Shown here: positions 1 through 64,000 of the stretch, piece by piece
Position numbering within the stretch: the first letter of the stretch is position 1
Layout of the letters: every line of letters begins with the position of its first letter
DNA from: Deltaproteobacteria bacterium
GTDB lineage: Bacteria; Myxococcota_A; Polyangia; Fen-1088
Direction: 5' to 3'
Assembly: GCA_033763315.1 (NCBI GenBank)
Contig: JANRKS010000001.1
Coordinates: 96,001 to 160,000, forward strand
DNA length: 64,000 nucleotides
Notes under the pieces: generated by a model
The model's input: only the letters and a program-made list of their open reading frames with translations
Told to the model about the DNA's origin: nothing
Databases searched by the model: none
Translations under genes and position numbers: made by a program

Positions 1-915
1 GCAACGCAATTCATAGCCAATGTCTTTTGAGACAATCGTGATCTTGATGCCCAGGCGCTTGAGGCGCTCTTCCACCAATTGCTTTACGCCACGGCCGAGA
101 TCTAATTCAGAGAAACGAATGTGGTCGTGCTCGTCACGCACCAATGTGCCCAAACGCGAAAGCTCGGATTCAGGAATGCTTTCGGCCAAGCCTTCCGCCA
201 GCACGGCGACGCCATCGCGCCGACCTTGAGCCAAGCGTTTGATAACAGCGCCTGCCAAAATGTCGACCACATGATCCAGGCTGGTTTTGCCATTGGGAAA
301 TTCCTCTGGGATCACAGTCAATGTGGCGCCGGCCGCTTTGCCAATGCCCAACGCCAAGTGACCTGCTTTGCGTCCCATCGCCACCACGAAATACCAACGC
401 GAGGTGGTCTTCGCGTCCACCATCAAATTCTTCACCACTTCAACGCCCACATGGCGCGCTGTTTGATAACCAAACGTATCAATGTCGGCGGGCAAATCGA
501 GGTCATTGTCGATGGTCTTCGGCACGTGCACCACGCGCACCGAACCATTGGCTTTCTCCGCCACCTTCATTGCTGAAAAGGCGGTGTCGTCGCCACCAAT
601 TGTGATGAGTTGGCTCACGCCCAACTTTTCAAGGCTGGCCACCACGTTTGCGAGGTTCTCGTCCTTTTTGGTGGGGTTGGCGCGCGACGTGCCAAGGTAG
701 CTGCCACCTGAAAAGTGAATGCGGCTCACCTCTTCGATGCTCAAAGGCCGCACGCGATCGACCTTGCCTTGCATGATCTCCGAGAAGCCGTCCCGGATGC
801 CCAGCACTTCAACGCCTTGGAGCAGGGCGCGGATGGTGGCAGCGCTGATCACGCTGTTGATGCCAGGAGCGGGACCGCCCCCAACCAGGATTGCAAGTTT
901 CTCGGACTTTGGCAC
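1..915 (-). CDS. pfp: pyrophosphate-dependent 6-phosphofructokinase (3' end runs off window)
   Basis: Not in the ORF track. Manual translation gives MPKSEKLAILVGGGPAPGINSVI...IGGDDT...HVPKTIDND...MGRKAGHLA; GGDD plus PKTIDND is the PPi-type signature. GTG start at 915 with AAGGAG at 925-930. Confidence 0.9.
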   Translation of the reverse strand, partial: MPKSEKLAILVGGGPAPGINSVISAATIRALLQGVEVLGIRDGFSEIMQGKVDRVRPLSIEEVSRIHFSGGSYLGTSRANPTKKDENLANVVASLEKLGVSQLITIGGDDTAFSAMKVAEKANGSVRVVHVPKTIDNDLDLPADIDTFGYQTARHVGVEVVKNLMVDAKTTSRWYFVVAMGRKAGHLALGIGKAAGATLTVIPEEFPNGKTSLDHVVDILAGAVIKRLAQGRRDGVAVLAEGLAESIPESELSRLGTLVRDEHDHIRFSELDLGRGVKQLVEERLKRLGIKITIVSKDIGYELRC

Positions 916-1016
916 GTGGTGGGTCTCCTTGACGTTGCGGTTTGCTGGCGCCTTTGCGACCTCTGCTGCAACCGTTTCGACGTTACCATAGCGCCTGCGC
1001 AAACGGCAGGTGGGCT

Positions 1017-1658
1017 TTAGAAGCGCGTGCTGTCACGGCCTTCGAGCGGCGGGGGCGGCAGGATCCGCGGCTTGCTGACCGGTTTCGGGGCAGGCTGCGC
1101 GGGCCGGTTGTTGTCGATCAGGCGTTGGATCTTCTGCTTCACGTCGCGATCCTTCTCGCGGCGGTTGTGCTTCTCCAGCATTTCGATGCCCTCGGGGTTC
1201 TTCGACAACGCCAACGCCACGGCGGCATCCAGGCGCACGGCGGCGCTGTCATGTTCAAGCCAGGGGCCCGCGTTGGCCAGGATCCGACCATCGTGCAACC
1301 ACCCCAGCCCCAACAACGCCCGCCGAACCATGGCCAGTTCCACCTCGTTCTGTGTCGGTTTCACAATGCGCACCAATTGATCGCGCGCCACAACGGAGCC
1401 TGAGGCGGCCAAAGCGTCGATGGCACGCCCCCGCAAGGCTGCGGAAGCCTGTGCATCGCGAACGATGTCGATGAGCACGAGGTCGGCGTCCTTACCCATG
1501 GCCTGCACGTCGGCAGGGGCGATCGGGCGGCCCTCCTTGGTCAACGCGGCCTCCACGCCAGCGCGGGTGGCCGGCGCCGTGGGGGCCTTTTTCGTCTGTG
1601 CCCAAGCCACGCTGCTGCCCAGAAGAACCACGCCAATTGCCGCCAAAATCAGTCTCAT
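1017..1658 (-). CDS. secreted HEAT-repeat protein
   Basis: Signal peptide (MRLILAAIGVVLLGSSVAWAQ); HEAT-like repeats LRGRAIDALAA, VRRALLGLGW, VRLDAAVALAL. Confidence 0.7.
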   Translation of the reverse strand: MRLILAAIGVVLLGSSVAWAQTKKAPTAPATRAGVEAALTKEGRPIAPADVQAMGKDADLVLIDIVRDAQASAALRGRAIDALAASGSVVARDQLVRIVKPTQNEVELAMVRRALLGLGWLHDGRILANAGPWLEHDSAAVRLDAAVALALSKNPEGIEMLEKHNRREKDRDVKQKIQRLIDNNRPAQPAPKPVSKPRILPPPPLEGRDSTRF

Positions 1659-1733
1659 GCTGGGGCGCAGTGTACCCCGCCGTCCCCTCAAGGGGCGCGT
1701 TCAGTTCAACGATTCCCGGCTCGCCTTCCGCCT

Positions 1734-1791
1734 GTGACTTTGCTGAAGTCATATATGACTCCCGTTCCAAGTCATATGACTCCCTATGACT
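1734..1791. promoter_or_regulatory. cluster of AGTCA/TGACT palindromes, candidate enhancer (UAS)
   Basis: Perfect palindromes AGTCATATATGACT (1747-1760) and AGTCATATGACT (1770-1781) plus extra TGACT half-sites, 105-140 bp upstream of a sigma54 promoter. Confidence 0.65.
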
Positions 1792-1885
1792 CGCGCTTCC
1801 TTCCGGGTAGTCACATGGCCGCTGTAGATGACGTAAGTCACTGAATACATTGGCGCTCGTCCGTTACGCCCGCGGTCGCCACATG

Positions 1886-1901
1886 TGGCACCCCCGTTGC
1901 A
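1886..1901 (+). promoter_or_regulatory. sigma54 (-24/-12) promoter
   Basis: TGGCAC-CCCCG-TTGCA, exact consensus and spacing; predicted +1 near 1912. Confidence 0.8.
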
Positions 1902-1911
1902 GCGCTTTAGG

Positions 1912-2049
1912 TCGCCTGGGCGAAACCCCCTTTTTGCCACGGCAACCAGGGCAGCGTCACGGGAACATTGATTGTGGATCCCAGGGCGCTGTCTTGGAGG
2001 CAAATGACCGGAAGCTGAATCCCCAACCAGCTTCCGGTTATTTCTTTTT
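1912..2049 (+). ncRNA. candidate ~135-nt sigma54-dependent structured sRNA (or attenuator leader)
   Basis: Promoter, then a long hairpin (1946-1958 pairs with 1985-1997 using three G-U pairs; 1933-1938 pairs with 1999-2004), then an intrinsic terminator; no plausible ORF. Confidence 0.6.
2005..2049 (+). terminator. Rho-independent terminator
   Basis: ACCGGAAGCTG / loop AATCCCCAAC / CAGCTTCCGGT followed by TATTTCTTTTT. Confidence 0.75.
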
Positions 2050-2121
2050 CGAACGGCTTGGCGCACACCCACAAGTTTCCGCGCTTATCTGCCGAGTTCC
2101 TGGTGCGGAGAACCGACAGGT

Positions 2122-4437
2122 ATGCGCACCACTTCTAAAGTTAGCCTGATCTTGGGGTTGTTCACTCTCGTGGCAAGCTGCGATGCCGGCGGGCCAGAAG
2201 AATCAGGACCAGGATTCGGCTTTGGCGACGCGGGTGACAGCGGGCGCATCGTCATTGACCCGGACGGCGGCGGTCGCGAGGCGGCGGCGACGGACGGCCC
2301 GAGCATGGTTGAGGGCATCGATGTGGAGGTGGCCGTCACCAAACCGGGCAAGGACGCCATCGTGACGTACACCGATAGCTTCAAGCCCGAGGTGGTGGTG
2401 GACGTTATGGCGGATACCGATGCGCTGCTGATGGGCTTTTCCATCACGGACGTGAAAGCTGAGATCTTGGTGCCGGACGATATGACGACGCCGGTGTCGA
2501 CGAAGCTAAGCCAGGTGAACCTTCAGCGGGGCCCTGAAGGCATGCGGAAGCTCACTTACACGTTCGGCAATACGTTGGTGGGCACGTCTGGCATTCCCAG
2601 CGGCAACCTTCAGCTCAAAATTACCGTCACCACCAACAACACGACGCACACGGCGATGCTTCCGTTTCGGTTCGATGGCGGGCCGACCATTAAGTTCATC
2701 GTTCCGTCCACACCCGACACGTCCTTCAAAGATTCGGCGCCCATCAAGTTCAGCGTCAGCGATTCCGTGTTTCCGCCCGTCAGTGACGTGAAGCTGTTTT
2801 TGGGCGATGCGGAGCAGGAGTTGCAAACGCCCGATGGTGTGTATGCCGCGACGATCGACTTTAAATCTTTTGTGCCACGGCTCAGTGGCCGGCAGCTGGT
2901 GACCGTACGTGCGAAAAACGGCAATGGCACTTCGTCGGTCGTGTCGCTTGCGTTCATCGCCGATGATCAGGGGCCTGTGTTCACGAAACTCACACCACAG
3001 AACGGGCAACTGATCGGCGGCATCATTGAGATCGTGGCGGAGCTCGACGATCCGGCAGGCGTGGATCCCGCTTCCGTGGTGGCCGTGATCGGCAATGGCG
3101 ATGACAAATTCGAGGTTCGGCTCACGCCTCCCGCGGTGGGCATGTCGCCGGCCAAGTTTACAAAGGCTTTCGACACGCGCTTGCTTCCCACCAACGCGAT
3201 CTATCCAAGCCTTTCGATGCGCGCGTCGGACAAACTCGGCAACGAAAGCACCATTGGTTACAACCTTTCGCTCGACAACATGCCGCCTCTGCTCGATCTC
3301 GATCCACCCGATGATTTTCGCTTCCTCACGCTTGAAAATGGCTTCTATAAATGTTCGTGGCCGCTTGATCCTGTGGGCCCCGATGCGGTGGACGATGGGC
3401 AATACGTCAACCAAGCCTTCGACGTGCGCGTGCGCGCTGAAGATCAAGGCAATGAGGTCAAAGCCGGCACGATCGATTTCGTGCCGTTGGCAGGTTTGAA
3501 GGCCGTGCAATTGGTGGCGCTTGACGACACCTCAAGAGCGCTGGTGGTGGATACAGACGGCGACAAAATTTGTGACGCCGTTAATCCACTGCTCGTGCCA
3601 ACGACAAGGCCGATGGCTTCCAATCAAATCTTGCTGCTGGACATGGATTCGCTGGCAAGGGCGGGTGTGCCAGATAAAAACCCAGAGCTCCCCGCACCCG
3701 GCTCTTGCACCACCAATGACGGCACGTACGCGGCAACGTCGGCTGTTTGCGATAACCCTGGCGTCACGTTCAACGCTTCCAAAGGCCGCTACGGCATTTA
3801 CCCGATACCAGGAAACCCGCCGCTGGTGACTCTGCACTCCGCTTATATGACAAACTTCACAACGTATGCGCAGGACAACTGGCCAGCGATCTGGACGTTG
3901 GGTCCCATTCGTCCGGGCCTAGAATGTGCGGGTCGGCAGCTTGAATCCGTGGGAACCAACCTCAGCGACGGGTGGGTGTGTTTGGCGGCCCTGGGCGAAG
4001 ACAACTTGGGCCGCAAGCAGGTCAGCCGCCCGATTCGCGTCTGCATCGACGCTGACGCCAGCGGCGGCGATTGTCCTCACATCAGCATTGTGGCGGTCTC
4101 ATCAGGCTCGCCAATGGCCGTGACCACCGCAAAGAACCACGGCTTCGTCACGGGCGATGAAGTGTTTGTGCAGGGGGTGGAATGTCAGACGGGCGCCAAC
4201 GGCAAACGCAAGATCACGGTGACGGGGCCAACCACGTTCACGCTTAACGGCGTGGCTGGCATAAGCGAGCTCGGTTGCACTGACAGCAAGGGCTTGGTCG
4301 TTGCCACGAAGCTCTTGCCCGATTGCACCGGCAAACAAACGGCGCCGATACCCAATCCGACAGTGGACAACACAGTCAAATGCGACCCATGGCGCACCTA
4401 CAAGTATCCAACTCCAGAGTTCCGCATCTACAAGTAG
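2122..4437 (+). CDS. large lipoprotein with tandem Ig-like domains, Cys-containing C-half and FCCH-like beta domain
   Basis: Lipobox LVASC; Ig-like strands (VTVRAKNGNG, MRASDKLGNES, VRAEDQGN); C-terminal SPMAVTTAKNHGFVTGDEVFVQGV motif. Confidence 0.75.
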   Translation: MRTTSKVSLILGLFTLVASCDAGGPEESGPGFGFGDAGDSGRIVIDPDGGGREAAATDGPSMVEGIDVEVAVTKPGKDAIVTYTDSFKPEVVVDVMADTDALLMGFSITDVKAEILVPDDMTTPVSTKLSQVNLQRGPEGMRKLTYTFGNTLVGTSGIPSGNLQLKITVTTNNTTHTAMLPFRFDGGPTIKFIVPSTPDTSFKDSAPIKFSVSDSVFPPVSDVKLFLGDAEQELQTPDGVYAATIDFKSFVPRLSGRQLVTVRAKNGNGTSSVVSLAFIADDQGPVFTKLTPQNGQLIGGIIEIVAELDDPAGVDPASVVAVIGNGDDKFEVRLTPPAVGMSPAKFTKAFDTRLLPTNAIYPSLSMRASDKLGNESTIGYNLSLDNMPPLLDLDPPDDFRFLTLENGFYKCSWPLDPVGPDAVDDGQYVNQAFDVRVRAEDQGNEVKAGTIDFVPLAGLKAVQLVALDDTSRALVVDTDGDKICDAVNPLLVPTTRPMASNQILLLDMDSLARAGVPDKNPELPAPGSCTTNDGTYAATSAVCDNPGVTFNASKGRYGIYPIPGNPPLVTLHSAYMTNFTTYAQDNWPAIWTLGPIRPGLECAGRQLESVGTNLSDGWVCLAALGEDNLGRKQVSRPIRVCIDADASGGDCPHISIVAVSSGSPMAVTTAKNHGFVTGDEVFVQGVECQTGANGKRKITVTGPTTFTLNGVAGISELGCTDSKGLVVATKLLPDCTGKQTAPIPNPTVDNTVKCDPWRTYKYPTPEFRIYK

Positions 4438-4488
4438 CCTTCTGTCGCCGTATTTGACCCTCGCTCTGACGCGAGCGAGGATCGCGCC

Positions 4489-6927
4489 GTGCAAGACAAT
4501 TCTTCGCAGGGCGCTGCAGCCGCATCCCTTGCTCAGCGCCTCGTCCGTTCGCCGTTGGCTTGGTTGTGCGTGCTGGTGGCGGCGGCCTACGCCCCTATCT
4601 TCTGGGGTCAGATCATTTTCTTCCGTGATCCCGCGCATTGGAACTTTCCAGCGCGAGCCTTCGTTCGTCATGCCTTTCTAAGCGGACAATTTCCGCACTG
4701 GAACCCGTACGTGGGCCTCGGCGTGCCCGTGTGGGCCAACCCGCTTTACGGGATGTTCTATCCACCCAATTGGCTGTTGCTCTTGGTGCCCGAGCGCCTC
4801 GTTGCATCGGCTTTGACGTGGCAAAGCGCCGCGCACACGCTGTGGGGTGGCGCCGGCATGTTCGTCCTGGCGAAGCAATTTCGCTGCGGATCTGTCGCGT
4901 GCCTCATCGGCGGCATCGCGTGGGCGTTCTCGGGCTACACAACTTCAATGTGGTCGGCCGGCCTGCTGCTCATCGCCGACGCTTGGCTGCCTTGGGTGGC
5001 GGTGGGTTTCATCGCTGCGGCCACAAGCTATCGGCGCGGCGAAGGTGCCGTGCACGCCATCCCCAAAGCCACGTTGCCGCTCGCCTTGGCACTTTTGTGC
5101 GGTGAAGTTTTTGTTGCGATGATCAGCGCGGGCTTTGGCGCCTTAACTTTGTGGGCGTGGGCCTTGGGTGGCCACGCGCGGGACATTGCAAATGAACAAC
5201 GGGCCTTGGCCGCAGGGCAACAAAAGCCGTGGCTACGTTTCGCTGCGGTGTTGGCCTCGGCCGTCACGCTTGCGTTTCTGATCGGCACGATCGTTATCGC
5301 GCCCGCGCGGGCCTTGGTTGTGGGTACCCCTCGTGCCGCCGGATTACCTTTGTCAGAGGCTGAACAATATTCGTTTCATCCCATTCGCTTGTTGGAATTG
5401 GCTGCGCCTGAAGCCTTGGGCGTGCCATTGATGGATTACCCCGCCGCCAAATATGCCGGCGAAAAGGCGATTGATGATGCGCCCCTGGCCTTCAGCAGCT
5501 ACTTGGGCGCGGCCGTGATCGGTCTCGCGTTGTTGGCGTTCGGCCGCAACCGACGCAGCGCTTGGATGCTGCTCGGATATTGGTGCTTCTTTTTGCTGAT
5601 CTGCTTTGGTCGCTACACGCCCATTCATGCGGTTTGGCGGCAGCTGGTTTTGCCATTTCAGTACATGCGGTATCCCGAAAAGTACTTCGTGCTTTTGGTC
5701 GGGTGGACAGCGCTGTTGGGATCAATGGGTTTTGACCGCCTGATCAAAGATAGGTCGCTTAAGCCCTGGCGCGTGCTGACGCTCATCGTTTCGTTGGTGG
5801 CTGTTCTTCTTCTCGTGGGAGTGTTTGCCGACTTCCAGCTTGCGCGCTACGTCCGCGGTGGGGCCGCACGCGGGCTGTTTGCCGCCGTTGGATTGCTTTG
5901 CATGTTTTGGTTTCGCAAACGCCAGTCCAGCTTGTTGCTGCCTTTGGCGGTTGCCGTTGTCACGTTGGACCTCGTGACGACCCTTTGGCATTTGCAGCCG
6001 TTCACTGATGCCTCGGTCGCACAGCGCATGCCGCCCGTGGCGAAGGCCATTTTGGATCGCACAGAAAACAAGGGTCTGCCTCCCCGGCTATACCGCAGCC
6101 GCAAAGCCACCGACAACGTTTCGAGTTTCCTAAAGCTCGATGGCTTCGCCGACACCGAGGCACTGTGGATGCTGACGTTGTCGCCGAACCTCGGTAGCGT
6201 GTTTGGCATCGCCACAGTTCCTGGATATGACGCCGCCACGTTTGGCACCTTGAACCGGTTTTGGGAAGAGGGCCTTGAGTTTCGTGCCACGCTCTTGCGC
6301 CTGTTGGCCGTTGAATACGCCTTGTTGCCCGTCAAGGATCCCGCGACGCTCGACAAGCGAGGCGCCGCCTATGAAGCCATCATGGACCCCGTGCCCGGCA
6401 CCCGTCTTTACCGCGTGAAGAACCCGCTTCCGCGCGCGTTTTTAACCGCAAACACGCTGGTGCTGAACGATGACGACGCTCTATTGCGGCTCTTCACACC
6501 GGAGGTGGCAGACGGAAAGATCGCTTTGGTGGCCGAAGGGCAAGGCGAAAAACCCATGTCGGGAAGCACCGAACCGCTGGGCGTGTGTACGAGCCGCGCG
6601 CAAGGCACGAACCGCCTGGTTGCCACGTGCACAACCGCGCGTGATGGCCTTGCCGTGTTTGCTGAGCAGTTTGCCCCGCAGTGGAAGGCCACCGTCGATG
6701 GAGCGCCCGCCAAGTTGCTGCGTGTGAACCAGGTTATGCGCGGCGTGCACATAACCGCTGGAAAGCACGAGGTGGTCATGACCTACGAGTTGCCGCAGGT
6801 CACCTCAGCAGCGTGGGTGTCGATGCTTGCAGCCATCGTATGCGTGCTGCTCATCGCCTTGAACCTGCGTTCGAAAAGAAGAAAGGGGCCTGTGATGGCC
6901 CCTCTCTCAGATGTCCACGTCAGCTGA
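4489..6927 (+). CDS. YfhO-family polytopic membrane protein (GT-C-type glycosyltransferase)
   Basis: FFRD...FPHWNPYVGLGVP..ANP..GMFYPPNW; RYPEKY; C-terminal EQFAPQWKATVDG...VNQVMRGV..GKHEV; many TM helices. Confidence 0.85.
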   Translation: MQDNSSQGAAAASLAQRLVRSPLAWLCVLVAAAYAPIFWGQIIFFRDPAHWNFPARAFVRHAFLSGQFPHWNPYVGLGVPVWANPLYGMFYPPNWLLLLVPERLVASALTWQSAAHTLWGGAGMFVLAKQFRCGSVACLIGGIAWAFSGYTTSMWSAGLLLIADAWLPWVAVGFIAAATSYRRGEGAVHAIPKATLPLALALLCGEVFVAMISAGFGALTLWAWALGGHARDIANEQRALAAGQQKPWLRFAAVLASAVTLAFLIGTIVIAPARALVVGTPRAAGLPLSEAEQYSFHPIRLLELAAPEALGVPLMDYPAAKYAGEKAIDDAPLAFSSYLGAAVIGLALLAFGRNRRSAWMLLGYWCFFLLICFGRYTPIHAVWRQLVLPFQYMRYPEKYFVLLVGWTALLGSMGFDRLIKDRSLKPWRVLTLIVSLVAVLLLVGVFADFQLARYVRGGAARGLFAAVGLLCMFWFRKRQSSLLLPLAVAVVTLDLVTTLWHLQPFTDASVAQRMPPVAKAILDRTENKGLPPRLYRSRKATDNVSSFLKLDGFADTEALWMLTLSPNLGSVFGIATVPGYDAATFGTLNRFWEEGLEFRATLLRLLAVEYALLPVKDPATLDKRGAAYEAIMDPVPGTRLYRVKNPLPRAFLTANTLVLNDDDALLRLFTPEVADGKIALVAEGQGEKPMSGSTEPLGVCTSRAQGTNRLVATCTTARDGLAVFAEQFAPQWKATVDGAPAKLLRVNQVMRGVHITAGKHEVVMTYELPQVTSAAWVSMLAAIVCVLLIALNLRSKRRKGPVMAPLSDVHVS
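6874..6903 (-). terminator. intrinsic terminator of the pilin gene, embedded in the yfhO 3' end
   Basis: Hairpin AGGGGCC/TGTGAT/GGCCCCT preceded on + by AAAAGAAGAA, which reads as a U-tract on the minus strand, ~25 nt after the pilin stop. Confidence 0.7.
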
Positions 6928-7470
6928 TTATTCGGTTTCTTGACCGATGACCGTGTTGAACGAGAACGCGTTGCCCGAGGCGGAGTCCACGCGGCCGATG
7001 CGGCGGAACTGAGCCAACGTGCCATCGCAATCAAGGTCGCCTTCGGCTTCTGCGGTGAACGTTGAGCTCGTGTTGGCGCCGGCGCCGCTGTAAAGCGGAC
7101 GATAGTAGTGACCGTCTGCCAAGCTGAAGTTCAAAGCGGCCCAGCTGTTGTCCGTGTTGTAGATGGCAGCAGCGCCAGGGCACTTCATACCGGTTTGGGT
7201 GCAGCACTTCGCGGCTTCAGGCGTGGCGCTGGCGGGGAACTGCTTGATCAAGATTGCGCCCGTGGCCGTGTCGTTGTGGTCGGCTTCGTAGTAAGCCACA
7301 GAGCCCTGCCAAAGCTTGTTCAGAGTTTGCGTCGCTTCAGCCGTGCGGCTCTTCTTGATGTACTTGCTGAACGCTGGGATGGCGACAGCGGCCAAGATGC
7401 CGATGATGGCAACGACGATCATCAACTCAACCAGTGTGAAACCGCTGTTCTTATTGCGCCCTTTGATCAT
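6928..7470 (-). CDS. pilA: type IVa major pilin
   Basis: Prepilin site G|[34 protein letters not shown]; C-terminal GDLDCDG; SD AAGGGAG; own sigma54 promoter and terminator. Confidence 0.85.
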
Positions 7471-7533
7471 TTTCATTCTCCCCTTGTGTGTTTCGATCCG
7501 AGGACGCCTCGTAGGCCCTCGTGTGATTACCTC

Positions 7534-7549
7534 TGCAGCGGCCGTGCCA
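7534..7549 (-). promoter_or_regulatory. sigma54 promoter of pilA
   Basis: Minus strand TGGCAC-GGCCG-CTGCA, 64 nt upstream of the ATG; pilA is sigma54-dependent in Myxococcus, Pseudomonas and Geobacter. Confidence 0.8.
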
Positions 7550-7980
7550 AACGAATGAAAGCGCCAACAACTGCCCCTGTGTATTCGGCAAGTCTTTGAA
7601 AGGCTTGAGAACGGGAGTTTTGCTGGGTGCCAACGGAGCAAAAAAGTCCAACGAACGGGCACAAAGCAAGGCCTTCAACTGACGATTTTGGGCACAGCCC
7701 GCGGCTCGTTGGACGGGTTACGTCCATGGCGTCCCCGTTTGAACCGGCTTTTGACCCGTCTTTGCTGCGATTGAGGGGCGGCCTAATCAATCTTAAGTAC
7801 TTTGGGCCGCATTCAAGCGCGAAGGCAGTGACTGAAAATGTCAGCGTGAACAACTTGGCGCTGGTCAAAAGATTGACGCCGCTAGGTGGAAGATGCCCCC
7901 AGTGCGCCTGCCGAAGCTTCAGGCTCAAGCCGCTGAGCCACGGATGGCAAACGCGCGGCGGCGCTCACAAACGAGCGCTG

Positions 7981-8619
7981 CTACTTGCCTTCGTTCCACT
8001 CCCGCAGCACGGGCGAGTTGTGCGTCACGGCCATCACGTGGTTGTCATTGGGCAAGCCAGCAGCCCCATCGAAGTTGCACGCGGCGATGGCATAGAACCA
8101 GGGCAAAGGGATAGCGGCGGCGCCAAGTAGGCGAACGCCGAAAGTCGCGCCAACGGGCAACACGGTGTTGGCCGGCCCTGAATTGAGTAAGTAGGTACAA
8201 AACAGTTCGGTCCGCCGGGGGCGCATGCCGATGCTTCTCCACGCCACAGGCCACAAGGCCCCGTTGGCAATTGACGTTGCAACGTTGCGAGAGAAGAATG
8301 CGGCGTCGTTGGGCGCGATGGGATAAAACGCTGCGTTGGCTTCGTCTATCGTGGTGTCGCCGTTTGGCAGCCGCAGCGGCAGATAGGCGCCGAACTCGCT
8401 GAAGTAGACCATTTCTTTGGCGCTCATCTCGGCGAGCATGCCCACCGCCTCCGTGCGGCGCGCACGCGCGATCCACTTGCCGTAACCATAGGTGCCGAGC
8501 GTCGCCAAAATCGCGATGATCACCACCACAACCATCAACTCGATGAGCGAGAAACCGCCTTCCAACCGGCGGACAGAGTGAAAGGGGCGGCGTGGGCGGG
8601 GCGCTTGAGACGAATGCAT
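7981..8619 (-). CDS. type IV pilin-like protein (PilE-like minor or second pilin)
   Basis: G|FSLIELMVVVVIIAILATLG..Y..WIARARRTEA; Cys pair with ACNFDG near the C-terminus. Confidence 0.85.
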   Translation of the reverse strand: MHSSQAPRPRRPFHSVRRLEGGFSLIELMVVVVIIAILATLGTYGYGKWIARARRTEAVGMLAEMSAKEMVYFSEFGAYLPLRLPNGDTTIDEANAAFYPIAPNDAAFFSRNVATSIANGALWPVAWRSIGMRPRRTELFCTYLLNSGPANTVLPVGATFGVRLLGAAAIPLPWFYAIAACNFDGAAGLPNDNHVMAVTHNSPVLREWNEGK

Positions 8620-8692
8620 GACTCTTCCAGCGATGGCCATCGGCAGAACCAACCACGAACTGGAACCTTGATATGATACATGGCCCGTGGCG

Positions 8693-11056
8693 CTACGGGC
8701 GCTTGATCCACCGGGGGGCGCCCATTGTCAGGAAAAGGAGAACCAAGCCGGCGGCCGCGCTGGCCCACACACCCTCAATCATTTCTGGCGCGTTGAACTG
8801 CATCGTGACGGTGTGTGTACCCGCGGGTAGGGCGACGGCTCGCATCACAAGGTTGGCCTGAAGGACGGGCGTTGGCTCTCCATCGATCGTCGCCGTCCAA
8901 CCTTTATGAAACTGCTCGACGAAGACGGCAAAGCCATCCCGGGGCGCAGAACAGGTGGCACTAAGGCTGTTTGTGCTGAAGCGGTCCACCCGGCAGGCGT
9001 GCGCCGGCTCTGGTGAGGACGGTACGAGGGCATCTTTGCGTGCTGGTGAAAGCCATACCCTTTCACCACGAAGCACGTCCTCATCAAAGATGTGTTCCCG
9101 AGCTTGAGCCGGATTGTCGTAAGTCGCTGCAAATGCGACATACGCACGCGGAAGAACGTTGTCTATTTTGTAAAGCCGCGCCAGGGGCGTCGGCTCGGCC
9201 ACGACAATGAGTTTCGCGCTCTTGGCGAGTTCATCCCATTGGGGCAAACGTGGGGCAAGCAGGTAGTCGCATGAAAGCAACCTTTGCTTTGCAACCACTT
9301 GTCGGCGTCCTCGCTCCGACAGGTCCACAAATGTGGCAGGTACGGCGGCGTCGTAGCCGGCCACAGACGAGACGCCGAACACAGTCGAGGTATTGTCGGC
9401 CAACGTTTGTGTCGATTGAAACTCCACGTCCGCTGCCTCGCGAGCGCCCATTCGCAGGGCAAACAAAGGTTCAAGTTGCTTCGACCGAAACAGCCGAGGG
9501 TGGCCCGCGCCGTGGTTGCGCGCGTAATCGTCCGAGATGATGGTTGCGAGGGCAGGTTTGGTGTTCAAAATTTCGGGAGGCGCAAACCGTTGGATGGGCC
9601 AAACGGCCACGGCCAGGTCAATGGTCAACAGCGTCATGATGGCGGCCCTCAGCAGCTGTGGCCGGCTGTGAAGCGCCCAAATCGCCGTAGGCATGAGCGC
9701 GAACGCGAGCGCGCCTGACAACACGCCGGGACGAAAGTACTTCACCACGGGCGGTGGCATGAGCCAGGGACAAACCGCGGCCAAGCTCGCAAGCACCAGC
9801 ACAGGCAAGGCGGCGCGAACAAACGTCGGCCGTTGCCGAAGCAGCTCCGTGGCCCCGAGGCAAACAAGAAGCGCCACCGCCGGCACAAAGACAATCAGAT
9901 ACTTTTCTGGATAACGAAGGAAAGCAAAAGGTGGCACGGCGCTGCGGAAGAGCTGGTGCAGTGGCGTAAACCTGCCCATGGCTATCATGAGGGTGAGGAT
10001 CGCGCAGACGCCCAAGGCGCCCGCCAAACGTCGACGGCGGCCGAAAGCAAACAACGCCAAACTAAGCGCCCCCGCTCCTGCGTATGCGCTATCGGTCAAA
10101 GGCCGATTGGATAGCAACTCATCACCCACCACCAATTCGCCAGGGTAGTCGTCGAAGGGATCGCCGAAGACGCCGGGGGACGCCAACTCGACCAGGCGCC
10201 AAGGGTGAAAGGAGCCGACCTCGGCCACCTCACGTGGAAGCCGCGCACCGCGAGGTGTGTCGCTTGAACCAGAAATCGCGGGCCATAGCGTGGCTGCGCC
10301 GCCTGCCACTCCCAACAACAACGCACACGCCATCGCCACACCACGAACCACGAACGCTTTGCCGCTGCGTCGATTGAACTCAACGTGTTCTCTTGGGGCG
10401 GCGGTGCTTTGCATCCGAAGGGCCACGCAGACCGCCAAGCCGAATCCGACGGCCATCATTGAAACGAAAACCTCACCGAGGCACAGCGACATCATCAGCG
10501 GCCACGCAGCGTTCGCGACGAGCCTTGCCGAAGGCTTGGGGCTTTGTGCAAGGCCTACCATCCCATGCGCGCACCACGGAACCCAGGCGGCCGCGTTCAA
10601 CAAAACGCCGGCCGTCCACCACGACGTTGTGGAGCCACAAAGCGCCCACGTCAGCGCGCCCAGCGCTGCCGCAAAGGGTGAAACGCCGCATCGACGGGCG
10701 AGGCACAACATGCCCAGGGCGCCCCAAATCAAGTGAAGGAAGCCCACAACGGTCGTTGCGGTGACTGTGGAACCGAGCAAATACAGCCAATTTCCTGGAT
10801 AGAATAAGCCGTACAGCGGGTCGCTCCCCACGGCGAACCCCAGCCCGACTTCAGGGTTCCACAAGGGAAACTCGCCGTGAAGCAACGTTCGCTTAACGAA
10901 GTGGCGGGCGGGGTAAATCCAGCGCGACAGATCGCGGAAAAACAGCACGCGACCCGCAAATATGGGGGCGTACACACAAGAGCAGATGACGACAATGAGG
11001 GCAGCGACGGCGCCCCAAGGGTGGTCTGTTAAGCGCTTCTTCAGGTCGATGAGCAT
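8693..11056 (-). CDS. second YfhO-family membrane glycosyltransferase
   Basis: FFRD...FPLWNPEVGLG..DPLYGLFYPGNW; RYPEKY; EQFHKGWTATIDG..ANLVMRAV..GTHTV; clear paralogue of 4489-6927. Confidence 0.85.
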   Translation of the reverse strand: MLIDLKKRLTDHPWGAVAALIVVICSCVYAPIFAGRVLFFRDLSRWIYPARHFVKRTLLHGEFPLWNPEVGLGFAVGSDPLYGLFYPGNWLYLLGSTVTATTVVGFLHLIWGALGMLCLARRCGVSPFAAALGALTWALCGSTTSWWTAGVLLNAAAWVPWCAHGMVGLAQSPKPSARLVANAAWPLMMSLCLGEVFVSMMAVGFGLAVCVALRMQSTAAPREHVEFNRRSGKAFVVRGVAMACALLLGVAGGAATLWPAISGSSDTPRGARLPREVAEVGSFHPWRLVELASPGVFGDPFDDYPGELVVGDELLSNRPLTDSAYAGAGALSLALFAFGRRRRLAGALGVCAILTLMIAMGRFTPLHQLFRSAVPPFAFLRYPEKYLIVFVPAVALLVCLGATELLRQRPTFVRAALPVLVLASLAAVCPWLMPPPVVKYFRPGVLSGALAFALMPTAIWALHSRPQLLRAAIMTLLTIDLAVAVWPIQRFAPPEILNTKPALATIISDDYARNHGAGHPRLFRSKQLEPLFALRMGAREAADVEFQSTQTLADNTSTVFGVSSVAGYDAAVPATFVDLSERGRRQVVAKQRLLSCDYLLAPRLPQWDELAKSAKLIVVAEPTPLARLYKIDNVLPRAYVAFAATYDNPAQAREHIFDEDVLRGERVWLSPARKDALVPSSPEPAHACRVDRFSTNSLSATCSAPRDGFAVFVEQFHKGWTATIDGEPTPVLQANLVMRAVALPAGTHTVTMQFNAPEMIEGVWASAAAGLVLLFLTMGAPRWIKRP

Positions 11057-11231
11057 CGCTGGCGTACGTGAGCACAATACGTCGCTCCGATGCGCGCGGT
11101 CGAATACTCAGGTGAGAAGCGTGCACAGAGGCGCGAGCTAAGGGTGGGCGAAGGTGGGCTGAAGATAATGCGGTTGACGGCGCTGTGCTGCGGCGAGGGC
11201 AATTGATATAGTGCGCGCCGGAGGCAGCCCA

Positions 11232-12029
11232 GTGGCGAAAATATCTCGAATTGCTTTGGTCAGCGTGATTTCAACCTTGCCGGTCTCTCCGGTTGTGGCG
11301 CAAGAGGCAGGGGCGCCCACGCCCACCGCCGAGGCGGCCGCGGCGCCTCCACCGGCGGCGTATGGGCAGCAGTTTGGTCTTTCGATGCGCGGGCGTTATG
11401 TCACCGTGCCCAGTTGGTTTCTTGGTTTGTTCTCTAAAGAGAATTCCCCGCTGCACACCGCAGGCTTTCTCATCGAAGGCTTCCGTCGCAAAGACAACTT
11501 CGACATCGCTGTGGGCCTTGGCTACCAGAACATGTCGCCGCCCGACGGCAACTGGTTGGGCCGTGGCAAGGATCCGGCCGCCGATACCGACTTTGTGCAA
11601 GTTAAAGGTATGAGCCTCATCAGCTTAGATGTGAATTTCACGTGGAATGCGTGGGTAAACGAGTACCTGGGCTTTTATTACGGCGCGGGCTTGGGCTTGG
11701 GCATCCTGACGGGCAAGGTGCTGCGCACGTCGGCCGCCAACTGCAATTCTTCCAACGTGGGCGATGAAACCCAGTGCAAGCCGAAGGTGTGTCAGGGCAC
11801 CACGTGCACCGAAGCTGAACTAGCCGCGTCCGAAGGTGGCCGCGACAACGGCCCAGATAATCCTCACCGCTTCAAAGAAGGATCGATCCCCGGCGCTTTG
11901 CCGATCGTGAATTTGATGGCGGGCGTGAACCTGCGCTTTCCCGAAGCGCCGGGGCTTGAACTGCGCTTGCTTGAAGGCGGTTTTCACAACGCCTTCTTCT
12001 TGGGTTCAAGCGTCGCCTACTTGTTCTAA
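11232..12029 (+). CDS. secreted, probable outer-membrane beta-barrel protein
   Basis: Signal peptide; amphipathic strands (FYYGAGLGLG); terminal AYLF; 4-Cys loop; GGAGG SD. Confidence 0.65.
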   Translation: MAKISRIALVSVISTLPVSPVVAQEAGAPTPTAEAAAAPPPAAYGQQFGLSMRGRYVTVPSWFLGLFSKENSPLHTAGFLIEGFRRKDNFDIAVGLGYQNMSPPDGNWLGRGKDPAADTDFVQVKGMSLISLDVNFTWNAWVNEYLGFYYGAGLGLGILTGKVLRTSAANCNSSNVGDETQCKPKVCQGTTCTEAELAASEGGRDNGPDNPHRFKEGSIPGALPIVNLMAGVNLRFPEAPGLELRLLEGGFHNAFFLGSSVAYLF

Positions 12030-12165
12030 GCCAAGCCAACGTCTGCCCCTTGCCGAGCCCCTCTATCGACAGGGGGCTTGTCTGCGTTTGCGCGCGCGCT
12101 ACACTCTGAACGTAGGTTCAGTTTTTGAATCCGTCAGTCGATCTGTTGGTCAAAGGAGTGATCCC

Positions 12166-12633
12166 ATGGCCCGCGCGGCAACCGTTCAAATGACTTTTCC
12201 GCGGTTTGAGTCACCAGGGGTTGGTACCCAGGGCGCCCCGTCTGTGCAACCAAGCAATCCGGTGGCGCAGGGACCCCCATTTCGCGCGAAGGCTCGCCCT
12301 TCGCCCCGCTCACCAACCAGCACAAACGCAAGGGCCAATGATGTGGATGAACGCGACGATGAGTTAGAAAAGGCGCGCCACGCCTTAGAGAAGATGAAGG
12401 AGAAGAAGCGGGTCAAGGCACTCAAGATGGAGCTGGCGCTCGCTGAATCGGAAAAGCAAACCGAGTCTTTGCTGGCGGAGCAGGAACAGGCGCATGAACG
12501 TGTTGAACACGACGCGCAATTGGAAGAGTTGCTTCGCCTCCGCAAAGCCGGTGTGCCCGTGCAAGAGGCGCTGGCGCGCATCGAAGGCAATCGCAAGCCC
12601 GCCAAAGCTGTAAATAACCGCGACATCGATTAG
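12166..12633 (+). CDS. hypothetical coiled-coil protein
   Basis: AAGGAG SD; E/K/L-rich helical C-half. Confidence 0.6.
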   Translation: MARAATVQMTFPRFESPGVGTQGAPSVQPSNPVAQGPPFRAKARPSPRSPTSTNARANDVDERDDELEKARHALEKMKEKKRVKALKMELALAESEKQTESLLAEQEQAHERVEHDAQLEELLRLRKAGVPVQEALARIEGNRKPAKAVNNRDID

Positions 12634-12642
12634 TCTGCGCCC

Positions 12643-13536
12643 ATGTCCAAACGCCATGCCGGCCGCACGCGCCCGGCGTCTGCGCAAACTGACATCCGCT
12701 TAGAGGTCGCCGCGCACGAGCGTGAGGCCAACGCCGCTGGCCGCGCGCATTGGGATCTTTACAGTGAACACCGCGCGCAAGTGACGCGCTTGATTGTAAG
12801 CCGAAGCGCCGCCGTGAAGGACGCCCGCGTGGCCTTGCTGGGCGCTGGCAATTGCAACGATGTGGATCTGCAACAGATCCTCCCTCACGTGGCGCAGGTT
12901 CACTTGGTGGACATTGACATGCAGGCGATCAATGGGGCGCGTGCACGGTTGAACGAAACACAACGGGCACAAGTGAAGCTGCATGCGCCAGTGGACCTCA
13001 GCGGCCTGCTGGCCACGTGGCAGCAGGCGCGCCCGCTCCTGCCGGCTTTTGCTGAGGTGGACGCGTGGGCCGCGCAGGGCGCCACGTCTGTTGCGGCCGC
13101 CGTGCCCGAGTTCTTCGATTTGGTTGTCTCGTGCTGCGTGCTCACCCAAATGTCGTGGGGTCTGCGCCAAAGCTTAGGGCCCGATCATCCACTGCAAATG
13201 CAGGCACGCGAGGCCTTGGTGGCAGCACATTTGCGGTCACTGGCGGCGCTGGCGCCCACGGGCAAAGCCCTGCTGGTGAGCGACATGATCTCAACCGAAT
13301 ACCATCCGCTCGACGATTTGCCTGCCGGCACCAATTTGCAAGCGTTGATGGATCGGTTGGTGGCCGAACAGAACTTCTACCAAGGCGCCAACCCGCCGCT
13401 CGTGCGGCGCTTGCTGCGTCGGGATCCGTGGCTGGCGCCGCGGGTAAAGCAGCAAACGTGGCTGCCGCCGTGGTTGTGGCACGGTCCGCAAGACCGCACT
13501 TATCTCGTTTACGCGCTTGAGTTGACGTTCGCTTAG
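12643..13536 (+). CDS. SAM-dependent methyltransferase-like protein
   Basis: VALLGAGNCND, HLVDID, FDLVVS motifs. Confidence 0.65.
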   Translation: MSKRHAGRTRPASAQTDIRLEVAAHEREANAAGRAHWDLYSEHRAQVTRLIVSRSAAVKDARVALLGAGNCNDVDLQQILPHVAQVHLVDIDMQAINGARARLNETQRAQVKLHAPVDLSGLLATWQQARPLLPAFAEVDAWAAQGATSVAAAVPEFFDLVVSCCVLTQMSWGLRQSLGPDHPLQMQAREALVAAHLRSLAALAPTGKALLVSDMISTEYHPLDDLPAGTNLQALMDRLVAEQNFYQGANPPLVRRLLRRDPWLAPRVKQQTWLPPWLWHGPQDRTYLVYALELTFA

Positions 13537-15875
13537 CGGCGCGTGCGTTTGCGTGCGGTGCGGGCCACCAACGCCACGGCGAACAGCAGCCCAAAGGCCC
13601 AGCCGCGCGGTGAGCCACCCGCGATCGACTCAGGCTGCAAGAAGCAGCCGCCGCCCGGACTGCTGTCGCACGCATCGCCCTTGCCATCGTTGTCGCGATC
13701 GCGTTGGCGCGAGTTTGTGAGTGTGGGGCAGTTGTCGCACAGGTTTGCGGTTCCGTCTTGATCGAAGTCTTCACACGCATCGCCCACACCGTTGCCATCA
13801 GCGTCTTCTTGCGAAGGGTTGTATTCCTTGGGGCAGTTGTCTTCGGTGTTGATGAACCCATCGGGTTTCGGTGTGCCATCACAGCTTATGTCTGTGTCGC
13901 CGAGATCCTCCACTTTGACGTGCGCAAACCGAATGAACTCGATGTCCACGTCAAACGCTTGCGCTGTCGACGGCACAAAAGAGAATCCCGTGAAGTCACG
14001 GTTGATGAATTCGGGCACTTTGGAAAGATCTGCCGAATACGTGTGAAACTTGCCGTCCGGGATCAAGAAGCTTGCCGGGTCTGAAGGCACGCGAATGGCG
14101 GGACCATTGGCCAGTTGCAAAATCGCGGCGCTGTTCGCGGCCTCTCCGGCGGGTAAGCGCAATCGCACCGCGAACGAATTGATGGCACCCGGATGATTCT
14201 GATCACCTTTGATGCGAATGGGCGGCTGGTTTGCGTGTGGCGTGAACACCAACGCGCCGTCTGCGCCAGGCGTTTGCACCACGCGCGCAAACGTGGTGAT
14301 GATCGGCGAGCCGGGCGTAGGCAAAGGCCCGGGAAACTGCACGGCCATGTTTGGCGTTGGCACAAACGTCTGTTGGTCATCGCTGGGTTGGCCGAATTCC
14401 CAATACGCGGAATCGTCTTCCAAAGTGTCTGCGGTGGTGACCATGCGACCTCGGTAGCTGGTCAGCATGTAGTAATACGCATTCCACGCGCGTCGCCAGC
14501 GCAGCATGTAATTGATTTGCTGCTGTGTTTTTTCAGGATCATTCGGCTTCGTGACCACCACCCACAACATGCGATGCACGTGTGACGCCTCGGCAAAGTT
14601 CGGGCTGCGTTCGCCCTCGGCCGCCACCAAGGCGCGCACGGGATCCAATTGACGATCGCTTTCCGTAAACGGAGGCGCGCCGGGGCTGGGTGCGCCTTTG
14701 ACCAGGATCGGCACCGATGGCAGTTGGCCAAACGATTCGGCGATCCCTGCGAATGAACGACGATAGATTTCGATCAGTTTATCGTTTTGGACCTCGATGC
14801 TCGACAGGTTCGAGTAGTCCGTGATCGGCTTCAGTTCGGAAGAGGGCATCAAGCCCATCAGGTAAAGCTCGATGGGATGAAAACGCGAAAGGCTGGTGCC
14901 CTGGAAAGGGGGCGAGGCCAACCAAAACTCACTTGGAAACGTGGTTTCCGCGAGGCCATCGCCATTGAGGCGCCAACGGTTGCCACCCATCAGCGAAGCA
15001 TCGAAGGAGTAAAGCGAATTCCAGATGCGTGCCCCCGCCCCCTCCAGGCTAGGTTTGAAGCTTGGCTTGACCGCCACGCTTGAGCGCCGCGGTGGATCTG
15101 CGGGGGGCGACGCGCCCTTTAGCTCTTCAGCGCGCAAGAAGCGATCGTCGATGCCCCGTTCAATGTAAGGGCCAAATATCTGGCCCACCGCCGCGGCCAA
15201 GGCGGCAAAGCCGTTGGCAAAGCCGCTAAAGCAAATCGCGTCCTCGTCGCACTCTGGGTAAACCTCGCCATACCCTAGGACGCCCGCGGGATCGGGCTCG
15301 GGCCACTTTGTGAGCCCTGCGGGTGGTGGCAGGTCCGGCACGATGAAGTTGCCGAAGTTGGTGGTGCTGCCGCCCGCGATGTAGCCGATGAAAGGGTAGC
15401 TGCCACGCTTGCGCACGCTCAGCCCAATGCCATCCACTTCATTGACGCCGTCGGCACGAAAAAACGCCGGTCCCAAACCGCCACGCGAGCCATCCACTTT
15501 TTTCTCTGCGGGGAAATCAGCGCCAAAGATGCTGAAGGTGTCCCATTGGGTTTTGGCAAACCCTTGGCTTAACAGGCTTTGTGCCACAAGGCGTGCGGCC
15601 GTTGGGTAATTCAGATCGGTGCAAATGGGCTTCTGTTTGCCCGCCACAAGATCAAGCTGGCAACCCTTCGCGATGGTTTCGCGCAGGATTTCGCCACCGG
15701 TGCTTTCCGTTTCGACGATTGTTGACCCGTCCAAAATATAGATCTCATCCCTGAAGCAGTTGACCGTTTTGGTCTCAGTGCACAGCAGTGCTTCGGGCAC
15801 GGCCGCGTGAACCGGCGGCGCGAGGGGCGCCAGGGTGAGCATCGCAACGGGAACCAAAAGCCTTCGCTTAGACAT
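13533..15875 (-). CDS. surface protein with degenerate metallopeptidase-like domain, thrombospondin type-3 repeats and MYXO-CTERM-like anchor
   Basis: Signal peptide; DNCPKEYNPSQEDADGNGVGDAC and DNCPTLTNSRQRDRDNDGKGDAC; GGGC + TM + basic tail. Confidence 0.8.
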   Translation of the reverse strand: MSKRRLLVPVAMLTLAPLAPPVHAAVPEALLCTETKTVNCFRDEIYILDGSTIVETESTGGEILRETIAKGCQLDLVAGKQKPICTDLNYPTAARLVAQSLLSQGFAKTQWDTFSIFGADFPAEKKVDGSRGGLGPAFFRADGVNEVDGIGLSVRKRGSYPFIGYIAGGSTTNFGNFIVPDLPPPAGLTKWPEPDPAGVLGYGEVYPECDEDAICFSGFANGFAALAAAVGQIFGPYIERGIDDRFLRAEELKGASPPADPPRRSSVAVKPSFKPSLEGAGARIWNSLYSFDASLMGGNRWRLNGDGLAETTFPSEFWLASPPFQGTSLSRFHPIELYLMGLMPSSELKPITDYSNLSSIEVQNDKLIEIYRRSFAGIAESFGQLPSVPILVKGAPSPGAPPFTESDRQLDPVRALVAAEGERSPNFAEASHVHRMLWVVVTKPNDPEKTQQQINYMLRWRRAWNAYYYMLTSYRGRMVTTADTLEDDSAYWEFGQPSDDQQTFVPTPNMAVQFPGPLPTPGSPIITTFARVVQTPGADGALVFTPHANQPPIRIKGDQNHPGAINSFAVRLRLPAGEAANSAAILQLANGPAIRVPSDPASFLIPDGKFHTYSADLSKVPEFINRDFTGFSFVPSTAQAFDVDIEFIRFAHVKVEDLGDTDISCDGTPKPDGFINTEDNCPKEYNPSQEDADGNGVGDACEDFDQDGTANLCDNCPTLTNSRQRDRDNDGKGDACDSSPGGGCFLQPESIAGGSPRGWAFGLLFAVALVARTARKRTRR

Positions 15876-16055
15876 TCGCAATCGCCTGGCGGGGTGAAAA
15901 ACGGCGCGGCCTCGCCAACCGACGGGCCGCCCCAACGACGCTAGGCTACCACAACACCCTTGTGGCTCGTGCCTCACAATTGACCGGCGGCGCAGGTCCG
16001 TTTCCCCTGTGGGCGGCTTGCTGTTGCGGCCCACAATCATTATCGTCGCGGGCCC

Positions 16056-18707
16056 ATGCCAAAGCTGCCCAAAGCGCCTGGATCACCCCTGCGTGTGTCG
16101 CGACGAACCCTCTTGGGGGGAGCCGCGCTGGTTGCGGGGGTGGGACAAAGCGCGGAAGCCAAGGGCGCGCCCGCCGTGGTCCCAATCCGCCCGAACGCCG
16201 GTCCCGCGAACAAAGTGCCGCTGACCACGGCGCCGCCTGTGCCGGTGCACGCCAACGCCCACGCGTCGTGGCTTTGGTATCCCTCCGAACGCACATTGCC
16301 CAACACGTTCGTGCTGTTCCGTCGTGTTGTGAAGCTGGCTGCAAAGCCGCGCAGCGCCCCTGTGTGGGTGAGTGCTGACAGCCGCTATCTGTTGACCGTC
16401 AATGGCGTGCGCGTTCACTTTGGTCCTTCGCCCTGTGATCCGCGCGCGCTTGAAGCCGATCCGATCGATCTTGCCCCTTATCTTGAAGCTGGGGAAAACG
16501 TGATTGGGGCAACCGTACTGTTCTACGGCACGGGTGATGGGACGTGGGTGCTGGGCAAGCCTGGCTTTTTGATGATGGGCAACATCGATGGCACCGCGAA
16601 CGGAAGCCTCGACACCGACGACCAATGGTTGTGTCACCTCTGTCAGTCATGGCGGCCGGGGCACGCCAAGCGATCATACTTACGGGCGCTGCAGGAGGAG
16701 TTCGATGCGCGCTTGCATCCGCACGGCTGGGATCGCCGGGGGTTTGTCACCGATGCCAGCTGGCATAAGCCCATGCTGCTGGACGCCCCGCCCACGCGCC
16801 CGCCGTTGACCTCAAGCTACCGCGATGAATTCACGGATGCCGGGGCCAAAGACTTGGATCTGCGCGTTGTGCAGCGAACGATTCCGTTGTTGCTGGAGAC
16901 GCCCGTGGCAGCCACGTTTGTGGAAGCCCATCGTGTGGCATGGCGCGTTCCAGCGTCTGAGTACTTTGATTTTCGCGTGCCCAACGCCTGCACGAACGCG
17001 GGCGATGCGCACGTAAATGTGGCCGCCGGGGGCGTTTCGTTTACGGCGGATGCCAAGTTCGGCGTGGCGCTGACGTATGTGCTGCCCGAGCAGATGGTGG
17101 GCTTTCCGCGCTTGCAGATCACAGCGCCTGCGGGGACCACGGTTGAGGTGATGATTCAAGAGGCGCACGTTCCCAACAGCGTGCCCGTGATGAACACGCA
17201 CCGCCACAGCTGGGCGCGCTTTGTGTGCCGCGAGGGAACGAACGAATTCACACACTTTGATTTCGAGTGTTGCCGCTTCATCCAGCTGCATGTGCATGGC
17301 GCACAAGGAAACGTGAAGGTGCAAGGTGTGGGCCTGTTGCGCCGCACGTACCCGTTCGCGCAAAAGCCGATCGTGCAGGTTGACGATCCAGCGCTGCAGA
17401 AACTGGTGCAGGCGTCGTTCAACATGATCGCCAACAACTCGCAAGAGACGATGGTGGATGGCATGGGGCGCGAGCGCCAACAGTACAGCGGCGACATCGG
17501 CCACGGCGTGATTGCGCTCAATGGTTTGCTCGGTGAATCGCGCTTGCCTGCACGGTTTCTGTCAACCTGGAGCCAAGGCCTCACGCTGGATGGATATTTT
17601 CTTGATTGTTGGCCGGCCACCGACCGCTTGAACCGGCTGGCGCAACGGCAGCTGGGCATCACGCCTTGGGGGCCGTTGCTGGATCACGGCGTGGGCTTCA
17701 TGTTCGATTGCCACAACCATTACATGTACACCGGGCACCTTGATGACGTGATGGTTCCCACGCAACGCTTGTTTCGCTTCTTCGATTACCTGCGCGCGCA
17801 GATCACACCGGAAGGCCTTCTGCCTGTGGAAGATTTGGGCGCGCCGACGGTGTGGATCGATCACGACGCGTTTGTGCAGCAAAAACACAAACAATGTGCC
17901 TACAACCTTTATGTGGTTGCCGCACTTTCGCGCGCGCTGGCACCATTGGCCGTTGCTCTAGGTGAAAGCAAACGCGGCAAAGACATCACGACGTTTGCGC
18001 GGAAACTGCTGAGCGCCACGATCGCCAAGTTCTGGGATCGCAATGCGAAGATCTTCGTGGCGAATTTGCCATGGGCCGCCAGTGAAGGTGCTGCGCGGCT
18101 TGATGATCGTTCACTTGCAACGTCGGTGTTGTTTGATCTGTGCCCACGGCACGAAACACAGGCGGCCACCAAGGCCCTGATCGAGAAGCCGAAGACGATG
18201 GGGCTTTCCTATCCTGCGAACGTCGTGTGGAATGTGTGGGCGCTTGGCGCTGCGGGCCGCGCTGACGCCGTGGTGCAAGAGCTGCGTTCCCGCTGGGTGA
18301 ATTTGCAATCGGTGCGCGAGAACAACACTCTTAGTGAACACTGGGTGGTGCATCCCGACACGCGCGAACAATGGTCGCATGCACCGTTGGCGCCGCTGCT
18401 GGCCTTTCCCATGGTGTTTGCAGGCATACGGCCAACCTCGCCTGGCTTTGCCACGGCCGAGATCGCGCCTCAGCTGGCGGGGTTGCCCAGCTTGCGCGTG
18501 GGTGTGCACACGCCGTTTGGGCCACTGGAGTTGCAAGCCGACGGCGTGGCCGGGCATCGCGGTGTGGCTGTGTCGGTGCCTAAAGGCGTCGAAGCCGTTT
18601 TGGTGGTGTCACCGCACGAGACGCTCAGTTTGGCGAAGGCCGGCGCGGGTCGATACAAGTTGCCCGCCGGCGCGACAACACGCGTGGTGCTGTCGCATGC
18701 CGGCTAG
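16056..18707 (+). CDS. Tat-exported alpha-L-rhamnosidase (GH78-like)
   Basis: SRRTLL Tat motif; VSADSRYLLTVNG N-domain; DGMGRERQQYSGD; TLSEHW...WSHA. Confidence 0.85.
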   Translation: MPKLPKAPGSPLRVSRRTLLGGAALVAGVGQSAEAKGAPAVVPIRPNAGPANKVPLTTAPPVPVHANAHASWLWYPSERTLPNTFVLFRRVVKLAAKPRSAPVWVSADSRYLLTVNGVRVHFGPSPCDPRALEADPIDLAPYLEAGENVIGATVLFYGTGDGTWVLGKPGFLMMGNIDGTANGSLDTDDQWLCHLCQSWRPGHAKRSYLRALQEEFDARLHPHGWDRRGFVTDASWHKPMLLDAPPTRPPLTSSYRDEFTDAGAKDLDLRVVQRTIPLLLETPVAATFVEAHRVAWRVPASEYFDFRVPNACTNAGDAHVNVAAGGVSFTADAKFGVALTYVLPEQMVGFPRLQITAPAGTTVEVMIQEAHVPNSVPVMNTHRHSWARFVCREGTNEFTHFDFECCRFIQLHVHGAQGNVKVQGVGLLRRTYPFAQKPIVQVDDPALQKLVQASFNMIANNSQETMVDGMGRERQQYSGDIGHGVIALNGLLGESRLPARFLSTWSQGLTLDGYFLDCWPATDRLNRLAQRQLGITPWGPLLDHGVGFMFDCHNHYMYTGHLDDVMVPTQRLFRFFDYLRAQITPEGLLPVEDLGAPTVWIDHDAFVQQKHKQCAYNLYVVAALSRALAPLAVALGESKRGKDITTFARKLLSATIAKFWDRNAKIFVANLPWAASEGAARLDDRSLATSVLFDLCPRHETQAATKALIEKPKTMGLSYPANVVWNVWALGAAGRADAVVQELRSRWVNLQSVRENNTLSEHWVVHPDTREQWSHAPLAPLLAFPMVFAGIRPTSPGFATAEIAPQLAGLPSLRVGVHTPFGPLELQADGVAGHRGVAVSVPKGVEAVLVVSPHETLSLAKAGAGRYKLPAGATTRVVLSHAG

Positions 18708-18720
18708 GCGCTGAACAACG

Positions 18721-19515
18721 TTACTGATTCACGCCGCTGGCCAAAAAGCCGCCATCCACGGGGAAGGTTTGCCCAGTGATGAAGCTGGCGGATTCCGACG
18801 CCAAGAAAACCGCACAACCTGCGAGCTCTTGCAGCTGACCGAAGCGCTGCATGGGTGTTCGCAATTTCAATTCAGCACCGCGGGGCGTGCCATCCAACAA
18901 CGCCGCGTTCAAATCCGTGCGAAACACGCCGGGCGCAATCGCGTTCACGTTCACACCTCGCGGCGCCCATTCGATGGCCAACGATTTGGTCAACGACACC
19001 ACGGCCGACTTGCTGGCGCCATACGCCGCCACTTCATAAAGCGCCACGTAGCTTGTGAGCGACGCAATGTTGATAATGCGGCCGTACTTGCGTTCGAGCA
19101 TGCCACGGCCAAACGCTTGGCAAGCGCGCAGCGTGCCCGTGACGTTGGTGTCCATGATGGCGTTCCATTCGTCCTCGCTCACCTCAAGGGTGGGCGTGCG
19201 TTTGGTGCGGCCAGCGCAGTTCACCAAGATGTCAACTTTGCCCAGTTTTTCGGTCACCTTATCGTTTAGGTCCTGCAGCGACGAACGGCTTGTGACGTCC
19301 GACGTCATGGCCACCGTTTTACGTCCAGCGGCGGTGATGGCCGCGCTGACTTTTTCCACCTCGTCTTTGCGACGTGAAGTGGCCACCACGTCGGCGCCTG
19401 CCGCCAAGAAGCCGTCAACGATGGCGCGGCCGATGCCACTTGTGCCACCAATCACCACAGCCACACGGCCGGCCAGCGACATCGATGCAGGTAACGGAGC
19501 GGAAGAGGAAGTCAT
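18721..19515 (-). CDS. SDR oxidoreductase (KduD / gluconate-5-dehydrogenase-like)
   Basis: GGTSGIG, VNCAG, YGASK, VNAIAPG, PVDGG. Confidence 0.9.
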   Translation of the reverse strand: MTSSSAPLPASMSLAGRVAVVIGGTSGIGRAIVDGFLAAGADVVATSRRKDEVEKVSAAITAAGRKTVAMTSDVTSRSSLQDLNDKVTEKLGKVDILVNCAGRTKRTPTLEVSEDEWNAIMDTNVTGTLRACQAFGRGMLERKYGRIINIASLTSYVALYEVAAYGASKSAVVSLTKSLAIEWAPRGVNVNAIAPGVFRTDLNAALLDGTPRGAELKLRTPMQRFGQLQELAGCAVFLASESASFITGQTFPVDGGFLASGVNQ

Positions 19516-19691
19516 GGAATCCTTTCATGCGGGCGTCATCGCCCAGGGTACCGGGAAGAAACGAGACGTTGGCACCTTGTGCCGGCCGTCTCCAGACAAA
19601 ACGTGAGGCTTCACCTCAATGTGTGACGAGGATCAGGAAAAACTTGCCTAGCAAACCTTATCACCAAGGCAAACCGTGCCGACGTTCCCCT

Positions 19692-20027
19692 ATGCGCATG
19701 GTTGGCTCGAACGTCGCGTTAAGTGCCTCTTACGAGCCGCGGCGCGCCGATTCGCCGCAAACACCGGTGCGTTCATGGATGGCCGCCGCGTTGACAAGCC
19801 ACGCCATGGCGGCGACCTCACGAACGACGCACACCGCCCAAAGCGACGCCGAGAAGAAGTTCGATCCCGCGCTTTTGGACTGGTTCATCTTCTTGAAGAC
19901 GAAGAATCCGGATAGTGACCCAACGGCGGCCGTCGAAGGGGTGGAAGAGATCCGGCGCCTGTACAAGCAGGCGGGCCCGTCTTATGGGGCGCAGGCAAAG
20001 CCAACGAAAACGCACGTTGTCGCGTAG
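19692..20027 (+). CDS. hypothetical protein
   Basis: Only ORF that fills the gap; no recognisable motif. Confidence 0.35.
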   Translation: MRMVGSNVALSASYEPRRADSPQTPVRSWMAAALTSHAMAATSRTTHTAQSDAEKKFDPALLDWFIFLKTKNPDSDPTAAVEGVEEIRRLYKQAGPSYGAQAKPTKTHVVA

Positions 20028-20039
20028 CGGCCTGCAACC

Positions 20040-20993
20040 TCAGGACGGTTTGCGAGCCAACACTTTGGCTTCCAAGCGATCGATGAGCTTCTTCTCGAAC
20101 ACATCGTTGTAGAGCACGTTCGCCTCCAAGATGCCCGTGGGGCTGGTGACGTTGATTTCCGTCAAGAAGCCGCCAATCACATCCAAGCCCACCAAGAAAA
20201 AACCGGCGTCGCGCAACTTGGGACCCACAACGTCCACAATCGCTTGGTCGCGTTCAGTGAGGGTGGTGGCTTTGGCCTTGGCGCCCACGTGCAGGTTGCC
20301 GCGCGCTTCATCGGGCGCGGGCACGCGGAGCACCGCGCACAATGGTTCGCCATCGACCAGCAAGATGCGTTTATCGCCCTCGCGCACCTCAGGCAGGTAT
20401 TTCTGCGCCACGGTCCAACGGCGCCCCAGATTTGTGGCCTGCTCCAGGATCGAACCCGTGTTGGGATCGCCTTGACGCACGTGAAACACGCCGAAACCAC
20501 CTGACGCGTCCAACGGCTTGATGACCATTTCGCCGCCTTGTTCGGCCATGAACGCGCGCAACCGGGTGGCTTCCCGGGTGACGATCATCGGCGCCGTCAG
20601 CTTCGGGAACTGCAGCACCGAAAGCTTCTCGTTTGTTTCGCGCAAGCCGCGCGGATCGTTGAGCACCAACGTGCTTTCTCGCGCGCGCTCCAAAATCAAA
20701 GTGGCGAAGTAGTAATCGAGATCGAACGGCGGATCCTTTCGCATGAAAACCGCATCGAAGGTTTCAAGCGCACGCATGGCCTGGGGGCCAAGCAGATAGT
20801 GATCGCCCTTGCGCCTTCGAACGGTGGCGGGCCAGGTGGCGGCCACCGGCTTTTCATGTTCCAGGCCCAGGTGGTTTGGCTCGCAAAACCAAATCTCATG
20901 ACCGCGGCTTTGCGCTTCCAACATCATGGCGAACGTGGTGTCGCCATCGATCTGAATGCGCGCCAAAGGATCCATCACGAAGAGGAACTTCAT
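20040..20993 (-). CDS. gshB: glutathione synthase
   Basis: MKFLFVMDP, FMRKDPPFD, NEKL, KPLD..GG, GDKRILLVDG, RGNLHVG, EINVTSPTG. Confidence 0.95.
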   Translation of the reverse strand: MKFLFVMDPLARIQIDGDTTFAMMLEAQSRGHEIWFCEPNHLGLEHEKPVAATWPATVRRRKGDHYLLGPQAMRALETFDAVFMRKDPPFDLDYYFATLILERARESTLVLNDPRGLRETNEKLSVLQFPKLTAPMIVTREATRLRAFMAEQGGEMVIKPLDASGGFGVFHVRQGDPNTGSILEQATNLGRRWTVAQKYLPEVREGDKRILLVDGEPLCAVLRVPAPDEARGNLHVGAKAKATTLTERDQAIVDVVGPKLRDAGFFLVGLDVIGGFLTEINVTSPTGILEANVLYNDVFEKKLIDRLEAKVLARKPS

Positions 20994-21006
20994 GTTGCTC
21001 AACAGC

Positions 21007-22530
21007 TTAGCTTTCGTCGTGCGTGTTTTCCAGCGGCGCTTCGGCCCCATCGTCACGCGTGGTTGTGGGCAGCAAATGCTCAAGACCGTGCTTGCGCATG
21101 CGGTAGTAAAGCGTGGACCGGTTGATACCTAAACTGCGCGCGGCGTGGGCAATGTTTCCCTGCATCTGTTCCACGGCCGCCACGATCTCGGCGCGCTCTT
21201 GTTCCGACAGCCGCTTATTGAGCGAACGGCTGGCCGAGCCTGACGTCAGCGTGGACACCGGCACGGGACCATGCGGGGCGGCGGGCGGCGTGGGCATGTT
21301 GGCCAAGCGGCGGCCGAAATCCAGGTCGTTTACGGTGACCTCTGCCCCCTGCGCCAAGATCAGCGCGCGTTCAATCACGTTCTCCAGTTCGCGTACGTTG
21401 CCGGGCCACGGGTAATGCGCCAGCATCGCCAGCGCGTCTGGGGCGATGCCTGACAGGCGTTTGCCGGTGGCGTTCGAAAACTTGTGGATGAAGTGCTCGC
21501 ACAGCACCGCCAAATCATCCAAGCGTTCGCGCAGCGGCGGCAACGTGATCGAGAAAACGTTGAGCCGGTAATACAGATCTTCGCGGAACTTCCCTTCCGA
21601 GATCATCTGTTCCAAATTGCGGTGCGTGGCTGAAATCACGCGCACATCCACGCGAACCGTTTCCACGCCGCCCACGCGTTCAAACTCGCGCTCTTGCAAC
21701 ACGCGCAGCAGCTTCACTTGCACTTCGGCGGGCAGATCGCCCACTTCATCCAAGAACAACGTGCCGCCATCAGCCAACTCAAAACGCCCCGCACGCCGGG
21801 CCATGGCGCCTGTAAACGCGCCCTTTTCGTGGCCAAAAAGTTCCGATTCTAAAATTCCTGGTGCCAAGGCCGCGCAGTTCACGCGCACGAATGGCCGTGA
21901 TTCACGCGTGCTGTTGATGTGAATCGCGCGCGCCACCATTTCTTTGCCGGTGCCTGTTTCGCCGCGCAGAAGCACAGTTGACGATGTGGGCGCCACCTGC
22001 TGCACCTTGCGCAACACATCTTTGAGCGGGTTCGATTCGCCCACGATTTCGCCGAAGTTAAACGCGCCGTGCGCTTCACGCGAAAGCAAACCCGCGTATT
22101 GGGTCAGCTGATCGGAAAGGCGTTGGTTCTCGCGCCGCAAGAAGAAGCGCTCCACCGCGTGCCGTAAGATGCCGCGCAATTCCTCGCGATCCCAGGGCTT
22201 GGTGACATAGCGATAGATGTGGCCCAAATTGATGGCTTCCACCAAAACGTCAACGTCGGTGAAGGCCGTCATAATGATGCCCACGGCGTCGGGGCGCACC
22301 GTGCGAATGGCGCGCAACAGTTCAAGCCCAGTCATGCGTGGCATACGTTGATCGGTGACAACCACGGCGACGTCTGTGGTCTTCGCGATCTCAAGCGCTT
22401 GGTCGCCGCCATCCGCGAGGTGCAGCGTGAACATGCGCGCGAAGTTGAAACGAAACGCGTCCAAGTTGTCGCGCTCGTCGTCCACCACCAGGATCGGAAA
22501 GCGGTTGTAGTCCCATGCCTCTGTCGCCAT
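21007..22530 (-). CDS. sigma54-dependent response regulator (REC-AAA-Fis HTH)
   Basis: ILVVDDE, TDQRMP, GETGTGKE, GAFTGA, FLDEVG, WPGNVREL, ARSLGINRSTLY. Confidence 0.95.
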   Translation of the reverse strand: MATEAWDYNRFPILVVDDERDNLDAFRFNFARMFTLHLADGGDQALEIAKTTDVAVVVTDQRMPRMTGLELLRAIRTVRPDAVGIIMTAFTDVDVLVEAINLGHIYRYVTKPWDREELRGILRHAVERFFLRRENQRLSDQLTQYAGLLSREAHGAFNFGEIVGESNPLKDVLRKVQQVAPTSSTVLLRGETGTGKEMVARAIHINSTRESRPFVRVNCAALAPGILESELFGHEKGAFTGAMARRAGRFELADGGTLFLDEVGDLPAEVQVKLLRVLQEREFERVGGVETVRVDVRVISATHRNLEQMISEGKFREDLYYRLNVFSITLPPLRERLDDLAVLCEHFIHKFSNATGKRLSGIAPDALAMLAHYPWPGNVRELENVIERALILAQGAEVTVNDLDFGRRLANMPTPPAAPHGPVPVSTLTSGSASRSLNKRLSEQERAEIVAAVEQMQGNIAHAARSLGINRSTLYYRMRKHGLEHLLPTTTRDDGAEAPLENTHDES

Positions 22531-22587
22531 GCGCCACGAAGTTAGCACGAAATGTGGCTCGGGCGGGATGCAAGGGCGGACCCAGCG

Positions 22588-24453
22588 ATGCGCTTCTGGC
22601 GACGTTCGATGACCCAGGATACTCTGCTGGCTGTGAGCTTTTCCGACAGCGAGGTGCAGGCGCGCGAGTCGCTCGCCCCTGCGCGCTTGGGCGCGGCTTT
22701 GGCCGTGGTGGCATTCACGGTTTACATGTGGCGCGGCAGCCTGGCGCCCTACCTCCTTGATTCGGCCGAATTGGCCGCGGCGTCGTTTGGTCTGGGTGTG
22801 GCACACCCCCCGGGCGAAGGTTTGGCGCTGTTGTGGGGGCGGCTGTTTTCGTTTTTACCCCTAGGCACAGTGGCCCTGCGTGTGAGCTTGGGGCAAAGCG
22901 TGTGCGGCGCGCTGGCCGTGGCGTTGCTCTATTTCACGACGTTTGCCGCCTGTCAGTTTCTACCGTCGCTCTTGCAACCTCAACGTCGCGTGCGCGCGGC
23001 CGTGTGCGCGGCTTGCGCCTTGGCTTTCGCGTTTTCGCCCGGCGCGGCGGATGTGTGCTCGCGTCCAGAGGTCTATGCTTTGGCGACGTTGCTGGCCTTG
23101 GCAACGTTGGTGTGCGCCCAGCAAGCCGCATTCGTTGGCGACGCGCGATGGGCCGTGGGGGCGGCGTTCTTGTTGGGCCTCAGCATGGCAAATCATCCTT
23201 TGATCGCTGGCACCGCGGGCGTGGGTGCGTTGGCGGCCTGCGTGCCGTTGTTGCCGCGCGCGTATCGAACGCGCGAGCGCGTGGCCTTGGTGGTGGCTGC
23301 GGTGGTGGCGTTTGCGTGTGGTGCTTTGTTTTTGCTTTATGTGCCGGTGCGAACGGCGGCGCTGTTCGCCGATCCCAACGCTGTGTTATGGGGTGACGCG
23401 CGAACTTGGCGCGGCTGGTGGTGGGTTCTCTCAGCGCGCACGTTTGCCGAAAAAAGCGCCATCGTTCATGGCAGTGCCGACCCCAGCAGCTTGCCATTTT
23501 TGTTTGTTGAAGAATTAGGCATCGCGGCCGCCTGTTTGGGTTTTGCGGGCGCGTATTCATTGGCGCGCTTTTCGCGCGCGGGTCGCTTCTTTGCCTTGAC
23601 CACAGCCTTGTCGGCCGCGGGCGCCATCGCTTCGGCGCTGGTGGGTGGCCTTGATCCGCACAACCCGGATGTCCGTGGATACCTGGGTTCTGCCTTCGCG
23701 TTGTGGAGCCTTTTTGCAGGGGTTGGCGCGTGCGCGCTCGCCACGCGCGTGGGGCGGTTACAAACGGCGGTGGCCGCGTTGTTGGGTATGGGTGTGGTGG
23801 CGCCGCATTTCATCGCGCTTGCTGCGGACGCATCGTTCCGTGATGGTGTGCGCGCTATCAGATCACCTGAGCGTTTAATCACGGAGGCAGCCTTTTCGTT
23901 ACCACCACGCACAGTGCTCACCACGGGGCATTTCGAAACCGCGTTCTTGCTGGCTTACAACCGCGCGGTGCAAGGGCAACGCCCTGACGTGCAATGGTTT
24001 CACGCGGGTTGGGCAAACGCGCCGGGTTACGCCGAGCGCATCGCTCGCTTCGCGCCGGCACTGTCTCCGCTTGTCGCGGGGCATGGCGTGATCACAAGCC
24101 AAAGCGTTGAAGCTTTATCAGAGCCCTTCGCGACCGAAGCCAGCGTGCCCCTGTCACCTGAATTGCCTGCCGGGTTGACATATGGTGAACAGCTTTGGCA
24201 TTGGCCCCCGCTTGCCAGGCTGCACGCTGACTTGCCCGTCGCCTCCACGACGCCGCTGAACCCGCAAGTCAAAGGCTTTATCGCGTGGCGGTTGTTTCAA
24301 GACGCGCGGCTTGCGTGTAAGGCCCAAAGCTCATTGGCACCATCATTCGTTGCGCAGGTTCAAAGCCTGCTGCCTGACGACGCGGTGACGGCGGCCTTGC
24401 CCACGTGGTGTGCGCAACAACGCGGGGCGAAGCCGATTCAACCTTCCAGATAA
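22588..24453 (+). CDS. DUF2723 / TMEM260-like membrane glycosyltransferase
   Basis: DSAELAAA..GLGVAHPPG, PEVYAL, ANHP, YVPVR, WGD; multi-TM. Confidence 0.8.
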   Translation: MRFWRRSMTQDTLLAVSFSDSEVQARESLAPARLGAALAVVAFTVYMWRGSLAPYLLDSAELAAASFGLGVAHPPGEGLALLWGRLFSFLPLGTVALRVSLGQSVCGALAVALLYFTTFAACQFLPSLLQPQRRVRAAVCAACALAFAFSPGAADVCSRPEVYALATLLALATLVCAQQAAFVGDARWAVGAAFLLGLSMANHPLIAGTAGVGALAACVPLLPRAYRTRERVALVVAAVVAFACGALFLLYVPVRTAALFADPNAVLWGDARTWRGWWWVLSARTFAEKSAIVHGSADPSSLPFLFVEELGIAAACLGFAGAYSLARFSRAGRFFALTTALSAAGAIASALVGGLDPHNPDVRGYLGSAFALWSLFAGVGACALATRVGRLQTAVAALLGMGVVAPHFIALAADASFRDGVRAIRSPERLITEAAFSLPPRTVLTTGHFETAFLLAYNRAVQGQRPDVQWFHAGWANAPGYAERIARFAPALSPLVAGHGVITSQSVEALSEPFATEASVPLSPELPAGLTYGEQLWHWPPLARLHADLPVASTTPLNPQVKGFIAWRLFQDARLACKAQSSLAPSFVAQVQSLLPDDAVTAALPTWCAQQRGAKPIQPSR

Positions 24454-24467
24454 CGGCGCTGCACGTG
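24427..24467 (+). repeat. 41-bp direct repeat A, copy 1
   Basis: GCGAAGCCGATTCAACCTTCCAGATAACGGCGCTGCACGTG; 39/41 identical to 25445-25485. Confidence 0.9.
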
Positions 24468-24479
24468 CGACCGCATTCG

Positions 24480-25334
24480 TTAACGCGGTGGCGCCTTTCG
24501 CCTCGATGCGGGGTGATGGGGTGCTTCCACCAAGATACGAAATCCGATCGCGGCGTCTTTGTACTCGGGCGATACGGCGTGGCGAAATGAGCAGCGCTGC
24601 AAATGCAGGGGATTAAATGAGCAGCCGCCGCGAAACACACGCACTTTCGTAGACGTGGCTGGACCTTGCGGATCAACGGCGTCGCCACTTTCATAGGGCG
24701 CAAACCAATCGCTGGTCCATTCCCAAACGTTGCCGTGCAGATCAAGCAGCCCCAAGTTCGTGGGCTTCTTTAGACCAACCTCCTCTGATAGCCGCGCGGT
24801 TTTGGCGAACCAAGCGTACGCAGACAAATTCTCCTCGGTCACGCCAGGCGAGAACGGTCCTGGCCCTGCCGCTTGGCCGCCGCCTTTGCATGCTAGCTCC
24901 CATTCAGCCTCGGTGGGCAAACGGACTTTGCGGCCTGTTTGTTCCGAAAGCTTTGCACAAAACGCCTCAGCGTCTTCGAAAGTCACACCAACCACGGGTT
25001 TGTGGCTTCCGACGTTCGCGGCTTCGAAGTAACGATGTTCCGTGGCTGTGGGATTGTAGCCCATCACGGCTTCGTACTGCGCTTGAGTCACTTCTGTTTT
25101 TCCCAAATAGAAATCGCGCGTGATGGTTACGCGGTGCTGGGTTTCATTGCCCTCGCGCTTGCGCTCGGTGGCGGGCGAACCCATTTGAAATTGCCCCGCA
25201 CGGACCAAAACAAGGTCGATCGCATCTGTCCCCGGCACTTTCAGAACCGGCAGCGAAGGCGTCGGCTTCGCAAGCGCCAACGAAGGCAACCCAAGCATTG
25301 CAATCAACCCAAAAAGACAGCAACAACGTCGCAT
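24480..25334 (-). CDS. secreted FGE-sulfatase (SUMF1) domain protein
   Basis: FQMGSP, HRVTI, TEVTQAQY, RLPTEAEWE, GNVWEW, RGG, IGFR. Confidence 0.9.
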   Translation of the reverse strand: MRRCCCLFGLIAMLGLPSLALAKPTPSLPVLKVPGTDAIDLVLVRAGQFQMGSPATERKREGNETQHRVTITRDFYLGKTEVTQAQYEAVMGYNPTATEHRYFEAANVGSHKPVVGVTFEDAEAFCAKLSEQTGRKVRLPTEAEWELACKGGGQAAGPGPFSPGVTEENLSAYAWFAKTARLSEEVGLKKPTNLGLLDLHGNVWEWTSDWFAPYESGDAVDPQGPATSTKVRVFRGGCSFNPLHLQRCSFRHAVSPEYKDAAIGFRILVEAPHHPASRRKAPPR

Positions 25335-25444
25335 ACCCCCATGATAGGCAAAAGCCGGTGGCACGCATCGTCACGATTGCCTAGCGATGAACACAATGGC
25401 CGCGCGAACCCAGCGCCACCTTGTCACTGAGTGTCACGTGGCGA

Positions 25445-25485
25445 GCGAAGCCGCTTCAACCTTCCAGATAGCGGCGCTGCACGTG
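25445..25485 (+). repeat. 41-bp direct repeat A, copy 2 (3' end of carboxypeptidase gene)
   Basis: GCGAAGCCGCTTCAACCTTCCAGATAGCGGCGCTGCACGTG. Confidence 0.9.
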
Positions 25486-26964
25486 GGCTTTGAAAGCTTC
25501 GGTGGAAAGAGATTTTCCGGTGGCGGCCTTGAGAATGTCGTCGCCGCTATAAAGCGACGCTTTCGACCACACGTACGTGCGCAACCAGCCGTTGAGCGGT
25601 TCGAAGTTGCCGCGCGCGATCTCGTCTTGTAGTCCTGGCAGCTGCTCTGTGGCAGCGGCAAACAATTGCGCCGCTGTGAGAGCACCCAAAGTGTAGGACG
25701 GAAAATAACCAAACAGCCCCGCGGGCCAATGCACGTCCTGCATGCAGCCATCTTTGAAATTGCCCACGGTGGAAAGGCCCAACAGCGCTTGCATGCGCTG
25801 ATCCCAAAGTTCAGGGATGTCTGCCACTGTGATCTTGTGCTCGAACAACGCGCGCTCGATCTCGTAGCGCAAGATAACATGGCAAGGATACGTAACTTCA
25901 TCGGCATCCACGCGAATGAAGCCACGCCGCACACGCGTTGATAAGCGTGTGATGTTTGAAGCGGTGAACGCCTCGGGGGCGCGGGCCGCCGCCTCGGGCA
26001 TGCATTCGCGCATAATGGGGGTGGCGAAACTCAAGAACGCGGCGCCACGCGACACTTGCATCTCTTGCAGCAGGCTTTGGCTTTCGTGCATGGCCATGCC
26101 ACGCGCGCTGCCGGCGGGCAACGCGGCCCATTCCCGCGGCAAGCCCTGCTCATACTTTGCATGCCCGGCTTCGTGCAGAACGCCCATCAAAGCTGAAGTG
26201 AAATCACTTTCGTTGTAGCGCGTGGTGATGCGAACGTCGGATGGCACGCCACCGCAGAAGGGATGGTGGCTGGTGTCCAAGCGACCGTGCGCCATATCGA
26301 AACCCACGGCTTCCATCAAGCGCAGACCAAGCGCGCGTTGCTGTGCCACGGGGAATGGCCCTTGCGGCTGCACGAAAGACTCCTGGCTTTGCTTGGCCAA
26401 CACGGCTTCGGTGAACATGGGCAAAAACGCGCCCAGATCGGCAAACAAGCGGTCGATCTCAGCACACCGCATGCCCGGCTCGAAACCATCGATCAGGGCG
26501 TCGTAGGGCGAAAGATTGAGCGCCGATCCCAAGGCGGCCGCCACCTCTTTCTTCAAAGCCACCACGGCTTGCAGCTTGGGGCGAAACGATTCCCAATCAT
26601 TCTTTGCGCGCAGCCCACGCCACGCTTGTTCGCTGGCGGATTCAGCCTTCTTCGACGCTTCCACCAGATCCTGAGGAAGAGCCACGATGCGCTGCCACGT
26701 GCGATGCATCTCTTGCAAGTTGGCTTTTTGAAAATCATGAAGCGATCCGGCCTTCGCTTCTTCCTGCGCGGCCGCGAACCAATCTGCCAGCTGCGGTTGC
26801 GTGTATTGCTGGTGGCGCAAACCATAAAGGCTGGCCACCGCCTCGGCCCGGTGTGGCCCGGCCGCCGCAGGCATCATCACGGCCTCATCCCATTCAAGCA
26901 TCGCCACGGCGTGGTCGAGGTGACCGATGCGTCGAAACGTGGCTTCAAGCTTTGCGTAAGACAT
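25456..26964 (-). CDS. carboxypeptidase M32 (Taq type)
   Basis: HPF, DVRITTRY, HEAGH, HESQS, IRVDADE, GCMQDVHW, YFPSYTLG. Confidence 0.95.
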   Translation of the reverse strand: MSYAKLEATFRRIGHLDHAVAMLEWDEAVMMPAAAGPHRAEAVASLYGLRHQQYTQPQLADWFAAAQEEAKAGSLHDFQKANLQEMHRTWQRIVALPQDLVEASKKAESASEQAWRGLRAKNDWESFRPKLQAVVALKKEVAAALGSALNLSPYDALIDGFEPGMRCAEIDRLFADLGAFLPMFTEAVLAKQSQESFVQPQGPFPVAQQRALGLRLMEAVGFDMAHGRLDTSHHPFCGGVPSDVRITTRYNESDFTSALMGVLHEAGHAKYEQGLPREWAALPAGSARGMAMHESQSLLQEMQVSRGAAFLSFATPIMRECMPEAAARAPEAFTASNITRLSTRVRRGFIRVDADEVTYPCHVILRYEIERALFEHKITVADIPELWDQRMQALLGLSTVGNFKDGCMQDVHWPAGLFGYFPSYTLGALTAAQLFAAATEQLPGLQDEIARGNFEPLNGWLRTYVWSKASLYSGDDILKAATGKSLSTEAFKAHVQRRYLEG

Positions 26965-27081
26965 CGGCGTATTCTACGCGCCGTGGCGGCGGAGGAAAGG
27001 GGGGGCGGCTCGGGCAATGAAAGCGCAAGGAGGCGGACATCTTTGGTCGCGTCGAGGGGAAGGCGGGTCTACAATGGGGTT

Positions 27082-27297
27082 ATGAGCTCGTCTGCAGCCA
27101 GGGCGGCGGCCCGCCGCAACACGTGGACCCATGGCGTCTCCAGTTCGTTTGCTGAAGCAGAGGCGCACGATATTGAGTTCTGGCGAAAGGCAACGCCACA
27201 GCAACGACTTGACGGGTTGTTCGAACTGGTGGAGATGATGCACGATGAAGTTGAGCGAAGACTTCCGGGATCTCCTCACGGAACTAGGCAAGGCTGA
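27082..27297 (+). CDS. small protein of the type found upstream of nucleotidyltransferases
   Basis: DIEFWRKATPQQRL motif; overlaps the start of an NTase remnant; TACAAT 6 nt upstream of the ATG. Confidence 0.65.
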   Translation: MSSSAARAAARRNTWTHGVSSSFAEAEAHDIEFWRKATPQQRLDGLFELVEMMHDEVERRLPGSPHGTRQG

Positions 27298-27330
27298 CGT
27301 CGATTACCTCTTGATCGGTGGTGGGGCTTT
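27245..27330 (+). pseudogene. truncated nucleotidyltransferase (N-terminus only)
   Basis: MKLSEDFRDLLTELGKADVDYLLIGG is a typical start for this family; similarity stops just before repeat B copy 2, and the D-x-D motif is absent. Confidence 0.7.
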
Positions 27331-27443
27331 GCGGTCGGACCCGGGCTACGACCGTGGCGGCGAGGAAGGGGGGCTCGGGAGCCTCTTGCCGAGGCTTTCT
27401 TTGTGGCAAGCGAGTTACCTGATGCGAGGCTAGCTGAACGTCA

Positions 27444-28061
27444 CTACCAGAACGTCAGCGCCACACCTGCACGCAAGCGCAAACCACGTAGATCGTCGAG
27501 CAGCGACGAGGTTGTGAGAACGTAGCCGGCATCGGCTGTGAGATGCAGGTTCTCTCGTGTCCACAAAAACAAGCCCAAGGCGGGCGTAACGATGAATTTA
27601 TTGCCGAGGCCCGACTGCGACAGGCCGCCCACTTCGAACGTGAACGTTGGAATGAGGAAATCTCTTTGTGGATTTCGTTCAAAGCTGAGTGTGGCGCCAA
27701 TTCCGTAGAGGAACATCGACGACGCTGCCGCCTTGTTGCTGTCGAGCAGATCCAGCGCCAAGTAAGCGCGCCCGTGACTTGGACCACGCGCTTCGCTTTG
27801 CCGTGCCCACGTCACAAGCACGACGTCAATCGAAGCGCCGTAAAGTGTTCCAAGTCGCTCGGTTGATCGAGGAAAGTAGGAAGAGAACCTGAGGCCTGGC
27901 AAAAAGCCTGTGGTGTAACGCTGCGTGTACCGAGGCGGGCTGGGTAGGGGTGGCGGGGGCGTCGCATAACCTGGCTCCTGTGCCTGCAGAGCGTGTGCGT
28001 TTGCCAGAAGAAATGTGAACCAAGTGGCTGCGATGAGAGGGAGTTTGCTAAGGCGCCGCAT
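27444..28061 (-). CDS. probable outer-membrane beta-barrel protein
   Basis: Signal peptide ending AHA; alternating beta strands; terminal GVALTFW. Confidence 0.65.
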   Translation of the reverse strand: MRRLSKLPLIAATWFTFLLANAHALQAQEPGYATPPPPLPSPPRYTQRYTTGFLPGLRFSSYFPRSTERLGTLYGASIDVVLVTWARQSEARGPSHGRAYLALDLLDSNKAAASSMFLYGIGATLSFERNPQRDFLIPTFTFEVGGLSQSGLGNKFIVTPALGLFLWTRENLHLTADAGYVLTTSSLLDDLRGLRLRAGVALTFW

Positions 28062-28146
28062 ACCCAAGAACCTTACCACTTCCACATCCACCGGTACCGG
28101 CACCTTTTTGTGGGTGTAAGTGACCACTCGGAGTTACAGTTGCTCT

Positions 28147-28548
28147 ATGAAAGAGGCACTCGATGCCGATTTAGCGTTGCGTTTGAGCTCCGAGGCCAAG
28201 GGCGCGGGTGTGGATGTGCTTGTTTTGTTTGGGTCCCGAGCGAGGGGGCAAGCGCGGCCAGACTCCGACTGGGATTTTGGATTTCTCACGCAGCAGGACA
28301 TCGACCTTGCCGGATTGACAAACGCGCTGGCCCGTCTGACGGGAGCCGAACAAGTTGATCTCGTGGACCTCAATCGCGCCAATGGTTTGCTTCGCTATTT
28401 GGTTGCTGCAGAGGGCGTGCTGGTTTACGAGCGCCGCACCGGGGCGTTCATGGATTTTCGTGAAGCTGCCGTTCAGTTTTGGTGCGATGCTGGCCCTGTG
28501 CTTGCGCGGGCCTATGAAGACGTGCTGGCGGATCTGAGGGCATCGTGA
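28147..28548 (+). CDS. mntA: type VII TA antitoxin, minimal nucleotidyltransferase
   Basis: LFGSRARG..RPDSDWDFG, VDLVDL; GTGA overlap with the HEPN gene. Confidence 0.9.
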   Translation: MKEALDADLALRLSSEAKGAGVDVLVLFGSRARGQARPDSDWDFGFLTQQDIDLAGLTNALARLTGAEQVDLVDLNRANGLLRYLVAAEGVLVYERRTGAFMDFREAAVQFWCDAGPVLARAYEDVLADLRAS

Positions 28549-28958
28549 ACCCGGGACGCGCATTGCTTGCCGAGAAGGCCGCTATCATTGAGCGGCATCT
28601 CGCGAGGGTCGCCTCGAAGCTACCCCCAGATCCAAATGAGCTTTCGCCGCAGTCTGATGCGTCCGACGCAATCATCTTGCACTTGTGGCAGGCGGTTCAG
28701 TTGGTGATTGATTTGGCGGTATCAACTTGCGTTCGCGAAGGGTTGGGAACGCCAGTGAATTACGGAGATGCTTTCAAGAAGCTTGCGGGTACCGGAATTC
28801 TTCCGAGTGACTTGGCCGAGCGACTGTCTCGCGCGGCCGGGTTTCGGAATGTTGTTGCTCACGCTTATGACACCATAGACATGCGCCGGGTGCATCAAGC
28901 GGCTGCGTCTGGCCCCGCCGACCTTCGTGCGTTCTTGGCTGCGTTGGCGGCGCGGTAG
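28545..28958 (+). CDS. hepT: type VII TA toxin, HEPN/DUF86 RNase
   Basis: FRNVVAHAY (RX4HXY) motif. Confidence 0.9.
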   Translation: MNPGRALLAEKAAIIERHLARVASKLPPDPNELSPQSDASDAIILHLWQAVQLVIDLAVSTCVREGLGTPVNYGDAFKKLAGTGILPSDLAERLSRAAGFRNVVAHAYDTIDMRRVHQAAASGPADLRAFLAALAAR

Positions 28959-28982
28959 AAACTACGCCATAGGGACGTGCCT

Positions 28983-29429
28983 TCACGCCTTTGCGAGAGG
29001 GTTCCACACCCTGTCGAACCCCATCCCCTCGAAGTCTTTGACGTTCACGGTGGCGAACTGGGTCACACCCTGTGCGATCATGGTGAGCGCAGAGCGGGCA
29101 TCGTAAAGTTTTCGGAAGGCGAAAGTGGGGGCGCGAGCTTTGTTCCAAAGGGCATCGTGCAACGGACGGCTTTCAGTGGGAAAGCCAATCAGCCGCCATC
29201 GCGGGTGTTTTCGATACACCGCAATGACGTCGACCGCTTCACGCGCCGTCAACGGATGGTTAAGTACTGCCGGGTTACGAATCAACCCATAAAGCTCAGC
29301 CAAAATGAACTCGGAGATGGCCACGTTTTCCTCGATTTGAATCGACTTCAACCAGTTGTACGCGGCCTTGTGGCGGGGTGAATCTTGGTTGAAGGCGTAC
29401 AGGAGGATGTTGGTGTCAATCGAAAGCAT
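28983..29429 (-). CDS. vapC: VapC PIN-domain toxin
   Basis: IDTNILLYA, E, YDAR, ATVNVKDF. Confidence 0.9.
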   Translation of the reverse strand: MLSIDTNILLYAFNQDSPRHKAAYNWLKSIQIEENVAISEFILAELYGLIRNPAVLNHPLTAREAVDVIAVYRKHPRWRLIGFPTESRPLHDALWNKARAPTFAFRKLYDARSALTMIAQGVTQFATVNVKDFEGMGFDRVWNPLAKA

Positions 29430-29432
29430 CGG

Positions 29433-29702
29433 TCACTTTCGACGTTTTCGAGCCAAGGTGATTCCCGATGTGGTCAACTGGGCCTCGTCCTTGATTTGTG
29501 CGTCCGTGAGACCTTTCCACCCGAGGCGACGCGGTTGGGGTGGCTGCCACGTGAGGTCGTTTGTAGGTTCAGGACTGTAAACGCTGAGAATGTATTCGAT
29601 CCCCCGCCGCGCAAGTTCGGCAAGCGAAATCTCTCGGGCTTCGCAGAGCCTTTTCGCGCGTGCAAAGGTTTCATCAGGGAGCTGAATCTGCGTTCGCGTC
29701 AT
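29433..29702 (-). CDS. VapB-like ribbon-helix-helix antitoxin
   Basis: MTRTQIQLPD...ISLAELARRGIE immediately upstream of vapC. Confidence 0.85.
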   Translation of the reverse strand: MTRTQIQLPDETFARAKRLCEAREISLAELARRGIEYILSVYSPEPTNDLTWQPPQPRRLGWKGLTDAQIKDEAQLTTSGITLARKRRK

Positions 29703-29798
29703 GCCTACATTTTAACCGCATTTTTGCATGCCGTCAAAATGATGACACCGATGACTCTTTCTGCAGACTTTGGGGCTGCAACCTACGCAGTTGGCGCG

Positions 29799-31508
29799 CT
29801 AATTCGGTGGCAGCCTCACCAAGCGCCCGTCTTCAAGCCGCAATAACCGATCCACGTTGGCCAGCGTGTGAAGGCGATGCGCGACGATGAAGGCCGTGCG
29901 GCCTCGACATAAACCAGCGATCTCCGGCGCGAGTTCAGCCTCCGTTTCGTTGTCGAGCGCGCTTGTAGGTTCGTCTAACACCACAAACACTGGATCACGC
30001 AAAAACAGCCGGGCGAGCGCCACACGCTGACGTTCACCACCACTGAGCATAGCGCCGCGTTCGCCCACGGGTGTGTCGAGCCCCTGCGGCCGCGCATCCA
30101 AGAGCGTCGACAATCCCGCGCGGCGAGCGGCGGTTTCGATCTGCAACGTGGTTGCGTCGGGACGGCCCACGCGGATGTTGTCGCCGAGGCTTGCGTTCCA
30201 CAGGAAAGGCTCTTGGCCAAGCAGCGCCGTGCATTGGCGAATCGTTTTGCGGCCAAGCTCAGCCACATCAACGCCGTCGTAAAGAATGCGCCCACTTGTT
30301 GGCCGGTGAAACGCAACCAACAGATCAAGCAGCGTGCTTTTGCCGGCGCCACTTGGCCCCACGATGCCCACCGTTTCGCCGGGCTCGATCGTAAATGAGA
30401 TGTCGCGCAGCAACGTTCGTGGCTTGCCATCAACGGTGATCTCGAAGCTCACGTTCTCAAACACAACTTTGCCTTGCGGCCGCTTATCGGTTTTGGCGTC
30501 AACGAAGTCTTCCACTTCTTGTGCGTCCAACAAAGTTAAGAGCGCCTCGAAGCTTGGCCGTGCGGCCAACCATTGTTCAAAGCCATTCGTAAATGCCTGC
30601 ATGCCCGATTGCACGAAGCCGGTCAGCGCCATGAAGCCCACGAGTTCGCCTAAAGTCGATTGCCCCACCACGAACAACCAACCGCCCACACACCAAAGCA
30701 CAGGAGGCGCCAACTGCTGCACCATTTGCAAGCGCAGCGCCATACGCGTTGAAGCGATGCTTGCGCCCAACCCTGCATCGCGCATCGAATGAATACGCGT
30801 GGTGAGTGAAGCCGCGGCCGCCGCATCGTAACCCAAACTGCGCGCGGGCTTGATCGACATCAAGAACTCCGACATCGCTGCCGCGAAATCTTCGCCTTGC
30901 TCTTGCAAGTCCGCGTGCGCCTTGTTCACACGCGCGCGCAAGGCCGAAAGGGTGACAAACTGAAGCGCGAGCACGGCGATCGCGGTGGCGGCCAAAAATG
31001 GATTGAGCCACAAAAGATAGAGCGTGGTGGCAAGACCCAACACAACATTGGAAAACATATTGCCGGCAATAAACGACAAGAAGCTTTCCACTCGGTTGCT
31101 ATCAACGGTTAGTTGGTTTGATAAAGCACCCGGCCCCTTGCGCGCGAAGAATGTCAAAGACAACCGCTGCAGCTGTTCAACCACCTGGCAGCGCAGGCGT
31201 GCTGTTGTGGATCGCGACAGGCGCTGGCTGGCGGCGAAGGCATGCAAAGTGAACGACGCATGCACAAACCACAGGGCTGCGTTGCCCGCGACGTAGACGG
31301 CCATCCACTTAAGCACTTGCGTGTGGCCAAGCGTGGTGGCGCGACCAAGCACACGGTCAACGAACCACGTGACTCCCGCGGCGAAGGGCATGTATGTGAG
31401 CGCTTGGCCCAACTGCAACGCGGCGGCTGCGATCAAGGCGCGCCGATTTACGCACAGCAGGGCGAACAGGCGTTGCAGGGGGGTGGGCGATTTTTTAATG
31501 ACGGTCAC
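29799..31508 (-). CDS. ABC exporter, fused permease and ATPase
   Basis: TM domain + GPSGAGKS, LSGGERQR, LDEPTS, AHRL. Confidence 0.92.
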   Translation of the reverse strand: MTVIKKSPTPLQRLFALLCVNRRALIAAAALQLGQALTYMPFAAGVTWFVDRVLGRATTLGHTQVLKWMAVYVAGNAALWFVHASFTLHAFAASQRLSRSTTARLRCQVVEQLQRLSLTFFARKGPGALSNQLTVDSNRVESFLSFIAGNMFSNVVLGLATTLYLLWLNPFLAATAIAVLALQFVTLSALRARVNKAHADLQEQGEDFAAAMSEFLMSIKPARSLGYDAAAAASLTTRIHSMRDAGLGASIASTRMALRLQMVQQLAPPVLWCVGGWLFVVGQSTLGELVGFMALTGFVQSGMQAFTNGFEQWLAARPSFEALLTLLDAQEVEDFVDAKTDKRPQGKVVFENVSFEITVDGKPRTLLRDISFTIEPGETVGIVGPSGAGKSTLLDLLVAFHRPTSGRILYDGVDVAELGRKTIRQCTALLGQEPFLWNASLGDNIRVGRPDATTLQIETAARRAGLSTLLDARPQGLDTPVGERGAMLSGGERQRVALARLFLRDPVFVVLDEPTSALDNETEAELAPEIAGLCRGRTAFIVAHRLHTLANVDRLLRLEDGRLVRLPPN

Positions 31509-31514
31509 GTTGCC

Positions 31515-31535
31515 TTAGTCTTTCAAATAGACTAA
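31515..31535. promoter_or_regulatory. inverted-repeat operator of the Phd-VapC operon
   Basis: TTAGTCT-N7-AGACTAA just upstream of the antitoxin ATG. Confidence 0.6.
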
Positions 31536-31544
31536 CCTTTTAGG

Positions 31545-31766
31545 ATGGTCACGAAGGCGAATATCCACGAGGCGAAAACGCATTTTTCGAAATTGTTGGA
31601 GAAAGCTCACAACGGCGAGGAAGTGATCGTCGCCAAAGACGGAAAGCCCTACGTACGGCTCGTTCCCATAAGTGGCACGGCAGATCGAACACCAGGCGCA
31701 CTGAAAGGGCTGATACACGGTGACGTTTTGGGTGGAGTGGGCGCCGACAACGAGGATTGGGGTTAA
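31545..31766 (+). CDS. Phd/YefM-family antitoxin
   Basis: NIHEAKTHFSKLLEKAHNGEEVIVAKDGKP. Confidence 0.92.
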   Translation: MVTKANIHEAKTHFSKLLEKAHNGEEVIVAKDGKPYVRLVPISGTADRTPGALKGLIHGDVLGGVGADNEDWG

Positions 31767-32158
31767 TGCCTGCGGAACACCTTCTGGATACATGCGCCCT
31801 ATTGTGGTGGATGGCGGATGCGCCCGAGCTCGGCAAAGGAGCGCGGCGACTTATAGGGAATCCGAAGAATCGCATTTTGATTTCAGTGGCTAGCCTTTGG
31901 GAGATAGCTATCAAGTCCCGCAAAGGCACCCTGAGCGGCGTGGAAAGTTATCTTGGTCGATACGATGAGCTACACGATAAATGGGGCTTCCATCTATTGG
32001 CGATCGAGCCTCAAGATGCCGTGGCAGCGGGGTTGCTCGATGTTCCTCACAGCGATCCAATCGATCGAATGTTGATCGTCCAGTCACATCGGGTTCGTGC
32101 GCCAATTGTGACCTGCGATGCGGCCATAACTAAGTTTGCTCTGGCCACGGTCTGGTAG
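31766..32158 (+). CDS. vapC: VapC PIN-domain toxin
   Basis: LLDTCALLW, SLWEIAIK, HSDPIDRMLIVQ, IVTCD; TAATG coupling. Confidence 0.92.
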   Translation: MPAEHLLDTCALLWWMADAPELGKGARRLIGNPKNRILISVASLWEIAIKSRKGTLSGVESYLGRYDELHDKWGFHLLAIEPQDAVAAGLLDVPHSDPIDRMLIVQSHRVRAPIVTCDAAITKFALATVW

Positions 32159-32164
32159 TTGACC

Positions 32165-32392
32165 TCAAGTGCGATCACGAAGTTTGGCTCCCGCTCGGTC
32201 CATCTCTTTCGCAAGCTCAAGCGCTCTCATGAATACCTCCCACCGCTGTGCCGGCGTGCGCGCCAGATTCTGCGCCAACAGCGTTCGATCCACGTGCTTC
32301 TTGTAGGCTTCGATTACGGGGTCGGGCTCCAGGCCGTGACGGCGCAAAATCGCTGCGTCTGGATATTCAACCGGTTCATCCTCGGAAGGCAT
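32165..32392 (-). CDS. orphan small protein (nucleotidyltransferase-partner type)
   Basis: DPVIEAYKKHVDRTLLAQNLARTPAQR motif; expected downstream NTase is absent. Confidence 0.65.
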   Translation of the reverse strand: MPSEDEPVEYPDAAILRRHGLEPDPVIEAYKKHVDRTLLAQNLARTPAQRWEVFMRALELAKEMDRAGAKLRDRT

Positions 32393-32428
32393 CACGTTCA
32401 AGCGTACCCTGCTGTAAGTCCTATTGCT

Positions 32429-32809
32429 TCAAGTCGTCAGCAACAACGCTCGCGTTCCTGCTGTTTCGAGCAGTTGACGCAGGTCATCTGGGTCGCTCGT
32501 AATCAGCGTATCGCCATCTTTAACCAAACCTGACAACAGCGCATCGACCACGTCGGTAGAACCCGTGCGCGCCAAAAGCGCGCCAGCGCGGCGGGCGGCG
32601 GCTTCGTCTGGGGCATTGACATTGGTGGCAGCAAGCAACCTCGCAATCAGCACTTGCCGCGAGCCACCGCGCCAAACCTGCGCCACAACCGGCGCTGAAG
32701 TCACGACATCCATGCCCATTCTTCGAGCGGCCTCGAGCCGAGCCCGCAACAAGACGTCTCCACGCTCGAAGGCAATAAAAGCTCCAGCGTCGAGAACCAT
32801 CCGACTCAT
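32429..32809 (-). CDS. PIN-domain toxin
   Basis: VLDAGAFIA, VVAQVW, DVVDA, ITSDPDDL. Confidence 0.85.
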   Translation of the reverse strand: MSRMVLDAGAFIAFERGDVLLRARLEAARRMGMDVVTSAPVVAQVWRGGSRQVLIARLLAATNVNAPDEAAARRAGALLARTGSTDVVDALLSGLVKDGDTLITSDPDDLRQLLETAGTRALLLTT

Positions 32810-33066
32810 GGTTTGCGGCGCCTTGGCTTGGAGCCCTTGGTCTTGCCGGAAAGTTCAGATTGAGCCTGAACCACAAGCTCCTCGTCCAGTGCACCAAAGC
32901 GAAGGTCTGCTTCGGCCAGCGCTCGCTCAAGAGCTGCCATGCGAATCTCGTGGCCAATCGCTTGTGCAACGATGGTGGAAACGGTGGTTCCTCTTGCCTC
33001 GGCCAGTGCACGCAACGCCGCGCCGACGCCGGCCGGTACCGTTACACTTAGACGATCTACGCTCAT
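32806..33066 (-). CDS. CopG/RHH-type antitoxin
   Basis: RLSVTVP...GTTVSTIVAQAI; ATGA overlap with the PIN gene; GTATG-G-CATAC palindrome upstream. Confidence 0.8.
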   Translation of the reverse strand: MSVDRLSVTVPAGVGAALRALAEARGTTVSTIVAQAIGHEIRMAALERALAEADLRFGALDEELVVQAQSELSGKTKGSKPRRRKP

Positions 33067-33283
33067 GCCACTCCAGTATGGCATACGCGAATATTATTCA
33101 AACATCCAAGCGCCCCCCTGGAGGATCAGAGATACCCTGCACTGACCGTCTCGAATCGGCACGCAGTGCGTCGCCTAAGCGGTTATGGACTGTCTTTTGG
33201 ATGTCCTTTGGATACACTCAGCTTTCGCCTATACCTAAATGCGCCTTTTAATGAGGTGCCCTGGCCAGCCTTCGGAGGAATCC

Positions 33284-34471
33284 ATGAAGTTCACTACCCT
33301 AAATAAGAACGTTGCTATTTTCGCTGTTTCGGCCCTTTTCGCCGGTGTTTACGCCTGTGGAGGCGGAGGCGGAGGCGGTTCCGGAGGCAGCGGTGGCGAT
33401 TCCGGGGGAGCCGGCGGCGAAGCTGGCGACGACGGCAGTTCAGGTGGCAAGGGCGGCACCGCCTCAGGCGGCAAGGGCGGCAGTGGCGGTAAAGGGGGCA
33501 GCGGCAGTGGTGGCACCGGCGGCGATGCTGGCAGCGGCAACGGGGGAAGCGGCGGCGCGATGGGTGGTTCGCCTGGCACGGGTGGGTCGGTTACCCCTGG
33601 AGACGCTCCGGCTTTCTGTAAGGACAACAAGTTTTGGGTGGGATCGACGGACGGTATCCACGACCAGGTTGCCTTGAATTCATCGACCGGTGGCAACCCG
33701 GTTACGGCTGGTGCGCCCACGGGCAAAACAGAAACGGCTGACGGATTCTCCGGCGTCTGGGTTCCCGCTCAGTACGAGCAAGCTGCTGCTGGCAGCGTGG
33801 CGGTCGTCATCCTCGGTGGTGGATATACGGTCGACATTCTCAATGCAGCGTCCACCTATGCTCGGGTGTTGATCCACAACAAGCTAATGCCTGTCACCAT
33901 CCTTGCAAGACCGACGGTGACGAGCCCTGCGGCTTTCAAGAGCAACATCGCCGCCATGATCAATACGCTCAAAACCAAGTACAGCAAACTCTCTTCCGAC
34001 CCGAAGATGAGGGCAGTCTCGGGTCAAAGTACAACGGGCGCCGAAGCCTTTGACGTGGTTTGGGACAATCCCACCATAGTGGGCGGTGTCATCGGGCACA
34101 GTGCCAGCTTCGCTGGTTTTATGGCCAAGTACCCCTATGATGAGATGATCAAGGGTGCGGCAAAGAAAGACATCCGAGTGTCTCTTCTGGTCGGCAACTG
34201 CGACATCTTCAAGTCATTGGCTGACCGCATCACTGCTGGTTGCCCCTCCGGATCGGACGCTGGTGCTGTAGATGCCTACCAGGCGGTGCCAACGACATGG
34301 TTGGAAACTAACACGGCAGTTGCCAATGAACTCAAAGCGAAAGGTACACCCAACCAACTCCTCATTACCGGAACCAAAGAGATGCCCAAAGGCCACGAGA
34401 CAGGAAACTGGACCTCTCAGCTCTACAACCAGTTCCGTTGGATTTTCCGCCACAACATCTGCGGGTCGTGA
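33284..34471 (+). CDS. lipoprotein with Gly/Ser linker and Fes-like alpha/beta-hydrolase domain
   Basis: GGAGG SD; lipobox VYAC; poly-G linker; VWVPAQY, RAVSGQSTTG..AF.V.W..P, HSASF, GHE. Confidence 0.75.
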   Translation: MKFTTLNKNVAIFAVSALFAGVYACGGGGGGGSGGSGGDSGGAGGEAGDDGSSGGKGGTASGGKGGSGGKGGSGSGGTGGDAGSGNGGSGGAMGGSPGTGGSVTPGDAPAFCKDNKFWVGSTDGIHDQVALNSSTGGNPVTAGAPTGKTETADGFSGVWVPAQYEQAAAGSVAVVILGGGYTVDILNAASTYARVLIHNKLMPVTILARPTVTSPAAFKSNIAAMINTLKTKYSKLSSDPKMRAVSGQSTTGAEAFDVVWDNPTIVGGVIGHSASFAGFMAKYPYDEMIKGAAKKDIRVSLLVGNCDIFKSLADRITAGCPSGSDAGAVDAYQAVPTTWLETNTAVANELKAKGTPNQLLITGTKEMPKGHETGNWTSQLYNQFRWIFRHNICGS

Positions 34472-34551
34472 TCGGGGGGCGAGTTCCCAACGGCTCGACG
34501 AAGCCGGCTGCTCCGTCTTCCGCGAACGACCTAGCCGTAACTTACGGCGGT

Positions 34552-34586
34552 TCAATGTTGGGCCAAGTAACATGGCCCAACATTGA
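34552..34586. terminator. perfect 14-bp inverted repeat between convergent genes
   Basis: TCAATGTTGGGCCA-AGTAACA-TGGCCCAACATTGA. Confidence 0.55.
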
Positions 34587-34609
34587 TTCGGGACCTGACG
34601 TTCCGTATT

Positions 34610-36700
34610 TCAACGACAGAGCTGAACCTTGGTCACACAGTCCGACAACACGCCGTCATCACAAACGCACCTAGTTGCCTGTTGCCCGCACGCCGGCAAG
34701 GGTTCCAGTTTACTCCAGAGGCCTGCGTAGCCGTTCAAAGTGCAGTGCTCTTCCATCGCGGAGCACGGCGAGACTGAGCATTTTTTGCAGTAAGCTGTGG
34801 TGCATTCCGAAATCGGTGTTTTCTCTGGCCCATTGCTGCAGTTCCAATCGAAGCTCCCGCACTTGTTGGGCACATCCATGAACAAAATCTTGAGTTGAAC
34901 ATCCCGGTAGGAAGCTGGATCGATATCGCAGCAGTCACTGCCGATGGTGACGTAGCCAGAAGGGGACGAAGTCCCGCAAAAACTTTCGCCGACCAATGCT
35001 CCCTGTCCATCTCCGTCTTGGTCGCGGTAAAAAGTTGTGCATTGACCGCTGATACAATCACCGGGTGCGCTGCACGGCTGCCCATTCTTTGCGAGACACG
35101 CGCCTGCAGGCGAACAGCTCTTCGTCCCACTACACGTGCCCGGATCCTCTGCATTCGTAACGGGCTTGCACGTGCCGGTGCTGCACTCCAAACAGCTGCC
35201 ACTGCACGCTTGGTTGCAACACTTGCCGTCCGCGCAGAAGTTGCTGCCGCACTCGCCTGGCCGGCCGCACATCGCAGCTGCACCTTTTTTAGGTTTGCAT
35301 GTGTTGCCGTCGCAGTAAGCGCCCGCGGCGCAATCACCGTCCGCCCCGCAGGTTAATTTGCACTGCTTCGTTGCAGCGTCGCACTTTCCGGGCACGCAGT
35401 CAGTTGTCATCGCCGCCAAGCAGGTGCCAGCTCCATCGCATTTTCGGGCGGCCGTTTGCGTGGTGCCCGTGCACATTTGAGCAGCGCAATCCGTTCCCGC
35501 TGCAAAGAATTCGCATTGCCGCGCGCCATCGCAGCGGCCTGTGGTTCCGCAGCTGCTGGCCGATTGCACCGTGCACTCAGCCTGGATACCTTTGCTTGCA
35601 GGAATCGGTATGCACTCGCCGTTGTTGCCGCCGGTGATGTTCGCGCTGCAGGCTTCACAAACGCCGTCGCATTTTGAGCCGCAACATACGCCATCGATGC
35701 AAAAGCCAGGGCTCGTGCATTCGCTGTTGCCATTGCACGAATCACCAAGTGCCCGCTTGCCGCCGCATTTGCCGTTGATGCACTGGACGCCGGCCGAGCA
35801 GTCGTTGTTGCCGACGCATCCCGTTTTGCATCCTTGCGGCGTGCAGGCGTATTCGCCGCACTTGCTTGGTGACGCCGCTTGGCAGCTGCCTGTGCCATTG
35901 CACTTTTGTGCAGGCACGTAGTCGCCGCCGGTGCACGTGGCCGCCACACACTCGTTTGTGCTGTCCCAGAAGCTGCATTTACCTGCGCCATTGCACATGC
36001 CCGTTGTGCCGCAGGTCTTCGCGTCCTTCGTCTCGCATTTGGCATGCGCAACACCTGACTTCGTCGGAGCGCACTGCCCCGTTGTGCTTCCTGTCTTGTC
36101 AAAAGTACACGCCATGCACACGCCATCACACGTGTTATCACAGCACACGCCATCAGCGCAGTGGCCCTCGGTGCATTGATCGTCGCGCACACACGCTTCG
36201 CCGCGAGATAATCCTGTAGCGGTTGGATCCGCGTCTGGCCCCATCGGTTGCGAACCGTCGTGCTCCTCGACTGCGCCACCGTCGCCTTCGTTGACCGAAA
36301 CCGGAGCATCCGGGTTGTCTGCCCTAGGGTCTAAATCGATATCGAACTTCGTGCAGCCTTCGTCCAAGGTGACGTTGACCGCACGGTCTTTGGCCAACAC
36401 CATGTCTCCGGCGCGAGCGCTTACAAGCGCCTTGATGACCCCGCCCTGCTGGTAGCCCGACACGTTGACCTCCACCTTGTAGGCGCCTGGGCAAGCCAAC
36501 GAAAAGTTGGTGCTTCGCTTCTGCCCCGCTAGCCCTTCCAGATCAACGGTGCCCGTGATGTTGTCGAGGGCGGCAGCGCAACTGAAGCTCAACAAAACCG
36601 TGCCAGGGTTGCAGGTGCGGACTTCTGCGTCCTTTGAGCAGCCTGCGGCCACAAGACACAAAAACAAACCAAGCAAAGCGATATTCTTGAGTGTCGTCAT
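34610..36700 (-). CDS. Cys-rich repeat lipoprotein (myxobacterial type)
   Basis: Lipobox AAGC; repeated CxDGVCCxxxCxGxCxAC units; FYRDQDGDG..DCCD metal-binding-like motif. Confidence 0.85.
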   Translation of the reverse strand: MTTLKNIALLGLFLCLVAAGCSKDAEVRTCNPGTVLLSFSCAAALDNITGTVDLEGLAGQKRSTNFSLACPGAYKVEVNVSGYQQGGVIKALVSARAGDMVLAKDRAVNVTLDEGCTKFDIDLDPRADNPDAPVSVNEGDGGAVEEHDGSQPMGPDADPTATGLSRGEACVRDDQCTEGHCADGVCCDNTCDGVCMACTFDKTGSTTGQCAPTKSGVAHAKCETKDAKTCGTTGMCNGAGKCSFWDSTNECVAATCTGGDYVPAQKCNGTGSCQAASPSKCGEYACTPQGCKTGCVGNNDCSAGVQCINGKCGGKRALGDSCNGNSECTSPGFCIDGVCCGSKCDGVCEACSANITGGNNGECIPIPASKGIQAECTVQSASSCGTTGRCDGARQCEFFAAGTDCAAQMCTGTTQTAARKCDGAGTCLAAMTTDCVPGKCDAATKQCKLTCGADGDCAAGAYCDGNTCKPKKGAAAMCGRPGECGSNFCADGKCCNQACSGSCLECSTGTCKPVTNAEDPGTCSGTKSCSPAGACLAKNGQPCSAPGDCISGQCTTFYRDQDGDGQGALVGESFCGTSSPSGYVTIGSDCCDIDPASYRDVQLKILFMDVPNKCGSFDWNCSNGPEKTPISECTTAYCKKCSVSPCSAMEEHCTLNGYAGLWSKLEPLPACGQQATRCVCDDGVLSDCVTKVQLCR

Positions 36701-36710
36701 CTCTCACCAA

Positions 36711-36754
36711 TTGAAGCAGTGCGCCTGGTATCTTATCCGCCACTTGCGCCATGT
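36711..36754 (+). repeat. 44-bp direct repeat C, copy 1
   Basis: TTGAAGCAGTGCGCCTGGTATCTTATCCGCCACTTGCGCCATGT; 42/44 identical to 37632-37675. Confidence 0.9.
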
Positions 36755-36882
36755 CTAGCGGCGTCAGTCCGTTCCGCCGCGCAAGGAACCGATCGTGCGT
36801 GAAATGGAACTGCCCTGCGCGTGAAATCTCTCGGCCAGCGCATCAGAATGCCTATTTGATGTTTTGATGCTAAATTGAACAA

Positions 36883-37122
36883 ATGCGAACAACGCTGGCC
36901 ATCGATGACGATGTTTTTGCCGTGGCGCGTCAAAAAGCTCAGCGGGAGCACATCTCTGTTGGCGCGGCACTATCCCAGCTGGCGCGTGAAGGTATTCGAA
37001 ACCAGCATGCTGCGTTGTCGAAGATGAAGGCACCCAAAAGCAAGTTCGCGCTTTTGCCAGCCCGCGATGAAACCATCACCACCGAACACGTACGTAGCCT
37101 AATGGATCAGGAAGGTATCTAA
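36883..37122 (+). CDS. VapB-type antitoxin
   Basis: MRTTLAIDDDV...ISVGAALSQLAREG...ITTEHVRSL. Confidence 0.9.
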   Translation: MRTTLAIDDDVFAVARQKAQREHISVGAALSQLAREGIRNQHAALSKMKAPKSKFALLPARDETITTEHVRSLMDQEGI

Positions 37123-37123
37123 G

Positions 37124-37555
37124 GTGCGCCACCTGTTGGACGTTAACGTTTGGGTCGCGCTGCTTGATGAGGCGCACGTTCATCACGCGTTAGCTCTAGC
37201 ATTCATCGAGAAACCAAGCTTGAGGATCGCCACGTGCCCTCTAGTTGAAAACGGCGTGGTCCGCGTGCTGAATCTGCCCGGATATAGTGTCTACGGGCCG
37301 GTGGGATTTGAGCGTGTTCGCAGCAAGCTTAACGAGATTTGTGCTGCTTATGATCATGAATTTTGGCCTGACAGTGTGTCGCTGCGTGATGAGCGCGTGT
37401 TCAACTGGTCCAGGATTTCGGGGCACAATCAAATCACTGATGCTTATATCTTGGCTCTTGCCGTGGCCCATGATGGTTGCCTCGTAACTCTCGATCATCG
37501 AGTGGCGCTCAGCACTGTGATTCCGGCCAGTTCTAAGAATTTGCTGTTGCTTTGA
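37124..37555 (+). CDS. vapC: VapC PIN-domain toxin
   Basis: LLDVNVWVAL, CPLVENG, QITDAYILALA, VTLD. Confidence 0.92.
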   Translation: MRHLLDVNVWVALLDEAHVHHALALAFIEKPSLRIATCPLVENGVVRVLNLPGYSVYGPVGFERVRSKLNEICAAYDHEFWPDSVSLRDERVFNWSRISGHNQITDAYILALAVAHDGCLVTLDHRVALSTVIPASSKNLLLL

Positions 37556-37631
37556 GCGTGGCGTCTCTGTCCGCGGATGAAGCGGTGCGCCCACTCTGGG
37601 CGTAACACCAGCCTCGTTTTTTTTTCGCCGT

Positions 37632-37675
37632 TTGGAGCAGTGCGCCTGGTATCTTACCCGCCACTTGCGCCATGT
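37632..37675 (+). repeat. 44-bp direct repeat C, copy 2 (contains start codon of the PEGA gene)
   Basis: TTGGAGCAGTGCGCCTGGTATCTTACCCGCCACTTGCGCCATGT. Confidence 0.9.
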
Positions 37676-38538
37676 TCACTTCCATCTTTAAGTCGCAAAT
37701 CTATTCCACGCTTCGCCTCCGCATTTTTGGCGTGGCTTGCGCGTTTCACGCCTTGCTTCTTGCCGTGTGCATAGCTGCACCGGCGGCCGCCGCGCCCAAG
37801 AAGGAGCTCAAAAGAGATCCCAAAGAGGACGAAGCCGAGCAGCTGATTCAACAGGGAATCAAACTGCGACGGGTGGGGCGCGATGATGCGGCTCTTGAAC
37901 GATTTGATCGCGCCTTCAATCTGGTTCCATCACCGCGCGCCGCCGCCCAAAAAGGCCTGTGCTTGCAGGCGTTGGGGCGTTTCACCGAGGCTGAAGATCT
38001 TTTGGCCAATTCATTGGAAGGCGATGGCGATCCGTGGGTTCAGAAGAATCGAAGCACAATCAAAGACTCACTTGAAGATGTGAAGACGAAGATCGGGCGC
38101 TTCGAGATCTCAGGTACACCGCTTGGCGCTCAAGTGCTTGTTGATGGCCGCGTGGTGGGGCAGCTGCCTTTGCAGGGCATGGTTCGCATCAACGCAGGAC
38201 CCGCAACGCTTGAAGTGCAGGCCGACGGCTACATCGCGGAACGCAACAACCTTGCGGTGGAAGGCGCCAGCTTTCGCCGGCTTGAGTTTCGCTTGAAGAA
38301 GGACGTTGCATTGGTTGCCGCACCCCTTCCTGCCAACGAGGGCACAGCTGAAGCTGGCGCGCTCTCGGTGCGCGCCGAACCCATAGATTCCGATGCAGAA
38401 GGAAAGCCCGTTTATAAGAAGGCTTGGTTTTGGGGTGTGGTTGGTGCAACCGTCGTCGCGGGCGTGGTGGCGGCCGTGCTTCTATCGGGGGGCCAGTCGG
38501 CTAGCGGGCCCATGGCCAACGAAAAGTTGGACCTTTAG
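37672..38538 (+). CDS. TPR + PEGA domain protein
   Basis: Signal peptide; TPR-like helices; PEGA GTPLGAQVLVDGR..ADGY; C-terminal PVYKKAWFWGVVG TM segment. Confidence 0.85.
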   Translation: MFTSIFKSQIYSTLRLRIFGVACAFHALLLAVCIAAPAAAAPKKELKRDPKEDEAEQLIQQGIKLRRVGRDDAALERFDRAFNLVPSPRAAAQKGLCLQALGRFTEAEDLLANSLEGDGDPWVQKNRSTIKDSLEDVKTKIGRFEISGTPLGAQVLVDGRVVGQLPLQGMVRINAGPATLEVQADGYIAERNNLAVEGASFRRLEFRLKKDVALVAAPLPANEGTAEAGALSVRAEPIDSDAEGKPVYKKAWFWGVVGATVVAGVVAAVLLSGGQSASGPMANEKLDL

Positions 38539-38611
38539 TTCTTAACTCTCTTTGGGCGTGAAGGCGTTGTTGATTCATCTTCCCGCTGGAACGTTCGAGC
38601 TGCGCAAAGCG

Positions 38612-38794
38612 CAGGGGGCCACCAAGCCCGCCTTCGTTAAAGCCCTTTTGGATCACGGTGCCGATCCCAACCTTGTGGGGGCGGATGGTTTAAGGCCGCT
38701 GGATTACGCTTATGAAAACAAGCAGTCGGCTGAGAAGATCGCGTTGTTGATCGAGCGAGGCGCCAAGACGAAAAAGTATGCAGAGCCCCTCTGA
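38612..38794 (+). pseudogene. C-terminal remnant of an ankyrin-repeat protein
   Basis: FVKALLDHGADPNLVGADGLRPLDYA...LLIERGA with no credible start. Confidence 0.65.
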
Positions 38795-39221
38795 TGCCGA
38801 GATCGAGCGGTTGCGGCAAAACGAGGGGAGCATTCTTGGCCAGGGGCGCTTTTCTGAGATGGGCAAGCGTCGGTGCAAGCTGTCAGTCAGCGTTCCCAAC
38901 GGCTCAACGTTCATCGCAGGCAGTGAAGAGTGGAGCATGCAACTTGGCACCCCCATGACCATCACGGCGCGGTGTTTGGAGGGCCGCGTGTTTCATTGGG
39001 CGTTGCTCACTGGTGGGATTCTGCTTCCCAAAGGCATCAACAACGCCATGATCGATGGCGTCACCGAAGTCACCATCACGATCGTCAAGCCCGTGTCAAG
39101 CGTGCCGCTGGTGTTTTTTGTGTCAGACCGAAGCGTTATGAACCTTGCCGCCGCTGTGGAAAAGGGCGATGCCAAACCTGCCGGCATGCGCGTGGTGACA
39201 GCAGGCAACGCCGCGAACTAA
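38778..39221 (+). CDS. hypothetical protein
   Basis: 147-aa ORF overlapping the ankyrin remnant; no motif recognised. Confidence 0.4.
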   Translation: MQSPSDAEIERLRQNEGSILGQGRFSEMGKRRCKLSVSVPNGSTFIAGSEEWSMQLGTPMTITARCLEGRVFHWALLTGGILLPKGINNAMIDGVTEVTITIVKPVSSVPLVFFVSDRSVMNLAAAVEKGDAKPAGMRVVTAGNAAN

Positions 39222-39277
39222 GTGCGCACGGTCAGCGATCTGACTTGGTGGAAATGTGGCGGTGGCGTTCGGCATGT

Positions 39278-39637
39278 TCATCGTGGCAACGAGTTTGCGA
39301 AGTCTGCAAAGGGGATGAACTCGACGTCGCGTCGCTGCAATCTTCGCTGGCCTTGAAACACCACGATCTTCCTAGTAATGGCAGCGCGTTGGGACAACGC
39401 TTTCATCCCACTGGCTCAAAAGCTCGTGGGTTCGGCTCCCGACTTAACCTCAATCGCCCATGGTTCGTCATCAATTGTAAGGACGAAGTCGATTTCAGCG
39501 TCGTGGCGCGTGCGAAAGTGAAAGACCTTCGCGTCGGGCCCCGCACGACGGTGCAACTCGAAGGCGACGAGGTGTTCCAACAGAATGCCCCGGTCGTCCG
39601 GCGCGATCGCGGGTAATATGCCGGCATTCTTACCCAC
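39278..39637 (-). pseudogene. AAA ATPase / DUF4143 C-terminal remnant with internal stop
   Basis: GILLEHLVAFEL..FRTRHDAEIDFV..AIEVKSG, TGA at 39416-39418, then the same frame continues ASGMKAL..KIVVFQG..VEFIPF; ATPase half missing. Confidence 0.8.
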
Positions 39638-39839
39638 GCAAAGGAATGAAGCAGTGCGACAGTACGGCTAGTGGCGCCTCGGGGACGGTTATGCGCGTTC
39701 GCCGAGAGGAGTCGCAGTCGAGGGATTCGTCAGGGCTCCTACATGCGGTCAGGGTGTGGGTCAAGTAGCGGCTGGCGTGCCCCGTGCACGGGTGAGGCCG
39801 TCCCCTTGACGAGGCCACGTGGCGTGGGATGTATCCGTG

Positions 39840-40895
39840 ATGGCGCGCGGATCAATGGCGAAGGAGGGTGGGGCTCTGGTGGGGGCGCTGCAGGTTCCTT
39901 CGTTGTTGCAAACGCTGGCAGCTTTGCAGGCACAAGAGCAGCGGTGGTGCAGCAAGGTAACGCGCGTGCGGGCGCAGGTGGAGAAGCTTGACGCTCGCCT
40001 GGCCGCGGTGGCCGAGAAGCTGCGGGAGGTAAGCGCTCCGCACATTGATATTTGCCATGAGCTTGATGACAAGCTTCATGGCGTGTTCGCCACGCTGTTG
40101 GCTCCCGAAAGCGGTTTAAGGGGTCGCGCCCGCGCGCAGATCAAGCGGCTCTATGAAGAGTTGCAGTGCAACGCATTCTTGAGCGATCGGATGGACATCG
40201 ACTGTCTTGATGCGCCGGCGTTTTTTGATTTTCCTGATATGCCGCCGCCGTGTGGTGCCCTGCCGCCAGCACACAAGGGCAGGCAGAAGCAGGCCAGCCG
40301 TGATTTGTTTCGCAAGTTGGCCGAAACCCTTCATCCCGACAAGAGCCACGACAACGAGACGCCCGCGCAGCGCGCTTTGCGCGAGGAAGCCATGAAGGCC
40401 GCAAGCGTGGCCTACCAGCAGGGCGATCTTGGCCGCTTGCTTTCGATCGAGAAGATGTGGCTGTCGGGGCGGCCGGCGGCCACCGTGACGGATGTGGACG
40501 ACGCGCAAGCGCGCTGTGAAGCCATCAAAGCGCGCATCGCTGATCTGATTGAACAAGAGAAGGCGCTGCGGCTTGAGCTGCGCCACTTGCGGATGGAGCC
40601 CGAGAACGATCTGCTGCGTGACATCGCGCGCGCGGGCGAAGCGGCTGTGTTCGCAAATGTGGCGCAGCAGCTCGTGGATGACGCGCAGGAATTGCGGCGT
40701 GCGATCCGACGGGGGCAAGACTTCGCCGCCAAGCGAATATCGTTGGGTGATTTCTTGATGTCGTTTCCTCAGGCGGAGGAAGACGAAGACCTAACGATGG
40801 AGGATTTGCAGGCGTTTTTTGATATGCACGCACGCGCTCCCGCACGTCCGCCCCGCAAGCGAAATCCTGCGGGCAAAGCAAAACGGAAGCGGTAG
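39840..40895 (+). CDS. coiled-coil protein with internal J-domain
   Basis: LFRKLAETLHPDK...MKAASVAYQQGDL. Confidence 0.75.
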   Translation: MARGSMAKEGGALVGALQVPSLLQTLAALQAQEQRWCSKVTRVRAQVEKLDARLAAVAEKLREVSAPHIDICHELDDKLHGVFATLLAPESGLRGRARAQIKRLYEELQCNAFLSDRMDIDCLDAPAFFDFPDMPPPCGALPPAHKGRQKQASRDLFRKLAETLHPDKSHDNETPAQRALREEAMKAASVAYQQGDLGRLLSIEKMWLSGRPAATVTDVDDAQARCEAIKARIADLIEQEKALRLELRHLRMEPENDLLRDIARAGEAAVFANVAQQLVDDAQELRRAIRRGQDFAAKRISLGDFLMSFPQAEEDEDLTMEDLQAFFDMHARAPARPPRKRNPAGKAKRKR

Positions 40896-40927
40896 CTGAT
40901 GTTGAAGGCCTGCTTCTTGAAGAAGGC

Positions 40928-41947
40928 TTAAGGGCTTTGCCAGGTGGCAAGTTCAAGCGAGCGAAACAACGCGTCCAAAACACGCGCGTTTAGCAGAGCG
41001 TCGTTCACGTCGTTCTCGTGCGGCGTGTTCTCGCGAACGCTGCGGCTGAACGCTTCGGCTTGAAGCATGTACTGATCCACAGCGGGAAATAGCACTTCTT
41101 TTTTTCCTGCGCCGAACACGTCGTGACCGGGATCCAACCACACGCGGCACGCTTGATCAGGTGGCGCATTAAATGGGATCTCGATTTCGATACGGCCGAG
41201 CGTGCCAAGGATCTGCACCCGCTGGTAGGGCACATGCTGCGTTCCCACCGTGAAGGTGGCATGCGCATCACCGAAATCAAGCATGCCTGACGTCAGTCGA
41301 TCCACGCCTGACTGTGGATCGCGATCGCATGTGGCGATCACCCGCAGTGGCTCGCGCGCCAAGATAAAGCGTGCGGTGTTCACTGGATAACAGCCAATGT
41401 CGTAAAGCGCGCCGCCGCCGATGTCGCGCTGGTTGCGGATGTTGCCGGCGTCAGTGTTGGTGTATGAGAACGCACACGTCAACGATCGCACGGCGCCGAT
41501 GCGCCCCTTTTGCACCCACGTGCGCGCCGCTTGCCATTGTGGATGGGTGCGCACCATAAACGCCTCGGCAAGCAAACGGCCGGTCGTGCGTTGAGCTTGC
41601 GCGAGCGGCGCCAACTGTTCGGCTGAAAGCGCGATTGGCTTTTCGCACAACACGTGTTTGCCCGCGTTCAGCGCCGCCACCGCCCACGGCACGTGTAGAT
41701 GATTGGGCAGCGGAATGTAGACGGCTTCCACAGTCTCATCAGCCAGCAAAGCCTCATAGCTGCCCATGGCGTTGGCAATGCCTAAAGCCCCGGCGGCCGT
41801 TTGTGCTTTCGCCAAATCGCGGGAGGCCAGCGCCACCACGTGGACCAAAGGCGATTTCATCATGCCCGGCACGGATTTCGTTTGAGCGAAGCGGCTTGCG
41901 CCTAAGATGCCCCACCGAACGGGCGAAAGGGAGGTTGATGTGGTCAT
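40928..41947 (-). CDS. Gfo/Idh/MocA oxidoreductase
   Basis: WGILGAS, YIPLPNHLH, CEKP, GGALYDIGCY. Confidence 0.92.
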   Translation of the reverse strand: MTTSTSLSPVRWGILGASRFAQTKSVPGMMKSPLVHVVALASRDLAKAQTAAGALGIANAMGSYEALLADETVEAVYIPLPNHLHVPWAVAALNAGKHVLCEKPIALSAEQLAPLAQAQRTTGRLLAEAFMVRTHPQWQAARTWVQKGRIGAVRSLTCAFSYTNTDAGNIRNQRDIGGGALYDIGCYPVNTARFILAREPLRVIATCDRDPQSGVDRLTSGMLDFGDAHATFTVGTQHVPYQRVQILGTLGRIEIEIPFNAPPDQACRVWLDPGHDVFGAGKKEVLFPAVDQYMLQAEAFSRSVRENTPHENDVNDALLNARVLDALFRSLELATWQSP

Positions 41948-41993
41948 AAGGGCTTCAGTTTCGCCAAAACTCGCCGACACGAGAAGGGGGACC

Positions 41994-42935
41994 ATGAAAA
42001 AACGGATGTTCAGGCAACGGGGTCTTTGTGGTGCAGGCGTTTTTGCGGCTTCTTTGTGGTTGGCCGCAGGTTGTGGTGGCGACGGCAAGGATCCCCAGGT
42101 TCCTGACGCCGCTGGCGCTGACGGACCCACCGGCGTTACCCGCGGCATGTTGTTGGTGAGCAACAGCGACGAACGTGGCGCGGCCCGTGTGGGCTCGGCC
42201 GTGTCGGGCGCCGACGTGTTGTTAATTGATGCGAAGACGCAACGGCCCGTGGTTGGGGCGCGGGTTGAGGCGGTTGAGCAGGTTGAAGGGTTTTTTGTGC
42301 GCGTATCGCGCGACGAAGCCGGATACGAACCCGAGGTGCTGCAAGTGCCGCGCGGCGGCCGCGCCACCGTATCGATCAACCCAAGCACCCCCGACATTCG
42401 CAGCCGCGGTCTGCAGGTGGGCGTGCAAGTGTTTGATGAGGATTATTTGGGTGAGGGCGACATCACCGCGGTGTTGGGCTTTGCCAAAACGCAGAACCGG
42501 CCGAGCGTCGTGTTTGTGCCACAGCTGCCTGCCGATAGCGTGGTGGGCGTGCAACGGTTCCGCGCGTATAAGGCCACCGTGCCGGGCACCTTGTTGGCGG
42601 TGCTTGCCGACGGCAGCGCCGCTGCCACCAACGGATCGGTCGTGCGTGGGCGCGGCCAAGTGGTGGGTACCCAGGGCATCGCGCGCGCTGGTGTGCCGGT
42701 GCAAGGCGAACAAGTGCAAAACGCCGCGCGTACACGGCAGGCGGTGATGACCGCGCCGCCCGCCCCCAAAGCCGTGGCGGTGACGCCGCCCGACGCCGCC
42801 GGTGCGGCGATGCTTTCGTGGAACGTTGACGACAGTATGGGGATCCTCATCGGTTTCGATGTGGGCGTGGACACCACGGTGCCGAACAAGCGCGTGGGCA
42901 AGATGATACGCAGCTTGCCCGTGAAGGTGCAGTGA
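41994..42935 (+). CDS. lipoprotein, possibly the N-terminal part of a split gene
   Basis: Lipobox AAGC; beta-rich; ends within an FN3-like segment. Confidence 0.65.
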   Translation: MKKRMFRQRGLCGAGVFAASLWLAAGCGGDGKDPQVPDAAGADGPTGVTRGMLLVSNSDERGAARVGSAVSGADVLLIDAKTQRPVVGARVEAVEQVEGFFVRVSRDEAGYEPEVLQVPRGGRATVSINPSTPDIRSRGLQVGVQVFDEDYLGEGDITAVLGFAKTQNRPSVVFVPQLPADSVVGVQRFRAYKATVPGTLLAVLADGSAAATNGSVVRGRGQVVGTQGIARAGVPVQGEQVQNAARTRQAVMTAPPAPKAVAVTPPDAAGAAMLSWNVDDSMGILIGFDVGVDTTVPNKRVGKMIRSLPVKVQ

Positions 42936-45900
42936 TCCCCGAGCGCGACGGCGCCATGTACATTGCCGCGCAAGCGGATCCGCAAGCCTTGCTGTCGGAA
43001 TCAAATGCGAAAGACAATTTGGGCTTGATGCCTTTGCTGGTCGAGCCTGTGGGGCGCAACCGCGCGCCCGTGTTGTCGGTGTCGGCTACCAACGAAGGCG
43101 CAGCGGTCAAGCGCGGGCGGCCTGTGGCTTTGGGGGCCACCGCTTATGATGCCGAAGAAGGCGACATCTCGAGCCGCATTGTGTGGACCTCAAGCTTGGA
43201 CAAGTATCTTGGCCAAGGCGCGAACGTATCGTTGGCAACGCTTTCGCGCGGCAAACACCGTTTGCGCGCCACCGTGCGCGACGAAGGCGTTGTGATGGCG
43301 CCCGCGCCTTACGACAACGATCGCATGCCGGGCAAAGGCCGCGGCTTTGGTTTGTTGTGGCCACTTAAGCAAGCGCCCATGTGGGCCGCTGATATGGAGG
43401 CGCCGGAGCAAGTGGTGGGCGAATTTGAAATCGAAGTGGTGGATGATTCGTTGCCTGTCAATTCGCCACCGAGCGTCTCGGCAGGCCCGGGTCTTACGAC
43501 CTCTGTTGGCGTGCCAGGCATGCCGTTGGCCACGGCCACCGACGCCGATCAGGATCCCCTCACGATCAAGTGGCAAGCGTTCTTGGACGCCAACGAAGTG
43601 GCCCTGCAAGACGCCAGCACGTTGTCACCCAAGCTGATCGCGGGATCGGCTGGCGTGTACCGCCTGATCTTGGAAGTCAGTGACGGCAAAGACGTGAGCA
43701 AAGATGAAGTGGCCGTCACGGTGGTGGCCAACAACGATGCCCCCACGCTACAGGTCTCGCTGCCACCTATGGCAACCGTGGGAGTGCCTGTGCTTGCGAT
43801 TGTGCAAGCCAACGACGTCAACGGCGATCCGCTCACGATTTCGTACGAACTAAAGAAGCCGTTGCAAAGCAAGGCCGTGGTGCAGGCGGAAGGCCTGGGC
43901 ATGCCATCCTTCATTCCCGACCTGCCAGGCGTATACACGTTGGGCGTGTTGGCCGATGATGGCCGCGGCGGCAAGGGCAAAGGCCTTGCCGAGACCACCG
44001 TTGTGGGTGTGGCGATGCCTGACGCGGGCGCTGTTGTGGACGCAGGCGTGCCTGACGTGCGCGTGACGCCCGACGCACCGTTGGCCATGAACGTTGCGCT
44101 TGGCTCAAGCTGTAGGCAAAGCGTTGAATGTGGATCGGGGTTCTGTGTCGATGGCGTGTGTTGCGCTTCGGCTTGCGTGGGCTTGTGCCAATCCTGTGCG
44201 CTGCCAGGTATGCAAGGCACCTGCGTGGCGGCCAGCGTGGGGCAAAACCCAGACAACGATTGCCCCGCAGGTTCAAGCTGCAATGAGCTGCGCCAATGCG
44301 GACCATTCCTTGTTCGGCCGGGATCCACGTTGGTGGCCGCAGGCAATGTGAGCCTCGTGGGACGAGGCACATGGCGCGTGGGTGGCGATCCCCATGAGCA
44401 TTCCGGTGCCACATGCGACGCGGCGAGTGGTTTGTGTTTGCTCGCTGTTTCATTGCCGAATATGTCGACGTTCGCGCGGCTCGTGGCTGTGTCGATCAAC
44501 AACCCACAAGCCACGCCGATCACTTTGGCTGAGAACGTGAACCCTTACGATGGCTCCTCAGGGTTCCAGCAAGGCGTGGTGCTTGGTTCCGACATTCAAG
44601 GCGTGCGCTTCGCCTGGAAACCCGGCTGGGCGGCGCCGCAGTTCATCTCCACAGGCTTTGTTTATGAATGCCGTGTGGCGCCCGATGGCAACAGCGTGGC
44701 GTGTTTGATGAATCAACGTGAGGATGGCACGGGATTCACCTTCGATGTGGCCGTGGGGCCCTTATCAAGTGGTGGCAACTTACCGGCTGTTGTGGGCACC
44801 GTTCACGCAGATTCGATTGCTTCATCAAGTGTGCAAATGCAGTTTAGCCCCGACGGCCAAAGGTTGTTTGTGTTGGGCGCGCGTCAAGCCGGTGCGGTGC
44901 CATCAATCCGTTGGTGGTCCGTGACCGGTGGCAACGAAAACGTCATCATCGAGGAAGTCAGCTTGGGCGCGCAGATGGAGATCTCCGTGGATGGCAAGCG
45001 CATCGCGTTTACTCGTCTTGCGGTGGCAAGCCAAACCGGGCCCAGCATCGGCACGCTTGCGTTTGCCGCGACCACGGGTGCACCGAACGTGACGAGTTTG
45101 GATCAGAACGTCTCGGGCTTTGGGTTCATCACCAACGGCGCGCTGGCGTACATCAAAGCGATCGACGCAACGGCTTTGGGTGAAATTCGCACGTTTGCTG
45201 ATGTGGCAACCGGCGTGAGTTCGCCCGTCGTTGATAAGGTTCTGCAGGATTCGGTGCGCCTGTCACGTGATGGAACGCGTATGGCCCTCCTGCGAGAGAC
45301 CAACGGCAATGCGATCTCCGAGTTGTGGGTTGGCAGAACGGATGGCGCTGGTTGGTCGATGGTCACCGAGCAACCTGACATTCTGATCGAGAACGGCGAT
45401 GAAGCCTTTTCACCCCAAGGCAGCTGGTTGGTGTGGCGCACAGGGATCTCAGACAGCTTGACGCCGCAGCCTCTGTTCACCACGCGTTTGCCCGTGTCTG
45501 GCACGCCGCTGAACAACCAGGTGGGCCTGGGCGTGCGGCAGTGGGACTTCACGCAAGCCGACGGGTTGATCTCGGTGGGTGACTTCGTCGATTACACCAT
45601 CACCAGTGGCTTGCTGCGGATCTATGATGGCAGCATCATTCCCGGAAAAGTGGTGCAAAGCCACGTGGGCGAGCGCTTCGCGATCGTCAACGACAAGATC
45701 TTGTTCTTGATCACGGGCGATGCCAACGCCAATGGCGCTTACGTGGTTGATTTGGCGCAGCCACCGCCCATGTCGACATGCGATCCGATTTTGCAGATGG
45801 GCTGTTCGGCAGGCAACCGATGCACGCTTGCGGGCGCCGGCGATGTTGCCGCTTGCACGCCGGCAGGCACCGTGCCACTGGGCTCCGCCTGCGCACCAGC

Positions 45901-46126
45901 TGCGCCGTGTGCCATCGGCTTGCAATGCGTGAACAATGTGTGCGCGCGTCTGTGCGAAGTTGGCAAATCAACGTGCCCCGCAAACGCGCCCGCGTGTCAG
46001 GTGGCGCCGGGCAATGCACGCTATGGCACCTGTGTTGCGGCCGCTGTGCCGCCGCCCGACGCCGGCGTGCCGGTGACGTTCGATGCCGGTGTGGTGGTCA
46101 CGGCCGACGGCGGCGCGCCCCTTTAA
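42932..46126 (+). CDS. large extracellular-type protein: Ig/PKD domains, Cys-rich repeats, TolB-like propeller
   Basis: DAEEGDIS..WTSSLD, DADQDPLT..W, FSPDG repeats, CVDGVCC, CDPILQMGC; no signal peptide. Confidence 0.75.
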   Translation: MIPERDGAMYIAAQADPQALLSESNAKDNLGLMPLLVEPVGRNRAPVLSVSATNEGAAVKRGRPVALGATAYDAEEGDISSRIVWTSSLDKYLGQGANVSLATLSRGKHRLRATVRDEGVVMAPAPYDNDRMPGKGRGFGLLWPLKQAPMWAADMEAPEQVVGEFEIEVVDDSLPVNSPPSVSAGPGLTTSVGVPGMPLATATDADQDPLTIKWQAFLDANEVALQDASTLSPKLIAGSAGVYRLILEVSDGKDVSKDEVAVTVVANNDAPTLQVSLPPMATVGVPVLAIVQANDVNGDPLTISYELKKPLQSKAVVQAEGLGMPSFIPDLPGVYTLGVLADDGRGGKGKGLAETTVVGVAMPDAGAVVDAGVPDVRVTPDAPLAMNVALGSSCRQSVECGSGFCVDGVCCASACVGLCQSCALPGMQGTCVAASVGQNPDNDCPAGSSCNELRQCGPFLVRPGSTLVAAGNVSLVGRGTWRVGGDPHEHSGATCDAASGLCLLAVSLPNMSTFARLVAVSINNPQATPITLAENVNPYDGSSGFQQGVVLGSDIQGVRFAWKPGWAAPQFISTGFVYECRVAPDGNSVACLMNQREDGTGFTFDVAVGPLSSGGNLPAVVGTVHADSIASSSVQMQFSPDGQRLFVLGARQAGAVPSIRWWSVTGGNENVIIEEVSLGAQMEISVDGKRIAFTRLAVASQTGPSIGTLAFAATTGAPNVTSLDQNVSGFGFITNGALAYIKAIDATALGEIRTFADVATGVSSPVVDKVLQDSVRLSRDGTRMALLRETNGNAISELWVGRTDGAGWSMVTEQPDILIENGDEAFSPQGSWLVWRTGISDSLTPQPLFTTRLPVSGTPLNNQVGLGVRQWDFTQADGLISVGDFVDYTITSGLLRIYDGSIIPGKVVQSHVGERFAIVNDKILFLITGDANANGAYVVDLAQPPPMSTCDPILQMGCSAGNRCTLAGAGDVAACTPAGTVPLGSACAPAAPCAIGLQCVNNVCARLCEVGKSTCPANAPACQVAPGNARYGTCVAAAVPPPDAGVPVTFDAGVVVTADGGAPL

Positions 46127-47589
46127 GTGTTGTCGCGGTATGTGTTTGGATCCAAGCCGTACCGCATGAGCGTTCGATGAACCACGGCCCATTGCCGATC
46201 TAAGGCGCGCGCCACACTGGAAACGCTGCCCTTGTGCTGCACCAAGAGCGACTGCAACTCGTCCTTGGTGGGCATGGGCCGCCGCAGCTTGCGGCCGGCT
46301 TCTCCGTTGTCGTCGCTGTCATCCAACGTTTGCGCCGGTGCTGGGGGAGCGGGCGATGGCACCGAGCGCACGTGGCCTGACATGGATTGTGGCAAATGCG
46401 CCAAGCCGATGCGGGCATCGTTGACCGCATAAAGCCGCGCCTCGCGAATCACCTTCTCAAGCTCGCGCACATTGCGCGGCCACGCATAAAGCCACAACGC
46501 CAAGAATGCCGCGGGTTCGATCTCCATCCCCGCGCCACCCGAGGATGCCAAAAGGTGTGCGACCAACGGCCCAAGATCTTCGGGGCGCTCGCGCAATGGT
46601 GGCAAGCGAATGGGCTCGCCGCCCAACCGTCCCAGCAAATCAGAACGCAACGCCGGGCCCATTTCCGCCACCACGGCGTCAAACATGGTTTGGCTTGTGG
46701 CTGCGACAAACCGTGTGTCGAGCCGCCGCGACGTGGTGGCGCCGAGCGGGGTGAACTGGCGTGTTTGAATGAACCGTAGGATCTTCGCCTGCGCGGCCGA
46801 CGGCATGTCACCGATCTCGTCCAACAATAAAGTGCCGCCGCTGGCTTCTTCGATGAGACCTTTTTTCGCTTGGCCCGCTTGTGAGTGTGCGCCGCGCACG
46901 TAGCCGAACAGTTCGCTTTCGAGGAGTTCGCCCGGGACCGCGGCGCAATTGATCGGAACGAACGGACCTTTGCGGCCACTGGCGGCGTGCAACGCGCGCG
47001 CATAAACCTCTTTGCCCACGCCCGTCTCGCCCACCAGCAACACTTCTTCGTGGCTGGGAGCCAAGCGCCGCAAGCGGCTTAACATGCGCACCATTCGCGG
47101 CGACGCCGAAGGCACGGGACCAAGTGGTGACTCGGCCTCTTCAGTCATTGCCGCCAAGTCGCTGGCATCCACCAACCGGAACACAGCGGCCTGACCGCCG
47201 AACATCAAGAACATGCCGTCGTTCAACCGCACCGGCCCCGTGATCAGGCGTCCGTTCACCAAGGTGCCGTTGGTGCTGCCCAGATCGGTGATGAACCAGT
47301 TATCGGCTTGAAAGGTGATGCGGGCGTGCCGCCCGGACGCCCGGCGGTGAGACACGGCCCAGGTGTGCAGGCCGCCTTCGCCGGTGGGGCGGCGGCCGAT
47401 CTCAAGGCCAGGGCGTGCCAACTCCAACCAGCGCACGGGGCCGGGAGCCCCCGCGTTGGCCGCGTCGCCCGCGTCAATCACAAGTGCATGGCGGCCCGTC
47501 AGAGGCTGCGACGATTCAGCCTCCGTGTGGAAGGTTGGCTCTTCGATTGGGAAAGGCGCCCGAGTGGACATGGAGAACATCAGCCCCAT
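46123..47589 (-). CDS. FHA-domain sigma54-type enhancer-binding protein
   Basis: FHA (IGR, SGRHA, DLGSTNGT); GETGVGKE; LLDEIG; WPRNVREL; HTH; L1 loop GAHSQA. Start may be 47580 or 47571. Confidence 0.9.
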   Translation of the reverse strand: MGLMFSMSTRAPFPIEEPTFHTEAESSQPLTGRHALVIDAGDAANAGAPGPVRWLELARPGLEIGRRPTGEGGLHTWAVSHRRASGRHARITFQADNWFITDLGSTNGTLVNGRLITGPVRLNDGMFLMFGGQAAVFRLVDASDLAAMTEEAESPLGPVPSASPRMVRMLSRLRRLAPSHEEVLLVGETGVGKEVYARALHAASGRKGPFVPINCAAVPGELLESELFGYVRGAHSQAGQAKKGLIEEASGGTLLLDEIGDMPSAAQAKILRFIQTRQFTPLGATTSRRLDTRFVAATSQTMFDAVVAEMGPALRSDLLGRLGGEPIRLPPLRERPEDLGPLVAHLLASSGGAGMEIEPAAFLALWLYAWPRNVRELEKVIREARLYAVNDARIGLAHLPQSMSGHVRSVPSPAPPAPAQTLDDSDDNGEAGRKLRRPMPTKDELQSLLVQHKGSVSSVARALDRQWAVVHRTLMRYGLDPNTYRDNT

Positions 47590-47596
47590 CAGGGGA

Positions 47597-47618
47597 AGTC
47601 ATATGTGACTCATATGAC
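47597..47618. promoter_or_regulatory. AGTCA/TGACT palindrome cluster, candidate UAS/operator
   Basis: AGTCATATGTGACT overlapping GTCATATG-N5-CATATGAC; same motif as 1747-1781. Confidence 0.6.
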
Positions 47619-47713
47619 ACCCAGTTGACAATGCCCGGCGTTGCGAAAGCCCAGCAAAGTTACAAACGCGCGATTTCATTGGCGCGAGCGACTTTGACAG
47701 CGCCGGCCACGTT

Positions 47714-47729
47714 TGGCCCGGCTTTTGAA
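47714..47729 (+). promoter_or_regulatory. sigma54-like promoter (non-consensus -12)
   Basis: TGGCCC-GGCTT-TTGAA; correct spacing, but GA instead of GC. Confidence 0.45.
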
Positions 47730-47749
47730 GTGAGCGGTCGCGAGGCTTT

Positions 47750-47941
47750 ATGAAAACTTACTTCGCAGTGATTCCCGATGGGCAAACGCAACCGGCGGCC
47801 GTCTTCGCGCAACTGGAAGACGCCATTGATTGGGGCGTGGGCACCATTGGTCAAAACAGGTTTAGCATCCGGGGCGTGCAGGGCGTGGCAAGTGATTGGG
47901 CCGAAGGGGTGGTGCCCGCAGCAGGGTTGCCGGCGAATTAA
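47750..47941 (+). CDS. 63-aa small protein
   Basis: GAGG SD; protein-like pattern YFAVI..PAAVFAQLEDAIDWG..FSIR; fills the gap between activator and kinase. Confidence 0.65.
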   Translation: MKTYFAVIPDGQTQPAAVFAQLEDAIDWGVGTIGQNRFSIRGVQGVASDWAEGVVPAAGLPAN

Positions 47942-47947
47942 CAGAGG

Positions 47948-49801
47948 TTAGGGAGATGCGTCCGGGGGTGCTGCATCGGTGGAGGCGGGGCCAGGGATGG
48001 ATGAGACGGTGCGGCGGCCCCCGGCGGGCAGTTTGGCGCGTGCACGCGCAAGCCAGCCGGGGTTTCGCGCTTGTTGGGCCTGCAGCATCTGCTGCCACAC
48101 CACGCCGGCGGTGGCGGGCCGCAGGTCGGCCTCGTCGGCCAAGCACGCGCGGCAGATCGCGGTGATCTCTTGCACGGCCACGTTGCGTGAACTTGTTTCC
48201 ACCACGTAGTGGCCGGGCTTGCCGGCCACGCGTTGGTACACGGGCCGTTCGCCGTGCAAGATCTCGAACACAACCAGACCCAACTGCCACACGTCTGAGG
48301 CGAAGGTGGGCTTGTGGCCCATCACAACTTCAGGCGCCATGTAACCGGGCGTGCCTCCCACGAACGTCATCGTTTCGTCGGGATCCATGGCCAAGCCAAA
48401 GTCGGCCACGGCCAAGCGGCCGTCGCCCATGCGTAAGATGTTGCGAGGCGTGACGTCACGGTGAACGATGCCCGCGGCGTGAATCGCTGTGAGGCCCGCG
48501 ATTACGGCGCGCGCGTCTTGCACGCGATCTTCTTCGGAACGCTGGCTGTCGGCCTGCAATTGGCCGCGCAAGGTGCCGCCCGTGGCCAGCTGCATGGTCA
48601 AGAACGTGCCGCCTTCGGTGTGGCGGAAATCTAGAACCTGGCACACGTTCGGGTGCAGGATCTGGCGCGCGAGACGGAACTCGCGCCCAAGCCGCGTGAT
48701 CCACTGCCGCTCAAGCGCCAGCTCGGGCCGCAACAGTTTGACGGCCACCGTTTGCCCTGTGTCGCGATCGAGCGCACGAAACACATACGCCATGCCACCA
48801 CGGGCGAGCATAGAATCGATCACATATCGCTCTGCCAACACGGCGCCAGCGGTGGGAAGGCCACCGGCTTGCGCCTCAAAGTTTCGCTCTTGCACCTCCG
48901 TGGTGCCCTTCGAGGTGGGTTGCGGCGAATCGACAGCGGCGCTTTTTACCAAAGAGGGGCGTGAAAAGCTGAGCTCTTCGCTGGTGTGTTCTAAGAAGCG
49001 GGCTTCGGCCGCCTTGGCGACTTGATCCAGTTCAGCCAAATAACGATCCTGAACGTCGCGCGCTTGCCGCCACCGCCCAAAGGCCTGCCAACCGAACACA
49101 GCCAGCGCTCCAAACAAAGCGCCTGCCACGCGATACCAGATGCCGTTGGTTGTGAACGCAGCTACCGTGGCACCCACAGCCGCGCCCGCGGGCAGGGGCC
49201 ACCATGACAGCGTTTCCACCCAATGAATGTGGTAAAGGCAACGCTCGCCACCGCGTTGTTGGCACTCGGTTTCGTTGATGATCGCAGGCGGCAGCCGCCA
49301 CAGCGTGGGGATCGCCGAAAGGTACGCGCGGCGCAGGTGGCACAAATAAGGCGAAGCCTCGCGCACGCGATCGTTGGGCTGTTTCCACTCAAGCACGCCG
49401 AACCCACGTCGCACTTCATGCACTGTGATTTTGCTGACTTTGCTCAGCAGCGCCGCCACACGCGGTGTATAGGCGTACGTGGTGCGCGGCGACCCAAACG
49501 CCCGCAACAGCGGCACCAAGAAGCCCAGCGCCTTTTCCGACACCGCGGCCTGGGTGGTGCGCTCTTCCACCAGGGCCAAGCCCACGCGTTCCACCACCCA
49601 ACCGGTGAGGGATTCACAAAACCGCTGCGAAACCCAGTTGGATTGGTTGCGCAGATACTCGAGATCGATTTGCCATTCGTCTAAGAAGCGGCTGAAGTCG
49701 GCGCGATCGCACTCTTCCATAGCGATGTTCAGCAGAGTGTCGATGTAACGACAGCTCAACTCAAACGCGACCGCAGGAGATGTGAGGGACCGGCCAGACA
49801 T
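47948..49801 (-). CDS. membrane Ser/Thr kinase with N-terminal V4R/HNOB-like sensor region
   Basis: ARGGMAYV, VAVK, HRDVTPRN, DFG, GTPGYMAPE, SDVW; two TM helices; N-terminal NWVS...C..R...ETECQQRGGERCLYHI. Confidence 0.85.
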   Translation of the reverse strand: MSGRSLTSPAVAFELSCRYIDTLLNIAMEECDRADFSRFLDEWQIDLEYLRNQSNWVSQRFCESLTGWVVERVGLALVEERTTQAAVSEKALGFLVPLLRAFGSPRTTYAYTPRVAALLSKVSKITVHEVRRGFGVLEWKQPNDRVREASPYLCHLRRAYLSAIPTLWRLPPAIINETECQQRGGERCLYHIHWVETLSWWPLPAGAAVGATVAAFTTNGIWYRVAGALFGALAVFGWQAFGRWRQARDVQDRYLAELDQVAKAAEARFLEHTSEELSFSRPSLVKSAAVDSPQPTSKGTTEVQERNFEAQAGGLPTAGAVLAERYVIDSMLARGGMAYVFRALDRDTGQTVAVKLLRPELALERQWITRLGREFRLARQILHPNVCQVLDFRHTEGGTFLTMQLATGGTLRGQLQADSQRSEEDRVQDARAVIAGLTAIHAAGIVHRDVTPRNILRMGDGRLAVADFGLAMDPDETMTFVGGTPGYMAPEVVMGHKPTFASDVWQLGLVVFEILHGERPVYQRVAGKPGHYVVETSSRNVAVQEITAICRACLADEADLRPATAGVVWQQMLQAQQARNPGWLARARAKLPAGGRRTVSSIPGPASTDAAPPDASP

Positions 49802-49967
49802 GAAAAAATCGCGACCCCTTTCTCCCTCGGCGATGCGTACAAGGCAAGCTCTTGCCTGCAACGATTACACTTGATGCATTGTTGCCAACGCTACCTCCGT
49901 CGCGTTGCGGCGCGCGTGATTCGGAAACCTGCGTGGGCATGTGCATAATCGCCAAGTGTCCAACACC

Positions 49968-51233
49968 GTGACGATACCGCTTTACGAGGCGGCCAAGAGC
50001 GTGAGCGTGGCCTTGCTGGTGGGCTTGCTCATAGGCCTGGATCGGGAGCGTTCGGATCGCCGCAGCGACCACAAACGCTTGGGCGGCGTGCGTACGTTCC
50101 CGCTGGTGGCGCTGTTGGGCGCGCTCACGAGTTTGCTTGTGCCGGTGTGGGGTGGATGGCCGTTGGGTTTGGCATTTGTGGCGGTTTCTGCGCTGGTGGG
50201 GGTGGCGTATTGGCGAACCTCCGCCCGCGACGTGGGGGCCACCACAGAGATGGCTGCGCTTGTGACGTTTGTGCTCGGCGCGCTGGCAGGGCAAGGCGCC
50301 TTTCTGCTCGCGGCCGCGCTGGGTGTGGTGGTGGCCGTGCTGTTGGTCGCCAAGCTGCGGCTCGAAACCTTTTCCGCGTCGATTACCGAAGAGGAATTAA
50401 ATGCCACTTTGGAGTTGGCCGTGATCTCAGCCATCGTGCTGCCGCTTTTACCGAACCGCGCGTATGGGCCTTACGGCGCGCTCAATCCGTTCAAGCTGTG
50501 GCTGGTGGTTGTGCTGATTTCCGCTGTGTCATTCGCGGGCTTCGTCGCGGTCCGTCTGTGGGGTGCACGCAGGGGCTTGCTGGTGACAGCGGTGATCGGC
50601 GCATTGGTTTCAAGCACGGCTGTCACCATGAGCATGGCCGCCCGATCGCGCATGGAGCCTGCCAGCGCGCGTGTCGCGGCCGCCGGTGCTGTGGTGGCTT
50701 CCACGATCATGTGCGTGCGCGTGTTTGCCTTGGCGTCGGCGTTTGGTGGTCCGTTGGTGTTGCATCTGTGGCCGCCTTTGGCCGCTATGGCGGCGGTGGG
50801 CGTGGCGGCAAGTGTGTTGCTCTTGCGGGGCGCGCCAACGGCACCGCAAGGCGCGCCCGCTGCGCCTTTAACCAATCCTTCGCGTTTCTCAACGGCACTC
50901 GCGTTTGCTTTGGTTTACGGCCTCGTGGGGCTCATCGTGCGTGTGGCCAATGATCTGTTCGGCAACAAAGGTGTTGTGGCAGCGGCGGCGATTTCAGCGG
51001 TGGTGGACGTGGACGCCATCTCGATCGCGTTGGCACAACAGGCGCGGGCTGCGTGGTCGCCTGTGTTTGCCGTGGGTGTGGTGGTGGCGGCTGTGATGAA
51101 CACGTGGGTTAAGGGCGGCATCGCGGTGTTCGCGGGGCGCGGTGCCTTTCGCGCGCAGGTCGCCTTGCCCTTGGCCGCCATGGGTGTGGTGGGAATCGTT
51201 ATGGCATACCTCACGCATTTGTTACGGAACTGA
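49968..51233 (+). CDS. MgtC/SapB + DUF4010 membrane protein
   Basis: GLLIGLDRE, GGVRTF, GATTE, LVSSTAVT, VDVDAI. Confidence 0.88.
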   Translation: MTIPLYEAAKSVSVALLVGLLIGLDRERSDRRSDHKRLGGVRTFPLVALLGALTSLLVPVWGGWPLGLAFVAVSALVGVAYWRTSARDVGATTEMAALVTFVLGALAGQGAFLLAAALGVVVAVLLVAKLRLETFSASITEEELNATLELAVISAIVLPLLPNRAYGPYGALNPFKLWLVVVLISAVSFAGFVAVRLWGARRGLLVTAVIGALVSSTAVTMSMAARSRMEPASARVAAAGAVVASTIMCVRVFALASAFGGPLVLHLWPPLAAMAAVGVAASVLLLRGAPTAPQGAPAAPLTNPSRFSTALAFALVYGLVGLIVRVANDLFGNKGVVAAAAISAVVDVDAISIALAQQARAAWSPVFAVGVVVAAVMNTWVKGGIAVFAGRGAFRAQVALPLAAMGVVGIVMAYLTHLLRN

Positions 51234-51305
51234 AAACGATCGCGTGGCCGGGTGCAGCGATGCATTTTTTTGCAGTCACGGTGGAACGTTCTAGAACGAT
51301 CGAAC

Positions 51306-53000
51306 ATGGCAAGTGGAAGCGATCAACGTCGAGAGCCCCGCGTGGCCTTTTCTGGTTTCGTGCGGTTGCGCGGCCTGGGTGAAGAAGAAAGCGTGGAGGC
51401 CGAAATTCGCAACCTCAGCGCGCTGGGCATGTTTGTGGCGTCTAAGCGTGTGCCCGAACCTGGTGCGGCTGTGTTCTGCCGCGTGGTGATCGGAAACGAT
51501 CGACGCATCATCAAGGGCAAGGTGGCATGGGCGTCGCCCGGCAGCCCCGCTGAACCTATGGGCGCGGGCATCGAATTCATCGACCTGAGCCAAAAGGATT
51601 GCGAGGTGCTGCGAACGGTTGTGCAAACCAACGTGACGCACGCCCCTTCGCCCGACGCTGTGGACGTGGTTGATTCTGACAGCCTTGGCCGCGTTGAAGT
51701 GACCTTCGAAGGCTTGGCGGCCCCCGTGAACGCCCGAGCCCGCCTCACGCCCGAAGGCATCGTGCTGACCACGAAGCTGCCTTTCTTGCGGGTGGGCTCG
51801 AACGTGAAGATTCGTAATTTGGGTGCCACCCAAAGCGGATCGCCGGTGGCTCGCCAAGGCAAGCTGCAAGCGGTGTCGTTGGGTTCCACGGGGCAAGACG
51901 GTGTGCCAAGGCTGCTCGTTGAACTGACGGTGCCCACCGACGAATTGTTGCCTGCGCCACTCGACGCGTGGCCCGCCGCCGCAGCCATCCCGTCTTCGCC
52001 ACCACCGGAAACGCTGGCCACGCAAGACACGGATCCACAACCGTTCACGTTGCCCATGCCAGCTTCGGCGTTGGCAGCCGCGGCGGACGTTCCTGAACAG
52101 CCAAGCGAGGCCGCCGCGTGGGTTGGAGCCCCGCGAGACTTTTCCGACTCTGATGTGACGCCTGTCTCGAACGCGTCCGAGTTGATGTCACAACTGCACG
52201 TGGACATCGATTCAGCGGTGGCGCCAGTAGCGGCGGGCCTGCTCAAGGATGCGCGGCCCACGCCGCAAGCCTCCGTGCCGGTGGCCGAATCGATCGAGCT
52301 TAACCTTACGCCTTTGCCGGCGGTGCTCGCGCCTTTGCTCACGCCGGCGCCTGTGAGCGAGCCAACGATGCGCGTGGAGCTTTTCCTCGACGAAACGGCC
52401 CCCTCGCACGCGGGCATGAGCATGACGGCGAAACTGGCCATCGCCGCGGCCGTGGTGGCGGCCGTTGCGGGCTTGTTCGCCTTGAGCGGAGACGATTTGC
52501 CGGCACCCGTGCCATCGCCGAAAGAACGTGTGGCTGCGCCTGTGGTTGCCAGCGGCATTCGCATCGAGCCGCTGCCTTCCGCCGCGCCAGTGATCGCCGA
52601 TGCAAAGGCCATGGCGCCCACGCACGCGGCGGCCCCCGCGCGCGCCGTGCAAAAGCCGCAAGCGGCCTGGCGCCCCATCGCCGATCCCACGTGGCCCTTC
52701 ACAGTGGTTGCCGAAGGCGACACCACCACCGTCTTCATTCCTTTGCAAGGCGATCAAGCTGATAGCCGCGTCTACGCCATCAACAAACCAAGCGGCGTTG
52801 TGGCCGTGCTGCCACACGGACGCATCCGCGGCACCGTGGGCAAATACCCTGTAAAGCAAGCGGGTGTGACACAAGTGTGGGTGGAAGAGCGTGAGACCGG
52901 TTTGCACGCGCGCGTTGTCTTCGGGCGCAGCGTGCAAAGCCACGAGGCGACGCTTGAGCCCACGGGTCTACGGGTTGTTGCCAAGCTCCGCGCTGAATAA
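51306..53000 (+). CDS. PilZ-domain membrane protein with Pro/Ala linker and periplasmic beta domain
   Basis: QRREPR and NLSALG PilZ motifs, GAGIEF; single TM near aa 380. Confidence 0.8.
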   Translation: MASGSDQRREPRVAFSGFVRLRGLGEEESVEAEIRNLSALGMFVASKRVPEPGAAVFCRVVIGNDRRIIKGKVAWASPGSPAEPMGAGIEFIDLSQKDCEVLRTVVQTNVTHAPSPDAVDVVDSDSLGRVEVTFEGLAAPVNARARLTPEGIVLTTKLPFLRVGSNVKIRNLGATQSGSPVARQGKLQAVSLGSTGQDGVPRLLVELTVPTDELLPAPLDAWPAAAAIPSSPPPETLATQDTDPQPFTLPMPASALAAAADVPEQPSEAAAWVGAPRDFSDSDVTPVSNASELMSQLHVDIDSAVAPVAAGLLKDARPTPQASVPVAESIELNLTPLPAVLAPLLTPAPVSEPTMRVELFLDETAPSHAGMSMTAKLAIAAAVVAAVAGLFALSGDDLPAPVPSPKERVAAPVVASGIRIEPLPSAAPVIADAKAMAPTHAAAPARAVQKPQAAWRPIADPTWPFTVVAEGDTTTVFIPLQGDQADSRVYAINKPSGVVAVLPHGRIRGTVGKYPVKQAGVTQVWVEERETGLHARVVFGRSVQSHEATLEPTGLRVVAKLRAE

Positions 53001-53020
53001 ACCGCACACGGCCGCGCGGT

Positions 53021-55297
53021 TCACTCGAACTGCGCGAGATCGGTTTCGATGAGCAAATACAGCGTGCGCAAGAAGGTAAGCAGCTCTTCAGTTTGCGTGA
53101 AGTGACTCATCCAATCACGCAAGGAACGCGAGCCATCCAAGAAGTTCAGCACTTCGCGCGGCGTGGGCCCCAAGCGGAAAGCCTCGGGCGCAATGCGACC
53201 AAATGGATTTGCCCGTGGCCGGTATTCGAGAAACGGTCGGAACTTACGTTCCAAAAATTCATAGGGCAGCGTCAGCAGGCCCGCGCCCAAGATCTCGAAC
53301 GTGTCGAGACCCAAGGGAAACGCTTCTTGTGGGTTGCGCACGCCACGATAAAAACTGAAGTAGCCTTGCACCCAAGAGAAGATCTCCATCACGCGCTCTC
53401 GCACTTGCTGTGACAGCAAGCGGAACACATCAAGCGGCCGCATGAGCCCCATGCCCACCAACGTGTCGCCCAGTTTGCCCGAAAACCGCGGCAGGTTTTG
53501 CAAAGCCACATCAAGGTTCTGCATGGTCAGGAAGCCGCGGGAAACCAAATACTCGCCGAAACGTTCGCTTTGCAGGCTTGAGTTAACGGATTCAGGCGCG
53601 CCGCGCACCAGGTAAACCTCTTTGACGTGGGGCGAGAGCTCGAAGCGCAGCAGACCCGTTTCGTTGCTGGCCGCCAAATCGGCGAACAAACGCATCGGTG
53701 AGATGATCGAAAGATCGCCTGCTTTGTCGGGCGGACGCGCGCCTGTGGACAGCGGCCGGCTTAAGTCTGTGGTGGGTGAAGGGCCCACGGACGATGGTGA
53801 CGGCTGCGTGTTCAACGTGCCCGTGCTCGGAGGGCCCATCGGTGTGGCGAAGGGTGAGCCATAAGGAGCAGACACGGCGATGGCGCCTGACGATCCCGGA
53901 CGCATTGGGCCCGCGGGCGAAACGCCATAGCTGCCCGGCGGCGAAGGGTAAGGCAGTGGTCCGGTTTCACTCGCGCCCGGTGCCATCGAAGCCGGCGTGC
54001 CTGACGCGGGCGTGGGCGGCTGTTCGTAGCTATCAAGTTCGACGATCGCCATGGGTCGATCCAACGAACGGCCAATCGCATCGGCCACCCCGGCGGCGGC
54101 GCCGGCAATGTCGTCGTCGATCACAACGTCAAGCTCATCAGACGAGCGCGACGTGGGCCCAGGCGTCGTGTCGGGTCGAGGCATCTGTGCCGTGGCTTGC
54201 GGCGCGGGCGTGCGATCGGTGGGCGCGTCGTCGTCTCTGTTCAGGCGCTGTCGATTGACGGCCGTGGGAGGTTTGGAGGCCACGCGCGCCCGCGGATCCT
54301 CTTTCATCTCCCACTTGGCTGCGTGTTCTTTGAGCTTGATCAGGCCCTGCGGCGTTTGATCAAAGTAATCGACAGCAATCTGACCAAGATCGCGCGAATT
54401 CACGCGCAAACCAGCGCGGAACAGCAGATCTCCCAAAGCATCGCGGAACTCGCCGGCGCTTTGGTAGCGATCGCCCACACGCTTTTTCAGGGATTTGCGA
54501 ACGATGTGTTCAAGGTCGGCCGGAATGTCTTTGCAGTATTTGTCGAGCCGTTCGAGGCGCCCGTCCCGCACCATCAACAACACATCAAGATCTGTGGGGG
54601 CCGTGAACAAGCGGCGGCCCATCAACATTTCCGCCAGCACGATACCGATGGCGAACAAATCGCTGCGGCCATCAAGCGGCGCGCCCACCACTTGCTCAGG
54701 GGACATGTAGCCATACTTGCCCTTGAGCGTGCCCGCCTGCGTTTTGCTTTCGCGCTCTTGTGCGTGTGCGATGCCGAAGTCGCCGAGCTTCACGTCGCCT
54801 CGCCGCGAGATGAAAATGTTGGAAGGCGAGATGTCGCGGTGAACCAGGCGCATGGTCTTGCCTGTGTGGTCGCTGGCGTTGTGCGCGTAGTCGAGCGCGT
54901 CCAAGACCTCCATCACCACGAAGATGCTGACGGGCAGCGGGATGCGCACTTGGCGCTGGGCGGATGTGCGCAGCAACGCCAGCGCATCGAATCCTTCGAC
55001 ATACTCAAGCGCGATGAAGTACTGGCCGGCCACCTCGCCGAAGTCTGACACCTGCACGATCTTCGGGTGCACAAGCTGCGCTGTGAGCTTGGCCTCGTCT
55101 ATGAACATAGACACGAAGTTCCTGTCCGCAGCTAAGTGCGGCAGGATGCGTTTGATAACAAGCTGCTTTTCGAAGCCGTGGGCGGATAACATCTTCGCCT
55201 TGAAAACTTCCGCCATACCTCCGGTGGCAAGTTTCTCGACGAGGGTGTAACGCCCGAACTTCGAGGGAAGAGTGTCCTCTTTTCCCTCATTTCCCAT
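53021..55297 (-). CDS. Ser/Thr kinase with C-terminal DUF4388/MshEN-like region
   Basis: ATGGMAEV, HRDISPSN, DFG, GKYGYMSPE; C-terminal TGLL..KEVYL..G..RFGEYLV. Confidence 0.92.
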   Translation of the reverse strand: MGNEGKEDTLPSKFGRYTLVEKLATGGMAEVFKAKMLSAHGFEKQLVIKRILPHLAADRNFVSMFIDEAKLTAQLVHPKIVQVSDFGEVAGQYFIALEYVEGFDALALLRTSAQRQVRIPLPVSIFVVMEVLDALDYAHNASDHTGKTMRLVHRDISPSNIFISRRGDVKLGDFGIAHAQERESKTQAGTLKGKYGYMSPEQVVGAPLDGRSDLFAIGIVLAEMLMGRRLFTAPTDLDVLLMVRDGRLERLDKYCKDIPADLEHIVRKSLKKRVGDRYQSAGEFRDALGDLLFRAGLRVNSRDLGQIAVDYFDQTPQGLIKLKEHAAKWEMKEDPRARVASKPPTAVNRQRLNRDDDAPTDRTPAPQATAQMPRPDTTPGPTSRSSDELDVVIDDDIAGAAAGVADAIGRSLDRPMAIVELDSYEQPPTPASGTPASMAPGASETGPLPYPSPPGSYGVSPAGPMRPGSSGAIAVSAPYGSPFATPMGPPSTGTLNTQPSPSSVGPSPTTDLSRPLSTGARPPDKAGDLSIISPMRLFADLAASNETGLLRFELSPHVKEVYLVRGAPESVNSSLQSERFGEYLVSRGFLTMQNLDVALQNLPRFSGKLGDTLVGMGLMRPLDVFRLLSQQVRERVMEIFSWVQGYFSFYRGVRNPQEAFPLGLDTFEILGAGLLTLPYEFLERKFRPFLEYRPRANPFGRIAPEAFRLGPTPREVLNFLDGSRSLRDWMSHFTQTEELLTFLRTLYLLIETDLAQFE

Positions 55298-55492
55298 GCA
55301 CCCAACACTATATCACGCGAGGCGGGTTCCCCAAGGTTTGCCTAGAGATTGCGCAACAGAAGGCGGCAAGGCAGTGATGTGGGGCCGCGTCGGTTGGTGA
55401 ACTCCTAAACTTTAGTTTGCTTGCAACGCCCGCAAAAGCGGCGGCGAATCCTTCACGATGTGGTGGCCTCGTAGTATTCTTGGAAAGTCCCC

Positions 55493-56248
55493 ATGCATGC
55501 CATATCGACCGGCCTCTCCGACGTTGGCCGACGTCGGAAAAACAACGAAGATAGCTTCCTTTGCGACGACGCCCTCCAGCTGTTCGTGGTCGCCGATGGT
55601 GTGGGCGGTAACGCCAAAGGGGAAGTCGCCAGCGCCGAATCGGTGGAGCTGGTGCATTCGTGGGTGCGACGGTGGCGCGGCAGCATTGCCGACTTCAATG
55701 AACACCCGACCGAAAACAACGCCCTCACGGTTAGGCGCTTGCTTGAGAACGCGGTGCAGTCGGCGTGTTACATGGTGTTCGGTATGGGGCAGCTCGACCC
55801 ACGCCAGCGGGGCATGTCCACCACCTTGTCGTCCCTGCTGGTCACCAAAAGGATGGCGTTCATCGCCCAAGTGGGTGATAGCCGCGTGTATCTGTTTCGG
55901 GGGGGCCGCTCGGCGCAGCTCACGGAAGATCACACGCTCATCAACTTCCGTTTGAAGCTGGGTCTCATCACGCCCGAAGAGGCGGCCAACGCGCCAGGCA
56001 AGAACGTCATCACGCGGGCGGTGGGCCACCAAGATTACGTCGAGGTGGACTGCATCGAGATCGAGATCGAGCCCGGCGATCGGTTCATGCTGTGCTCGGA
56101 CGGCCTGCACGGCTACCTTGACGACGGCGAGCTGGATAGCCTTTTGATGGGCGATCGCGACGCCGTGGCCAAGCGGCTGGTGGATCTGGCCAACGAACGC
56201 GGCGGCAAAGACAACACCACGGTGGTGGTGGTCGACGTGGTGACGTAA
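55493..56248 (+). CDS. PP2C-family Ser/Thr phosphatase (Stp1/PrpC)
   Basis: SDVGRRRKNNED, VADGVGG, VGDSR, LCSDGL, GGKDN. Confidence 0.95.
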   Translation: MHAISTGLSDVGRRRKNNEDSFLCDDALQLFVVADGVGGNAKGEVASAESVELVHSWVRRWRGSIADFNEHPTENNALTVRRLLENAVQSACYMVFGMGQLDPRQRGMSTTLSSLLVTKRMAFIAQVGDSRVYLFRGGRSAQLTEDHTLINFRLKLGLITPEEAANAPGKNVITRAVGHQDYVEVDCIEIEIEPGDRFMLCSDGLHGYLDDGELDSLLMGDRDAVAKRLVDLANERGGKDNTTVVVVDVVT

Positions 56249-56265
56249 CGGGCCCGGGTGGTGTG

Positions 56266-56937
56266 CTAGGTCGTTTGCGGCTTGCGCAGCGACTTGGACA
56301 AGAACTTGCGAACCAGGTTGGGGTCTTGCAACTCGGTGAGCAACTCGATGGTGCGGAAGGAGGCGCGGCGCGCGCGCGCTTGGCTTTCCTCGTTTTTCGC
56401 CACACCTAGCAGCGCGAGGCGGCCTTCGTGAACGTTTTCCTGCTCCGTGGCCGGCAAGGCGCTGCGCAACAGAGCTGCGCTTTCGTGATCCCCTGCCAGC
56501 TCGGCCCAACCCGCCAAAGAATCAAAGCGCGCGAGCGTGTAAGCCCCTGCGGTCAGCGCGCCTGCGGCGGCGCGCTCTTCCACCGTTTGCAGCGACCGGA
56601 AAAACGCAAACAGCTTGGAATACCCAAGGCAAAGCGGGGAAAAATCGGCCAGGTGGACGTTCAAGTCACCAAGCCGCTGTTGCAACAAGGCGAAACGCTG
56701 GGCGGAGGCGCCGCAATAGGCCGCCAAAGCCACCTTAAAGGGCAGATCGTCCGTGTCGGTCAGCCACATGGCCGACGCTTCCATGGATTCGAGGCACGTT
56801 TTGACCTCAAGGCGCAGCAGATCCGCCAGCGACAGACGCTCGGTTTCAACCAATTCCCGGTGAGCTGCCAGAAGCCTATCGAAAGACGTCTGGTTTTTTC
56901 CCTCTAACTCGGCAACGTAGGTTTCAACGGTGGTCAT
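56266..56937 (-). CDS. ferritin-like four-helix protein
   Basis: All-helical; EQENVHEG; canonical ExxH ligands mostly degenerate. Confidence 0.55.
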   Translation of the reverse strand: MTTVETYVAELEGKNQTSFDRLLAAHRELVETERLSLADLLRLEVKTCLESMEASAMWLTDTDDLPFKVALAAYCGASAQRFALLQQRLGDLNVHLADFSPLCLGYSKLFAFFRSLQTVEERAAAGALTAGAYTLARFDSLAGWAELAGDHESAALLRSALPATEQENVHEGRLALLGVAKNEESQARARRASFRTIELLTELQDPNLVRKFLSKSLRKPQTT

Positions 56938-57196
56938 ATGAACAGTCGCCGATTGTGGCCGTCTGCCCGGCGGGGGTCAAGCAAGCCCTTGGTTTAAATC
57001 CCGATAGCGGCTTACGGCGGCCCCTGCCTGGGCACGGCCATGCGGTTGTGAGGCGATCGGCCGGGTGTTTTACAATTGTTTCGGCAAGGTTTCGGGCGTG
57101 GAGGCACGGGGAGGGTCCTCCCGGGCTCTGCCCTCCCGGCGGGGGGGCGCCACAGCAAATTGGCCGCGCTTTGCCCCCTGGTGCGATACTGCCCGG

Positions 57197-57859
57197 GTGA
57201 GCGCCTCCACCGACAAGAAAGCTTCGCGCAAAGGTGCGGCCCTGTTGTTCGTCGGGGGGCTGGCCATTGGTGTCGCGGCTTTGGTGACAGGCCTCAAGCG
57301 CCGCCCGGCCGATGCAGGGCTGGCCGGACAATTTGACGTCTTGGCCGCGCCTTCGGGTGCCTTTGAGGTGAAGGTGCCCGCGTTCTTGGGGCGCCACTAT
57401 GGTGTGGCAAAGGCGGTGGCCGGGCCCGGTGTGTTTGGCGCCCGCCTAGGCGATCCTGATCGGGGCAACTTCTTGATGATGGCGCTTTCATTGCCCGATG
57501 CGCCGCCATTTGAGGGAGGCGGCTTCGAGCCGTGGTTGGGTGACGCCTACCTTGAATGCCTGGCCACCGCCGAATCCGACAAGGGGCGCAACTGGTGGGC
57601 GTTGCAAGTCAACGAAGAGCTGCAGGCGCAGCCCTTTAAAATGAAGTACGTCGTGGCGAGGAACACCATACCGCTTGTGTCACGCGTGTGCGTGGCGGGC
57701 ACGAACACGTTGGCGGATGTGAATGTGCGTGTTTATGGGGCGATGACGGGACTCAACTATGAGCGTTTCGCGGCCGACGTGCGCGCGTTCATGCAATCAA
57801 TCCGAATTGACGAACGCCGCTTGCGACCGCTGCTCAACGTTCGCCGGGCGGGGCCTTAG
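57197..57859 (+). CDS. membrane-anchored hypothetical protein
   Basis: N-terminal TM (AALLFVGGLAIGVAALV); ends FMQSIRI. Confidence 0.55.
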   Translation: MSASTDKKASRKGAALLFVGGLAIGVAALVTGLKRRPADAGLAGQFDVLAAPSGAFEVKVPAFLGRHYGVAKAVAGPGVFGARLGDPDRGNFLMMALSLPDAPPFEGGGFEPWLGDAYLECLATAESDKGRNWWALQVNEELQAQPFKMKYVVARNTIPLVSRVCVAGTNTLADVNVRVYGAMTGLNYERFAADVRAFMQSIRIDERRLRPLLNVRRAGP

Positions 57860-57897
57860 GCGTTGGTGAGATTGGCAGCAGCGGGTAAGCTCGCGGC

Positions 57898-58587
57898 ATG
57901 CGTTTGCGCTGGGTGTGGCTTTTGGTCGTCACGATGTTTGCGCCACCGGCGCGTGGCGCGGATGGTGGCGCGGATCCCGAGGTCAACAAGACGTTCACCG
58001 ATCCCGCTTTGAAGGTGGATGAGTGGGTATCGAAATTCGAGATCGAATCGCGTGAGGTCTATAAGTTTCGCCAGCGCCTTGTGGCCACAGCCCGTGTGAA
58101 AAAAGGCATGGCGGTGGCCGACGTGGGGGCAGGAACAGGGCTGTTCACGTTCTTGTTCGCCGCGGAGGTTGGCAAACAGGGACTTGTTTATGCGGTCGAC
58201 ATTGCAAAGCCCTTCCTGGCTCACATTGCTTCGGTGGCCAAGAGCCGAGGCCTGCCGCAGGTCAAGCCGATCGAAGGTGGATTCGATTCACCTCGTTTGC
58301 CGGAACACAGCGTGGACCGCATCTTCATTTGCGACACCTATCACCACTTCGAACACCCGAGCCTGATGTTGACGGCGCTTTCACGCGCGCTGCGCCCAGG
58401 GGGCGAGTTGGTGCTGGTTGATTTCAAACGTGACGAGGCTAAAAGCTCGGCGTGGACCTTGAAGCACGTGCGCGCCGGCGAAGCGGAAGTGATCAAAGAA
58501 TTCGCTCAAGCGGGCTTTGTCGTGAGCCGGCGTGAGAACTTCTTAACGGACAATTACGTCCTCGTGTTCAAGCCGCGCGCGAACTGA
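57898..58587 (+). CDS. class I SAM methyltransferase with signal peptide
   Basis: VADVGAGTG, YAVDI, TYHHF, LRPGG. Confidence 0.9.
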   Translation: MRLRWVWLLVVTMFAPPARGADGGADPEVNKTFTDPALKVDEWVSKFEIESREVYKFRQRLVATARVKKGMAVADVGAGTGLFTFLFAAEVGKQGLVYAVDIAKPFLAHIASVAKSRGLPQVKPIEGGFDSPRLPEHSVDRIFICDTYHHFEHPSLMLTALSRALRPGGELVLVDFKRDEAKSSAWTLKHVRAGEAEVIKEFAQAGFVVSRRENFLTDNYVLVFKPRAN

Positions 58588-58692
58588 TTACGTTACGTCG
58601 ACCCTACGGCAGTCACGACAGTTGCCTTGTGTGCTTCTGCGGTTACCGCGAGAACGCATCGGATGTGAACGAGTTTCATCGGCAACAGCCGT

Positions 58693-58708
58693 TGGCGTGA
58701 GGGTTGCA
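58693..58708 (+). promoter_or_regulatory. sigma54 promoter
   Basis: TGGCGT-GAGGG-TTGCA; predicted +1 near 58719, 3 nt before the ATG. Confidence 0.6.
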
Positions 58709-58721
58709 GTCTCGTGCCCGT

Positions 58722-59927
58722 ATGAAAAAGCGGATGTTGGTTGCGGTGTTGGCGTTGGGGCTCATAGGTTGTGATGATGAGGCCGATGACGGCGTGGACG
58801 CGGGACTGGCGGACGCGGGCATAGACGCTCCTTTGGGGAGCGACGCGCGCGACGGCGGCTCTGATGCGAATCGCGACGGTGGTGGCGACGCACGTGTCAA
58901 CGACGCGGCGGCAATCGATGCCAACACATCGGTGGATGCGTTCATGCCACCGCGCGATGGGGCAAGTGGGGATGGCAATGGTGATGGTGGTGAGGACGCA
59001 CCCGTTTTACCTTCATCGACCACAGCCATCATCACCGCGGTGGCAGGTGGGCAAATCCCGCTACAAGAAGCGACGTTGCTCGCGCTCAAGGGGTCTTTGG
59101 TCAACGACAGGGCAATCACTGTGACCGCGTCGCCCGCTCTTGCAGGCACGGCACGCCACGGCGACGTCAATGGCATGATCTACGGCATCGAGCCTGCTTC
59201 CTTGCAATTCGATGCACCGGTGCAGCTGACGATCACCGCCACAGGCGCCGTGCCGGAAGGTTCACAAGCGGCTTTGGCCCTTCTTGAACCCGGCGGTACC
59301 TGGGCGATTCTTCCCTCAACATGGAACGACAAAACGTCTCAGATCTCGGGACTCATCACCCGGGGCGGTCGTTACGCCTTGCTGCTGAGCTCCACTGTGT
59401 TTGCGTGCCCCGCGGCCACCAGGTGTGGCGGCACATTGGCTGGTGCGTATGAGTACGCTGGCGAATGTACGCGCGTCGTGGCTGCCGCACCTCCCGTTGC
59501 GTGTGGCCCCGACAACGAGGCCACTGTCACCACAACGTCGTCGCGCACCGGCAGCATTACGTTCTCGGGGCTGACGTTTGCGACGAACACCACGACCAAC
59601 CGCCGCGCCGACGTTCGCACAGACACGGCATGCACGGCTTATGGGCAAAATGCGGGAGACGCCACGTGCGGCGACCTTGCCAGCCGCTTGGTGCAGAGCA
59701 AGCTTTACACATGGAACTGCAGTGGCGACATCAACAACCGCTGTTTCTGCAGCGGATCGGTGCAGGAGCCTCAACAACTCACCGGCGCCTTTTTTACCAG
59801 TGATGGCAAGCTCACGCTCACGCCGCTTGCGGGGGCCAATGAAACCACGCAAGACTACTGCGTGGCAGGCAACACCGTGAAGGCGGGCGACGACAACATC
59901 GCGGTGACTTTGAGAAAGGCGCCCTAG
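58722..59927 (+). CDS. lipoprotein with ZU5-like and Cys-containing domains
   Basis: Lipobox LIGC; DAG/DGG acidic linker; IEPASLQFDAPVQLTI; CGGTLAGAY...DYCVAGN. Confidence 0.75.
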   Translation: MKKRMLVAVLALGLIGCDDEADDGVDAGLADAGIDAPLGSDARDGGSDANRDGGGDARVNDAAAIDANTSVDAFMPPRDGASGDGNGDGGEDAPVLPSSTTAIITAVAGGQIPLQEATLLALKGSLVNDRAITVTASPALAGTARHGDVNGMIYGIEPASLQFDAPVQLTITATGAVPEGSQAALALLEPGGTWAILPSTWNDKTSQISGLITRGGRYALLLSSTVFACPAATRCGGTLAGAYEYAGECTRVVAAAPPVACGPDNEATVTTTSSRTGSITFSGLTFATNTTTNRRADVRTDTACTAYGQNAGDATCGDLASRLVQSKLYTWNCSGDINNRCFCSGSVQEPQQLTGAFFTSDGKLTLTPLAGANETTQDYCVAGNTVKAGDDNIAVTLRKAP

Positions 59928-59929
59928 CT

Positions 59930-61006
59930 TCAATCCACCCGTACGACGCCCGCACGCGACAAACCACGTGCCGGATCCACGTCCACGACCATAAAGTGCC
60001 GGCCGATGCCGTCGAGGCGTTCGGGAATGGCGCCGCCTCCCCCTGTGATGAAGGCGGGGATGCCCGCGTTGTTGAACGCATAGAACGAATGCACGTGGCC
60101 GTAGATCGTCATGTCCACTTTGCCCAAGGCAAGCCGCGAAAGCAGCTTGCTGGCTTCGAGGCGGCTGGCAAACGCGCCATTGCGTGTGCCCACGGGATCT
60201 AAGGGCGGAATGTGCATAAACACGAAATGCAGACGATCGAGACCCTCTGCCAGCCATTCATCGAGCCAATCGTAAACCACCGGCGCCAACGTGGCGCTGG
60301 CTGAATCGAGAAGGGTGAATTGCAAGCCCGCATGCACGAAGCGGAAGTTCCCGCGGCCAAAATATTCGTGAAAGATGTCGTCACGCGTGCCGAGCTCGTG
60401 GTTGCCCAAGGTGGCGTAAAGCGGAACGCGAAGGTTCTTCATCGCGGCTTGAAATTGTTGCAGCTGTTTGTCGGTGCCCCGCCGCGTGAGATCGCCGCTG
60501 AAGACCACGAAGCGCACGCCAGGCTCCAGGTTGATGCGATCGTAAATGTCTTGCACGTCGTCGAGGCGCTCTTGTACGTCGGCCAAAACGGCAAATTGCC
60601 ACGGGGCCAGTGATGCGGCGTCAGGCGCGGACAGAAACAGCGTGTTGGCGCCTGGGGCGAGCCCTCGCAGTGCCCAGGTTTTTTCTGTGGGCACCGGCGC
60701 GGCCACAAGCGTTGTGGTGACACCGGGCGCGCGAAGTGTGGCATCAACGAGCACGTTCTCGATGCGCAGTGATGCCTCCGCCATGCCTGCAGGAACCGTG
60801 AGCGTGATCGTGAGCGATGGCGCTTGGGCCCACAGCGAAACACGGCCAGGCTCAATGGCGCGCACAGCGGCCAGGCCGTCTTGCACATCCACACGCATGG
60901 CGCCGGCTTGCAGGTGGCCAACTTGCGTGTCGCGCTGGGCGCGATCGTCGGCCACACCCACGCAGCCACAAACCAACAGCATCGACAACACAAGATAGGT
61001 TTTCAT
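59930..61006 (-). CDS. calcineurin-like metallophosphoesterase lipoprotein
   Basis: Lipobox VCGC; ADVQ, GDLT, GNHE, HIPP, GHVH. Confidence 0.9.
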   Translation of the reverse strand: MKTYLVLSMLLVCGCVGVADDRAQRDTQVGHLQAGAMRVDVQDGLAAVRAIEPGRVSLWAQAPSLTITLTVPAGMAEASLRIENVLVDATLRAPGVTTTLVAAPVPTEKTWALRGLAPGANTLFLSAPDAASLAPWQFAVLADVQERLDDVQDIYDRINLEPGVRFVVFSGDLTRRGTDKQLQQFQAAMKNLRVPLYATLGNHELGTRDDIFHEYFGRGNFRFVHAGLQFTLLDSASATLAPVVYDWLDEWLAEGLDRLHFVFMHIPPLDPVGTRNGAFASRLEASKLLSRLALGKVDMTIYGHVHSFYAFNNAGIPAFITGGGGAIPERLDGIGRHFMVVDVDPARGLSRAGVVRVD

Positions 61007-62118
61007 AGCGACACCTGCCCATAGCGATAGACCAGTGACAGCGTGCTGACGATCGCGGATCCTGCGGCAACGTCTGCCACTACGCCCCAGCGCTGCGTCA
61101 AGAACGCGCGCACGTCAGTTCCGAAGTAACCCAAGGCGCCGCTGCCCAATCCATACGTCTTGAGCCCGCCCACGAAATCATCGTGCCGGTGGTTGTAGAA
61201 CACGCGCCATTGGCCCCAACGTTGAGCGGTTTTTCCGAGGTAGAGGCCGAAAGCAAATCCCCCAAGCAAAATGGTGTTGGCAACGGTGGCATGCACATCG
61301 GGGTAACGATAGGCGCCGATGCCCACACCCGCGCTGCCCTCGATGAAGGCGCCACGCAGCGTGGGTGCAATGGTCAGCAGATCCAAGCGTGTCTGCAGCT
61401 GCGCTTGCACGCCGGTGATGCGGAAACGGCTGGGAAACGCGAGCTTTTGGCTTTCCTGGTAGCGGTGATGATACGCACCAAGCTCAAGGTCCACGAAGCT
61501 TCCCGTCGCCGCTTGTCCCGTGGCCACAGGTCCCACGAATCGATAAGCCGCGTCACCTTCCATGCGGCTGGTGTCGCCATTGGCCGCAAACCACGCCGAA
61601 GGGCAAAGGCGCCAGCGACGCGTCCACACCTGCAGCGACGTGCCCACGAGCACGCTGCCAGACAACGTTGGATCGTCCACCCACTTGACGCCTGCGGTGG
61701 CTTGCAACCACGGCATTTGTCGCAAGGGATCACCTGTGCCTCCCGCGGGCGCGAGAACGCCGTACAGATCGGCAAGCCAAGTGATGGCCAACAACCCTGC
61801 GCCCGCCATGCTGGTGAGCGCCAGGAGGCTCACCGTGTGCCGCGAGGCGCCCGTAAGCGCCAAGCCTGTGGCGCCGACCAGCAAGGCACCCACGCCCACG
61901 CCTTCCCATTTCAAAAGTGAGTACGCCGTGGCGCGGTTGCCTTGCGCGAAGTGCCCCGAGCCGTGCAAGACGAGGCCGGGCATTAGCGCGGCGGCGGCAG
62001 GCAAGGCGCGCGGCTTCTCGTGCTCAACAACGTTGGTGGGCGCCGGTGCCGGTGCGTGCGATTGGTCAGCAACAGTTTGCCCATGCAGCGTACACAGAAG
62101 CGATACAAGCCCAAGCAC
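61003..62118 (-). CDS. hypothetical outer-membrane protein
   Basis: PGLVLHGSGHF hydrophobic segment followed by beta strands; ATGA-coupled to the phosphoesterase. Confidence 0.65.
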   Translation of the reverse strand: MLGLVSLLCTLHGQTVADQSHAPAPAPTNVVEHEKPRALPAAAALMPGLVLHGSGHFAQGNRATAYSLLKWEGVGVGALLVGATGLALTGASRHTVSLLALTSMAGAGLLAITWLADLYGVLAPAGGTGDPLRQMPWLQATAGVKWVDDPTLSGSVLVGTSLQVWTRRWRLCPSAWFAANGDTSRMEGDAAYRFVGPVATGQAATGSFVDLELGAYHHRYQESQKLAFPSRFRITGVQAQLQTRLDLLTIAPTLRGAFIEGSAGVGIGAYRYPDVHATVANTILLGGFAFGLYLGKTAQRWGQWRVFYNHRHDDFVGGLKTYGLGSGALGYFGTDVRAFLTQRWGVVADVAAGSAIVSTLSLVYRYGQVSL

Positions 62119-62201
62119 GCCGTATCATAGCAAGGCCGCGTGCGATGGGGTGAAGCGGCCGGTCGCCCTTGCCACGCGCACGCATGTGTAACAGCGGCTC
62201 A

Positions 62202-64000
62202 TTACGTGGCGTGCGCGAGTTTCACCACGACGCCGGCGTCGGCGTCCACCAACACCAGATCCCCTTCGTGCAGCACCACTGTTGCCCCCGCAACGCCTAC
62301 AACGGCGGGCATGCCGCGCTCACGCGCTTGTGCGGCCACGTGATCCAACGGACCTCCGGTTTCCACCACGAACGCCGCGGCGCTAAGCAAGGGCAACTCG
62401 GTGGGCAAGATCGACTTGGCGATCAACACGGCGCCGCTGTCGTTGCAACCTTGGCCGGGCCTCAACAGTTTCACGACCCCCACCACACGGCCACCCGTGC
62501 CGTGCCCCCGCAAGCCTGTGGCAGCTTTCGTCGGCGGTGGGTTCAGCATTTGCGCAGCGTATGCCGCCCTGCCGAACGCGGCGGCTTGTCGCAGCCCCGC
62601 TGGGGTTTGCGGCTGCGCGGCTGCGTCTCGCACAAGCGGCAGTGGCACAAAGAACACATCCTCGGCTTGATCAAGAATGGCCTGAGCGGCCCAAGCCTCG
62701 CCCAACGCCAGCAGCGCGCGACGGACGGGGGCCTGCAACCGTGCATACAGCCAATCGTCGTCCTCGCCGCGCGCGGCACAGGCCAAACCGGTGGCATGCA
62801 AGACTTCGAGCTCGCTGTGCAGGCTTGCAGGAAGCGCGGCTCTGATTCGCATGATTGCAGCTTGCGCGCGCAACATTGCCACGTCGAGCCGTGGCCTCGT
62901 GGCCCCACTGTCGATGTTGCCCATGGACGTAAGCCTTACTTGTTCACGCAGCGTAGGCGCACAAACGTCCCATAGGCTGGGCTCGTCGCCAAACAGCTGC
63001 AGATAGGCGTGCCACGCGTGCGCGCGTGCTTGATCGTCGGCCGCCGTTCGAACACGTTCAAGGAAATGTTGGCGTTCAATGGCTTTTGAATTTTGTGGCT
63101 GCAGCGCCCACGGGATCTCGTTCACCGCAGCAGGCGCATGTCGGCTCACGAATGATTCGAACGCCTGGCGGCCTTGTTTAACTGCCGCGCCAATGGTGCC
63201 CACAAGTTCCGTGTAGTGCTTGCAAAACACTTCCAACGCGGCTTCCAACGCTGGCTGCGCTGATAGAGTTGCCAGGTCGGCATCAGCGCGGCTTTGCAGA
63301 TTGGTGAAGCGTTCATCAATGGCCGCGGGATCGATGGCGGGCGCAGGCCGATTGGCGCGTGGGCGGTAGAACAAGTAACCGCCAAACAATTCCTGATCGA
63401 AGCCAACGTCACACACCTGCTGGACCAGCGCCACCAGGCCTTGTTGTGCGGGAGACAGTGGCGCCGGGTTGTGGCTCACGTCCCAGATCCATTCGTCGCT
63501 CGGAGCCACGGGCGTGGCGTCTCGGCTTTGCGCGCTTGGGCGCCAGGGGGGCGCGGGCGTGGCTGGTGTGAACGGCCGCCATTGCAAATACACAAACGCC
63601 TCGCCATCGTGGACCCATTCGATTTCGCACGCGCCGTGCGCCAGCGCGAGGCCTGTGACCGCATGTTCAAGCTCGGCAGTCTGGACCGCCGACAACGTGC
63701 CGTTGCCCACCCATACCGTGACGTCGTTGTGGGCAGCCGCCGCTGCGTGCCCCCACGCCTGCCCCGCGATGAACGGATGCACCAGCACGCACACGGGGGC
63801 GTGCAGTGGCGGGCGCGTGTGCCCTTGCGCATACGCCAGCGCCGCGGGTGCCAAGGCCGAAGCCAACACCTTCCGCACCGCCGCAGGCACATCCGCCGTG
63901 TCCACGTTCACGCATGATTCGTAAACGCCCGCCGCCAGCGCGCGCGCGTTGTCTTCGCCCGCGAACGAGGAGCGCACCGCAAACGTCGTGGAACCAAAAG
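62202..64000 (-). CDS. PEP-utilising dikinase-like phosphotransferase (5' end off window)
   Basis: AVRSSFAGED..AAGVYES, EIEW..YLQWRP; C-terminal His swivel ETGGPLDHVAAQARERGMPAVVG. Confidence 0.85.
   Translation of the reverse strand, partial: FGSTTFAVRSSFAGEDNARALAAGVYESCVNVDTADVPAAVRKVLASALAPAALAYAQGHTRPPLHAPVCVLVHPFIAGQAWGHAAAAAHNDVTVWVGNGTLSAVQTAELEHAVTGLALAHGACEIEWVHDGEAFVYLQWRPFTPATPAPPWRPSAQSRDATPVAPSDEWIWDVSHNPAPLSPAQQGLVALVQQVCDVGFDQELFGGYLFYRPRANRPAPAIDPAAIDERFTNLQSRADADLATLSAQPALEAALEVFCKHYTELVGTIGAAVKQGRQAFESFVSRHAPAAVNEIPWALQPQNSKAIERQHFLERVRTAADDQARAHAWHAYLQLFGDEPSLWDVCAPTLREQVRLTSMGNIDSGATRPRLDVAMLRAQAAIMRIRAALPASLHSELEVLHATGLACAARGEDDDWLYARLQAPVRRALLALGEAWAAQAILDQAEDVFFVPLPLVRDAAAQPQTPAGLRQAAAFGRAAYAAQMLNPPPTKAATGLRGHGTGGRVVGVVKLLRPGQGCNDSGAVLIAKSILPTELPLLSAAAFVVETGGPLDHVAAQARERGMPAVVGVAGATVVLHEGDLVLVDADAGVVVKLAHAT

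What the first reader, a model, noticed from the sequence alone, without database searches (positions are those of the whole stretch)
1886..2049. Unannotated sigma54-dependent structured small RNA (~135 nt)
Seen: a perfect sigma54 promoter (TGGCAC-N5-TTGCA, 1886-1901) is followed by a short GGG-CGAAA-CCC hairpin and a ~70-nt irregular rod. The rod's 13-bp core has three G-U pairs that form only on the + strand. A strong terminator then ends ~70 nt before the lipoprotein ATG, and its loop exposes AAUCCCCAAC. Known: myxobacterial Pxr is a sigma54-driven three-stem-loop sRNA, and C-rich loops often pair with Shine-Dalgarno sequences. Inferred: a Pxr-like trans-acting sRNA, although I cannot show sequence homology. 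The alternative is an attenuator for 2122-4437, since TTGCC (1934-1938) has two possible partners (1941-1945 or 1999-2003).
Basis: partly seen in the sequence, partly recalled or inferred. Interest (0 to 1): 0.8.

Follow-up and report, generated by a model that had tools for sequence, protein, structure and literature searches.

The report
Sigma-54-driven small RNA gene in Polyangia
An uncultured myxobacterium-like (Polyangia) genome carries a compact gene for a roughly 135-nucleotide non-coding RNA with a sigma-54 promoter, activator sites and a terminator; its targets are unknown and no transcript has been observed.

Summary
TGGCAC-N5-TTGCA lies at 1886-1901. It is followed by a strand-specific three-hairpin fold (dG -71.6, z -7.4 on +, -2.2 on -) ending in an 11-bp terminator plus U-tract at 2049, 72 nt before the lipoprotein ATG.

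The same unit occurs in the two other species of the genus held, and a ~93% identical relative lies in a metagenome contig. It comprises a -24/-12 promoter with a free-varying spacer, an SL1 loop CCCCC(U), a long rod capped by AUUGUGG, a GGAGGCA linker and a 3' hairpin. Stems co-vary (7 of 30 pairs) and loops are fixed. It matches no Rfam family. I found it in no other of 86 family genomes or 150 class genomes.

In one species the next gene is convergent, and the lipoprotein ortholog sits elsewhere without the RNA. A stand-alone sRNA is therefore favoured over an attenuator.

The upstream AGTCATATGACT-type palindromes form the densest such cluster in the genome. They recur in front of an FHA-domain sigma-54 activator gene at 46123-47571, conserved in all three species, which is the likely activator.

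It is not Pxr by synteny or taxon. There are no expression data and no targets. It is a new member of a known kind, of moderate interest.

The parts
1733..1841 (.). Candidate upstream activator sequence (UAS). Sites: TGTGACT 1733-1739; AGTCATATATGACT 1747-1760; AGTCATATGACT 1770-1781; TATGACTC 1785-1792; TAGTCACATG 1808-1817; AAGTCAC 1835-1841.
   Evidence: Repeats are listed. This is the densest TGACT/AGTCA cluster in the whole genome: 8 sites in 130 nt, and no other locus reaches 7. The 12-mer occurs 3 times genome-wide against 0.15 expected. The same palindrome type lies in front of an EBP gene.
1886..1901 (+). Sigma-54 promoter, TGGCAC-N5-TTGCA (-24 GG at 1887-1888, -12 GC at 1899-1900).
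   Evidence: G001 has TGGCAC-GAGAG-GTGCA and G002 has TGGCGC-GCGAC-GTGCA at the same relative place. It is unchanged in the ~93% relative X1, while 1883, 1884, 1903, 1904 and 1906 vary. rpoN is present.
1912..2049 (+). Predicted sRNA transcript of about 135-138 nt. The start is inferred from the usual -12 to +1 spacing, not measured.
   Evidence: Fold z -7.37 on + against -2.19 on -. No Rfam family matched at E<=10. It is single-copy in its own genome.
1919..1938 (+). SL1: a 7-bp hairpin with loop CCCCCU. AACCCCCUU is invariant in the three species.
   Evidence: The X1 variant keeps the fold (-13.8 against -13.3 kcal/mol for 1912-1947).
1946..1997 (+). SL2: a long irregular rod. Its apical region carries the invariant AUUGUGG (1972-1978).
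   Evidence: 6 of the 21 pairs of this helix show compensatory changes. X1 changes 1982 C>U (G-C to G-U) and 1983 A>G (which creates a C-G pair).
1996..2002 (+). Invariant GGAGGCA linker. Its first GG closes the rod.
2008..2049 (+). Intrinsic terminator: an 11-bp stem, loop AAUCCCCAAC, and U-tract 2040-2049.
   Evidence: -22.2 kcal/mol, z -6.9. G001 has an 11-bp stem plus U8 with every stem position different. G002 has a weaker hairpin with UGUUAUUGG.
2074..2097 (+). Conserved box AGTTT...TCTGCCGA between the terminator and the lipoprotein ATG. It is probably the lipoprotein gene's own cis-regulatory element.
   Evidence: Present upstream of all three lipoprotein orthologs, including G002, where no RNA lies upstream.
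1017..1658 (-). Divergent HEAT-repeat secreted protein gene. PFK lies at 1-1002. PFK-HEAT-RNA synteny is kept in all three species.
2122..4437 (+). Downstream lipoprotein gene of 771 aa. It is a neighbour in G000 and G001 only.
46123..47571 (-). Candidate cognate activator: an FHA-domain sigma-54 enhancer-binding protein. An alternative start is at 47589.
   Evidence: Pfam hits FHA 1.5e-15 and Sigma54_activat 3e-50. Orthologs of 75-78% identity occur in G001 and G002.
47597..47620 (.). Operator AGTCATATGTGACTCATATGAC, directly upstream of the EBP gene.
   Evidence: The conserved form GTCAYATGRGTCASATATGAYT lies upstream of the EBP orthologs in G001 and G002.
47948..49861 (-). Ser/Thr protein kinase gene next to the FHA-EBP gene. 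It is a possible input to the FHA domain.
   Evidence: Pfam Pkinase 2.1e-39. The reading frame just upstream of the G002 EBP gene appears to be the C-terminus of the same kinase. That is my reading of the printed sequence, not a run comparison.

Best explanation
This is a self-contained gene for a trans-acting small RNA of about 135 nt.

Activation. An enhancer-binding protein binds the TGACT/AGTCA palindromes at 1733-1841. It activates sigma-54 RNA polymerase at 1886-1901. The most likely activator is the FHA-domain EBP encoded at 46123-47571. That protein may itself be switched by the adjacent Ser/Thr kinase.

Transcript. Transcription starts near 1912 and stops at the intrinsic terminator (3' end about 2045-2049). 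The RNA folds into SL1, a long rod (SL2) and the terminator hairpin.

Action. Three sequence-invariant exposed elements are the candidate contact surfaces: the SL1 loop AACCCCCUU, the SL2 apical AUUGUGG and the linker GGAGGCA. The most likely mode is base-pairing of the C-rich SL1 loop with G-rich ribosome-binding regions of mRNAs encoded elsewhere.

Shown: the sequence anatomy, its conservation with co-varying stems in one genus, uncoupling from the downstream gene, and the shared palindrome with the EBP gene.

Inferred: transcription, sigma-54 and EBP dependence, the 5' and 3' ends, and the trans-acting, base-pairing mode. Targets are unknown.
For: 1. Conserved unit. G001 (L005) and G002 (L066/L101) both carry a GG-N10-GC promoter whose 5-nt spacer differs completely (CCCCG, GAGAG, GCGAC). 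Both also carry SL1, the rod, GGAGGCA and a 3' hairpin.
2. Folding. The plus strands fold at z -7.4, -3.5 and -3.2. The minus strands fold at -2.2, -2.3 and -2.7.
3. Covariation on 3 sequences. 86.4% of cells are paired and 7 of 30 pairs changed on both sides. 0 of 500 shuffles reach this, and slid controls give 0-3. Loops are invariant while stems vary.
4. The metagenome relative X1 keeps 1886-1901 intact and makes structure-compatible changes.
5. Independence from the lipoprotein gene.
- In G002 the order is PFK, HEAT, RNA, then a convergent pilin-like gene.
- The G002 lipoprotein ortholog (L006) has no sigma-54 site or RNA upstream.
- All three lipoprotein genes keep their own conserved box downstream of the terminator position.
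- Of 30 lipoprotein-homolog loci, only the window's own and G001 have the promoter upstream.
6. Machinery. rpoN is present and there are about 51 strong EBP matches.
7. UAS and EBP link.
- The palindrome cluster is the densest in the genome.
- The 12-mer occurs 3 times against 0.15 expected, Poisson P 5e-4.
- The other copies sit in front of the FHA-EBP gene, at C39 165-180 nt upstream of CGGCAC-N5-TTGCA, and at C19.
- The operator is conserved in front of the EBP orthologs.
8. Non-coding. Alignment gaps of 10, 2, 1, 7 and 5 nt do not fit a coding frame. The SD-plus-AUG mini-ORF in the window is absent from G001 and G002.
Against: - No transcript evidence exists. No RNA run was listed, so expression, the ends and rpoN dependence are untested.
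- There are only three species plus one close relative, all in one genus. Covariation statistics are therefore weak, and the tested structure was derived from the same alignment.
- In G000 and G001 the RNA is co-oriented with and directly upstream of the lipoprotein operon. Read-through regulation cannot be excluded there.
- The G002 terminator is poor (UGUUAUUGG) and its -24 element is TGGCGC.
- X1's 1935 U>G puts a mismatch into SL1. X1's 1951 G>C is uncompensated as far as the truncated table shows.
- The UAS in G002 resembles the EBP operator only at the half-site level. No binding has been shown. The EBP gene lies 45 kb away here, and about 285 kb away in G001.
- The exact promoter consensus is not enriched genome-wide.
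Confidence: 0.6

Rival explanations
1. It is a cis-acting leader or attenuator. The sigma-54 promoter is the promoter of the lipoprotein/YfhO-like operon (2122-6927). The structured RNA with its terminator then controls read-through, through a ligand, a protein or translation-independent attenuation. A dual role (a released sRNA plus conditional read-through) belongs here too.
For: - In G000 and G001 the element is co-oriented and lies 72 nt and about 180 nt upstream of the lipoprotein ATG.
- No sigma-70-like promoter was found in 1400-2600.
- The window has a possible alternative pairing: TTGCC 1934-1938 with GGCAA at 1941-1945 or 1999-2003.
Against: - G002 keeps the promoter and RNA next to PFK-HEAT, but the next gene is convergent. 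Its lipoprotein ortholog lies on another contig without the element.
- 28 of the 30 lipoprotein-homolog loci show no sigma-54 site upstream. One of these, L028, has a loose match about 1.3 kb upstream that I did not follow.
- The alternative pairing is not conserved in G001 or G002.
- A conserved box specific to the lipoprotein gene lies downstream of the terminator in all three species.
- No riboswitch or leader family matched in Rfam.
- The terminators in G000 and G001 are very strong.
Confidence: 0.17
2. It is a protein-binding (sequestering or scaffold) RNA rather than a base-pairing RNA. The invariant loops (CCCCCU, AUUGUGG) and GGAGGCA would be recognition sites for an RNA-binding protein, as in CsrB/RsmY-type or CrcZ-type decoys.
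For: The conserved elements are short and are presented in loops or linkers on a rigid rod. No convincing complementarity to neighbouring or regulon mRNAs was found in a crude test.
Against: There is only one GGA-containing motif, whereas known decoys carry many repeats (recalled knowledge). No candidate partner protein is linked to the locus. The duplex test was too crude to argue against base-pairing.
Confidence: 0.1
3. It is not a functional RNA. The conserved intergenic DNA would be regulatory DNA for the divergent HEAT/PFK genes, the sigma-54 match would be fortuitous, and the hairpins would be incidental.
For: The exact consensus is about as frequent as chance in this genome. Conservation is limited to one genus.
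Against: - Stems vary with compensation while loops are fixed. That is an RNA-level pattern, not a DNA-site pattern.
- The fold is strand-specific with G-U pairs.
- The GG and GC dinucleotides are kept while the spacer varies freely.
- The terminator stem is fully replaced but retained in G001.
Confidence: 0.06

Closest known systems
Pxr sRNA of Myxococcus xanthus and other Cystobacterineae
   Same: It is a myxobacterial, intergenic sRNA of about 108 nt. It has a predicted upstream sigma-54 promoter and enhancer site and a predicted triple stem-loop fold (passages of PMC5568312; abstract of PMC5684412 in the listing).
   Different: All pxr homologs lie between the EBP gene nla19 and an NADH dehydrogenase gene, and pxr arose within Cystobacterineae. 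This RNA lies between a HEAT-repeat gene and a lipoprotein gene in a Polyangia genome. Its nearest EBP gene is about 20 kb away. No sequence comparison was possible, because no Pxr sequence was available through the tools.
Qrr sRNAs of Vibrio (LuxO plus sigma-54)
   Same: Short sRNAs transcribed from sigma-54 promoters under one dedicated EBP, ending in an intrinsic terminator and acting by base-pairing. The LuxO/sigma-54 dependence is stated in the abstract of bioRxiv 10.1101/2021.07.01.450815 (listing). The rest is recalled.
   Different: No Rfam match to Qrr or any other family at E<=10. The architecture differs (a long rod). The EBP here has an FHA input domain rather than a receiver domain. 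A crude test for pairing with the EBP mRNA, a Qrr-luxO-type feedback, gave no signal.
GlmY/GlmZ (GlrR/QseF plus sigma-54) and CrcZ/NrsZ (CbrB/NtrC plus sigma-54) of Gammaproteobacteria
   Same: These are EBP- and sigma-54-dependent sRNAs with several stem-loops (recalled knowledge, not checked in a paper here).
   Different: No Rfam hit. The phylum is different, there are no repeated CA-rich or GGA motifs, and the neighbouring genes are unrelated.
Sigma-54-driven sRNA between dnaK and groES noted earlier in this scan (e1-2169251)
   Same: It has the same gene plan (activator site, sigma-54 promoter, structured RNA of about 132 nt, terminator). It occurs in uncultured Myxococcota-like lineages and is also absent from Rfam 15.
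   Different: The locus is different. A look-up by sequence found no look-alike among earlier findings, so nothing suggests the two RNAs are homologous. I did not see its sequence.

Membership tests
Pxr sRNA | Predicted sigma-54 promoter with an enhancer site upstream | tested here: met
   TGGCAC-N5-TTGCA at 1886-1901 is conserved as GG-N10-GC in 3 species. Palindrome cluster at 1733-1841.
Pxr sRNA | Three stem-loops including a terminator | tested here: met
   MFE and centroid structures.
Pxr sRNA | Location between nla19 (an EBP gene) and an NADH dehydrogenase gene | tested here: not met
   The flanks are HEAT/PFK and a lipoprotein. The nearest EBP matches lie about 20 kb and about 41 kb away. 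The synteny rule comes from PMC5568312.
Pxr sRNA | Taxonomic range: Cystobacterineae | tested here: not met
   The same-genus record L101 is titled as a Polyangia MAG. The range comes from PMC11928866 passages.
Pxr sRNA | Sequence similarity to the conserved Pxr SL1 and SL2 | not testable with these tools
   No Pxr sequence could be fetched through the tools. The Rfam scan gave no relevant hit, but I did not verify that Rfam holds a Pxr model.
Sigma-54/EBP-dependent trans-acting sRNA (functional class) | Conserved -24 GG / -12 GC promoter, with rpoN in the genome | tested here: met
Sigma-54/EBP-dependent trans-acting sRNA (functional class) | Upstream activator sites and a cognate EBP | tested here: inconclusive
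   The same palindrome type lies at the sRNA UAS, at a second sigma-54 promoter (C39) and at the FHA-EBP gene in 3 species. Binding was not tested, and the G002 UAS is only half-site-like.
Sigma-54/EBP-dependent trans-acting sRNA (functional class) | Own terminator; not tied to a downstream gene | tested here: met
   Strong terminators in G000 and G001. A convergent neighbour in G002. The G002 terminator is weak.
Sigma-54/EBP-dependent trans-acting sRNA (functional class) | A discrete transcript and a demonstrated target | not testable with these tools
   No RNA run was listed. A crude duplex test gave no signal.
Known Rfam sRNA and riboswitch families | Covariance-model match | tested here: not met
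   cmscan of 1600-2200 at E<=10 gave only 3 chance hits (a miRNA model, DnaX on the - strand, a lncRNA model), all far below their gathering scores.
Transcription attenuator / riboswitch leader | Always upstream of and co-oriented with the regulated gene | tested here: not met
   G002: a convergent gene follows, and the lipoprotein ortholog elsewhere lacks the element.
Transcription attenuator / riboswitch leader | Conserved mutually exclusive terminator and antiterminator pairings | tested here: not met
   The TTGCC/GGCAA alternatives exist only in the window sequence.

The most novel reading that the evidence does not exclude
The RNA is the output of a Ser/Thr-kinase to FHA-domain EBP to sigma-54 cascade. 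One phospho-threonine-sensing activator would drive a small regulon. The regulon would comprise this sRNA, an ECF-sigma operon (C39), a secreted FG-GAP/Cys-rich protein pair (C19) and the activator's own gene. The sRNA would be the post-transcriptional arm of the circuit. That would make it a lineage-specific sigma-54 sRNA in Myxococcota outside the Pxr clade with an identifiable cognate activator. Together with the earlier dnaK-groES case, it would suggest that sigma-54-driven sRNAs are a recurrent regulatory device of this EBP-rich phylum.
Probability: 0.3. Interest if true: 0.55.

Novelty: new member of a known kind. Interest (0 to 1): 0.38.

Why it matters
Myxococcota carry dozens of sigma-54 activators (about 51 strong matches here). 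To my knowledge, Pxr is the best-studied sRNA with a predicted sigma-54 promoter in the phylum, and its targets remained unknown until recently (abstract of PMC11928866).

A second, unrelated sRNA gene in the uncultured Polyangia would help in two ways. It has a complete cis-architecture and a candidate activator that can be named from sequence alone. It therefore offers a compact, testable circuit: promoter fusions, binding assays with the EBP DNA-binding domain, and target prediction across three genomes. It would also add a new family to RNA databases.

Its reach is limited. It occurs in one genus of uncultured bacteria, and there are no expression data and no targets.

Tried and rejected
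- blastn of 1880-2060 against 61 relatives. Only G000 plus two chance matches of 23-25 nt.
- 20-nt SL1 consensus with up to 3 mismatches in 89 family genomes. 76 of 89 genomes hit, but the reversed-pattern control hit about as often. This is noise.
- CM R1 on 89 family genomes. 6 genomes reached E<=1. Only G000, G001 and G002:C232 are real. The hits in G006, G083 and G099 and the second G002 hit lack both promoter and motifs.
- HEAT-gene synteny. My tblastn re-found the gene in 20 of the 30 loci fetched. Only the 3 genus members have the promoter plus all three motifs. A sigma-54-like match in L090 without RNA motifs was not followed.
- Three-motif pattern in genome contigs. 1 locus, which is the G002 sequence.
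- Three-motif pattern in metagenome contigs. 5 loci. Three are the same repeat array that looks like a CRISPR array, one is AT-rich and one (L106) scores only 12 bits. All are chance.
- CM R2 on 151 class genomes. Only G000 and one 29-bit hit in G139, which lacks promoter and motifs.
- Sequencing runs. No RNA holder was listed.
- Laid contigs. These are DNA only. The table of differences is cut after 1983, so the 3' arm of SL2 in X1 could not be read.
- Duplex energies of each species' sRNA against the 5' regions of its own EBP, HEAT and lipoprotein genes (one search timed out). z ran from -1.3 to +1.6, so no signal. The method is crude (full-length duplexes, mononucleotide shuffles).
- Small ORF after GGAGGCA (AUG at 2004, 4 codons). 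Not conserved.
- Long ORFs over the region (1850-2149 +, 1749-2072 -). Rejected because the alignment gaps are not multiples of three.
Not conserved.
- Literature searches listed no paper describing an sRNA of Polyangia or Sorangium among the titles and abstracts shown. I did not open those papers. Supplements were not consulted.

Full report
THE OBSERVATION

The intergenic region 1659-2121 lies between a divergent HEAT-repeat gene (1017-1658, - strand; PFK further left) and a 771-aa lipoprotein gene (2122-4437, +). TGGCACCCCCGTTGCA sits at 1886-1901.

From about 1912 the + strand folds into three hairpins at -71.6 kcal/mol. The z-score is -7.37, and none of 200 dinucleotide shuffles fold as well. 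The complementary strand reaches only z -2.19. This fits the three G-U pairs in the 13-bp helix 1946-1958/1985-1997.

The terminator is an 11-bp stem (2008-2018/2029-2039) with loop AAUCCCCAAC and a U-tract to 2049. It folds at -22.2 kcal/mol, z -6.9. It ends 72 nt before the ATG.

- The 5' hairpin is best drawn as GGCGAAA/UUUUGCC with loop CCCCCU.
- The promoter consensus by itself is not statistically special. There are 11 exact copies in 7.63 Mb against about 7 expected.

The consensus terminator scanner found nothing because it allows loops of only 3-8 nt. Rfam 15 gave no meaningful hit at E<=10.

IS IT CONSERVED?

Plain blastn found nothing in 60 relatives. Synteny did.

G001 (same genus). 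The HEAT-lipoprotein spacer holds TGGCAC-GAGAG-GTGCA. It also holds an SL1 with the same AACCCCCUU, a rod capped by GAUUGUGG, GGAGGCA, and an 11-bp terminator with U8. Every position of that terminator stem differs from the window's.

G002 (same genus). A covariance model built from the first two sequences (R1) found a third copy. It has TGGCGC-GCGAC-GTGCA, SL1 (CGGAA/UUCUG, loop CCCCC), a 20-odd-bp rod capped by AAUUGUGG, GGAGGCA, and a weaker 3' hairpin.

Across the three species:
- The -24 GG and -12 GC are fixed while the spacer is entirely different.
- Loops and the linker are invariant while stems vary.
- On the three-sequence alignment, 86.4% of cells pair and 7 of 30 pairs changed on both sides. 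0 of 500 shuffles reach this, and slid controls give 0-3.

Two caveats apply. There are only three sequences, and the structure was derived from the same alignment.

Plus-strand z-scores for G001 and G002 are -3.5 and -3.2. Their minus-strand values are -2.3 and -2.7.

A metagenome contig (X1, about 93% identical over 1732-2865) leaves 1886-1901 untouched, although 1883, 1884, 1903, 1904 and 1906 differ. Within the RNA:
- 1982 C>U turns a G-C pair into G-U.
- 1983 A>G creates a C-G pair.
- 1935 U>G adds a mismatch in SL1, but the local fold is retained (-13.8 against -13.3 kcal/mol).
- 1951 G>C is uncompensated as far as the table, which is cut after 1983, shows.

Beyond the genus I found nothing real:
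- R1 over 89 family genomes.
- R2 over 151 class genomes. The single 29-bit hit lacks promoter and motifs.
- HEAT-gene neighbourhoods.
- A three-motif pattern over the genome collection. It returned only the G002 sequence, whose record is titled a Polyangia MAG.
- The same pattern over the metagenome collection. All five hits are chance.

sRNA OR LEADER?

The decisive comparison is G002. There the order is PFK(-), HEAT(-), promoter plus RNA(+), and then a convergent pilin-like gene whose stop abuts the RNA's 3' hairpin. The G002 lipoprotein ortholog lies on another contig, behind a different pilin-like gene, with no sigma-54 site or RNA upstream.

All three lipoprotein genes share a box (AGTTT...TCTGCCGA; window 2074-2097). 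In G000 and G001 it lies downstream of the terminator. The break in G002 therefore falls exactly between two modules.

Of 30 lipoprotein-homolog loci in the family and class, only the window's own and G001 carry the promoter.

I therefore favour a stand-alone sRNA gene (0.6). A leader or dual role in G000 and G001 stays possible (0.17).

WHO ACTIVATES IT?

The genome has one rpoN and about 51 strong EBP matches.

The 110 bp upstream of the promoter hold AGTCATATATGACT, AGTCATATGACT and further TGACT/AGTCA half-sites. The ATATGACTCCC repeats are spaced 21 and 10 bp apart. This is the densest such cluster in the whole genome. AGTCATATGACT occurs three times against 0.15 expected, and the 14-mer variants three times against 0.03.

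The other copies are informative:
- Window 47597-47620, directly upstream of an FHA-plus-sigma-54-activator gene (46123-47571; Pfam).
- C39:4127, which lies 165-180 nt upstream of CGGCAC-N5-TTGCA. That promoter precedes a 138-aa protein, a 252-aa protein and an ECF sigma factor gene.
- A triple site at C19:511735-511790, upstream of a Cys-rich protein gene and an FG-GAP/PPC protein gene.

The EBP has clear orthologs in G001 and G002 (75% and 78% identity). Both carry the operator GTCAYATGRGTCASATATGAYT in front of the gene.

The sRNA UAS of G001 has AGTCCTATGACT and TGACTCGTATGACT. That of G002 has only TGTGACT...AGTCACA-type half-sites.

A Ser/Thr kinase gene (47948-49861) lies beside the EBP gene. 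The inference is a chain from kinase to FHA-EBP to sigma-54 to sRNA. I put the EBP assignment at roughly 0.45. No binding has been shown.

HOW IT MAY ACT

The invariant exposed elements are the SL1 loop AACCCCCUU, the apical AUUGUGG and the linker (G)GAGGCA. A C-rich loop pairing with G-rich ribosome-binding sites is the most economical mechanism, but it is an inference only.

A crude duplex test of each species' RNA against its own EBP, HEAT and lipoprotein 5' regions gave no signal. No RNA-seq run holding the locus was listed. A protein-binding role remains open (0.1).

COMPARISON WITH KNOWN SYSTEMS

Pxr shares the plan: a predicted sigma-54 promoter and enhancer site, a triple stem-loop and 108 nt. 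It is defined by its nla19 - pxr - NADH dehydrogenase location and its Cystobacterineae range (passages of PMC5568312, and PMC11928866). Both features fail here, and sequence similarity could not be tested. The RNA works like Pxr, Qrr or GlmY in gene design but is not a member of any described family.

A sequence look-up found no link to the present RNA. I did not test that note.

VERDICT

This is a real, conserved, strand-specific structured element with a complete sigma-54 gene architecture. It is most likely a genus-restricted trans-acting sRNA under an FHA-type activator. It is a new family of a known kind. Interest is moderate (0.38), because everything downstream of the sequence (transcript, dependence, targets) is still untested and the host is uncultured.

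Noticed in passing
window 47750-47941 (+); L116 792-1208 (= G000:C39:4391-4807): A 63-aa ORF with no Pfam hit lies divergent from the FHA-EBP gene and is conserved at the same place in G001. A weakly similar stretch (36% over 36 aa, E 1e-5) opens the 138-aa protein behind the C39 sigma-54 promoter. This may be a small-protein family tied to the same regulon.
   Followed up: partly
L116 (G000:C39:3600-7000): The palindrome AGTCATATGACTTGTGTGACT is followed 165-180 nt later by CGGCAC-N5-TTGCA. An operon then ends in an ECF sigma factor gene (Sigma70_r2 and r4). This is a likely second target of the same activator.
   Followed up: partly
L117 (G000:C19:510800-514500): Three palindromes (AGTCATATGTGACT, AAGTCACATACGACT, GAGTCATATGACT) lie upstream of a 207-aa Cys-rich protein gene and a 634-aa FG-GAP/PPC protein gene. 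Only a weak -24/-12 candidate (TGGGTT-N5-GTGCA) was seen by eye.
   Followed up: partly
window 2074-2097; L005 and L006 equivalents: The box AGTTT-N9/10-TCTGCCGA is conserved upstream of all three lipoprotein orthologs. It resembles neither a sigma-70 nor a sigma-54 promoter. It could be an ECF-type promoter or a regulator site.
   Followed up: no
L066 1630-2436 (-) and L006 about 900-1 (-): In G002 both break-point neighbours are pilin-like genes with a prepilin-type N-terminus (GF(S/T)LVEL). One is convergent with the sRNA and the other is divergent from the lipoprotein gene. This suggests that a pilin-flanked block was inserted between the two modules.
   Followed up: no
window 21547-22047 (-): A second sigma-54 activator gene match (252 bits) lies in the window, about 20 kb from the RNA. 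No palindrome of the AGTCATATGACT type was found next to it.
   Followed up: no
window 4489-6927 (+): An 812-aa YfhO-like membrane protein gene directly follows the lipoprotein gene and probably forms an operon with it.
   Followed up: no
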